A DNA stretch of 64,000 nt from Hormiphora californensis (lineage: Eukaryota; Animalia; Ctenophora), in assembly GCA_020137815.1 (NCBI GenBank), contig CM035357.1, positions 3,782,001 to 3,846,000 on the forward strand, in the 5' to 3' direction. Position numbers and translations under genes: made by a program. Of the stretch, positions 1-64,000 are shown piece by piece (the stretch's first letter is position 1; every line of letters starts with the position of its first letter). Below the pieces are notes generated by a model. The model saw nothing but the letters and a program-made list of their open reading frames with translations, did no database searches and had not been told where the DNA came from.

Positions 1-24
1 AATATTTCAAATGTTGTGCAATAC

Positions 25-352
25 CTTTGGAAGCCACTCTTCATAATGAAATTCTGTTCGGTGCATGTTAGTCCAGAGAGGAAGTACACTACGGGGAGGT
101 TCTTCTTCTTGTCATGTTGAGGGGGTAGGTAACAACCAAACTTCATGTTGCACTTCAGGATTGAACTGAGGGCGGGGGGTGTATCAAGTCATATTTTCTA
201 AAATTAAACTGAGCGGGGGGGGGGGGGGGGGGTCAAGTCACAGTTTTACACACAATTTTACTTTCTCTCCACTAGTACCTTTCATGTTCGTAGACACACT
301 GCAAGCCACCAAAGCATTTGCTTTGGGAGACCAACTTGATCGCCTTGCTCAT
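25..352 (-). CDS. ESD: S-formylglutathione hydrolase (esterase D), copy A, exons 1-2; continues beyond window start
   Basis: Exons 352-279 and 165-25 with GT-AG junctions give [40 protein letters not shown]...[23 protein letters not shown], the characteristic ESD/FghA N-terminus. Confidence 0.92.
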
Positions 353-814
353 GGTCTAGAGAGGGTGGGGGTGTTAGCACTGTAAATGGTCTAAAGAGGG
401 TGGGGGTGTTAGCACTGTGTGGTCTAGAGAGGGTGGGGTGTTAGCACTGTGAATGGTCTAGAGAGGTTGGGGTGTTAGCACTGTGTGGTCTAGAGAGGGT
501 GGGGGTGTTAGCACTGTGTGGTCTAGAGAGGTTGGGGGTGTTAGCACTGTGTGGTCTAGAGAGGGTGGGGGTGTTAGCACTGTGAATGGTCTAGAGAGGG
601 TTGGGGTGTTAGCATTGTGTGGTCTAGAGAGGGTGGGGTGTTAGCATTGTGTGGTCTAGAGAGGGTTGGGTGTTAGCATTGTGTGGTCTAGAGAGGGTGG
701 GGGTGTTAGCACTGTGTGGTCTAGAGAGGGTGGGGTGTTAGCATTGTGTGGTCTAGAGAGGGTGGGGGTGTTAGCATTGTGAATGGTCTAGAGAGGGTGG
801 GGGTGTTAGCACTG
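353..814. repeat. ~30-33 bp G-rich minisatellite, about 15 units (GGTCTAGAGAGGGTGGGGGTGTTAGCACTGTGT)
   Basis: Direct tandem units starting immediately upstream of the ESD ATG; only one unit at the paralogous site (4579-4610). Confidence 0.95.
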
Positions 815-1276
815 CGAATTTGAAATATTTTGGATCATGTTACATGAAAAGAAAGATGGTGTGTTGGTCTTGAAACAACCGAAAAAAAAGTCGGCCAAGG
901 TTTTTCAAGAGTAATTTTTTGAATTTTGGCGGCGTACACCTGTAAAAATGCTGCAAGGCACCCACATAATATATTGATCGCGGCTGATTTGCACACGAGT
1001 GACGAGGGGATCGTCAGCAAATTTGAATTTGCGGAGCGTTTTTAAAAAGGCGAAAAAACGTTGGCATACGTTGCAGGCCCCTTATAATATAATATCGTTG
1101 CGGGGGTGCGCGCATGAGGGGGCTGCAGCGCATTCCAAGAAAAAACGAAAGAACAAACTTTTTGCTGCATAAAAACTTTTTTCTACAAAGCTCTATCATG
1201 CGCGCTGCGCGGCGGGAAAATGCGTTGTAATAACTGTTTGACAGCGCTTTCCGTCAGCAGTAAAGTCACACTAAAA

Positions 1277-1840
1277 AGAATAGAGAATAGAGAATAGAGA
1301 ATAGAGAATAGAGAATAGAGAATAGAGAATAGAGAATAGAGAATAGAGAATAGAGAATAGAGAATAGAGAATAGAGAATAGAGAATAGAGAATAGAGAAT
1401 AGAGAATAGAGAATAGAGAATAGAGAATAGAGAATAGAGAATAGAGAATAGAGAATAGAGAATAGAGAATAGAGAATAGAGAATAGAGAATAGAGAATAG
1501 AGAATAGAGAATAGAGAATAGAGAATAGAGAATAGAGAATAGAGAATAGAGAATAGAGAATAGAGAATAGAGAATAGAGAATAGAGAATAGAGAATAGAG
1601 AATAGAGAATAGAGAATAGAGAATAGAGAATAGAGAATAGAGAATAGAGAATAGAGAATAGAGAATAGAGAATAGAGAATAGAGAATAGAGAATAGAGAA
1701 TAGAGAATAGAGAATAGAGAATAGAGAATAGAGAATAGAGAATAGAGAATAGAGAATAGAGAATAGAGAATAGAGAATAGAGAATAGAGAATAGAGAATA
1801 GAGAATAGAGAATAGAGAATAGAGAATAGAGAATAGAGAA
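1277..1840. repeat. (AGAATAG)n heptamer microsatellite, about 80 units
   Basis: Essentially perfect 7-bp periodicity. Confidence 0.98.
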
Positions 1841-2836
1841 TTAGCCCTTTTTCCTCGCTCCCTAATTCAATTGATATTGTACATTTCCGCTTGTACAACT
1901 ACAACAGCTAAGCTATTCTATTCTACTCAGATAAAAAGTTTCTACCAAGTTACTGCAATTGTGCCTGTAATCCGATCCATAAAATATCACTGTGTTTGTC
2001 GAGCTACCTCAACCATTATAATATGCAGGCTACATTTCATTTCCTATCACGAGGCTTCTGATATAATATATTTCGTGTTTTGAGTTTACATATCGCCAGA
2101 CTTTGAGCTCTGCTGTTATAGAGATATGCACGATGGTCGATGAAAACCCAAAACTAGTTCCTACTTCCTAGTGTGTGACATATTATGTAGGTACCTACAG
2201 ATACCTATTTTGAAGCTGAAAGTGCAAGACTTTCGACTTTTGTTTTTCCCTTGGGAGTTGGGCCCAATTGGGGATTTTATTTTCTTATATGTTATGGTTG
2301 CCGTTGTCTTTGGGTATACTGCAGTTATGCCTGATCCCTAGGTGAAGAGCTTTTTCTATGTTTCTTGTTCATTCATCCATGATATTATCATTTTATCATT
2401 TAATTGATAAAACTTCTAGGATTCTATATTTTTGTCGTTTTAGCTACATTTCATCCTAGAAGTAGAACTTCGAAACATAAAATCGAATGTGTGTCCGCTA
2501 ACTTAGCGAATTTATGTGGAGCCCATGTGGTTCCAAATACTACATTGCAAAAAGCGTCTATAAAGCGTTTTTAGCTACTAGTAGCTACGTTTCTGGTGCG
2601 TCTCGCACCGTGTATGGATCTATGGTTCGTTTAGGCAGCCTAAACTTTAGGCTACGTACGTTTTTAGACATCTCGTTCATGATATTACACGGTACGCCCG
2701 GTATAATACGACGTCGCGTCGCTTGATCGGACAATGAAAAAAGCCGAATTAGTGAAAAAATATTTCAATATATTGTTCAGGCTCCCTTCTTTATCTCTTG
2801 ACTTGTTAATACCCACTTTATCTCATAACAGCAGAC

Positions 2837-3271
2837 ATGTTTAAAACACTTACAAGGGGATTTAAACAAGACCAACCTCAGAACTCAGCCACCACCACCG
2901 AACCGGAAATACTTCTTAGTGGAATTATACGTGTCACCTCGAGAAAGGTAATATTTTTGAAATTTATAGCACGCAGAGCAGGGTATCCCAAACCCTTCTC
3001 AGCGGCAACCCTTCCACACTAGTTCACTATAATAATACTAAAAAGAAATGGAAGTCTTTTCAATTTTTCTTTAGCTTGATTTACCGAGTACCGAATCCTG
3101 AATCCTCACACAGATCAGCGGTGTGAGTCACACAAGTTCCAGCCCTTATTTTATTTACTATGTAATAAGCTTCACCGAAAGATTAATTCTTTATCTCATC
3201 TTCATTATTTTTATTCAGAAATCCAACTGTCCAAAATATGTGGAGGTCCGCTACGATCGAAACACTCAAAG
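2837..3271 (+). pseudogene. 5'-only duplicate (exons 1-2) of the PH-domain docking protein gene
   Basis: 2837-2947 and ~3219-3271 match exons 1-2 at 10096-10206 and 12470-12521; homology ends at ~3292. Confidence 0.8.
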
Positions 3272-3291
3272 TGAGTAACCATGGACACAGG

Positions 3292-3820
3292 GGTCTAGAG
3301 AGGGTGGGGGTGGTTAGCCTGTAAATCGGTTCTAAAGAGGGTGGGGGTGTGGTGTTAGGCACTGTGTGGTCTAGATGAGGGGTGTGTTGGTGGTTAGCTA
3401 AGGAACGTTGTTAGGTGAAGTGTGGTCTAGAGAGGTGTGGGTGTTGTTAGCTGTGTGTTAGAGGGAAACTGTGTGGTCTTCATAGAGAGGTTGGGGGGTG
3501 TTAGCCTGGTGGTCTAGAGAGGTGGGGGTGGGAGGGTCGAAATGTGAATGGTCGAGAGAGGGTTGGGGGTGTAGATTGTGGTATGAGAGGGTGGGGGGGT
3601 GGGGTGTTAGAATTGTTGTGGTATAGAGAGGGTTGGGGTGTTAGAAGGGTGTGGTCTAGAGAGGGGTGGGTGGTGTTAGCACTGTGTGGGTATGAGAGGG
3701 TGGGATTGTGTGTTAGAGGTGTGGTTGGGTGGTTGTTGGTGTGGGTGTTTATTTAGCATGGTGAATGGTCTAGAGAGGGTGGGGGTGTTGCATGTGAATG
3801 GTCTAGGCCTAGAGAGTGCA
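3292..3820. repeat. Highly degenerate copy of the 353-814 minisatellite (possibly error-rich assembly)
   Basis: Same unit and order as 355 onward, but riddled with small indels. Confidence 0.75.
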
Positions 3821-3975
3821 TGTAGTGTATAGTAAAAGGGGGGACCGAGGACCACCATCGCATTGGTAGACACAAGAGTCCCCCTTTCTGAAAAGAGACA
3901 AAGATTTTCTCGCTCTCTTTGGACAACTAACTTCATAACATGACAATTGACAAAATCTAATAAAATTCAGCTCAC

Positions 3976-4578
3976 CTCTCCTGTAATGTAAGAATACATT
4001 CTGTAGTTATTTTTCCAGGGTTCCTCAGTTGCATTGACATAGAATCCCGCACCACTCCCGAAATCATAGCTATCATGCTCTCCGGGGAAATCGAATCCTC
4101 GGGGGCTGGTGTCAGGATTAATCACGACAATGCCGTGCTTTGCAGCAAACCTACAGGAAATGATTTAGGGCACATTTGCTAATTCCTAACTTTTGATAAA
4201 TATTTTAAAGAATGTAAATAACCATAACTGAAATATTTAAATATTTTCAGTGCAATACCTTTGGAAGCCACTCTTCATAATGAAATTCTGTTCGGTGCAT
4301 GTTAGTCCAGAGAGGAAGTACACTACGGGGAGGTTCTTCTTCTTGTCATGTTGAGGGGGTAGGTAACACCCAAACTTCATGTTGCACTTCAGGATTGAAC
4401 TGAGGGCGGGGGTGTATCAAGTCATGTTTTCTAAAATTAAACTGAGCGGGGGGGGGGGTCAAGTCACAGTTTTACACACAATTTTACTTTCTCTCCACTA
4501 GTACCTTTCATGTTCGTAGACACACTGCAAGCCACCAAAGCATTTGCTTTGGGAGACCAACTTGATCGCCTTGCTCAT
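3976..4578 (-). CDS. ESD: S-formylglutathione hydrolase (esterase D), copy B, exons 1-3; no downstream exons found
   Basis: Exons 4578-4505, 4399-4259 and 4150-3976; exon 3 = [58 protein letters not shown] (PDTSPRG and GAGFYVNAT motifs). Confidence 0.9.
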
Positions 4579-5419
4579 GGTCTAGAGAGGTTGGGGGTGT
4601 TAGCACTGCGAATTTGAAATATTTTGGATCGTGTTAGATGAAAAGAAAGATGGTGTGTGTTGGTCTTGAAACAACCGAAAGTGGTTAACCTAATTTCAGG
4701 ATAAGTGTCAGTCTCCAGACAACTGGCACCTTTTATACCTTCTAGTACCTATGCACGTTAAATGAAAAGCCACATCTTTATTATATAGATGGGGGACCCC
4801 TTTGGCCTACGCTGCAGTCCCTTTGCCCATCAAATGCACACACTGGGGGGACTGGACCGTGGAGTGTGGACACTGGACGGGCCACGGCGCACAAACTGGC
4901 CACTGGGTGACTGCACGGACTGAAGGGAATTGTACGGGCAAAGTTAAAATATGGGTGCCTCCCATTGCTAACATTTAACAATTCATCGATTTTAGCGGTC
5001 GAGACGGGTTAGGGCTGTTGTTAGGGTCTGGTTGGGGTTTTATTTAGGGTTATCGGTTAGGGCTATCAATTCTCTATCGGATACCGTTTAGTTTACTTAA
5101 ATTGGCCATGTGTTGCGTGGCTATAGCCGTTTGAAAAAAGTCGGTCAAGGTGTTTTTTAGTGCAATTTTTTTAATTTTGGTAGCGCACGCCTGTAAACAT
5201 GCTGCAAGGCACCCAGATTATATATTAATCGCGCCCGACTTGCACGTGAATGACGAAGGGATCGTCAGCAAATTTGAATTTGCGGAGCGTTTTTAAAAGG
5301 CGAAAAAACGAAAGAAAAAACTTTTTGCTGCAAACATTTTTTTTAAAAACTCTATAATGCGCGCTGCGCGGCGGGAAAATGCGTTGTAATAACTGTTTGA
5401 CAGCGCTTTCCGTATAATC

Positions 5420-6760
5420 ATCGGTAAAAAAAAAGAAAAAGATTCAAATTAAAAAGTACTTAACAATAATATTATTGTCATATAACTATAAAAAGTGGGA
5501 GTAGGAGGGGTAGAGAGAGGGTTCAGGGGGGTTGAGAGGAGAGGTATGGTGGGCGGTGGTAGTGTGTGTATTATGGGTTGATGATGGTGTGAATTAGGTG
5601 AGAGAGATGATGATTGATATGTGAGGGGAAGACATGACCACGAAGGGAGGTTCTGTCTTGATCTGTTAGGCGGTCTCGAGCTGATTTGGTGCGGGTGCAT
5701 TCATTCAGCATGTGCCACTCATCTTGGATGATTGGGTCGAAGAAAGGGAGGGCACGCAGAAGAGGTATAGACTCGGGTGAGGAGCAATCATCACAGAGGC
5801 GCTCAGATCTGTCAGTTTTGTTATGGCGTCCGGTTTCGATTTTTAGGCGGTGGGTACTCGTTCTTAACTTGATGAAGTCAGGTGCCGTCCTTCTTTCCAG
5901 GTAGTCCTCAAAGCCATGTCCGGTCTTGACACTGTTGTAGAATTCAAGCTTCCGGTTGCTGTGGCGAATATCGTCCCATTGGGTCCAAAACCAATCTGAG
6001 ATACGGGCCTGCACGAGTTGGGAGTTAGGGAGAAGTGTCTTCTGCGGGTGGTGGGCATTGGAGTCGAATATCTCGGAGGTCCTTAGGACACTTTGATACC
6101 AGGGCAACTGTAGTCGCTTCTGTTCGTTATAGGCGTGTACGACTAGCTTGCTTTGGTTGTCGAGAGTGTTGCTCATGATACATAGTCTATTGTGGAAGTC
6201 CAGCAGGTGTTTGCTGTTTCTTACGGCCAGGGGGACTCTATCAGTGTCCCCGTAGAGTGGAGGTAGCGGTGTGTTTTTCCGAAGTCCTAGTAGCCATCTC
6301 AGAAAGCTGGTTTGACATTTTTCTGTTTGGTCGTCCCAGATGTCCTTCGATGTAGTTTTCACATGCTTCCCGTTTAGAGATGTCTTGAGAAATCTTGTTT
6401 CGTGCAGCCAGATAGCTGATGCATACCCTGCTACAGGTGCTACCAGAGCATCAAATAGTTTTAGGGCCGCTTGCTTGGATATTGATCTGATATCCACTAT
6501 TCTTTTTATGGCGAAAATGCTCCGCATGCTCTTGATTCTCAGTTGTTTTTGGGCTTCTCGTAGGTTACCATTCACCGAGAAAGTCAAACCGAGATATTGA
6601 TAGGTCTTGGTTGATGGGATGTGTGAGTCGCCGTAGAGAAAGCCGTTGGATTCTTTGAGTTTCCTCCCAGCTTGGTTAAAGACCATTATAGCCGTTTTTT
6701 CGGTGTTAACGGTAAGATCCCAATCAGAGCAGAACCGGTAGAGGGCATCGAGGAGTTATA
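5420..6760 (-). mobile_element. 5'-truncated non-LTR retrotransposon (C-terminal part of ORF2; L2/CR1-group-like)
   Basis: ORF 6686-5571 extends upstream as LLDALYRFCSDWDLTVNTEKTAIMVFN. It has YQYLGLTF (RT end), KLRTSTHRLKIETGRH and CxxC...DEWHMLNEC (zinc-knuckle-like). Absent at the paralogous site (~1255). Confidence 0.85.
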
Positions 6761-6772
6761 GAGCACTAAAAA

Positions 6773-7645
6773 AGAATAGAGAATAGAGAATAGAGAATAG
6801 AGAATAGAGAATAGAGAATAGAGAATAGAGAATAGAGAATAGAGAATAGAGAATAGAGAATAGAGAATAGAGAATAGAGAATAGAGAATAGAGAATAGAG
6901 AATAGAGAATAGAGAATAGAGAATAGAGAATAGAGAATAGAGAATAGAGAATAGAGAATAGAGAATAGAGAATAGAGAATAGAGAATAGAGAATAGAGAA
7001 TAGAGAATAGAGAATAGAGAATAGAGAATAGAGAATAGAGAATAGAGAATAGAGAATAGAGAATAGAGAATAGAGAATAGAGAATAGAGAATAGAGAATA
7101 GAGAATAGAGAATAGAGAATAGAGAATAGAGAATAGAGAATAGAGAATAGAGAATAGAGAATAGAGAATAGAGAATAGAGAATAGAGAATAGAGAATAGA
7201 GAATAGAGAATAGAGAATAGAGAATAGAGAATAGAGAATAGAGAATAGAGAATAGAGAATAGAGAATAGAGAATAGAGAATAGAGAATAGAGAATAGAGA
7301 ATAGAGAATAGAGAATAGAGAATAGAGAATAGAGAATAGAGAATAGAGAATAGAGAATAGAGAATAGAGAATAGAGAATAGAGAATAGAGAATAGAGAAT
7401 AGAGAATAGAGAATAGAGAATAGAGAATAGAGAATAGAGAATAGAGAATAGAGAATAGAGAATAGAGAATAGAGAATAGAGAATAGAGAATAGAGAATAG
7501 AGAATAGAGAATAGAGAATAGAGAATAGAGAATAGAGAATAGAGAATAGAGAATAGAGAATAGAGAATAGAGAATAGAGAATAGAGAATAGAGAATAGAG
7601 AATAGAGAATAGAGAATAGAGAATAGAGAATAGAGAATAGAGAAT
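6773..7645. repeat. (AGAATAG)n heptamer microsatellite, about 124 units
   Basis: Perfect periodicity; same flanks (CACTAAAAA... / ...TTTCCTCGYTCCCTAATTCA) as the 1277-1840 array. Confidence 0.98.
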
Positions 7646-7673
7646 CGACCATGTTTCCTCGTTCCCTAATTCA

Positions 7674-9001
7674 TAGTGTGGTAATATGGCGAAAATTTTT
7701 CGGCATAATCGTTCTAAAGCTAATTCCACTTCTAGGGTACTCTATAGGGTCCCTAGAAACAACCCCTGAAGTTGTCGCAAGATCGGCGATGAATAACTTG
7801 CCTTAATTGGGCCTAATTGGTTACAGGGTCCTTTCAGCATGAAGCCAAAACCATAAGTACCCTTAGAATAGGAGTAGAGACGAAACCGAGGGCACTAAAG
7901 TGATCAGCGTCCTCGCATTAGTGGGGGTAGGTGCTGGAATTAAGTCTTTATCTCATCTGGTTAATTAGATAATTGGATAATTAGCTCTGCGCATAGCCGT
8001 TTTTGGTCATATGGCTATAGCCATGTTAGGAAAGGAGTAGAGACAAAACCGAGGGCACTAAAGTGGTCAGCGTCCTCGCATTAGTGGGGGTAGGTGCTGG
8101 AATTAAGTCTCTATCTCATTTGGTTAATTAGTTAATTGGATAATTAGATCTGCACATAGCCGTTTTCGGCCATGTGGCTATAGCCACTTAGGAATGGTTT
8201 AGAGACATTTCACTGGTGCCATCTTGTAGACAATGGCCAAGTTATGGGGGGTCGACGTCGGACTTTTAAGCTCTATCTCCAACCGTTTAGCCGTTATTTG
8301 GCTTTAAAGGTGCTCAAAATGAGCAAAAAACGGTAAAAAGCCCGATTTTGAGCACCTTAAAAACCAAATAACGGCTAAACGGTTGGAGATAGAGCTTAAA
8401 AGTCCGACGTCGACCCCCCATAACTTGGCCATTGTCTACAAGATGGCACCGGTGAAATGTCTCTTAACCATTCCTAAGTGGCTATAGCCATATGGCCGAA
8501 AACGGCTATGTGCAGATCTAATTATCCAATTAACTAATTAACCAAATGAGATAGAGATTTAATTCCAGCACCTACCCCCACTAATGCGAGGACGCTGACC
8601 ACTTTAGAGCCCTCGGTTTTGTCTCTACTCCTTTCCTAACATGGCTATAGCCATATGACCAAAAACGGCTATGCGCAGAGCTAATTATCCAATTATCTAA
8701 TTAACCAGATGAGATAGAGACTTAATTCCAGCACCTACCCCCACTAATGCGAGGACGCTGATCACTTTAGTGCCCTCGGTTTCGTCTCTACTCCTATTCT
8801 AAGGGTACTTATGGTTTTGGCTTCATGCTGAAAGCACCCTGTAACCAATTAGGCCCAATTAAGGCAAGTTATTCATCGCCGATCTTGCGACAACTTCAGG
8901 GGTTGTTTCTAGGGACCCTATAGAGTACCCTAGAAGTGGAATTAGCTTTAGAACGATTATGCCGAAAACTTGCCGGATTTCGACGTCATATGCCCGTACT
9001 A
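7674..9001. mobile_element. Non-autonomous foldback DNA element (~620 bp arms), apparent 3-bp TSD TCA
   Basis: 7697-~8320 is the reverse complement of ~8345-8968; TCA at 7671-7673 and 9002-9004; empty site TAATTCAATTG at ~1863-1873. Confidence 0.8.
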
Positions 9002-10095
9002 TCAATTGATATTTAATGTAATAATGTACATTGCATTGCAGCTAGTATATCGAGTGATATACATTTCCGCTTGTACTTATAGTACAACTACAACTAAGCT
9101 ATTCTATTCTACTCAGATAAAAAGTTTCTACCAAGTTACTGCAATTGTGCCTGTAATCCGATCTCTAAAATAACACTGTGTTTGTCGAGCTACCTCAACC
9201 ATTATAATATGCAGGCTACATTTCATTTCCTATCACGAGGCTTCTGATATTTCGTGTCTTGAGTTTACATATCGCCAGACTTTGAGCTCTATATATGAAA
9301 ACCCAAAACTCTTAGTTTTAAACTAGTTCCTAGCATGTGTACACATGCTAGGAACTAGTTTAAAACTAAGAGTGTGTGTGACATATTATGTACCTACTGC
9401 AGCTATCTATTTTGAAGCTGAAAGTGCAAGACTTTCGACTTTCGTTTTTCCCTTGGGAGTTGGGCCCAATGCAATTGGGGATTTTATTTTCTTATATGTT
9501 ATGGTTGCAGTTGTCTTTGGGTATACTGCAGTTATGCCTGATCCCTAGGTGAAGAGCTTTTTCTATGTGTTAGGATTGGTCGTTTCACATTTTAACTTGT
9601 TCATTCATCCATGATATTATCATTTTATCATTTAATTGATAAAACTTCTAGGATTCTATAGTTTTGTCGTTTTAGCTACATTTCATCCTAGAAGTAGAAC
9701 TTCGAAACATAAAATCGAATGTGTGTCCGCTAACTTAGCGAATTTATGTGGAGCCCATGTGGTTCCAAATACTACATTGCAAAAAGCGTCTATAAAGCGT
9801 TTTTAGCTACTAGTAGCTACGTTTCTGGTGCGTCTCGCACCGTGTATGGATCTATGGTTCGTTTAGGCAGCCTAAACTTTAGGCTACGTACGTTTTTAGA
9901 CATCTCGTTCATGATATTACACGGTACGCCCGGTATAATACGACGTCGCGTCGCTTGATCGGACAATGAAAAAAGCCGAATTAGTGAAAAAATATTTCAC
10001 ATGAGAATATATTCTCTTTATCTTGACTTGTTCAGGCGCCCTTCTTTATCTCTTGACTTGTTAATACCCACTTAATCTCATAACAAACAGCAGAC

Positions 10096-17985
<7,890 letters not shown>

Positions 17986-18802
17986 AAACTTTAGTAGACC
18001 ATATTATAGTGAATAAATCTGTCAGAGCATTGGCCTGACCCTAATGACCCTTTTCTCATAACTGTGGTCAGAGCATTGGCCTGACAGGAATCAATAGGAC
18101 TGAAGACTCTTTTCTTTAACATTTTTACAATCAGTTGATTTTTTATAGAGTAATCTGCAGTGTTAATTTTACTGATCCTTCTGGACAAAAGCTAGGGAAA
18201 CTCTTCGATTTTTTGACCGATTAATACTTAATTATAAGCGATGCAGTATGTACGAATGTACATAGCTTGAAAAAGTCAGTGAGATACATTTACATTATTA
18301 TTTTGATTTGAACAATCCAAAGAAAATTTTTGAATTCATATTATTTCGTTAACGTTGGACAAAGAAAACAAAAGAGAAAAAACAAAAGGAAAAATGAGTC
18401 AGAGAGAACTGCAGCAGTTCCCTGTTCCATTTGAATGGGGAGCTGTGGGTAAACATCTATACTTGTACTTGCTCTTGTTTTGTTCAACAGCTGGCCTAGC
18501 AAGGCAAGCTTGCTTGAGCCAGATCATGTTGAAGTAAAGTGAGAGCTGTATATAACAGGGTACCTGACGTCCTGACGGTCTGTTCTTGAGCATATTGTAT
18601 AATAGGAGAGTGAGAGTCATTATAGCTCTCTCTCTCTCCACGGCCATTACACACCATGTCCTCTCACTTGCTGTGTTTAGTTTGCCTTTCTTAATCCCTC
18701 TCTTTCTTTTCTTCACCTTTCTCTCTTTTTTATTCCCCACTTTCACCCCCTCTTTCCTTGTTTTTAGCTTCCACACTACCCTCCACACACCTCTCTATAC
18801 GA

Positions 18803-18804
<2 letters not shown>

Positions 18805-18893
<89 letters not shown>

Positions 18894-18914
18894 ATCTATC
18901 TCTCTCTCTCTCTC
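18805..18914. repeat. (CT)n microsatellite
   Basis: Dinucleotide run. Confidence 0.95.
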
Positions 18915-19025
18915 GACTATAATAACGTGTACATGCTCGATCTGTTCTCCACTGCAGATCTGTAGTTTTGAGTCCTTTAACTCCTTTTCCAATCCTTTTG
19001 TATGGGGGGGGGGGATAGTTGGCTA

Positions 19026-20368
19026 CTAGATCCAAAAACCAAACAAGTTTGGTGGATAGCCGGGGCCGCAGAAATTAAAAAACGTTCGAAAGTTTTGATA
19101 CACATGGAAAATTTTCCACACTTGTCTCAAGAGGGGTGTCGTCGAACGCTATCCAAAATTTGGTCACGTGCAGTAGGGTTCACCAGCCAAAAGTGTTAGC
19201 GAAATATCACACCAGATTGGAGGTGATGCAGAAACTTGACTTCCATTTCTCAAGATTCAAACGTGAAATGTCAAATCTTCAAAAGACTGTGTTCTCTTAC
19301 AGTAGCTGGCAATGAATGAACCAATCAACAAACCTACTCGACTCATAACTTGCATTGATATTAATATTTCGGCAGGGAGATCTGAAAAGATAGGCTACAG
19401 TATATTGTATAGTTGATGAACAGTGAAATTTGTGGTAGTTCACTGTTCATCTTGTCCTGCCAGAAGAGAAAAAATTAATTCATCCCTCTGAGAGTCTATT
19501 AAAAATGGTGTAATAAAAATGTTATGGGCTTGGCTGAAAACCAAAACTATATTATAGTGCCTCAATATTGTAGTTGAGTAGATATAGCTAATTGGGGGAC
19601 AAGGAGTGCCATTTTATCTTGTTTCTACATGCGAGAAGCAAAATATACACTGTTTTGTAGCATCATTTACTTGCCAGCGCTGACTTGTCTACCATTAAGT
19701 CTGCTCTGGAGGAGACTTAACAAACCTCACTTTTCTCGATACTTGGGTGAGATATTGCGTGAACTATGACGTCATTGTCTCTTCAATTTGGCCCAAATCA
19801 CGTGATTTTACCACGTGATTAGGGGGTTACGCAAGGTTTGTAGAGCTTGTGTAAAACTTCACTTACTACCCTCAATTTTCACTAAGCAATATTTCTAAAA
19901 AGTTTCGTCGACACAAACCGTGTGAAAATTAATTAGAAGGTGTGAAAGGAGAGTTACTCAACGTTTTTAACTGTGCTTAAAGTTTCGTCGAAGAGCCCCG
20001 GGGGTGCTGTTAAATTCGCGTTTCCATGATAGTCAGCCGTTCTTTCAAAATACAATATTATTCTCAGCATAATAATATAATATTATTCTGTAAAACAGAC
20101 TCTGGAACGAACCACTGTGAACAGTAAATATATGTGACATGTGTGGATCTGTATGTATGATAAATGATAATGTGGAATAAATTAATGGTTTGATCATTGC
20201 ACTAGTTTTCCTGGTGTATAGTTTGAAAAAGTTGTTAGTTATAATCATGGAAACGCGAATTTAATAGCACCCCAGGCCCCGAAAGTTCGTGTATCAAAAC
20301 TTTCGCACGTTTTTTAATTTCTGCGGCCCCGGCTATCCACCAAACTTGTTTGGTTTTTGGATCTAGTT
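19026..20368. mobile_element. Composite TIR element (~75 bp TIR CTAGATCCAAAAACCAAAC...) containing a GGGCTCTTCGACG-family copy (~19105-19998) and a small MITE (~20002-20272)
   Basis: 19026-19102 is inverted relative to 20291-20368; the interior resembles the reverse complement of 49195-50270; inner TIR GGGTGCTRTTAAATTCGCGTTTCCATGAT. No clear TSD. Confidence 0.7.
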
Positions 20369-20507
20369 GTTATGTTACATTAGATCCTTGGGCTAATCCT
20401 TCCTGCACTGCATTCTGCAGTTATAGTATCAATCAGCGTTTTTGAACATTGCTCTTACAAGTTACTACTATTAGTTACTACTATTCTCAGTAAATCGGTG
20501 TGCGACT

Positions 20508-23112
20508 TCACAAATCCTCCACAGCCAAGGGAGTGTTATCCAGCGGTAGAATCTTGTTGCCATGGTTACCATGGTATTGGTTGCCAAGGAGCCTCCGTTG
20601 CTTCACTTCTTCGGGTGAACTGGCGATTGGCTGCCCCAGGGTTTCCGGCAGGAGATAGGAACACACTGCCCCCAACAAACATAGACCAACCATGATTGAA
20701 AATGAGGCGACGAAGCCCCCGGTAGCATCCACCAAGCTGCCGAATAGAAAGGGGCACGCCAAACCAAAGATCTTGGACGAGGAGGAGCACAGACCAATGA
20801 CTGTTCCAGTGTGTGTACAGGGGGGTAGCTCAACATTCCACAATATTAATCCAGTGTAGACACCAGATACAAAGAATTGTGCCAAAATGCTCGCAATGCT
20901 GGCGACTGTCCATCCATTGTTTCCCAGTGGGACAGCGCTTGTTGCTCCTCCAATGGCAAGGAGCAGGGCAGCGATGACAAAAGACCATGTCATGTATCGC
21001 CGTCTACCTAAGACCCTCATTGCAGGCACGAATGTGATATTTGCAGCGATTTGGACGGCCATCGATAAGAAATACCCACTCGAAGTGACGGGAACGATCT
21101 TATCCCACGCATAGTTGACCCCATAATAACACAAGTAGATGACGCACCACAATATTATCTGAGCAAGTGTTTCCAGGAACAGGATTTTATGTAAAACTAA
21201 AGTTATCATTTGTTCCTTGATGCTAACTTTCTTTTGCTCGTTTTCCGAAACCGGCCTGATCCCTTGACTACTTTCGGGTTCACTGTCGAACCCCTTCCAC
21301 TCTGTCTTGTTAATTTGTGCAATCCTCCGAAAAGAAGCCTCAGCCTGGGCCACCTTCCCCATTATTATGTCAGACCGTGGGGACTCAGGCAGGAATACGA
21401 TGGGTAGGTTGAATACCAAACAATAGGTGACGGTCACGTAGTAGGATTTTCTCCAATCAGAAACGAGACTCATGGCAACAAGTGGCACTATGCCGGCCGA
21501 CAACATAGTCATTCCTATGGCTATTGTGGCTTCTCTGAACCTGAAAATAAAATACTCATTGGTTTCCAATAAACTGCTGCTGGCAGTGGCATATGCCGCA
21601 ATAAATCATCCATCATATAATATTGTCAAGAAAATCAGCCACACGTCGACAAAAAACCCTAATTTCTATAAAATCAATTTGTAACACATCATATTTCTAC
21701 ACGGCAAATGGCAGAAAATTGGTCGATTCCCATTCATTTACACAAGGAAGTAATCATTTAAGTTACCTTGAGGGGATCAGGTCGGATGTAAGGACATATA
21801 TGCCCATAAGTTCCAGATAAATCCCAAAGCCCTGTCCAAATCTAACTGCTAACAGTAGCGGGTAACCATTGCAAAACACTCCCCCAAAACTGGACAATAA
21901 AACAACAGCGCTCCCACAAAGCACAGTCTTCTTGACCCCGAACAAGTCATACATTAATCCTCCCAAGAAAATACCGAACAGGCCTCCTCCGATGGGCATG
22001 GATGCCACCGTGTCCTTGATTAGGGGAGATGCACAGCACTATGTGGTCATGTCCGATAGGCTCGCGAGATTTAGTGATTTTGATAGAAAACGCGCAGTAG
22101 ATGCTCAATTTTGACCAAGATCCAACCTCGTTGCGCGTTTTTACGTGTAAAACCAGCGCTGACAAGTGCTTTTTTAGCATAAATATCGCATTTAATACAT
22201 GACCGCATCGGACCGGTTGCGATGGAAAGGTTGCATAGTAATCTCTAGCCCCCTAGCTTTCTTTTGATACCAAAATTTAGGTTGCGCTTTGAACAGAAGC
22301 CAGTTTTTGGGCTATAGGATGAACTTTGATGCCATGCTGTCCAAAACCTGCCGCACTTTCAGCCAAGTTATGGGTAGCAAAATGATCTTTAGACGATTAC
22401 CTACAACTGCTACACAATTTCCAGGGTGTTTGACAGCACACGCAAGCGTGCACGCTCCCTGAAAGCGCCTAACAAAATCGCGCAAAACCCCTCAAAACGG
22501 AGGATTCCTATCGGACAAATGCGCGTTTTGACCACATAGTGCACAGGTGAGGTTGAAATCTAAGATGTAGGATGTGCGATGTGAATGGGGTACCCAGTAG
22601 AAATCAACGTCTTGTTTCCAGTCGGGCACGTTACACGGAGATTCAATGAAAGCCTGTAAAAACTCATGTTAGTTTTTAGCCACTACATATTATTATTATT
22701 AGGAAAATTTTTCAACTGATTCACCTTGATATTTTTACACTCCAGAGATATGCATTTCCAATCAGTGGGGCTTTCTCCTAAAAGTGTAACACATTATAGA
22801 ATTACTGCTGTTATAGAATCCCAACGGTCAGGCATAATTAATGGGTTTGTTATATTCTAACCCTCCTTTACGTTTGTAGAATTCGGGCCGAACGGGTGTA
22901 GAAACAAAATAAAAGTCAGAAAACGGAAGAAATTATTTCCTCTGACCTCTCAGCTTGAATCATATAATGGTATACATACCTATAAACGAGACTGAGAAAA
23001 CAACAACAAACTCAAGCAGTTGAGCTAAAAACGGAGACAACGCCAACAGGAGCCACCTTGGTCTCACACTCACACAGACCTCTTCGAGTGCTGTGGCAGC
23101 TAGACTTGGCAT
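20508..23112 (-). CDS. SLC22/organic cation transporter-like MFS protein, left copy; exon 3 interrupted by a Transib-like MITE
   Basis: Mirror of the right copy. Motifs DFNLTC, GGLMYDLFGVKK, LPESPR, YYG, LGRR, ELPP and LPETLG are typical of the SLC22/sugar porter fold. Confidence 0.82.
22037..22541. mobile_element. Transib-like MITE, TSD CACAG
   Basis: CACAG|CACTATGTGGTC...GACCACATAGTG|CACAG; the empty site is in the right arm (26837-26841). Confidence 0.85.
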
Positions 23113-23118
23113 CAGTAG

Positions 23119-23227
23119 CAGGAACCGACCGGATTAAGTAAACAACCAATCAGAACTCGTTATTTAGGTCACGTGACTGGTTATCAGCCAATCAGGGAAC
23201 AGTATTTCCTGATTCGGTCGGTTCCTG
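23119..23227. mobile_element. hAT-like MITE (CAGGAACCGACCG family)
   Basis: TIR CAGGAACCGACCG; near-perfect 8-bp TSD ATCAGTAG/ATCAGCAG. Confidence 0.8.
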
Positions 23228-24813
23228 ATCAGCAGTCACCTAGAAAACCAAATCTAAATGGAAGGATGGATTTTCCAATATATATTACATAGCTTTATAC
23301 AGAATACAGGATACTGGATAGGCATATCGTCTAATGGATAATTGTGTGCAATTATACTCACTTGCTCGGTTCTATGAAATTCCACTAGATATATTGAGCC
23401 AGGTCAATTGCAAATAAGACAGCACACGTAAGCCGGAGGATGAGGTTTAAGAATTAAATTCACACTGCGGTGATGGACACTAGGATACTAGACTACATGA
23501 TGAATTGAGATAGCAGACTGGCTGACGCTAATCTTGATTGATGCTTATTGGGTGCCATATAGTTCTGATAAGAGCTGAGAAAGAGAAAAATATAATGGAA
23601 AATTGATTCTAACATTTAGCTTATCCTGCATGATTTTGATCTTAGGCCTTTGCCGATGCTTATTGGGTGCTATATAGTTCAGATAAGAGAGGAAGATATA
23701 ATGGTGATAAAATAAATTCTAACGTGTAGCTGATCAGAGGGAGGATAAACTTCCCCCGAACTTTTTTGGCCCATTTTCACTGAAAATTTCAGGTTTTCGA
23801 ATTTTCTAATTAGACATGTCATGTGATCTCTATCGAATCGTGAATAGATACGTGGCGACAAATCGGGGTGATAGGGGTGGGGAATCACATATCCTAAGAG
23901 CCCATAGTATCGATACATGACCTTTTACAACTAATCGAGTGATTGGGTAGAGTGGTAGAAAATCACACAGGTACCCAACCGAATCATCGAGTAAACCAGT
24001 AGCCTCACGTATCGTCGATTCCAAGACGTATATCGATAATCTGACCTCATTAGACTTCAAGATCACGTATCGCAATCTCTACAGGCTACAGGTATACTCG
24101 ATGATTCGGTTGGGTACCTGTGTGATTTTCTACCACTCTACCCAATCACTCGATTCGTTAAATAAGGTCATGTATCGATACTATGGGCTCTTAGGACGTA
24201 TGATATGTGATTCCCCACCCCGATTTGTCGCCACGTATCTATTCACGATTCGATAGAGATCACATGACATGTCTAATTAGAAAATTCGAAAACCTGAAAT
24301 TTTCAGTGAAAATGGGCCAAAAAAGTTCGGGGGAAGTTTATCCTCCCTCTGATCAGCTACACGTTAGAATTTATTTTATCACCATTATATCTTCCTCTCT
24401 TATCTGAACTATATAGCACCCAATAAGCATCGGCAAAGGCCTAAGATCAAAATCATGCAGGATAAGCTACATGTTAGAATCAATTTTCCATTATATTTTT
24501 CTCTTTCTCAGCTCTTATCAGAACTACATAGCACCCAATAAGCATCAATCAAGATTAGCATTAGTATGCTAGTTTCCATCACTACAGTGTGAATAAATTT
24601 TTAAACCTCATCCTCCAGCTTGTACGTGTGCTGTACGTGTGCTGTATCTGATGAATCTAGTGGAATTCCATAGAACCGAGCAAGTGAGTATAAATATTGC
24701 ACACAATTATCCATTAGACGATATGCCTATCCTGTATTCTGTATAAAGCTATGTAATATATATTGGAAAATCCATCCTTCCATTTAGATTTGGTTTTCTA
24801 GGTGACTGCTGAT

Positions 24814-24922
24814 CAGGAACCGACCGAATCAGGAAATACTGTTCCCTGATTGGCTGATAACCAGTCACGTGACCTAAATAACGAGTTCTGATTGGTTGTT
24901 TACTTAATCCGGTCGGTTCCTG
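24814..24922. mobile_element. hAT-like MITE (CAGGAACCGACCG family) immediately 5' of the SLC22 ATG
   Basis: TSD CTGCTGAT/CTACTGAT; the second TSD overlaps the ATG at 24929. Confidence 0.8.
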
Positions 24923-24928
24923 CTACTG

Positions 24929-27900
24929 ATGCCAAGTCTAGCTGCCACAGCACTCGAAGAGGTCTGTGTGAGTGTGAGACCAAGGTGGCTCCTGTTGGCG
25001 TTGTCTCCGTTTTTAGCTCAACTGCTTGAGTTTGTTGTTGTTTTCTCAGTCTCGTTTATAGGTATGTATACCATTATATGATTCAAGCTGAGAGGTCAGA
25101 GGAAATAATTTCTTCCGTTTTCTGACTTTTATTTTGTTTCTACACCCGTTCGGCCCGAATTCTACAAACGTAAAGGAGGGTTAGAATATAACAAACCCAT
25201 TAATTATGCCTGACCGTTGGGATTCTATAACAGCAGTAATTCTATAATGTGTTACACTTTTAGGAGAAAGCCCCACTGATTGGAAATGCATATCTCTGGA
25301 GTGTAAAAATATCAAGGTGAATCAGTTGAAAAATTTTCCTAACTAGCGCACCCATTGGGTGCGCCTGAAATAAGGGCTTTTTGATAACCCAACCGGCTTC
25401 GCCGGGTGTTTCTTTTCGCCCCTTTCAACGTCAATAAAACCGTTGCCATGGCAACTGAATTGGTAACTATGGGGACTGGCCTGTTAAAAGTCATTCGAAA
25501 ATATTAACAAACTTCCACTGGAAGTTCCAAAAGTGTGAATGACAGCTAAATACAGCTTTGGGCACATAACATGTTTTATGAAGGAGCAGCCTGTCGCGTA
25601 GAAACGCACTGAACGAACGGCCATCACGACGTTCATCTCCAAATTATAATATAGATAATAATAATATGTAGTGGCTAAAAACTAACATGAGTTTTTACAG
25701 GCTTTCATTGAATCTCCGTGTAACGTGCCCTACTGGAAACAAGACGTTGATTTCTACTGGGTACCTCGTTCACATCGCACATCCTACATCTCACAGTGCT
25801 GCGAGGGGCCAGTTTGCTTTTTGAGTATTTTAGTCAAAAAACTAACTTTTGATATTTGGTTCAGCTCGAAGACCCGGACCAGATGGACTATTCAAAAAGC
25901 GCCTTTGCCCACACCTTCCTGGAGAAAAATGAGGTTAACTTTTTGCCCAAAACTGGTGTTAACCTCAATAAATCATAGACTGCAAGTCATAAGACCATGA
26001 AGCCGGTTCTAATAGTTAAATCTCGCCAGGGGTATAGTTTGTATGTAATTTGACAATCCTAAACCAAGCCATTGGCAAAATTTTAGAGGTTAACATTATT
26101 TCCGAAAAGTTACATTTTTGCGATTATTTCGTAATAATTTCGTCAGGTCTAGCGGAATTTCCAAACGAGATATCTTAGAACTGGGCCTTGTAATTTGGTA
26201 AGAAAGGTCCTAAGTAACTGAATTAACATTTTGAAGGGGAAAATGGGGTGTGGTTTTTATTTTATTGAGGTTAACATGCTTAAAAGGTGTAATATTTCAC
26301 TTTTTTTTACACTTTTTAAGCATGTTAACCTCAATAAAATAAAAACCACACCCCATTTTCCCTTCAAAATGTTAATTCAGTTAGTTAGGACCTTTCTTAC
26401 CAAATTACAAGGCCCAGTTCTAAGATATCTCGTTTGGAAATTCCGCTAGACCTGACGAAATTATTACGAAATAATCGCAAAAATGTAACTTTTCGGAAAT
26501 AATGTTAACCTCTAAAATTTTGCCAATGGCTTGGTTTAGGATTGTCAAATTACATACAAACTATACCCCTGGCGAGATTTAACTATTAGAACCGGCTTCA
26601 TGGTCTTATGACTTGCAGTCTATGATTTGTTGAGGTTAACACCAGTTTTGGGCAAAAAGTTAACCTCATTTTTCTCCAGGAAGGTGTGGGCAAAGGCGCT
26701 TTTTGAATAGTCCATCTGGTCCGGGTCTTCGAGCTGAACCAAATATCAAAAGTTAGTTTTTTGACTAAAATACTCGATATTCTAACTGAACAAAAGTGGC
26801 ATTTCGCAGCACTGTGCATCTTAGATTTCAACCTCACCTGTGCATCTCCCCTAATCAAGGACACGGTGGCATCCATGCCCATCGGAGGAGGCCTGTTCGG
26901 TATTTTCTTGGGAGGATTAATGTATGACTTGTTCGGGGTCAAGAAGACTGTGCTTTGTGGGAGCGCTGTTGTTTTATTGTCCAGTTTTGGGGGAGTGTTT
27001 TGCAATGGTTACCCGCTACTGTTAGCAGTTAGATTTGGACAGGGCTTTGGGATTTATCTGGAACTTATGGGCATATATGTCCTTACATCCGACCTGATCC
27101 CCTCAAGGTAACTTAAATGATTACTTCCTTGTGTAAATGAATGGGAATCGACCAATTTTCTGCCATTTGCCGTGTAGAAATATGATGTGTTACAAATTGA
27201 TTTTATAGAAATTAGGGTTTTTTTGTCGACGTGTGGCTGATTTTCTTGACAATATTATATGATGGATGATTTATTGCGGCACATGCCACTGCCAGCAGCA
27301 GTTTATTGGAAACCAATGAGTATTTTATTTTCAGGTTCAGAGAAGCCACAATAGCCATAGGAATGACTATGTTGTCGGCCGGCATAGTGCCACTTGTTGC
27401 CATGAGTCTCGTTTCTGATTGGAGAAAATCCTACTACGTGACCATCACCTATTGTTTGGTATTCAACCTACCCATCGTATTCCTGCCTGAGTCCCCACGG
27501 TCTGACATAATAATGGGGAAGGTGGCCCAGGCTGAGGCTTCTTTTCGGAGGATTGCACAAATTAACAAGACAGAGTGGAAGGGGTTCGACAGTGAACCCG
27601 AAAGTAGTCAAGGGATCAGGGTTTCGGAAAACGAGCAAAAGAAAGTTAGCATCAAGGAACAAATGATAACTTTAGTTTTACATAAAATCCTGTTCCTGGA
27701 AACACTTGCTCTGATAATATTGTGGTGCGTCATCTCCTTCTGTTATTTTGGGGTCAACTATGCGTGGGATAAGATCGTTCCCGTCACTTCGAGTGGGTAT
27801 TTCTTATCGATGGCCGTCCAAATCGCTGCAAATATCACATTCGTGCCTGCAATGAGGGTCTTAGGTAGACGGCGATACATGACATGGTCTTTTGTCATCG

Positions 27901-28364
27901 CTGCCCTGCTCCTTGCCATTGGAGGAGCAACAAGCGCTGTCCCACTGGGAAACAATGGATGGACAGTCGCCAGCATTGCGAGCATTTTGGCACAATTCTT
28001 TGTATCTGGTGTCTTCACTGGATTATTATTGTGGAATGTTGAGCTATCCCCCTGTACACACACTGGAACAGTCATTGGTCTGTGCTCCTCCTCGTCCAAG
28101 ATCTTTGGTTTGGCGTGCCCCTTTCTATTCGGCAGCTTGGTGGATGCTACCGGGGGCTTCGTCGCCTCATTTTCAATCATGGTTGGTCTATGTTTGGTGG
28201 GGGCAGTGTGTTCCTATCTCCTGCCGGAAACCCTGGGGCAGCCAATCGCCAGTTCACCCGAAGAAGTGAAGCAACGGAGGCTCCTTGGCAACCAATACCA
28301 TGGTAACCATGGCAACAAGATTCTACCGCTGGATAACACTCCCTTGGCTGTGGAGGATTTGTGA
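24929..28364 (+). CDS. SLC22/organic cation transporter-like MFS protein, right copy; exon 3 interrupted by a different Transib-like MITE
   Basis: Exons 24929-25061, 25264-25316, 25701-27107 (insertion 25792-26816) and 27335-28364 are phase-consistent once the element and one TSD are removed. Confidence 0.82.
25343..25655 (-). mobile_element. Non-autonomous Helitron in SLC22 intron 2
   Basis: Minus strand reads A|TCTATATT...GCGCACCCAATGGGTGCG-CTAG|T: 5' TC, 3' hairpin, CTAG end, AT target, no TSD. The empty site is in the left arm (~22700). Confidence 0.88.
25792..26816. mobile_element. Transib-like foldback MITE with CACAGTG termini, TSD CATCT
   Basis: CATCT|CACAGTGCTGCGA...TCGCAGCACTGTG|CATCT; ~480 bp internal arms; empty site in the left arm (22563-22567). 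Confidence 0.88.
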
Positions 28365-28729
28365 AGTCGCACACCGATTTACTGAGAATAGTAGTAACTA
28401 ATAGTAGTAACTTGTAAGAGCAATGTTCAAAAACGCTGATTGATACTATAACTGCAGAATGCAGTGCAGGAAGGATTAGCCCAAGGATCTAATGTAACAT
28501 AACAACTAGATCCAAAAACCAAACAAGTTTGGTGGATAGCCGGGGCCGCAGAAATTAAAAAACGTGCGAAAGTTTTGATACACGAACTTTCGGGGCCTGG
28601 GGTGCTATTAAATTCGCGTTTCCATGATTATAACTAACAACTTTTTCAAACTATACACCAGGAAAACTAGTGCAATGATCAAACCATTAATTTATTCCAC
28701 ATTATCATACATACATGTATAAGCTGGTA

Positions 28730-29500
28730 CATATTAATAAATGGGGATTCGCGGATTCGCGGATAATGTCCCGGATCGCGGATAAAATCGCGGATAATTA
28801 ATCCCGGATTGGATCGCGGATCGCGGATAATTAATCGCGGATTGCGGATCGGGGATAAGTAATCGCGGATCGGGGATAAGTAATCGCGGATAAGTAATCG
28901 CGGATTGCAGATCGCGGATAAGTAATCGCGGATAAGTAATCGCGGATAAGTAATCGCGGATAAGTAATCGCGGATAAAAAATCGTGGATAAGTAAACGCG
29001 GATAAGTAATCGCGGATAAAAAATCGTGGATAAAAAATCGCGGATAAAAAATCGCGGATAAAAATTGCGGATAAAAAATCGCGGATAAAAAATCGCGGAT
29101 AAAAAATTGCGGATAAAAATCGTCAATTTGGCCATTTCTGTACCATTTCTTGGCCACGTTGGTCAATTCTAGTTCATTTCCAGGTCATTCCTGTATATAG
29201 TGCGTTGTGCTAGACCATTTTCGTGTGGATTTAGATGGTTCTAGGACACTTCGGTCACATTAGAGTCCTAAAAGTATCCAAATTTTTTTATCCGCGATTT
29301 TTTATCCACGATTTTTTATCCGCGATTTTTTATCCGCGATTTTTTATCCGCGATTACTTATCCGCGATTACTTATCCGCGATCCGCAATCCGCGATTACT
29401 TATCCACGATCCGCGATCCAATCCGTGATTAATTATCCGGGATTTTATCCGCGATCCGGGAAATTATCCGCGAATCCGCGAATCCCCGTTTATTAATACC
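28730..29500. mobile_element. Foldback element built from ~13-15 bp ATCGCGGATAA(GTA/AAA) subterminal repeats
   Basis: TATTAATAAATGGGGATTCGCGGATTCGCGGATAAT at left, inverse at ~29462-29498; lies at the palindrome's right breakpoint. Confidence 0.75.
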
Positions 29501-29552
29501 AGTTCATATGTATGCGCGCGCGGCGTGCCTGGTGAAACTTTAACACGACCTA

Positions 29553-29836
29553 TACTATAACTATAGTCGAATTTTTTAATCAAGGGACAGAGGGCCGCGC
29601 AGTAACAAAAGTCTTTTTGCGCGTGCTAAATGTTTTCGCTCATATCTCCTGTTCCTGATAAGATAAAGACTTGATCTTGGTTGCGTTGAAAAGGTCTTAA
29701 AATTATCTTTCCAACGTTCCCGGGTTCAAGTCTTAAGTTTGCCAGGAACTTGATGTCGACTATCACGCGCAAATACAACGCCGCGCGATCTCCCTGAATG
29801 CGCGGCCCCCTGTCCCTTGATTAAAAAATTCGACTA
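29553..29836. mobile_element. MITE inserted at TA in the left arm of the outer element
   Basis: TIR TATAGTCGAATTTTTTAATCAAGGGACAG; removing it restores the outer TIR. Confidence 0.75.
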
Positions 29837-30704
29837 TAGCATGCTACGGGAAACCACCACTTGTACGTGGTAGCTGAGGGTCTACAAAATGGCGCTATGG
29901 TGCGGGAAAAATCTGTCCAAAGCCCAAAAAAATTTTTTCTACCTTTCTTTGATTTGGGCCAAAATTGGGTATATTAAACGTGGTCCCGAAAAATCCATAT
30001 TGACTTAGCACACGATATATGTCACCCCCACCTATTTTTGCACGTAGAATCGATTGCTGTTGAAGCAAGAAAAGTTGTTATTTTGACCGTTTTGCCTACT
30101 TAAATTTTCTATAAATCAACGATCTGTTATTGGATTGGTATGAAATCTTGGATTTTAGTCGAAAATTGTCCCATAAACAACTTAAGCATGGTCCCGACTG
30201 GCCATTTCAATCAGAAGTTTGTCGAAAATGCCAAAATATAAAAAAGGAAAAAATCAAGTTACGGTTCTCCTAGTTGGCAGATTTCAACAATTTGCCCAAA
30301 TCTAACCATAAATCGGATATACACGAAAACTTGGTTCTTGGTAGAAAAATGACCATTTTAACGATTGGCACTAGTTCCAAATTCCTATCTCAACGTTTTC
30401 AATGGTTTAGTGGCCAAAAACCTCCAAAAAATGGTAAAAAAACATCTTTTGACCATTTTACAGTCATTTTAGAGATTCGACTTCAACAGCAATCGATTCT
30501 ACGTGCAAAAATAGGTGGGGGTGACATATATCGTGTGATAAGTCAATATGGATTTTTCGGGACCACGTTTAATATACCCAATTTTGGCCCAAATCAAAGA
30601 AAGGTAGAAAAAAATTTTTTGGGCTTTGGACAGATTTTTCCCGCACCGTAGCGCCATTCTGTAGACCTTCAGCTACCACGTACAAGTGGTGGTTTCCCGT
30701 AGCA

Positions 30705-32899
30705 GGCAATTTTGCATTTGCGGGCATCGCACTATAGACGCAGTACCCACGTACTATAGACGCATTATAGACGCATTATAGACGCAGTATAGACGCAGTA
30801 TAGACACACGCAATATAGACGGACTTTCGTAAGCAGCAGTATAGACGCAGTATAGGCGCATTATAACAGCAATATATACGCATTTTTATAGACGCGACGC
30901 AGTATAGCCGCATTATAGGCGCACTACCCACCCCAAAATCACTTTATAGACGCACTATAGACGCATTATAGACTGACTATAGCAGCACCATAAACGCTAC
31001 ATAGACGCATATAGACGCATGATAGAAGCATTATAGACGCAAATCGCTTTTTATAGACGCCGCGTCTATAAAAAACGTGCTTTTTTAAGAAGCACTATAG
31101 ACGTACTCAGACGCACGCTGCGATATAATTGAGGCGCAGTTGGGCGAACTATAAACGCATTTTTGTCGCATATAAAAGGAAGCAGTATAGACGCATTATA
31201 GACGCATTATAGCCGCATGTGTGCCAAATCGATAAACACGCAATATAGACGCAAAATAAGACTAGAGGGAGGGAGGGAGGGAGGGAGGGAGGGAGGGAGG
31301 GAGGGAGGGAGGGAGGGAGGGAGGGAGGGAGGGAGGGAGGGAGGGAGGGAGGGAGGGAGGGAGGGAGGGAGGGAGGGAGGGAGGGAGGGAGGGAGGGAGG
31401 GAGGGAGGGAGGGAGGGAGGGAGGGAGGGAGGGAGGGAGGGAGGGAGGGAGGGAGGGAGGGAGGGAGGGAGGGAGGGAGGGGAGGGAGGGAGGGAGGGAG
31501 GGAGGGAGGGAGGGAGGGAGGAGGGAGGGAGGGAGGGAGGGAGGGAGGGAGGGAGGGAGGGAGCGGAGGGAGGGAGGGAGGGAGGGAGGGAGGGAGGGAG
31601 GGAGGGAGGGGAGGGAGGGAGGGAGGGAGGGAGGGAGGGAGGGAGGGAGGGAGGGAGGGAGGGAGGGAGGGAGGGAGGGAGGGAGGGAGGGAGGGAGGGA
31701 GGGAGGGAGGGAGGGAGGGAGGGAGGGAGGGAGGGAGGGAGGGAGGGAGGGAGGGAGGGAGGGAGGGAGGGAGGGAGGGAGGGAGGGAGGGAGGGAGGGA
31801 GGGAGGGAGGGAGGGAGGGAGGGAGGGAGGGAGGGAGGAGGGAGGGAGGGAGGGAGGGAGGGAGGGAGGGAGGGAGGGAGGGAGGGAGGGAGGGAGGGAG
31901 GGAGGGAGGGAGGGAGGGAGGGAGGGAGGGAGGGAGGGAGGGAGGGAGGGAGGGAGGGATCAGACAGAGACAGATGGACACAGATCTGAGACAGACGGAC
32001 AGAGTAAGATGGAGAGAGATTAAGATGGAGAGAGAGAGAGTGAGACAGAGAGGAAGATAGTAAGCGCGTGTTTGTCCGTCCGTCTGTCTCTGTCCATTTG
32101 TTTCCATCTCTGTCTTTTTCTGTCTCACTCCGTCCCTATACCTATATCACTCTTTTTCCATCTTACTCTCTTTCCATCTTACTCTGTCCTTCTGTCTCAG
32201 GTCTTTACCCGTCTGTCTCTGTTTCTGTCCCTGTATCCCTCCCTCAGTCCCTCCCTCTCTTTCCCTCTTTCCCTCTCCTTCCCTCTCCCTCCCTCCTTCC
32301 CTCTCCCTCCCTCTCCTTTTTATTTTGCGTCTACATTGCGTCTTTATCGATTTCGCACACATGCGGCTATAATGCGTCTATAATGCGTCCATACTGCTTC
32401 CTTTTATATGCGACAAAAATGCGTTTATAGTTCGCCCAACTGCGCCTCAAATATCGCACTGTAGCCTGGAGTACGTCTATAGTGCTTCTTAAAAAAGCAC
32501 GTTTTTTATAGACGCGGCGTCTATAAAAAGCGATTTGCGTCTATAATGCTTCTATCATGCATCTATATGCGTCTATGTAGCGTTTATGGTGCTGCTATAG
32601 TCAGCCTATAATGCGTCTATAGTGCGTCTATAAAGTGATTTTGGGGTGGGTAGTGCGCCTATAATGCGGCTATACTGCGTCGCGTCTATAAAAATGCGTT
32701 TATATTGCTGTTATAATGCGCCTATACTGCGTCCATACTGCTGCTTACGAAAGTACGTCTATATTGCGTGTGTCTATACTGCGTCTATAATGCGTCTATA
32801 GTGCGTCTATAATGCGTCTATACGTGGGTACTGCGTCTATACTGCGTCTATACGTGGGTACTGCGTCTATAGTGCGATGCCCGCAAATGCAAAATTGCC
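30705..32899. mobile_element. Mutator/Foldback-like element with TATAGACGCA subterminal repeats and a (GGGA)n core, 9-bp TSD CCCGTAGCA
   Basis: TIR GGCAATTTTGCATTTGCGGGCATCGCACTATAGACG; TSD at 30696-30704 and 32900-32908. Confidence 0.85.
31265..31959. repeat. (GGGA)n tetranucleotide microsatellite, ~700 bp
   Basis: Near-perfect 4-bp periodicity; G-quadruplex/triplex-prone. Confidence 0.97.
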
Positions 32900-33520
32900 C
32901 CCGTAGCATGCTAGGTCGTGTTAAAGTTTCACCAGGCACGCCGTGCATGCGGTTTCTATAAATACCCACTCGTTGTGCAGTAGCTCAACAACTTAATTTT
33001 CATACCATCCCTGTAAGCTCTCTAAATTTTCACAAACTCGGGTAGCTCTCACTGCGTTCTTCACACTTCTTTTGCTTTTCTACAGTGTACACATGCTAAT
33101 GTTCATGAACCCTAACCCAGCACAACAATAACATTTCTGGTGTCAGACCAATGCTCTGACCTCGGTTCTCCATAAGAAATGGGAATAGGGTCAGGACAAT
33201 GGTCTGCAACATCATTTCTGTAAAAATAATTTCTTTAGAGACCAATTCACAATTCTCAGCCTTTCATCAATAATATCGATAAATGCTACTTCATAATTAT
33301 TACTGATTATACTGACCACTATAAATTAAACACTATAACTGATATCTAGCTCGCCATATGTGATTGTCTACAGCAGCAGTTGGATACTTTCTGGTATAAT
33401 AGATACACACCAGTGAGCTCCATCCCCCCATTACTACTCCAGACACTAGCTGGGCATATTCCATATATCGAGAGTTGCTATAGTGATAATATTTATCGAG
33501 AGTTGCTATAGTGACTGATC

Positions 33521-36500
33521 ATGGCTGACCTGGAATCATTGAAGGAGACCCTCCACACAAGCAGTCAGGATGAAAAACAAGTCTATGTAGATGATGTAAG
33601 TACGAGATTGAAATAAGTTTGAACTTAAACATTAAATAACTAACTTATAACTATAGTTATAAGTTAGTTATTTAATAATTTATGAATAATATAGTTTGAA
33701 TTGATAACCAACTTCACGTTTGTCGTTTGTTAGAACCACTTAATACTTATTATTGCTTATTAAGCAAATCCTATATACTCAACAGGCCCAAATGGATTCT
33801 AAAACTGAATTCATAGAGCAGGTATACTTCATGTGAATATAGCTGTTTTAGGCCGTACATCAGCTACACCTTTTACAATGAATATAATTGGCCAACTTTA
33901 TGTCAGGAACCGACCGAATGGTCCCTGATTGGCTGATAACCAGTCACGTGACCTAAATAACGAGTTCTGATTGGTTGTTTACTTGGTCCAGTCGGTTCCT
34001 GCTTTATGTTGATCAGCTACAACTTTTAATCTTCTAAAAATCGGCCATGTTTTGAACCTTTTTAGATTGAAAACTCTTTTTCTGCTGTTGAACTTCACAC
34101 ATCTTCTTTTTTATGTCTTACACATATTCTTCCTTATTTACGGTCGAACCCCGATTTAACGGGATGCTCGGGGGACAGGTTTTGCCCGGTAAATCGGGGT
34201 GCCCGGTATATCTGGGTCAAATACTGTTAGTTTAAGATTATCCTCCCGGTAAATCGGGGTCCGACTGTACCATGTTTACCACGTGGTACTGGTACGCTTA
34301 CAAAGCTCACTATATCATCTTCAGGAGAAGGTAGCGTTTGCAGCGTGGATAAACAATAGACTGAGGGATGATAGATATCTGAATAAGAAGATATTTACCA
34401 AATATCTGCCGATAGATCCTGATACGGATCATCTTTTTGATGTCCTCAAGGATGGAATCATGTTCAGGTACAGAACACAATTTACAATGTTTACCATGTA
34501 TATCCCGGGGGTGCTTGCCAGCGCTGTGATTAGAGCTTCATAGCTCCCAGCCATATACTTCAGCATTATTCTCATGGAGCACAGTCAGAACATGTTGAAG
34601 TCTGGCCTTGAATTTAGTTTTGTTTCGAAGCTCTCATAATAATATAATATCGATTGTATCCCATATCACACAGCAAGCTAATGTAATATGTAGTACCAAC
34701 CGCTCTAACCAATCCCATCCCTCAGTAAGTTGATAAACGACTCCGCCCCTGGATCGGTGGATGAACGAGCCCTGAACTACCCCAGAACACGGCCGCTCAA
34801 CTACTTCATGATGCTGGAAAACCAAAACCTCGTTCTCAACTCTTGCCTTGCCATTGGTAATCACAATACTTTGCATTTGTATATGCGTCTCTTTTAGCTT
34901 CTGTACATGTTTGTCAAAATGTCAAAATCATTTTCCCTCATTCACTCTGATCGGACCTGTGGAAACTATATGTCATCCAGAAGTCGTCGTCTAAACTCGT
35001 CATCCAAATTCTTTGTCCAAAATTCGTCGTCAAAAACTCTTAAACTCGTCATTCAAACTCGGTTGTCCAAACCAGCTTGGTGTGTTTTCACCTGCCGTGT
35101 TTTCTAGGTTGCCCAACTCAGAATGTGAGAGCAGAAGAACTAGCTGATGGGGTAAAGCAGTCTCAGCTAATTATGCTGTGGCAGATAATCAGGACAGGAC
35201 TTGTATCTGAACTAAATCTCCGACATAACCCCGGGTTGAGGCATCTCCTACAGGAAAACGAGGGACCAGGTACAGCAGTGTTAACAATTATGAGATCAAC
35301 TGAATATCAATTATGAGATCAATGAGATCTTTTACGGATTCCGAATTAGGGAAATATTTTATCAAATAGCTATAGACTCTGTTTCGTTAGGGTTAGGACA
35401 TAATAAATATTTTATACTTAGAAGTCAGGACAAATATTTGTTTGAAGAATTGAAGGCGATAACCATTTTTGATTGTTGTATTTTTTCAGCAAAACTACTA
35501 GCACTCACAGCGGAAGACATTTTGATTCGGTGGGTGAACTTCCAGCTGAAGAGGGTTTGTGATAACAGGAGGATTCGTGGGTTCAATAAGGAGATCCAGG
35601 ATGGTACCGTGTACACGTACCTTCTGACTGCCGTAGCTCCCCAACAAACCGATCTTCTACCCCTTCAGGTTAGATATACAATGTGTACTAGTGTATTATA
35701 CAAAAGTTTTAGCCAGGCTCCATTTAGCTTAGGTTCGATTTAAGTGATTAGTTGTGTTTTAAGACATGTGCTCTTATCTGGATGCTTCGGTGGGTCTTTC
35801 TATCCACTGTTATAATACAGCTAGTGGTGTTCAATGCATATTGTCCAGCTTGATTCAGGAGGGAGAGCTCAAGGAGAGAGAAATCATGTTCATACATCGT
35901 ATACAAGCCCTTCAGAGATGGTGTATAGATATAGTGCCTAAATTTTCTATACAATATTCTCTGTGAGGCCTTCTGTGGGGCCTTCCTGGCCCTTCAGACG
36001 CCTCGGTAATTTTTATTCATGAGCACAGCTTATAGTACATAACATACCATACATGTAGTATAATGGGTCTCTCCCACTCTCTCCCACTGATCGTCCTCTC
36101 TCTCCCAGTGCATCTCAATGAATAATGATACAATATAATATACCTACAGTCTCTCAATAATGATACAATATAATATACCTGCAGTCTCTCAATAATGATC
36201 CAATATATTAACCTGCAGTCTCTCAATCTCGCCAGTCTAATGCATAACTACCAAAAATGAGACGGAAGCTTCAGTATAAACTAGTCGTGGAACGATTCGC
36301 ATACGGGGGTTCCAGGAATAATTCCTGGAACCCCCTCATACGAATTATGAAATGTCGAACGAGACAACGTTTTGGGGATGCAATAAAAGGAATGCTATAA
36401 ACTCTGTATACAGTGGAATAATATGCGATTCAACAAGAATAACTGCATTATGTTTCATAATGCTATGTTTCCCCGCCAACCTTTATTTCCATAACCATCT

Positions 36501-39500
36501 ATATACCCTGCTAACTTAAATAATGCGCCAGTGGCGAGAAGTCCCACTAGCGCGCTCTCAGTAAACAGCCAGTCCAGCGGCAGATTATTTCCCACTGGCA
36601 GGTTATTTATTTTTAACTCCTACGTAACATTCAAAGTGTGTGTAAATGATCAGTTCTTACTAAAATACAGAGGGAACACTATGTGCAACACTTACACACT
36701 ACATTGGAGAGAAAGAAAGGACACATTCCGTCAATTACTCTCTCTTTATCTCCCCTTTTGTCTCACTATCTCTTTCTCTGTGTTATGTGTGACATGCCCC
36801 TTATCAGGCTATTTCTTTCACTCTCTTTCCTTAGCAACTGCTTAGTAACTGTTACCAAACAGTGTACACTCAATTGTGAGGTGTTTTTAACTATTTCTCA
36901 GTTCTCTTTGTGTGTTTTGATTAGTGTTCTCTCTCTTGTTGGTGTGTAATACTTGAAATAAACAACTAAAGCAGGGTATATAACCCATAAACTCTGACCA
37001 CTGGCACGTTATAGGTTTAAACCCCTCCGCCTCTCCCTCGGCTCCGCCTCGGGATCGTCGTCGTGATTTAAACCAGTTTATCCGCCAGCGGCGGATAAAC
37101 TCCAGCTAACTTCTCCCAGCGGCGCGCTGGGAGAAAGTTATCTGAAATAACGCGCCAGTGGCCAGAGTTTATGCCTCATATAATGTGAAGGCGGGACAGA
37201 CGTTTCCTATCATTTATGAATCACTCAAACCGTATAGAACAAATATTTTTGTTTTAGTAGCACTAAATTGCGCGCCACATTGCACGGCTCACATTTCCTG
37301 AAAACGTGCCATTGAATTCTTAATTGAATATTAGTACTGAAAAATCGTTGTTTCTCTACCGTTGTCCCTCGCGACTGAGCGTGTTACAGCCAGTTTTGTG
37401 ACCGTGACACCTCACTAGTATGTAAAATTGTCGAATTCTAAACCCCTATGCCTTTTTGCAAAAAGCATCTGGGTGAATGCCTTCGGCATTCACCCAGGCG
37501 GGGAAAAAATTACCCCTGATCGGCGCGGTTGGTCAATTGTCAACTGAATAACCTGGATGGTTATATGTTAATAACGTCGGGGCATTGAGTTGATAAAATT
37601 GAATATTTAATTTCTCATTCAGGGCCCACGACACGGAATTTTTCCAGGGGGGGCCGGTGCGGAGCACCGGAATTTTTGAGAAGCGGCGCCGGAGGAGCAG
37701 CGGCAGGGGGTTTGGGGGCCGCAGGCCCCCAATGGGGTCCAGGGGTGAAGCCCCTGGTGGGGGTCTAGGGGGCGAAGCCCCCGGAAAAATTTTAGACTTT
37801 TAACCGATTTTTACTCATTTTAGGCATTTAGAAGCCCATCTCCACCTTCTTTCTAATTACGTAGAACCTGTATGTCTTGAAGGGAGCACCAGAAGAGCAG
37901 CGGCAGGGGGTTTGGAGGCCGCAGACTCCCAATGGGGCCCAGGGGTAAAAATTTAGACTTTTTAACCGATTTTCACTCACTTGAGGCACGTAGAACCTGT
38001 ATTATATATGCCTGGAAGGGGGCGCAGCCCCCGAAAAATTTAGAATTTCAACTGATTTTCATGCATTTTTTACATTCTCTACGAAATATTTCAATAAAAT
38101 TTCCATGTTTGGTAAATCCCAGGGGGGGCCCGGCCCCCCCTGGCCCCCCCCGGTGTCGTGGGCCCTGTCATTAAACTCCAAGTATATTGTCTCAAATGAT
38201 AATCCCTGTGACGGAATTCCCCTATTTATCGATAACTTGCAGCCGTTATTATACGGGTCTCAAATATTTTTGAGATTGAAACCGGCGTAAACAAAAGCAG
38301 TCGTACTGTTGTGCCGGTGGTGACACCTAAAGTGCCCTTCACTAATCTATTTCCCCAGTCAGCAATCCATTATCCCAAGCACAACTGCTATCCCTATATA
38401 TATATTTCCAGCAACACCCGTTTTGATACTCCCTATTTCCCACCAACCACTGTTATCCCTATAACATTTCTCCCACCACCAGCAACACGACCTGGAAGAG
38501 CGGATGGAGCTGATACTGGAATACGCAGAGAGGTTGGAAGTCCGGGATTTCATCTCAGCCAGGGATATAATGAAGGGAAACATCAAGTTGAACATGGCCT
38601 TCGTTGCGAACCTATTCAATAACTATCCGAGTCTGGATTGGGAGGTACTTGGACATCTGATTGATACAATGATGCTACTTTTTAGTGCTACAAGCTTGCT
38701 ACATGCAGCAGCTCCTAGCTATAATAGAATAACTAGCATTTAATACTGTAACAGTTAATTGTTTTTCAGGACGATATCCATGCTATATAATTGCTGCTAA
38801 GCTACCTTTTCTTGCTAATTGATGCAATCACTCATATCCGGTGTGTTTTGGAAAAATATGTTTCAATTTGGAGCATTTTGCTAGGAGACAAATCTTCCAA
38901 AAGCTATATTGTACAGCTAAAATTCAAATTAATTTAACGTAGTTAAACTATTTAACAATTCCTGCAGGAACAAGAAGATCAGTACGACGATTTTACCACG
39001 GATGCGGACGTTATAGAATTGGAAGTTGAGGAGACGCGAGAAGAAAAAAGTAAGTTCTGAGAAAATTAAACAGTTGTTTTCTTCCTGGAAAAGAAATATA
39101 TCTTTCAATTTTTTATAGGCTCTTTTCCTGTTTTCTGGCTCTTTTCCTGTTTCATATTTGTTCGAATAAACTAAATCTAGTCCAATTTAATTTCCATGCA
39201 GGCTTCAGGCATTGGTTAAACAGTTTGAATCTCGGACCCGTAGTATCGTACCTCTTTGAGGACTTAAAAAACGGATATATCATTTTGCAGGTTAATATTA
39301 TATAGGTTACTCGAGTAACCTCACAGTCAACTATTATACCACATTTTGACACTAAATTTAATCCAATGCATCGATTTTCAGGTGTTCCAGCTGCTTCTAG
39401 GTGAAGATGAAATAGATCAAGATCGTGTAAACAGTCCTCCCTTTAAGACAGCCCATCTAATGAAGAGTGTCGAGAACTGTAATTACTGTGTAGAGTTGGG

Positions 39501-41346
39501 TCAGAAACTGGGATTTAAACTTATTGGATTTGGAGGTGAGTAGAATTGTTTTGTTATGATGAAATAGGGTCGAGCAAGGCAACAATTGAGGAGCACAATT
39601 TTATGGTATTTTAGCTGCATACAGCAGTTTTTGGATTTGAAATTCCTCTTCACTTGACCAGATAATTCATACCGAGTATTCTTTTTCTTCTTTGAGCCTT
39701 GGTACTTCGTGGGTCGGTAATCGGTATACCTACATACAATATGTTCTTCTTCGAATCGAAAAAGAACATACCAACCACTGGAGATCAGTACCACGATAAC
39801 TCGACCGGAAATAGTGGTTCAAGTAGCCATCCGAAAATAATTTTATATCGCTCAACTTCAAAAATGTCAAACTATCCATAAATTTCCCACCGTTTCCCAT
39901 GGTTAAAAATGTTTCGTTCTTCCGTGAAATGTAGTTAACCTGTCAAGTTAACCAGCTTCAATCCCAGGAAAATATTAAACCATCCAAAATTTCATAACCT
40001 TTCCGGCTATGGCGTATTGGCGTATGATATGGTAGTATGGTAGTTAAGGTCGTGCGCACTTTTTGGCGCCATTTGGCGCCATTTTGGCGCCACGTGGCGC
40101 CACGTGGCGATATTTTAGCGCCAAATGGCGCCAAAATTTGGCGACTGCGCACAACCGCCAATTTGGCGCCAAAATGGCGCCAAGTTGGCGATTTTTTGGC
40201 GCCAAATAGCGCCACGTGGCGCCAAGTGGCGCCACGTGGCGATGGTAAATCGCCAAGTGTTGGCGGTATTTGGCGGTACCGCCACGTGGCGATGCGAATT
40301 TGTCTGAATAAACTGTGTCCATCGCCAAGTGGCGCCAAATTGGCGCCAAATTGGCGCCATGTACTTTTCACTCTTGGCGCCAAATTGGCGCCAAATTGGC
40401 GCCACTTGGCGAGTGGGAACGTTCAGAAGCGGAAATTAACGGTAAAAGGGTCATGACCCTAAGTGACCAAATTTTGGCGCCAATTTTCGATTTTTTGGCG
40501 CCAAAAACCATTATTGGCGCCAAATATTATCGCCAATAAAAAATACCGGCGCCAAAACGCGATTTGGCGCCGGTTTTTTTGGCGCCAAAGCTCTTTTTGG
40601 CGCCGGCTTTTGGCGGTTCACTTGGGTGAACCCTAAAAAATTGGCGCCAATTCTGAAATTGGCGCCACCCATCCTTGACCCTAAGTTTTTGGCGCCAATT
40701 ATTCATCATGTGACCCTTTTGTAATAAAATCGGTGCCAGAAACTCGTTGGCGCCAATATATAGCGCCAATTTTTGGCGCCAATTATTCATCCTGTGGCCC
40801 TTTCGTAACAAAATATTGGCCCAAAATGATGGAAATTGGCGCCAATTTATGGCGCCAATTTATGGCGCCACATGAAGTTTGTAATTTGCCGTCCGTAGAA
40901 ATGCTTGGAGTGGTGATGATGATGGAGTAACCTATAAGCGTGCAACACTAGCGTGCAACAATTACCACTTTTGCCCGTGCGAATCAAGTGGTTGTTATGG
41001 CGGGTAGGCAAGGTCAACGGCGTGAATACTGCACGTGCATGTTGTTGGATGCGTGTTATGTGTTCGGGTGTTCCTGCCATCTACAACTGGGGTTCCCATG
41101 ATTGCCAAAGCTTTCCTACCTATAGGTACGTACGCATGTACGTATACGTACCCCCGATACAGCTCCAGTTCTACGAATCTTTATCACCTGATTCAATATA
41201 TTTGAAGGGAACCTCTTCCTCAATCCTTATCACCATCCCTACCACTCTACCAACCTTTATATTCTTCAGCCCGACATGATGAAGAGATGGAGTGAGAGAG
41301 AGAGAAAAGAGAGAGAGAGCTGAGAGAAAGGGGAGAGAGAGACAGA

Positions 41347-41385
<39 letters not shown>

Positions 41386-41398
41386 GGACAGAGAGAGG

Positions 41399-41486
<88 letters not shown>

Positions 41487-44400
41487 AAGAGAGACAGAGA
41501 GGCAGAGAGAGGGACAGAGAGAAAGATAGAGATTAAGATCAACGGAGGTACAGCCAACGGGGTTCGACTAACGTCTAACATGCAGGGTCCAACCAACAGG
41601 CTTTCTTGTCCCTAAGATCGGTTACTTGACACTCCGTATCTTAATTTTCAATAATGTACCTAAATTACAGCCAGTACCTAATGTTAAATGGCATTCCTCC
41701 ACGTTTGAAGGGCCCAGTTATAACTGGAAAGATGGTGTGACGAGTTTCGGGGTCAGACATTGTGACAGCTCTGACAGATCCTGACAGTGCGCTCAGATGG
41801 GGTCACGGCGCTAGACAGAAACTGAATGTTTTGTTTTTTTGGCGCCAATAATTGGCGCTAATAAATTGGCGCCAAAAAGTGGCGCTAACAACTAGCGCTC
41901 AAGGGTTAGTTAGCCGAAATTTTAAAGTTGGCGCTAATAATTGGCGCCAATTTTCCATCCTATGACCCTAAATATTCAACAAATTGGCGCCAACAGTTGG
42001 CGCCAACTTTCGCCAGAGTTGGCGCCAAAACTTAGGGTCAAGGATGGGTGGCGCCAATTTCAGAATTGGCGCCAATTTTTTAGGGTTCACCCAAGTGAAC
42101 CGCCAAAAGCCGGCGCCAAAAAGAGCTTTGGCGCCAAAAAAACCGGCGCCAAATCGCGTTTTGGCGCCGGTATTTTTTATTGGCGATAATATTTGGCGCC
42201 AATAATGGTTTTTGGCGCCAAAAAATCGAAAATTGGCGCCAAAAATTGGTCACTTAGGGTCATGACCCTTTTACCAAATTAACCACCTCTTTGGCGCAAT
42301 CTTGGCGCCAAATTGGCGCTGCTTGGCGATAGGCGCCAATTTGGCGCCAAGTGGCGCTGCTTAGCGCCAATTTAGCGCCAAATTGGCGATTGGATACAAA
42401 TCGCCAATTTGGCGCCAATTTGGCGACTAGCGCCAATTTAGCGCCAATTTGGCGCCAAATGGCGCTACTTGGCGCCAATTTAGCGCCAAATTGGCGATTG
42501 GATACAAATCGCCAACTTAGCGCTAAATTGGCGATTTGTATCCAATCGCCAATTTGGCGCTAATTTGGCGCCAAGCAGCGCCATTTGGCGCCAAATTGGC
42601 GCTAATTTGGCGCCAATCGCCATTTTGGCGCTTAGTTGGCGATTTTTATCCAATCGCCAATTTGGCGCTAAATTGGCGCTTAGTTGGCGATTTTTATCCA
42701 ATCGCCAATTTGGCGCTAAATTGGCGCCAAGCAGCGCCATTTGGCGCCAAATTGGCGCTAATTTGGCGCCAATCGCCATTTTGGCGCTTAGTTGGCGATT
42801 TTTATCCAATCGCCAATTTGGCGCTAAATTGGCGCCAAGCAGCGCCATTTGGCGCCAAATTGGCGCTAATTTGGCGTCAATCGCCATTTTGGCGCCAAAT
42901 TGGCGCTAAGTTGGCGGCAATCGCCAAGCAGCGCTAAGTTGGCGATTTGTGTCCAATCGCCAATTTGGCGCCAAATTGGCGCTTAGTTGGCGGCAATCGC
43001 CAAGCAGCGCCAATTTGGCGCTAAGTTGGCGATTTGTATCTAATCGCCAATTTAGCGCCAAATTGGCGCCACATGGCGCCATTTGGCGCCACTTGGCGAT
43101 AGGAATTCCTCTGATGAACGTTATGAATATTTGGAATTTTAGGTACTATCGCCAATTTGGCGCCAATTTGGCGCCACTTGGCGATGGACACAGTTTATTC
43201 AGACAAATTCGCATCGCCACGTGGCGGTACCGCCAAATACCGCCAACACTTGGCGATTTACCATCGCCACGTGGCGCCACTTGGCGCCACGTGGCGCCAT
43301 TTGGCGCCAAAAATCGCCAACTTGGCGCCATTTTGGCGCCAAATTGGCGGTTGTGCGCAGTCGCCAAATTTTGGCGCCATTTGGCGCTAAAATATCGCCA
43401 CGTGGCGCCAAATGGCGCCAAAAAGTGCGCACGACCTTAACTACCATACTACCTATGATATGGTCGAAATTTTTTCGTTCTTCCTGGAAAAACGGTTTCC
43501 ACTTCCCATACTGCTAAAACCAAGCGATACCCCTCGTAATATCCCTCTTTGATATCCCCTGGGAAGTTTATACTTGACTGTAATAATTTTACTAAAACTT
43601 CTCTCACTGTATTTCACCCCTTCACCAGGTAACGATATCTGCTCGGGCAATAAGCTGGTGTTATCCCTGTTGTGGCAAATGATGCGATGTTACACATTGA
43701 GTTTGATGAAATCAAGGACTGGGAAACCGCTGGGGGAGGAGGAAATAGTTGACTGGTGCAACAAGTTAGTAAATCACACAATAATAACAAGTTAGTAAAT
43801 CACACAATAATTGAAACATTTTATTTATTGACTAACTTGAACATATACACAACGAATGTACCCATAATCGGGCTTAGTTTGCTGGTAGGTATACTTTACC
43901 TTTCTCTGTCATACCGTACGTCTGATCGCTGAACAGTTATTTGCTACTTTATAATGTTACTTTAGATGACTACCATATTAGGCGTGGCACGGATCACCTC
44001 ATGAAGTGCCAGCACACGACTGGTCGCGGCCTACCCTCACCACAATTGTACCATGATCAAATTCCAATCAGGTTCAATTGCCAAGTACTGAAAACACGTT
44101 TCGCTTCCAAATTAAGACCATAGATTACCTAACACCGTTAATTTAAAGCTGAGAATTGATATTTAAAACTTGCACCTGTTCTCTAATCCCTGTTCTCTCT
44201 TGTGTAATAACAGCTCGTTAGCAGCTAAATAACTCCAATGCTGCACTACTAATCATTAGTCTCAATCCCACCCTGGCCCCGTATTGGCGAATTAAATCTC
44301 GCCAGGTCAATATGAGGCCACATCGAGAGCAGTGAACCTATCAGCTGGGAGGGAGAGAGCACCCTTAAAAACACGCCTCCCCCGGGGACACAAACATTAC

Positions 44401-46689
44401 CTAGACCACACATTTTGTTTACAACACTGATCCAAAGATGAAGTTCCTCGTCTCTCTCCTTATCGTGATCGCTACCCTCTCCCTCACCGTGGAAGCTGGG
44501 ACCAACTGTGCAAGACTGAAGGGAGTCTACGCCGACTGCTTAATGAAGGGATACCCGTCCGACCTGGGGTGTGCTTCTACCAAGATGATGATGACTGATA
44601 GAGAGATGAAGGTTGAGTGCAGGAAGACTGAAAGGAAACTGAGGAACAAGTGTGATTACAGCTGTGTTGAGGATGACGTGATGCTGGGCCGACCCAGACA
44701 GATCTAGAAGATATATGATATGATTGAATGAGATGATTAATTAGTTTCTGTGAAAATTGATTTGGTGTGTTTTATTTTGTCAATTAAAAAACATAAGGTA
44801 ATCAAAAAGCAATCTAAAATGAAATGCTAAGTATCACGATCCTTCATTATCCTCTGTTTTGTGATCCCTGTCCTTTCCCTGTCCCTAATCTGTTTTGTTC
44901 CTGTCCTGTTCGCTTTCTACTTTGTTTTGTTCCTGTCCTGTTCGCTTTCTACTCTGTTTTGTTCCTGTCCTGTTCGCTTTCTACTCTGTTTTGTTCCTGT
45001 CCTGTTCGCTTTCTACTCTGTTTTGTTCCTGTCCTGTTCCTTTCTACTCTGTTTTGTTCCTGTCCTGTTCCTTTCCCTCTGTTTTGTTCCTGTCCTGTTC
45101 GCTTTATACTCTGTTTTGTTCCTGTCCTGTTCGCCTTCTACTCTGTTTTGTTCCTGTCCTGTTCGCTTTCTACTCTGTTTTGTTCCTGTCCTGTTCCTTT
45201 CCCTCTGTTTTGTTCCTGTCCTGTTCGCTTTATACTCTGTTTTGTTCCTGTCCTGTTCGCTTTCTACTCTGTTTTGTTCCTGTCCTGTTCGCTTTCTACT
45301 CTGTTTTGTTCCTGTCCTGTTCGCTTTCTACTCTGTTTTGTTCCTGTCCTGTTCGCTTTATACTCTGTTTTGTTCCTGTCCTGTTCGCTTTCTACTCTGT
45401 TTTGTTCCTGTCCTGTTCGCTTTATACTCTGTTTTGTTCCTGTCCTGTTCGCTTTCTACTCTGTTTTGTTCCTGTCCTGTTCGCCTTCTACTCTGTTTTG
45501 TTCCTGTCCTGTTCCTTTCCCTTTGTTTTGTTCCTGTCCTGTTCGCTTTCTACTGATCTTTTTTGTTCCTATCATGTTCGCAGGTTCGCTTTCTATTCTG
45601 TTTTATTTCTATCATGTTGCAACTTGTTCCTGTCCTGTTCCTTTCCCTCTGTTTTATTCCTGCCCTGTTATTCTATACACTCTACTCAGTTACCTCAAAC
45701 AACTCATAAAATCACTTTCTTTTTCCCAGGAAAATATCGGCTGACAAGGTAAAGAAAGGTAGATCGTGCTTCAAAAACTTCCGGGATCCATCCTTGAAAA
45801 ATAGTCAAGCACTCCTTGATATCATCGATGTAATTCAACCTGGGAGTATCGGATATGATCTGGTTTTGCCAAATAACACAGAAGAGGTAAGTGTCAATAT
45901 TCTATCCGATTACATATCTGGTCAAAATGGGCCCATTTACGGCCATAACGCACCCATTCTCAACAATATGGGCCAATTTTCGCTGGTATACACCCATAAC
46001 GCGCCCATTCTCGCTGGTCATCTTAATAGTCAATATTATCAATCTGATTTATCAATTTCTCCAATCATTTCAGAACATGATGGACAATGCACGTTATGCC
46101 CTGACCATGGCGAGGAAGATAGGAGCAATTGTGTTCGCACTACCTGAAGACATTGTGGAGGTAGTTATATCTATTTAACTAATTAATTAATAATAATTAG
46201 TTGACATTGCGGAACTGGTAATTAGCTGTGGAAAACACCTGAGTTTCATTCGACTCGATTGGTTCTCCCGCGATCTATCTTATTAAAAAGATACAAATGC
46301 GTGGCGTGATGGTGATGATGTAGTATCCCACGTGCACATAGAGGGGGGTTGCCAAGGAGGTGCCATAGCCCCTACGCAGCGAGTGATTGAAGGCTGCACG
46401 TGCGGGTTGGTACAGCGGGTGAGAGGGGTGATTGTGGGTGAGGGAGAGCGTGGGGATTCGGGTCAACGGGTGCTCTACTTCAACGGGCTTTCTAGTACTA
46501 CAATAATACCCGATTGATTTCCTTATTGGTTACCAATTAACTTTAATTAAACTAAGATACCTAATTGACCAATTAAGATACTTACCTAATTGACCTCTCT
46601 CTCAGGGTAACCACAAAATGTTGTGCCTCGTGTTCGCTCGGTTGATGAAAGTTGGCCTCACAGAATCCGATAGTCCTGCTCAATGCTGA
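33521..46689 (+). CDS. Plastin/fimbrin-family actin-bundling protein (four CH domains, no EF-hand headpiece), ~558 aa, 14 exons
   Basis: Phase-consistent exons: 33521-33595, 33786-33821, 34325-34467, 34726-34856, 35108-35269, 35490-35668, 38483-38644, 38968-39049, 39202-39290, 39382-39535, 43629-43764, 45730-45886, 46074-46160, 46606-46689. Motifs EKVAFAAWIN, ENQNLVLNS, ILIRWVNFQL, LNMAFVANLFN, EETREEK-FRHWLNS, ENCNYCVELG, NARYALTMARKIGAIVFALPEDIVE. Confidence 0.93.
33904..34001. mobile_element. hAT-like MITE (CAGGAACCGACCG family), perfect 8-bp TSD CTTTATGT
   Basis: TSD at 33896-33903 and 34002-34009. Confidence 0.88.
34141..34268. mobile_element. Small Tc1/mariner(pogo)-like MITE, TA flanks
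   Basis: TA|CGGTCGAACCCCGATTTA...TAAATCGGGGTCCGACTG|TA; related copy at ~57099-57168. Confidence 0.7.
37620..38167. mobile_element. GC-rich hAT-like MITE with 5-bp TSD TCATT
   Basis: TCATT|CAGGGCCCACGACAC...GTGTCGTGGGCCCTG|TCATT. Confidence 0.78.
40031..43453. mobile_element. 3.4 kb TIR element of TTGGCGCCAA repeats with (GA)n core, 8-bp TSD TATGATAT (Merlin-like termini)
   Basis: TIR GGTAGTATGGTAGTTAAGGTCGTGCGCACTTTTTGGCGCC; TSD 40023-40030 and 43454-43461; superfamily inferred from GGTA ends and the 8-bp TSD. Confidence 0.82.
44438..44707 (+). CDS. Single-exon secreted cysteine-rich peptide (89 aa) nested in plastin intron 11
   Basis: Signal peptide MKFLVSLLIVIATLSLTVEA; six Cys (C-x9-C-x10-C-x15-C-x10-C-x3-C); AAAGATGA start context; ATTAAA at ~44783. 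Confidence 0.75.
   Translation: MKFLVSLLIVIATLSLTVEAGTNCARLKGVYADCLMKGYPSDLGCASTKMMMTDREMKVECRKTERKLRNKCDYSCVEDDVMLGRPRQI
44860..45670. repeat. 30-32 bp pyrimidine-rich minisatellite (CTCTGTTTTGTTCCTGTCCTGTTCGCTTTCTA)
   Basis: About 22 tandem units with a few variant types, ending ~60 bp before the plastin exon 12 acceptor. Confidence 0.95.
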
Positions 46690-46951
46690 TGACAACTGGA
46701 ACTTTTGACGAGCCGTCGAAATACCCCTGCTACTCAGATTGCTGCTGACTTTGGGGTCAGATGTACTGCGAACACTCTTTAAGAACATTATTTGAGATAT
46801 CTGATAATGAAAGAGATAGCTGATTTTCAAGGTCGAGGAGTTTAAGTTTTGCTGCCCCTCCCGCTGTAATTGCTGCTTCTATATTTGGTTTTCAGAAAAA
46901 CGAGAGAAGAAAAACGAGCAATATGTGTGGCGTGCTAAACGTTAAGTTATA

Positions 46952-47560
46952 CTGTGTGATTTTAAATGACTGAGACTGCTCTATCTCAAATTGTGTAAAA
47001 ACTAGGGCATCTTTCGACTTCAAATTTTGGGACACGATAAAACATAATTTCTCATTTATTCTCCCAGATTTTCAGAAAGTTTCCGTGTTCCTGAATGAAC
47101 TTATTGCCATAAAACCTCCTCCAACTTTACACAGTCATATCTCTGGAGTCTAATGAGATAGAGAGTTCAGATTTTTAGGAGAGACAGATAAGACGATTTT
47201 GAATGTTTTGTCTGCTTTACGAGTTGATAACTTTTACCGTCTGTTCACAGGAACTGTTTAAAGTGATGTAACACGCTCTAATTAGGCCAAATTTAGGTCA
47301 TTTTACCCCTCAAAGATCACATGTCCAGCTGATTCTAGTGGGCTAATGAGGCCTCTTACACGAATTCGTCACGTGTTACTGCAAGGATACCGCTCTCCTT
47401 TTTCACCTTGACCAAGCAGACATGATCATGGTGTCTGGAAGTGGTAACAAGCTGTAGGATCAGACAGATGCTGCTCTCTACTTCAATCACTCTCTCGTTA
47501 TAAGGTCACGTGACTGGAATTGGGATCTCGACATCAGACATGATCACAATGTCTACAAAG

Positions 47561-47637
<77 letters not shown>

Positions 47638-48232
47638 TGCTTTGTAGACATTGTGATCATGTCTGATGTCGAGATCCCAATTCCAGTCACGTGACCTTAT
47701 AACGAGAGCAGCATCTGTCTGGTATCCTACAGCTTGTTACCACTTCCAGACACCATGATCATGTCTGCTTGGTCAAGGTGAAAAAGGAGAGCGGTATACT
47801 TGCAGTAACACGTGACGAATTCGTGTAAGAGGCCTCATTAGCCCACTAGAATCAGCTGGACATGTGATCTTTGAGGGGTAAAATGACCTAAATTTGGCCT
47901 AATTAGAGCGTGTTACATCACTTTAAACAGTTCCTGTGAACAGACGGTAAAAGTTATCAACTCGTAAAGCAGACAAAACATTCAAAATCGTCTTATCTGT
48001 CTCTCCTAAAAATCTGAACTCTCTATCTCATTAGACTCCAGAGATATGACTGTGTAAAGTTGGAGGAGGTTTTATGGCAATAAGTTCATTCAGGAACACG
48101 GAAACTTTCTGAAAATCTGGGAGAATAAATGAGAAATTATGTTTTATCGTGTCCCAAAATTTGAAGTCGAAAGATGCCCTAGTTTTTACACAATTTGAGA
48201 TAGAGCAGTCTCAGTCATTTAAAATCACACAG
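46952..48232. mobile_element. Foldback element (~600 bp arms) with (CT)n loop, TA flanks
   Basis: TA|CTGTGTGATTTTAAATGACTGAG...CTCAGTCATTTAAAATCACACAG|TA; (CT)n at 47564-47634. Confidence 0.85.
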
Positions 48233-48342
48233 TACATAGTAATCTTTCTTTTAACAAGCAAATAAACTGCTTTTGTTCATGTTTCACACTTTTACAAACG
48301 CTAGGAAATTAGATCTCAAAAGTACATTTCAGATTCCAACCC

Positions 48343-50846
48343 TCAGCACCGTCCATTGTTTTCCGGGATTTCCCTCCACGCACTAGGCGTACAAACCGCC
48401 CAACAGACAACCAGGGATCCCATAGCAACCAAAAACGTTGTTACCATAGCAACCAGGGTAGGCAACTCACTCTCCCTAGATCCAGGTAGGCCCGCCATGT
48501 AGGTCGCTAGGAATCCTGCTGCTGATACCATAACATTAAACAGGCCCGCCCCTCGCTTAGCTAGTCCCCCGCTAGGCAGTCTCCACGCCTTGTAGAGTGC
48601 AAACTGGGCGGGAACGGTCAGGTTTATGTGCGACGAAGTCCCCAGACCCATTAGAATCGCCCCTGGGAGAAATAGAGAAGAGGGAAGGTAGACGGTGGTA
48701 GCCCCGTACAGCATTACACACCCACCATAAAACATCGTAACCAATACCCAAAGCAAGGGGAATATCTGTCGGCCGGTGAGTTTGGAATTCAGAAAAGAAA
48801 CAATGAATGATGACACGAATCCGGCAACAAATATGAGGCTCACTATCAATGCTGCCTTTTCAAGGGTCATGTCACTGTATTGGGTCGCCCTGTATGTTGC
48901 CACATAAACCACCATGACCAGAGCGTAACCGTTACAAAAAGCAACCAGGTCTGGGAGATAGAAAACAATTCTCTGCAGCCAGGTCTGTGGTCGAGGATTA
49001 TCAGTGGTTGTTTGTTCGTCTGCTTGTTCGTCTGGTTGTTCGTCTGAATTTGTGGTAGTTGAGGTTGTTTGCGGAGTAACTCTCGAAATTATCCTCTCTG
49101 AGTCTCGTATAACGGGTAGGAGAGCCATGGGTAGGAGCGCAAACGCAGAGTTGGCGGTTGATGCTAAAGTCCACTTCCCCGCGGTGTAGGTCTGGGGCTC
49201 TTCGACGAAACTTTAAGCACACTTAAAAACGTTGCGTAACTCTCCTTTCACACCTTCTAATTGATTTTCACACCCCTTAAGCATGGTTTGTGTCGACGAA
49301 ACTTTTTAGAAATCTTGCTTAGTGAAAATTGAGGGGTAGTAAGTGAAGTTTTACACAAGCTCTCCAAACCTTGCATAACCCCCTAATCACGTGGTAAAAT
49401 CACGTGATTTGGGCCAAATGGAAGCGACAATGACGTCATAGTTCACGCAATATCTCACTCAAATATCGAGAAAAGTGAGGTTTGTTAAGTCTCCTCCAGA
49501 GGAGACTTAATGGTAGACAAGACAGCGCTGGCAAGTAAAAGATGCTACAAAACAGTGTATATTTTGCTTCTCGCATGTAGAAAAAAGATAAAATGGCACT
49601 CCTTGTCCCCCAGTTAGCTATCTCTACAGCTCAACCACAATATTGAGGCACTAGTTTGTGGTTTCAGCCAAGCCCATACTGCATACACCATCTGTATTAG
49701 ACTCTCACAGTCAGATAAGATGTGGATGAATTCAGTTGTTTTCCTTCTGGCAGGACAAGATGAACAGTGAACTACTACGATACTTTCACTGTTTATCTCT
49801 TCATCTATATCTATTCATCTCACCCGGCCTAAATAATATTGCAAGTTATTAGTGTATAGGTTTATTGATTTTCATAATGAACAATCAATGTTAGATCTCT
49901 ATTTGTCCGCAACAACATTCATTGCCAGCTACTGTAAGAGTACACAGAGTTTTGAAGATTTGAAATTTCTTGAATCTTGAGAAATGGAAGTCAAACTTCT
50001 TCTTCACCCCCAATCTGGTGTGATATCTCGCTAACACTATTGGCTGGTGAACCCTACACGTGACCAAATTGACGCCTGTGTAAACCCATGTAATGGAAAT
50101 CCTATCACGTGTCCAGTTTCGATCCCCTGATTGGTTTTCTACACCCATACACGAGGGGTGATCCGGGGCTTCACGTGGTATACACGTGGTTCACACCAAG
50201 GACCTAAAGTGAGGTTTTGGAAAGCGTTCGACGACACCCCTCTCGAGACAAGTCTGAAAAACTTTCCTTGTGTAACTCTAAAGAGAGCTTATTTATTAAG
50301 TGTGCTTAAAGTTTCGTCGAAGAGCCCCAGGGCTCCTGTTATCGTGCTGACTGTAAAGGAAATGTGGATAGCACTGGTTATAACAGGAGCTACCACGGTT
50401 TTATTGACGATGAACCTGTCCACGACCTCTCCAAACCCCTCCACGAACATCACCCCGAGGAAGAGTCCGGTAAGGGATCTAAAGAGGGCTAGGAGCGTGT
50501 AAACAATGACGTCATTGGTGACGTAGTCAATTGATAACAGACCAATGTTTGAGACACCTGATAGGACAAGGCAGAACCCAGTCCGCACCCATAACGGGAG
50601 TCTTTTCCAAGCTGGCACCATTTGGGCTACATATGGTCCAACCAGCATAGTAATCAAAGCCCCGGAGCCCATTGCCAGACCGATTGTAGTGTTGAGGTTT
50701 CTGTCCTGTAGGAAGGTCAGGTAAAATGGGGCCACAAACATCTGTAGGACCTTGACAGAGAAGACTGACGACCAGGAAAAGAGGAGAATTAGAAACTTCC
50801 TGGTTTTGGAGAAGTCTGTAATTGTCAGTTCGTTGTCTGACGACAT
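48343..50846 (-). CDS. Otherwise intronless MFS transporter (possibly SLC18B1-like) interrupted by a TIR element
   Basis: 50846-50328 (MSSDNEL...FVAPFY...ITGAL) continues in frame at 49191 (TYTAGKWTLASTANSAFALLPMALL...) to the stop at 48343; about 12 hydrophobic segments with a polar central loop. Subfamily is a guess. Confidence 0.72.
49195..50327. mobile_element. Harbinger-like non-autonomous element flanked by CTG/CAG
   Basis: TIR GGGCTCTTCGACGAAACTTTAAGCACACTTAA; relatives at ~19105-19998 and a TIR fragment at 58204. Confidence 0.8.
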
Positions 50847-51882
50847 ATTCTTTTTTCCTAATATGGGTTGGAGTTTATTAGTTTTGGGGGATATAAAGCA
50901 TCGAACTATGTGAGATATTGTTATCAGCACTGCATAGCAGCACTTCAACACAGTGTTTCAATTGAAGGCCGTTAAAATTTGTTGAGTAAGGGGTAGAGAA
51001 GCTCTTTCACCCCATACTCAACAAGTTAAAATGCTATAGAGGGTGGTACCAAGTGGTACCAAGTGGGCAATATATCGGGCAGGTTCCCTGGCGCTATCAT
51101 GCATATATTGCATGTGTTGCAAAACACACATACTCAATATTTCCAAGAACTCTCGTTCCACTACTGCAACCTTGCAGGTAGACAATCTCTATAGTGCTGC
51201 AGCTCACAGTTGGTAGGCTTCATGCAGCACTGCCATATCCTACTACTACTACTACTACTACTGCAAACTACTCAACTCCAACACAGTAAAGTTGAGATCA
51301 GGAACCGACCGAATCAGGAAATACTGGTCTCTGATTGCGCGATTGGCTGATAACCAGTCACGTGACCTAAATAACGAGCTCTGATTGGTTGTTTACTAAC
51401 AGCTGCAGCTATCTCATATTGATTAATATGTGCATTGGCCTGACATCTCATATATATGAGCTGTCAGGCCTGAGGCTCCGACCGTTCCTTATTTGAAGCT
51501 GAAGGTAATAAGAATGTAGGGTCAGGCTGACAGGCTAAGGCAGCGGATTACGGGGGCCCCGAATAGATCGCCCGAAATCTGAATAGATCGCCCGAATATA
51601 TGGTAAATATGCATGGGTACATACCAGCGTGTGTGTATTCTTCCTGTACATTGAATCTCAATTGTTACCAAGACATGGTATATTTGTAACACAAGAAGTA
51701 AGAAGAAGACACATGCAGAACCACACAGCGGGGCTAATAACTGCTAATAACTGCTTCCTAGATGTATGTAGGTATGTGCCAGTACTGGAGTTGTTTTAAC
51801 AATTTCAGGGTCTCAGTCTCACTATATCATATGGTAGAGGAGGAAGAGTGGAATTATGTAATTGTGTTACAGCACACTCATT

Positions 51883-52060
51883 GGGGGAAAACATGACAGT
51901 CGTGCCTGAACCTCAGGTCCAGTGCACGGCTATTTTCCACTGAGACCTGAGATCTTAGGTTTAGCCGTTACCGGAACCTGAAGAGATCTCATATGTCAGC
52001 AGGTATCAGTAGAAAACAGCACTGGCCTGAACCTGAGGTTCAGGCACGACTGTTCCCCCC
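51883..52060. mobile_element. GGGGGAAAACAGTCGTG MITE family (also ~52554, 55231-55283, ~63487-63586)
   Basis: Shared TIR GGGGGAAAACAGTCGTGCCYGAACCTCAGG. Confidence 0.7.
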
Positions 52061-52998
52061 CCCCCCCTATTAGTTCCATGATCAATAACGTGAAAATATT
52101 TCGATCAGAATCTTAAATATGTGATTTGAGCTGTGCATGTGATCTAGCAATTTTGAGGTGATCAGACCGTACTTCCGCATTTGGAAGCCATGGGTTTGAG
52201 TGAGGCCTCCACTTCTACAAAATAAAACGGATCCTTTTATAACTAAAATCAAAGAAATGAGCTTCACAGCGCGGTCTCTAGATGGCTCTAGTAGACTTTA
52301 GTAGAAGTTATCATCACAGCTGGCTGTGGTACTTAGCACATGTCTACTAACTTCAGCACATGGTCCACTCTCTACTATCACATGGTTAGTATAAAATATA
52401 GTCAGCTTAAACTTCGCCAAACTGTCAAAATATTACCGTCAAAATGGCTTCATGAACTTTCACATAAATGACGTTTTACAATCGCATTCATGAATGAATA
52501 TTCATACTCATTTCTCAAAGGACCACTTAGAAAACATAACCTCCTCTTGTGCAGGGGGAAAACAGTCGTGCTTGAACCTCAGGTTCTGACTACGGCTATT
52601 TTCAACTGAGACCTGAGATTTCAGGTTTCAGTGACGGCTATTCCCTGAGATTTAAGGGAATAGCCGTCACATAAAGTCTTTATAAACTCGGTAATAAATA
52701 AATAAAATGTTTTTTCGTTCAATACACACGGGGCCAATAGTTCCACGAGTCCCAAGTTTCTCAAACGCGGTATGATAATTGAACAACGCTTTCATGTCAC
52801 AATTCAATTCGCATCATCAGAATCATTCTGCAGAATCGTGTCTAGAGAATGAACACTTCCTGGATCCGGGCTCTATTATAACCGGGGTGAACACATTGAG
52901 ATTTGAGACGACACTGCTCATGGTATCTCTCTCGCTTTGTCTATACATCCTTGCTGGATTCTCATCCCTAGCAACTATATCCTAGATCTGAATATATA

Positions 52999-54164
52999 TT
53001 ACTCAGACCCAATGACAGTATCACGTGTTCTGCTCCACTGTTCAACGAGGCGATCAGGCTGGCATTCAGTGAGGCTGGTGGCACAGAAATCAAAGACCAG
53101 GTTGTCACAATATCGAATCCCGCAGGGCTGATAGAGACCGTGTTTGTAACAGAGTTCCGTGCCACAGGGAATTCCACTTCCGGTCTCGTGATGGCATCTG
53201 TAAAATTATATGGGGGTTAGAATTTCTACACACATGTTGATCTATAATCAATAAACCCGGGTTTATATGTAGCGGGTGATCTATAACAAAAACGGAAATT
53301 GTGGAATCGATTAACTCTCCAATAATTGAAAGATTGATTCCTGAAAGATATTGGCTCCTATACTAGTCTAAACTACTATTATAACTGACCTGCATGCCCT
53401 CTTGTTGATTTGCCTCCGTAAATCTTCATTCTCCTGTAGATGATAATCAGTGTGGTGGTTGTAAAAGTCTCGTAACGTGCTACATTTTGCAGGGCACTTT
53501 GCCGTACTTTTCTTTCTCCTTCTACCGTTCTTCTTGCCCTGTCGACGAGAGCCAGAGTTCTTTCCTCGGCGCTTCCCTGATCTACCTCGGTTGTTCGATC
53601 GAGGATTCAGATCCTTTTCTGTATGTGTGGAATTAGTTGGTTAATGGCTGGAATTATGTGTTTTAGCAATTTAGAATCACGCACTCTATCAAAATTCGAC
53701 GTTCACATATTGTAGCTGAAACATGGTTGTGGGATCGGAGTATGGAATGCATTAAAAATCAGAAAAATCAGCTGATGAAAGCACTTTATTTGTTAAAACT
53801 CATGACGTAATTTTAACGTCACTACGCCATTTTAATGGATTTTCAGAGCTTCGTCATTTAAATCGTAAGCATTTCACGATTCTAGGAATAATCACGAATA
53901 AATGGAAAAAAAAATTGGAAATTTTAAAATATTTAAAAAAATATTTCGGCGGTTTGTGAAACAAAATATGATTTTAAGATGATACTAGTTAATTAATTGG
54001 TTAATTAATTAATTACCACTTAGCTCCAGCAGAAGTCTATCCCATTGCTGTAGGGTGGTGACGATTCTTTTTCTTCCGCAAACCTGCCCCAAAAACGGAT
54101 CCAAATCCTGGAGTTCTACCCAATCATGTATTCTAATAGAGTCATCAGGGGTCGTCAAGTGAAC
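52999..54164 (-). CDS. 3' exons of an unknown gene with a polybasic segment and Cys-rich C-terminus; 5' end unresolved
   Basis: Exons 54164-54017, 53618-53390 and 53197-52999 join with canonical GT-AG and matching phases into ~190 open codons ending at TAA. Confidence 0.65.
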
Positions 54165-57100
54165 CTGCAATAGAAATAAGGGGGAGTTAGGAAGTGTGTA
54201 ACCGTATAATTATAGGAAGGGGGTTTCCGTTTATAATGTAATACGATTTTAAAACATAGAGAGTTTAAAATCAATACAATTATGCAATTATGTAATTATT
54301 GGGTAACGAGTTGAGCACTCTCGGTGGGAGGCGTCTTCTACGTGTACAATTATATAGTTGTATTGATTTTGAACTGAAATGAATTTCAACCTTACCCAAT
54401 GCGGTTGGAAGATAACTCTTTTTGAATACTTAAACCACGAGAATCGATTGATTTTTGCGTAACGTGACGATTAAAATCGATAGGTATGCGGTTAAATTTG
54501 AGATTGGAGAAATGGTTATCACGTCTATCGCGATCACAATATCTTTCGACTTGGTGTTCAGGGAAATGAGATGAGCATGATATTGTGGTAGTAAGGTGGT
54601 GAATTATAAATGAGTCCTCCAGCTGTGTAGCAGCGTCACCCCACGAAGGGATCCACTCTACTACCACAATTGGTAGCCAGGGATCATCTAAATCTTAAGT
54701 CAAGTCTTTAATCTTTCATTTGTGAGTCTCCAACTCTAAGCTTTTGTATGGCGGCGCCAGACCCCGATCTGACAGTGTGCTCAGATGGGGTCTATGCAGC
54801 GCCAGACAGCTCTAAATCTACTTCATTTTACTTACATTATTATCATTGTAAGCTTCAAAGTAGCAGAATTTGTTTCCTTGAGTTCGTGACGTTACAAATA
54901 GGGCTCCCTGTGGAAATAGTTGGAAAGTTAATTAACTGATATTTAATATAGAGCACCCTGCAGTGAGGTAAATAGTTGGGAAGTTAATCAAATGGTAAAA
55001 CTGTGAGGTTAAGAACGGACCAAGCTCTACTCAACAAGCTCTAGCACCACCACTACATTAGAATCTATCCGATAGATTACTTGTCATTAATGAATGAAAA
55101 CCACATTTTTCACATTTTTACTCTTCTACTGCTGCTAGGTTAATACTTGTTGAGCAAGTTAATACAGTAGATTGCGGAAATATAGGCTTTAAAACATAAA
55201 TTTGAGTCACTCTGCATAGGAATAATTTAAGGGGGAAAACAGTCGTGCCCGAACCTCAGGTTCAGGCACGACTGTTTTCCCCCAAAGTCTCTCTGCTTCC
55301 AACAATCCATAGTCCAATTTCTGATAGTACTAGATCTAGTCTAGCTAGACTTCCAATTCAATGATGTCACTAGTGATATAGTGATGCAGATGTTCTTTTT
55401 AGTGGAATTGTATACCCGCGGACGAGAGGTAGGGTATGGTAGGGGTAATACCCCAGGTATGGATGGCCCTCGTGCATAAATATTTTGTTTTCCGGTCAGG
55501 GATTCCATGAAACAATGGAACTTATGTTGCGTCCAAAATACAGTTGTATTATTTCATTGTAAATGTCTTGTTATGTATACAGATCTTCAATTGATTTAAG
55601 AAGGAACCCAAACTTGCGGGACGTATAATTGCATAAGAGCTTATTGTGTTAGGACACAGCAGGTGTGTTATAATATAGGGCACAATATGGCTACAGCACC
55701 TCATCAAGTTCAACTAAACAAAATATTGTTTTGTTCAAACCCATCCCTTGAGAAAATAGGGTAGAGCTATAGGCGAACAAAACATACCACACACGTGTAA
55801 AGGCTTGTTAAGTTGAATTAGCGTTCCATAGCATGAATTTGTTGTTAGACCCAATGTGAACAATGAACACTTAAATCTAATATATTTGTAATATTTTCGA
55901 TTTCACTGATTTCAGTCGAAGAATCGTGATCCCTGATCTTGCGAAACTATAAATCAAGGTGTTAGCAATATATAACACCAGACACCTTTTTGAAATATAT
56001 GAGTATCAAACTATTGCTCCTTTTTACTGATCTAGAGCCCAATTATTGTATACCCTACCAAAATATCGTAGTGAATCCTCATTTTACCGGACTCCTCGGC
56101 CGGGGAAGGATAACTACACACGTTAAATCGAGGTCCACCGTCCGGTAAAGATCATTGAGGGTTGACTGAACATGTCCATGTTTCCCAATGATCGCAATCC
56201 ATATCAGTAAAAATGAGAATGCAGTGATGCAGTAGCTTTACAAAACTTTTCTAAACCTAGCGTCTTTTGTTTTAGCCTGCATATAACTATTCAACATGTG
56301 CTAGCCCCCAGCCCTTAGAATCATTCATGTTCTGCTGTCTAGTTATAGTCTACTGCACCTGTTCAGCTCCATGCACACCATGAAATGAGCCGTCATTCAT
56401 AAAGACGGCTCATTTCATGCTGTCTTTTTGGGTGGTCTAGCTCATTTCATGATGTGTATTTGAAAGGACCAGCTCATTTATATTTATGCGTCCTCTCAGA
56501 TCGCTGATCAAAGCAGAGAACTCATTTGCGTGCACAGCTTTGGTCGATTTTCTAAAGCCCGGCCGACGAGGTGGACTGTAAGCTTTCAATCTGTGTTTTG
56601 GTGCAAATCCTATCAGCTACCCAAACAAATGTTTTGCTGGTCGATATAAACACAAATTTTAGTGTCATACTAATTCATATATTGCTTATAATTTATGTAT
56701 TTTATGCAACTTTAACATCCAGGGAGTGGTCAACGTGTGGGAAATTACTACTCTAGATCACTATACGTAGTCGTGGAATATTTCAGGAAATAGCAGTACC
56801 GTTGAGGGTGCAGCAGTAGCGCTGCGTTAACAATTCCAATCGGTCAACCATGGCAACGCGACACCCAATGCCTCTCCAGGTAGAATCCAGAGGTAGAATC
56901 TCTCCTAGGAGATGCCCCTGGAGCATTTTATATATTCTTGCAAATCATTATGTGCATTTTAATGTATGATCTAGGAAGTTGAGATCCATGTTTATTAGAA
57001 ATAGACAAGGTAATCTCTAACTACTTGCTTTGTGTTATAGCTAGACGCTCGCCCCACGATGACCCCCACCTTCAATATTGATTGCTCACTTACTAGTACA

Positions 57101-59004
57101 GTCAAACCTCGATTTACCAGGATGCTCGGGGAAAGGGGTTTTTCCGGTAAATCCCGGGGTTCGACTATATAGTGTATATGTCGTTATAGTATAGTTACTG
57201 TACATTTTAACCCCTGCAAACTCGTTATTTAAATCAAGGCACACCCCTTTTAAGAGTTTTGACTGCAACTCAGGGACAGCTGTGAAAATTCTTCTGGAGA
57301 TCGAGAGGGGTATATTTTTACAGGGCTACAATTATGTCATTGCACCGTATTTCGTAATTAGGTATGGATTTGGAAATCATTTCAACATTTCTAATTATTG
57401 CGGGGTACTAAAGATTAGGGAAAGACGTCGTTGTTATATCAAAGATTAGATAGAGGAACACATATAGGGACTAGGGAGGGGTCGTGATCGAGTGAACACT
57501 CCCTTTCAACGCCATATGGCACCCTTGTGTGTGTTGTAATTATTGATATAATTGCACTAGGTTCTCATTCCGACAGCTATATATTTACACCTAGAACTGT
57601 CTTTTAGGTCATTGTTTTATCAACTCATCAACTATTTATATGTAGATCATCTCACCTCGTCCTCGTACCCGTACTGACAGTTGCCTGTTAAGCTAATATA
57701 TTAAGTTTCCCTTAAGTTAATACTTATTTGTTCTAACCCTTCTTTACATTTGTTTCACGGGCGGGGTGCGCGAAACACAGTCTAGCTAGGCAAATACTAT
57801 TGTGCAGATTAATCATTGTGCAGGCATGTGATCAGAATTAGAACACGATTGAAAATGTGAACAATTCTGGATACCATCTATAGTTGTAATAGCTCTATAA
57901 ATTAATCACATTTCTATACTTCATACTTCGTACTTGCACTTCACTGCAATCGTGATTGCATCACTATTGCAGTAAACTTTGTAGAGACGATTGGGTCACA
58001 CTAGGTGATCCAGTAATTTGACACCATTTAGCGTCTTTCTAGACCATGTTTAAAAATTTTAAATCGTTTCCAGGGTTAAAACATGCATAGCTATTTCAGG
58101 ATATATCTTAGCTGTTTGATTTTCATGGTCTTTTACATTATCTCTGGTCATTCCGTGTGTGGTTCACACCGTATTTCATAAAATAACGAGTGCGCTCTGT
58201 GAGGGGCTCTTCGACGAAACTGGTTCGGTAGATCAAGTCATTCCAATACATGTTCTACTTAAGGGACCATGGTCTTGGTTACGAAATAACCCCTCGCCTC
58301 GCGACCTTTACCAACTAAAGCCTAGCCCCCACCCTAACCTCAATTCAAATGTCTACTGGTAATTGTGGAATCTGATAGTGCACATATCTCTTCTAGCTCT
58401 ATAACCTTTCTCTATCATCAACACTGTGCAGTTCCCAACTTTCTCTCTCTCAATCGCCCTTGTTGACAGCTTCTCTAGCTGAGGATTGTTTAAACTTTAC
58501 ACACCACAACTCTTAACTCCTCCTAAGCTCAGGACCGAGGTCGCGGGTATAGAGCAAAACTCTGTTGTCTGGCGGCGCCTACCCAATCTGAGTTTACTGA
58601 GAATCAAAACCAAAAACGGGGTCTGGCGGTGCCAGATAGTAAGAAATATAATCCTTAGATAAAATTGTAAGCCCTAGATACATTTGAAATTTACTAGAGA
58701 GGCTGGTCCGTTCAAAATATAAAATAGTTGATATGCGTGACTGCGTTTGTGAATAGTGTTGAACCGGCCTATCAACACATTGCAGACTGTAGTGAAATGA
58801 ATGTACACATTGAGAATGAAGAATCTGAGATGAAATATGGGTATATACCTACTACATGGACTGGTTTATGGATTGGTATGGATTGGTATGGATTGGTTTG
58901 GATTGGTATGGATTGGTACATGGACTGGTATATAATGGATTGGTTTGGATTGGTCTGGATTGTTTAAAGTACATTGTACATTTAACAATACATTGTACAT
59001 TTAC

Positions 59005-59145
59005 CTCGGTTCTTCTCCAGTGAAATGTGGTCTCGTTGTACTGGCTGGTCCCTGACAGGTCCCTTTGCTGATGGAATCTCTGTTCTGGGGCTCCTCGGGC
59101 AGGTCGGTTATATAGGATGGTAGTTAAAATTAGGATGGCTATCAT
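59005..59145 (-). CDS. Candidate first exon with a signal-peptide-like start
   Basis: MIAILILTTILYNRPARG-APEQRF...WRRTE followed by GAG|GTAAAT donor (phase 0). Confidence 0.35.
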
Positions 59146-60092
59146 TATGGGGTTGCTATGGGAATAGTTGAGATATTAATATTAGGATGGCTTATATATG
59201 GCATAGTAATAATCATTGTGGGTTTGATATGGAGAGATAGTTTGATGGGATCATCATTATTATATGTGGTTGCACTATGGGTAATACTATTGGGTGACTA
59301 TCATAGAAAAGCATTCCAGGGTTGTTTGAGGGGGGAGGGGGGTATAGTTATTCGGAAATAATTCCATGATGACTATGTGCCGCCTTAAATACGCATGATT
59401 TCATTTTATATTTGTAGCAACTATTTTTGTTAGTACTAGTATGATAATTTAGGTCGTTCGCACTTTTTGGCGCCAACTTGTCCGACTGTACCAAATAATA
59501 ATCATTGTGGGTTTGTTATGTGGAGAGTACGTTGGGATGGCTTTCAACATTATTATATGTGGTGGTATATATGGGATAATATTATTGGATTGCTATCAAT
59601 GATAGTAATCCAATGATAATAGAAAACTAGCACTAATCCAGGGTTTCCTAACCCTCTTTTCGCGAGGGTTTGAACAAAACAAGGCGACACCTAGTCATCA
59701 TGGAATCGTTGCTAAATCATCCCCCCTCCTCTACTCCTCAAATCCCCCTGGATATAAATACTTGGGAAGCTTTTCCTGATGATATAGTAACCCATCAGTT
59801 ACACCATATGGATTTATTCTTGAATAACCGCTTTGTGGGGGGTGGGGATATTTGGGCCAAAGAGACTGCACCTGTATGTTGTTACAATTTGATCCACGGT
59901 ATTCCCAGCTGTTTACTATTTTATGAATTGTAAAAGTCTAGCTGGTTGTCGTATAAATGACTATCAATTAGTTACGCGTTTGCCTCATTTACGCGTTTGT
60001 AATAACCACAAATTAATGAATAACGGATTAGCAAGATATAGGGCGGGGGACAATGAGAAGCTGCGATTTCGTGGTTTATAAGTTATCTCAGT

Positions 60093-60106
60093 GAGAGAGA
60101 GAGAGA

Positions 60107-60188
<82 letters not shown>

Positions 60189-60195
60189 GAGAGTC
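60093..60195. repeat. (GA)n microsatellite
   Basis: Dinucleotide run upstream of the peptide gene promoter. Confidence 0.95.
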
Positions 60196-60315
60196 AGAGA
60201 CTTGCGGTGCCACTCTGTGGTCCATATAGGAGCTACTATCATAACTCAGCTAGGAGTGAAAGAGAGAGAGGTAGTGGACTTCTAGGCTAGGGGGGGGGAG
60301 GTGCTACAGATTAGG

Positions 60316-60387
60316 GATTGGCCGGCTAATGGATTCTAATGAGATGCAAATAAGTGACGTCTGCATTGTTTGCTCCCAGTATATAAA
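60316..60387 (+). promoter_or_regulatory. Candidate core promoter of the peptide precursor gene
   Basis: Reverse CCAAT ~60317, octamer ATGCAAAT 60344-60351, CRE-like TGACGTC 60355-60361, TATATAAA 60380-60387; probable 5'UTR intron ending at TTCTAG 60633. Confidence 0.55.
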
Positions 60388-60634
60388 TTAGCTTACCGGT
60401 GCCAACAATTTACAAGCAGCTTAGGGCATTTTGTTGATTTTGAGTAAACCCCAGTTGCTCAACAACTAGTTACCATGCAGCACAATATCTGCTTACTACA
60501 ATTATTTGTTAACTCCATATAGCAGCTTATTGAACCAACTATCACATTAAACTGTGTAGCTTGCTTTTAAATCCTCATTGAAATACTACTATTTTTATAT
60601 TCTTTAAAAAATTTTTAACCAAACTATTTCTAGG

Positions 60635-60937
60635 ATGTATCTGGTTCTGATAGCCCTTTCTTTTGGATTGGTATACCCTCGATCCCTTGAAGATGCTTCG
60701 TGGGACAGACCGGGAGGACTGAGTGAAGATCTAGAGAGCAGCTGGGACAGACCGGGAGGACTAAGTGAAGATCTAGAGAGCAGCTGGGACAGACCGGGAG
60801 GCCTAAGTGAAGATTTTGAATCATGGGACAGGCCTGGCGGGCTCAGCGAAGAGGAATGGGATCGACCTGGTGGCCTAAGTGAAGAGGAATGGGATCGACC
60901 TGGTGGCCTAAGTGAAGAAGAAATGAAGCAAATATAG
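60635..60937 (+). CDS. Probable neuropeptide precursor (signal peptide + 6 x WDRPGGLSE with acidic spacers)
   Basis: Hydrophobic N-terminus; six amino-acid-identical repeats encoded by different synonymous codons; splice acceptor 1 nt before the ATG. Confidence 0.85.
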   Translation: MYLVLIALSFGLVYPRSLEDASWDRPGGLSEDLESSWDRPGGLSEDLESSWDRPGGLSEDFESWDRPGGLSEEEWDRPGGLSEEEWDRPGGLSEEEMKQI

Positions 60938-61519
60938 ACTATTTTAATTTAATGGATGCAATTGCATGACGCATGTGAGTTGTGCAATGTTTTTAATATG
61001 CCTTTTTCCTTCCAAAAGTTGTATTTTTCTTTGGAATCTTTACCCAATTTGGTAAATTTTGCACAAAAATAAATAGTCGTAAGAAAGAAATAGCTGTACG
61101 GACAAATATAAACTCGAATGGGTTTCAAGTTTGACGCTTTGTCCGAAGTTAACATTTTGGCTTGGAGAGAATGTAACAAGATGACTAGGACAAAATCCAT
61201 ATTCCAAAAGTGAAACCAATTATCATGAAGTCAACCCCAACAATGACCAAACCTAACGCATACTGAATGGCTTATAAAAAACCGGTTACATTATTACCCA
61301 TGGACGAAAACTCTAGCTTAACTTTTTAAACGTTTCGTCCGAAAAGTATCAATCCACGTTCCAAGCCCATTAAAATCAGTGAGCTATAGAGTTTCCATCT
61401 AGCACATAAAACAACAGATACTAAAAAATGTGGGATCTAATTCACATCTCTCTCTTCTTCTCTCTTTTCTCTCTCTCTCTTCTCTCTCTCTCTTCTCTCT
61501 CTCTCTCTTCTCTCTTCTT

Positions 61520-63210
61520 TTTTGAAAGCCTCAGGCCAACTAGCATGGTTAGCTTTCTTGATTATGTGTGTAATGTGTGGTTTCCATGTGAGGTCAGGGT
61601 CAACTATCACGCCGAGATCTCTCACTTCTGCCCTTCCGCTGACAACTATGTTGGATGTTAGTTGGTATGGGCTGCTCGTTCCAAGTTCTTTCCGTTGTTG
61701 TAGTAATTGGAACTTGGTGTCGTTGAGTTCCATACTGTTTTCGAGTGCCCAGCTGAAAACATTTTGTAAGTCATCCATCAACAGTTTTGCGATCCATTCC
61801 TCGCTCGACACTGACTTATGTAGCTTGGTGTCATCAGCGAACATCTTCGATTTGCTGTGGAGCACATTAATCTGGTAGGTTATTAATGTATAACACAAAA
61901 AGTAGTGGTCCTAGGACCGTCCCCTGTGGGACTCCAGATCTTTACGGGTCCCGGTTCGATGGTACTCCGTCAACAATGACTGACTGGGTCCTACCCATCA
62001 GGAAGCTTCTAATCCAGTCTAGGAGGTCTCCCCGGATGCCATATCCTGATAGTTTTTCTCTAGAAGGGTGAGATGCATACTTTATCGAATGCTTTCGAAT
62101 AGTCAAGATAGAGCACATCTGCATTCTTCCCATTCTCTAAATCATCGATTACGTCCTCAATGTGCTGGATCAGATGTGATAGACAAGATCTGTTACTCCT
62201 AAAGCCATGCTGGTCCGGCGAGAGGAGGTTGTTCTCCTCCACAAAGTTAACCATCTGCTTCCGGATGACTCTCTCTAGGACCTTAACAAGTTGGCTTGTC
62301 AAGCTAACCGGTCTGTAGTTCGCGGGAGAGCTCTTATTATCCTTCTTGTAAATTGGGACTATTGACTGCTGTTTAAAAATAGACGCAATGTCCCCAGTCT
62401 GTATGGACGCCTGCCACAGCTCCGCCATTACTGGCGCTAAGGCTCTATTGCACTTTTTCAGCATTATTGCTGGGAACTTGTCTGGGCCCGGTGCGGTGTG
62501 GGGAGACAGTTCTTTGATTGCTTCAACGACTGTGTCAGTAGTGATAGTCACACCACTCATAACAGGGGATCCTGGTGGTCCCTGCTCATTAACTGGCCCT
62601 TCGATAGGTTCACTAAACACCTTCTGGTACTGGTCTTGGAGGAGGTTGGCCATGATGGCGGGGTCGGCATGTAGTTCACCATTTTGGTCTTTAAGAGGAC
62701 CAATTCCTGACTTAGATGCCTTGTTCTTCTTTGCGTAGGTGTAGAAAGCTTTTGGATTCACTTTGATCTTTCCCAGGATTTTTCTTTCCTCCCGCAGTCT
62801 GTCTTCGTGGATGTTAGATGCCATGTTTAATTCAATTCGTGAAAGTGCAGTGTACAGTTCCTCAATCCTCTTACACTGTATCGGGCACTCTTTCTCTTTT
62901 TTCTTGGCACCTTTTAGTTTACGTACAAGTGCTCTTTTCTTCACAAGAAGCTTTCTCCGGTGCTTTGGGATCTTCTGAACACGTCTCTTTCGAGAGCCAC
63001 TGTGTTGGGGTACGAATTGGGCACATACTTTTGCAATGGACGATCTGAATTTCTCCCAGGCTTCGTTTTGGTCTTTTGCAGAGGTCACATCAGTCCAATC
63101 TATTTTGTGAAGTGCAATGTTGAGCTCTTCCCATGTCTCCTGGGTAACCTTGTTGAAGTTAAAGTTGTCAAACTCTGACTGCGGTTCGTAGAGTTTGGGC
63201 TCCTCGCTCT
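61520..63210 (-). mobile_element. CR1-like LINE fragment (ORF2 reverse transcriptase, frameshifted)
   Basis: APGPDKFP, PIYKK, NYRPVSLTS, QHGFRSNRSC, LDYSKAFDKV, GVPQGTVLGPLLF, MFADDTKL and RDLGVIVD spread over several frames. Confidence 0.93.
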
Positions 63211-64000
63211 CTCGAGAGAGAGAGATGTTGGTTGGATGGCATAACGGCCATAACGAGCAAATTGTCGCAGATTCTGCCACCCGGTATTGGGTTGAGAACC
63301 ATTTCCTCGCAGATAGTTTAGTAGTTTTGGGGTTCCAAGAAGGCGGAAAAAATTGACAAACGTTCTGATTTAGTTATCTAGAAGAATTTAGTTTTCTAGT
63401 AGCCTCTCAAACTTTCAGGCATCAGGGATATTTTTGGCTGTTCCCTGACTATTACCCTCAAATCTCAGTGAATTGCCATCACTGAGCACGACTGTTTTCC
63501 CCCATTACTGAGCCTTGAGATCTGAGGTCTATAAGTGGTAAATAGCCATGACCCGAACCTGAGATTCGGGCAAAACTGTTTTTCCCATATCACTCCTTCA
63601 AATTATGGACGACAGATCTTCTATCATGAGGCTGGGAATGGAAATATGTATAGTCTGAGGATTCTTGAGATCGGTGAGAGCGATGATGAATAACATGTTT
63701 TACTTTACTTGTTAGCGGGCTTGTATTAATAACTAGCTAGAGCTATAGGACATTATAATGCAAATTAGTTCAAAAACAAACGTTTGGAATAATTATGGCA
63801 TTACAATAACTATATTATAGGCCGTGATTGAAGAAAGCGGTCAAGAAGACTCCAAGACGCAAACTAAAGGCACTGAGTGCTCTCTCAGTTTACATCCGTT
63901 AACATCTTGAGGGAAGTTTTAAAAACACGGGTAAAGAATGACGGAGCGGCGATAGAGAAAGGAACTTGATGAAACCTCATAAGTACACAATTAGGCACTG

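Follow-up and report, generated by a model that had tools for sequence, protein, structure and literature searches.

We propose that a short open reading frame in the genome of Hormiphora californensis encodes a convertase-independent precursor of the pentapeptide amide WDRPG-amide, possibly released with an N-terminal LSE extension, and we give this reading a probability of roughly 0.55. The frame lies on the plus strand at 60635-60937 of the window, by which we mean the whole stretch of 64,000 nucleotides that was analysed (contig CM035357.1, positions 3,782,001 to 3,846,000), and positions below refer to that window unless another location is given. In the proposed model the product would be a 100-aa secreted pre-propeptide laid out as an N-terminal signal peptide (about 17 residues), then six LSE-(one to five acidic or Ser residues)-WDRPGG units and the tail LSEEEMKQI. 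Following removal of the signal peptide, an endopeptidase other than a K/R-specific convertase would cleave the Gly-Leu bond at every G|LSE[E/D] junction. Peptidylglycine amidating monooxygenase (PAM) would then act on the exposed Gly to yield ...WDRPG-amide, the acidic LSE-x extension perhaps being trimmed at acidic residues to leave the pentapeptide WDRPG-amide, and the peptides would leave the cell as diffusible signals. By analogy with what has been described in the phylum, the gene is probably a new, lineage-specific ctenophore amidated-peptide precursor with non-basic processing, a kind of precursor that is already known.

The frame opens with ATG, runs for 100 codons to a TAG stop and forms a single-exon coding sequence. 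This complete CDS (60635-60937, plus strand), comprising the signal region, six units and a tail, is supported both by RNA contigs of 97-100% identity and by a related protein, P0001, in which the frame is kept. The WDRPGGLSE units, all on the plus strand, fall into three codon versions: an A-type for units 1 (60701-60727), 2 (60743-60769) and 3 (60785-60811), a B-type for unit 4 (60824-60850) and a C-type for units 5 (60857-60883) and 6 (60890-60916). The first unit is preceded by (LE)DAS; units 1 and 2 are each followed by DLESS, unit 3 by DFES, units 4 and 5 by EE, and unit 6 by the tail EEMKQI and the stop codon. The original prediction, made from the letters alone, had placed the ORF at these coordinates with exactly six units and had quoted three codon versions, which are those of units 1, 4 and 5/6; the coordinates, the count and the codons are all correct. 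Its description of the spacers as only acidic and Ser residues holds in that such residues are present, but Leu and Phe occur in them too.

Each of the six units carries a G-G pair, and with it a candidate amide-donor Gly. As had been predicted, the translation contains no K/R after the Gly of any unit; none precedes the Trp either, and the Arg inside each unit stands before Pro. The only basic residues in the whole protein are R16, one Arg per unit and a Lys in the tail, and the 83 residues that follow the signal region hold 26 D/E against 7 K/R, with a pI of 4.05. The protein has several copies of one conserved short peptide with variable spacers between them (six copies here, four in P0001); the K/R convertase sites that lie beside the copies in a classical multi-copy precursor are absent. 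Residues 1-17 (60635-60685, plus strand) form a signal-peptide-like region with a hydrophobic core at residues 2-14, identified by Kyte-Doolittle hydropathy and by its conservation in P0001. Its hydrophobic stretch, MYLVLIALSFGLVY, is followed by PRS, and 11-residue Kyte-Doolittle means reach 2.2-2.9 at residues 1-14, the core of 13 residues standing without a charged n-region or a textbook (-3,-1) site. Cleavage is likely near ...VYPRS|L, which would give a signal peptide of about 17 residues. The signal-like N-terminus noted earlier is borne out by this hydrophobic run and by its retention in P0001.

P0001 is the sole true relative found by phmmer and by a word-indexed search across 5.8 billion clustered and 1.84 billion representative proteins. 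This 77-aa protein, from a contig of 833 nt in an ENA assembly, has four units, each an identical WDRPGGLSE, and the same three spacer types. The two proteins have the same signal core, with residues 5-18 identical and residues 2 and 4 different; between signal and first unit P0001 reads LSENAG as against LEDAS in the window gene, and its tail is LSEEEIKQIE as against LSEEEMKQI. The two units that P0001 lacks have near-identical DNA in the window gene, which indicates recent gains or losses.

Expression is supported by RNA from two oligo-dT aquatic metatranscriptomes of one study, which were searched together with one species-labelled run. Both metatranscriptomes contain a few short contigs (55-107 nt) that match 60632-60784 and 60856-60928 at 97-100% identity. 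The species-labelled run (X3) gave no match to the ORF, and the flanks of the ORF, 3′ UTR included, have no comparable contigs in the metatranscriptomes. Lack of a transcript had been named beforehand as the observation that would count against a precursor gene, and oligo-dT RNA contigs are found on the ORF. One of them (X1 record 3) begins with the Illumina adapter, continues with ATTTG and then matches the genome from 60632 (AGGATG...), where the genome itself reads TTTCT, not ATTTG, before the AG acceptor. The published Hormiphora spliced leader ends ...AATTAATTTGAG, its 3′ end being ATTTGAG (PMC8527503), and a 26-base stretch of this leader has 640 matches in the genome as against 0 for the reversed control. 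It is highly probable that the mRNA is leader-G-ATG, formed by spliced-leader trans-splicing, although the junction comprises only seven bases and could be mimicked by an indel allele. The trans-splice acceptor defined by the contig junction is the AG at 60632-60633 (plus strand, tttctAG|G), and the mature mRNA would read ...ATTTGAG|G-ATG. As the leader joins one base before the ATG, 60635 would be the first ATG of the mRNA, and the presence of the join in a contig argues that the contigs are RNA rather than contaminating DNA. A cis-spliced 5′ exon with a donor near 60445 was considered and rejected, since the junction bases fit the trans-spliced leader and no copy of the leader lies within the window. 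Sequence scans also found a TATA-like box (TATATAA, 60380-60386, plus strand), about 250 nt 5′ of the acceptor and possibly an outron promoter, and an AATAAA (61068-61073, plus strand), a candidate polyadenylation signal 131 nt past the stop; the positions of both would fit a small gene.

Selection and recent duplication have both shaped the array. Tandem Repeats Finder (TRF) describes units 1-3 as a 42-bp period of 97% identity and units 4-6 as a 33-bp period of 91% identity, units 5 and 6 being identical, and this recent duplication of DNA within the array leaves about three independent unit lineages, not six. Across the three lineages eight columns of the 27-nt core vary; they record at least 11 substitutions, AGA/CGA among them, and all of these are synonymous. 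Random single changes would be synonymous in just 22-28% of cases, giving a probability of about 7e-8 to 8e-7 for an all-synonymous core. A single peptide is preserved in frame +0 alone, whereas translation in each of the remaining five gives four to six different peptides or stops; an antisense ORF at 60630-60824 was rejected as its frame is not conserved among the units. The constrained block takes in all nine residues, LSE included, and the core is under purifying selection on the protein, far beyond chance. The original prediction had read the codon variation as protein selection and not slippage. The first part stands on the synonymous-only changes, but the second does not, as the 42-bp and 33-bp arrays record recent duplication and codon variation does not exclude slippage.

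The processing that the model requires has precedents within the phylum. Amidated peptides of Bolinopsis have been determined by mass spectrometry, and the cleavage sites described with them include both acidic and basic ones (Hayakawa et al. 2022, PMC9525235); acidic residues are major cleavage sites in both Bolinopsis and Nematostella (PMC9525235). Among the MS-verified peptides in the supplements of the same study are some amidated at a Gly that precedes a non-basic residue. For example, TFQG|LAEDD gives DQLKSGTFQ-amide, WTGG|AMQEEE gives ...GWTG-amide and LNSG|QEE gives LNS-amide (PMC9525235). The cut between Gly and Leu, which had been put forward as a possible step that needs no K/R, has in TFQG|LAEDD its precedent (PMC9525235); non-basic processing is already known for ctenophores and is not new here. 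In the window gene, as in the TFQa, WTGa and LNSa type, the residue after the donor Gly, which is a predicted donor here, is non-basic and leads into an acidic stretch (RPGG-LSEE/D in the window gene). No homology to a named member of that type was found by phmmer over 1.84 billion representatives or by the word-indexed search. Candidate enzymes are also encoded. Every copy has a candidate donor Gly, and the genome encodes PAM, for which PF03712 (the PHM C-domain) scores above cut-off on C4, where the PAM locus lies at 7.69 Mb, and on C8. Genes for M13 (neprilysin/ECE-type) peptidases occur as well.

One of the closest likenesses is to the TFQamide precursor of Bolinopsis and Mnemiopsis (PMC9525235), compared by its printed sequence. 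Both are small ctenophore secretory precursors whose processing, predicted in the window gene, does without dibasic sites; the MS-verified donor Gly of TFQamide is followed by L-A-E-D-D and that of the window gene by L-S-E-E/D-x, and the TFQamide pro-region reads ...ARS-LSEED right after the signal peptide, as P0001 reads ...PRS-LSEN. In contrast, TFQG is present in a single copy as against six, the peptide is unrelated and database searches found no homology. The WTGamide precursor (ML02212a and its Bolinopsis orthologue) offers WTGG|AMQEEE beside RPGG|LSEEE, each with a Gly-amide derived or predicted from G-G, next to which stand a residue that is small or hydrophobic and then an acidic tail, and its peptide likewise has a Trp near the C-terminus. 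Unlike the window gene, it has just one copy, placed at the extreme C-terminal end; its N-terminal cut is at KR and its peptide is 20 residues long.

The junction recurs elsewhere in the genome. Three other multi-copy precursor genes have G-LSEE after a peptide Gly, and the window gene belongs with them to a group of G-LSEE-delimited multi-copy precursors that has not been described. The first (L040:1405-2523, plus strand; G000:C2:6751850-6752968) is a 372-aa precursor with 23 LYYVPG copies, of which the first is followed by LSEED and the other 22 by EKR(E/D)ADSAG. The second (L070:3750-4607, minus strand; G000:C8:7950749-7951606) is an open frame of 286 aa without a start codon of its own, probably an exon, that holds many copies of ELMRG-KR, DLMMRG-KR and EAEEGSRG-KR, its last DLMMRG copy being followed by LSEEE; it resembles a classical multi-copy R-amide precursor and may be related to the lobate PARa precursor. 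The third (L069:4516-5757, minus strand; G000:C4:6688515-6689756) is a 414-aa ORF that begins like a signal peptide, with MFVLIICLLATSLG and next GPVKR; its PSLRLG-LSEE[A] units stand in tandem, 31 of them exact and about 34 in total, and no K/R lies between the copies. It is a second, larger candidate for a precursor with G-LSEE only, whose predicted product would be (A)PSLRL-amide. BLASTP aligned it with the window ORF only at GLSEE, in register and with an 11-residue period (pair E 0.002), and as judged from their predicted proteins the two have the same architecture. The position of LSEE[E/D] where a KR spacer otherwise stands between copies of the same peptide, in two of these genes, is the best argument that the junction is processed.

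A similar junction is found in the PARamide precursor (ML1541126a; Bolinopsis, Mnemiopsis), which has tandem 14-residue ...MPSRGGG-LSEEM repeats and also PLRG-LSEEM. When the printed sequences are compared by eye, the DLESS-type units resemble these repeats in having R-x-G-G-L-S-E-E and a period of 14 residues. The differences are that PARa ends ...RPARG at the C-terminus whereas the window gene ends LSEEEMKQI and P0001 LSEEEIKQIE, that PARa has basic residues elsewhere and that no search linked it to the window gene. The C-terminal PAR-amide is the only peptide of PARa detected by MS, the G-LSEE repeats not being among those detected (PMC9525235 supplements). The shared eight-position motif may reflect a common processing signal rather than common descent. 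Taken further, G|L-S-E-E could be a dedicated convertase-independent cleavage signal of ctenophore prohormones, interchangeable with G-KR and read perhaps by an M13/ECE-like or a cathepsin-type enzyme, which would be used exclusively in at least two multi-copy precursors of Hormiphora, those with six WDRPGG and about 34 PSLRLG repeats, and also in the lobate PARa repeats; we advance this generalization tentatively and regard it as rather doubtful. If it were true, WDRPG would represent a new family of amidated transmitters, invisible to K/R-based prediction pipelines, and the ctenophore peptidome would be substantially under-counted.

The same junctions bear on the main rival of the precursor model, in which the gene encodes a repeat protein, secreted and strongly acidic, that would function without being cut, for instance in matrix, adhesive granules, mucus or cation binding, with WDRPGGLSE as binding modules. 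In such a protein the Ser of each L-S-E-E could be phosphorylated, S-x-E being the motif of Golgi casein kinase; a search for a Fam20C-type kinase gave no match, a result that is uninformative and not proof of absence. The lack of K/R convertase sites, the excess of D/E and low pI past the signal region, and the difference in copy number (six against four in P0001) would all suit an intact protein, and the invariance of all nine residues, LSE too, is what a structural repeat predicts. However, a chain of 83 residues past the signal would be unusually short for a structural protein; the core is frozen amid drifting spacers (DLESS, DFES, EE), which is how peptide precursors behave; and two precursors of classical appearance in this genome have G-LSEE instead of G-(E)KR at a junction between copies of one peptide. 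On this evidence we consider an uncut function unlikely.

For the precursor model the invariance of LSE raises the matter of what the unit is. LSE is invariant, and the P0001 propeptide begins with LSE after the predicted signal cut and ends with LSEEE and four to five further residues, from which the unit may be LSE-x-WDRPGG. Such units could, with a single G|L cut, give amides of 10-13 residues, for example LSEEEWDRPG-amide, rather than (S)WDRPG-amide; an intact protein that includes the nine-residue unit would account equally well for the invariant LSE. The longer amides could in turn be trimmed to WDRPG-amide, as is suggested by TFQ-amide, which occurs in two length variants (PMC9525235 supplements). 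The predicted [M+H]+ values are 629.315 for WDRPG-NH2, 716.347 for SWDRPG-NH2, 803.380 for SSWDRPG-NH2, 1144.538 for LEDASWDRPG-NH2, 1216.559 for LSEEEWDRPG-NH2, 1436.644 for LSEDFESWDRPG-NH2 and 1489.692 for LSEDLESSWDRPG-NH2.

In another rival the products are not amidated. The precursor would be cut only at acidic residues, a kind of cleavage described at the N-termini of cnidarian and ctenophore peptides, and the free acids WDRPGGLSE or WDRPGGLSE(E/D)n would be released, with a predicted [M+H]+ of 1016.480 for free-acid WDRPGGLSE. The prominence of acidic cleavage sites in Bolinopsis and Nematostella would favour such products, as would an invariant block that extends beyond WDRPG to the whole nine-residue unit. 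Against this, the double Gly would bring them no advantage, and every MS-verified ctenophore case of Gly followed by a non-basic residue is amidated at that Gly, in a study that selected for amidated peptides; we regard free-acid products as quite unlikely.

Beyond P0001 the searches returned no further relative. The genome itself holds no paralog, the next matches being of low complexity, and R-x-G-G-L-S-E-E back-translated against the genome found only the units of this gene and single matches at chance level. No Pfam domain was found in the ORF, and the ESM Atlas gave no usable match. Among the phmmer matches, P0002/P0003 and P0004-P0061 were rejected as unrelated tandem-repeat ORFs that match through their periodicity, and the exact eight-residue WDRPGGLS of P0002 is discounted, since so large a database should contain such a match by chance. 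A protein-guided scan of JGI metagenome contigs found no relative, and a degenerate WDRPGGLSE DNA pattern gave only 14 single, non-repeated chance matches in the same contigs. WDRPG, GGLSEE and PGGLSE were not found in the full-text literature searched, a comparison outside which lie the 72 predicted Pleurobrachia prohormones (Moroz 2014), and no WDRPG-type peptide occurs in the supplements of Hayakawa et al. 2022 (PMC9525235). The original prediction had not recognised the family, and in agreement with this no described family was found in the protein databases, Pfam or the literature. As far as these comparisons reach, the gene is a pleurobrachiid, lineage-restricted one.

That the ORF is a functionless transcribed minisatellite, periodic G-rich DNA open in one frame by chance, would be consistent with the 42-bp and 33-bp arrays, with the many unrelated tandem-repeat ORFs bearing W-D/H-x-P-G-G-like motifs that phmmer pulls in and with the surroundings of the locus, which has a (GA)50 microsatellite on one side and a LINE fragment on the other, but is very improbable given at least 11 core substitutions that are all synonymous, conservation in one of six frames, the start codon, hydrophobic leader and all units kept in the diverged P0001, and a leader spliced one base before the ATG.

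Two further likenesses help to place the predicted WDRPG-amide. The multi-copy precursors of cnidarians, such as that of Antho-RFamide (Anthopleura, Calliactis), likewise have many identical short copies with acidic residues on the N-terminal side and a Gly donor. On the C-terminal side cnidarian precursors nearly always have G-R or G-KR, whereas no basic residue follows the Gly in the window gene. Vertebrate GnRH has a C-terminal R-P-G-amide. The predicted R-P-G-amide C-terminus from RPGG is like that of GnRH (a term in PMC4814763), a three-residue match at chance level; unlike GnRH, the window gene has no pGlu-His-Trp N-terminus, GKR site, GnRH-associated peptide or homology. The likeness is of interest only in that antibodies might cross-react.

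Ctenophores hold a central place in the debate on how neurons arose, yet to our knowledge experiments have established no more than about a dozen ctenophore transmitter peptides. Published ctenophore prediction pipelines assumed mostly dibasic cleavage sites, so that a precursor without K/R sites would be missed. If WDRPG-type amides exist, they would add one more pleurobrachiid-specific peptide, and this gene, with six identical sites in 83 residues, would form together with the other G-LSEE genes a compact natural substrate. Such a substrate could be used to find the enzyme of non-basic prohormone processing, which is documented by MS and mechanistically unexplained.

Several features of the surroundings were recorded. 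The (GA)50 microsatellite (60093-60193) precedes the start codon by about 440 bp; a (TC)n tract occupies 61447-61500. Directly 3′ of the gene is a fragment of a non-LTR retrotransposon (61437-63280, minus strand), with an RVT_1 match at 62060-63277 and a FADDTKL-type RT motif in the ORF at 61437-61898; this LINE reverse transcriptase is the only Pfam domain found in the neighbouring ORFs. Farther off in the window are two inverted Sugar_tr/MFS (SLC22-like) ORFs, at 20508-21569 (minus strand) and 27306-28364 (plus strand). Elsewhere in the genome, five dispersed copies of a short open frame that begins TGLSEEE[T/A]LERRYWSLLGPWKL..., 1.4-4.4 kb apart, lie in G000:C1:1251638-1260982 (L056-L060) and look like a local repeat family. 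Of the spliced-leader copies, L014 shows GAG|GT as expected; L013 and L015 (G000:C1:96175-96200 and C1:658354-658379, minus strand) have no GT donor and continue directly into other sequence, for example ...TTTGAG|GAAGATGAATCC, and these may be retroposed trans-spliced mRNAs rather than leader genes.
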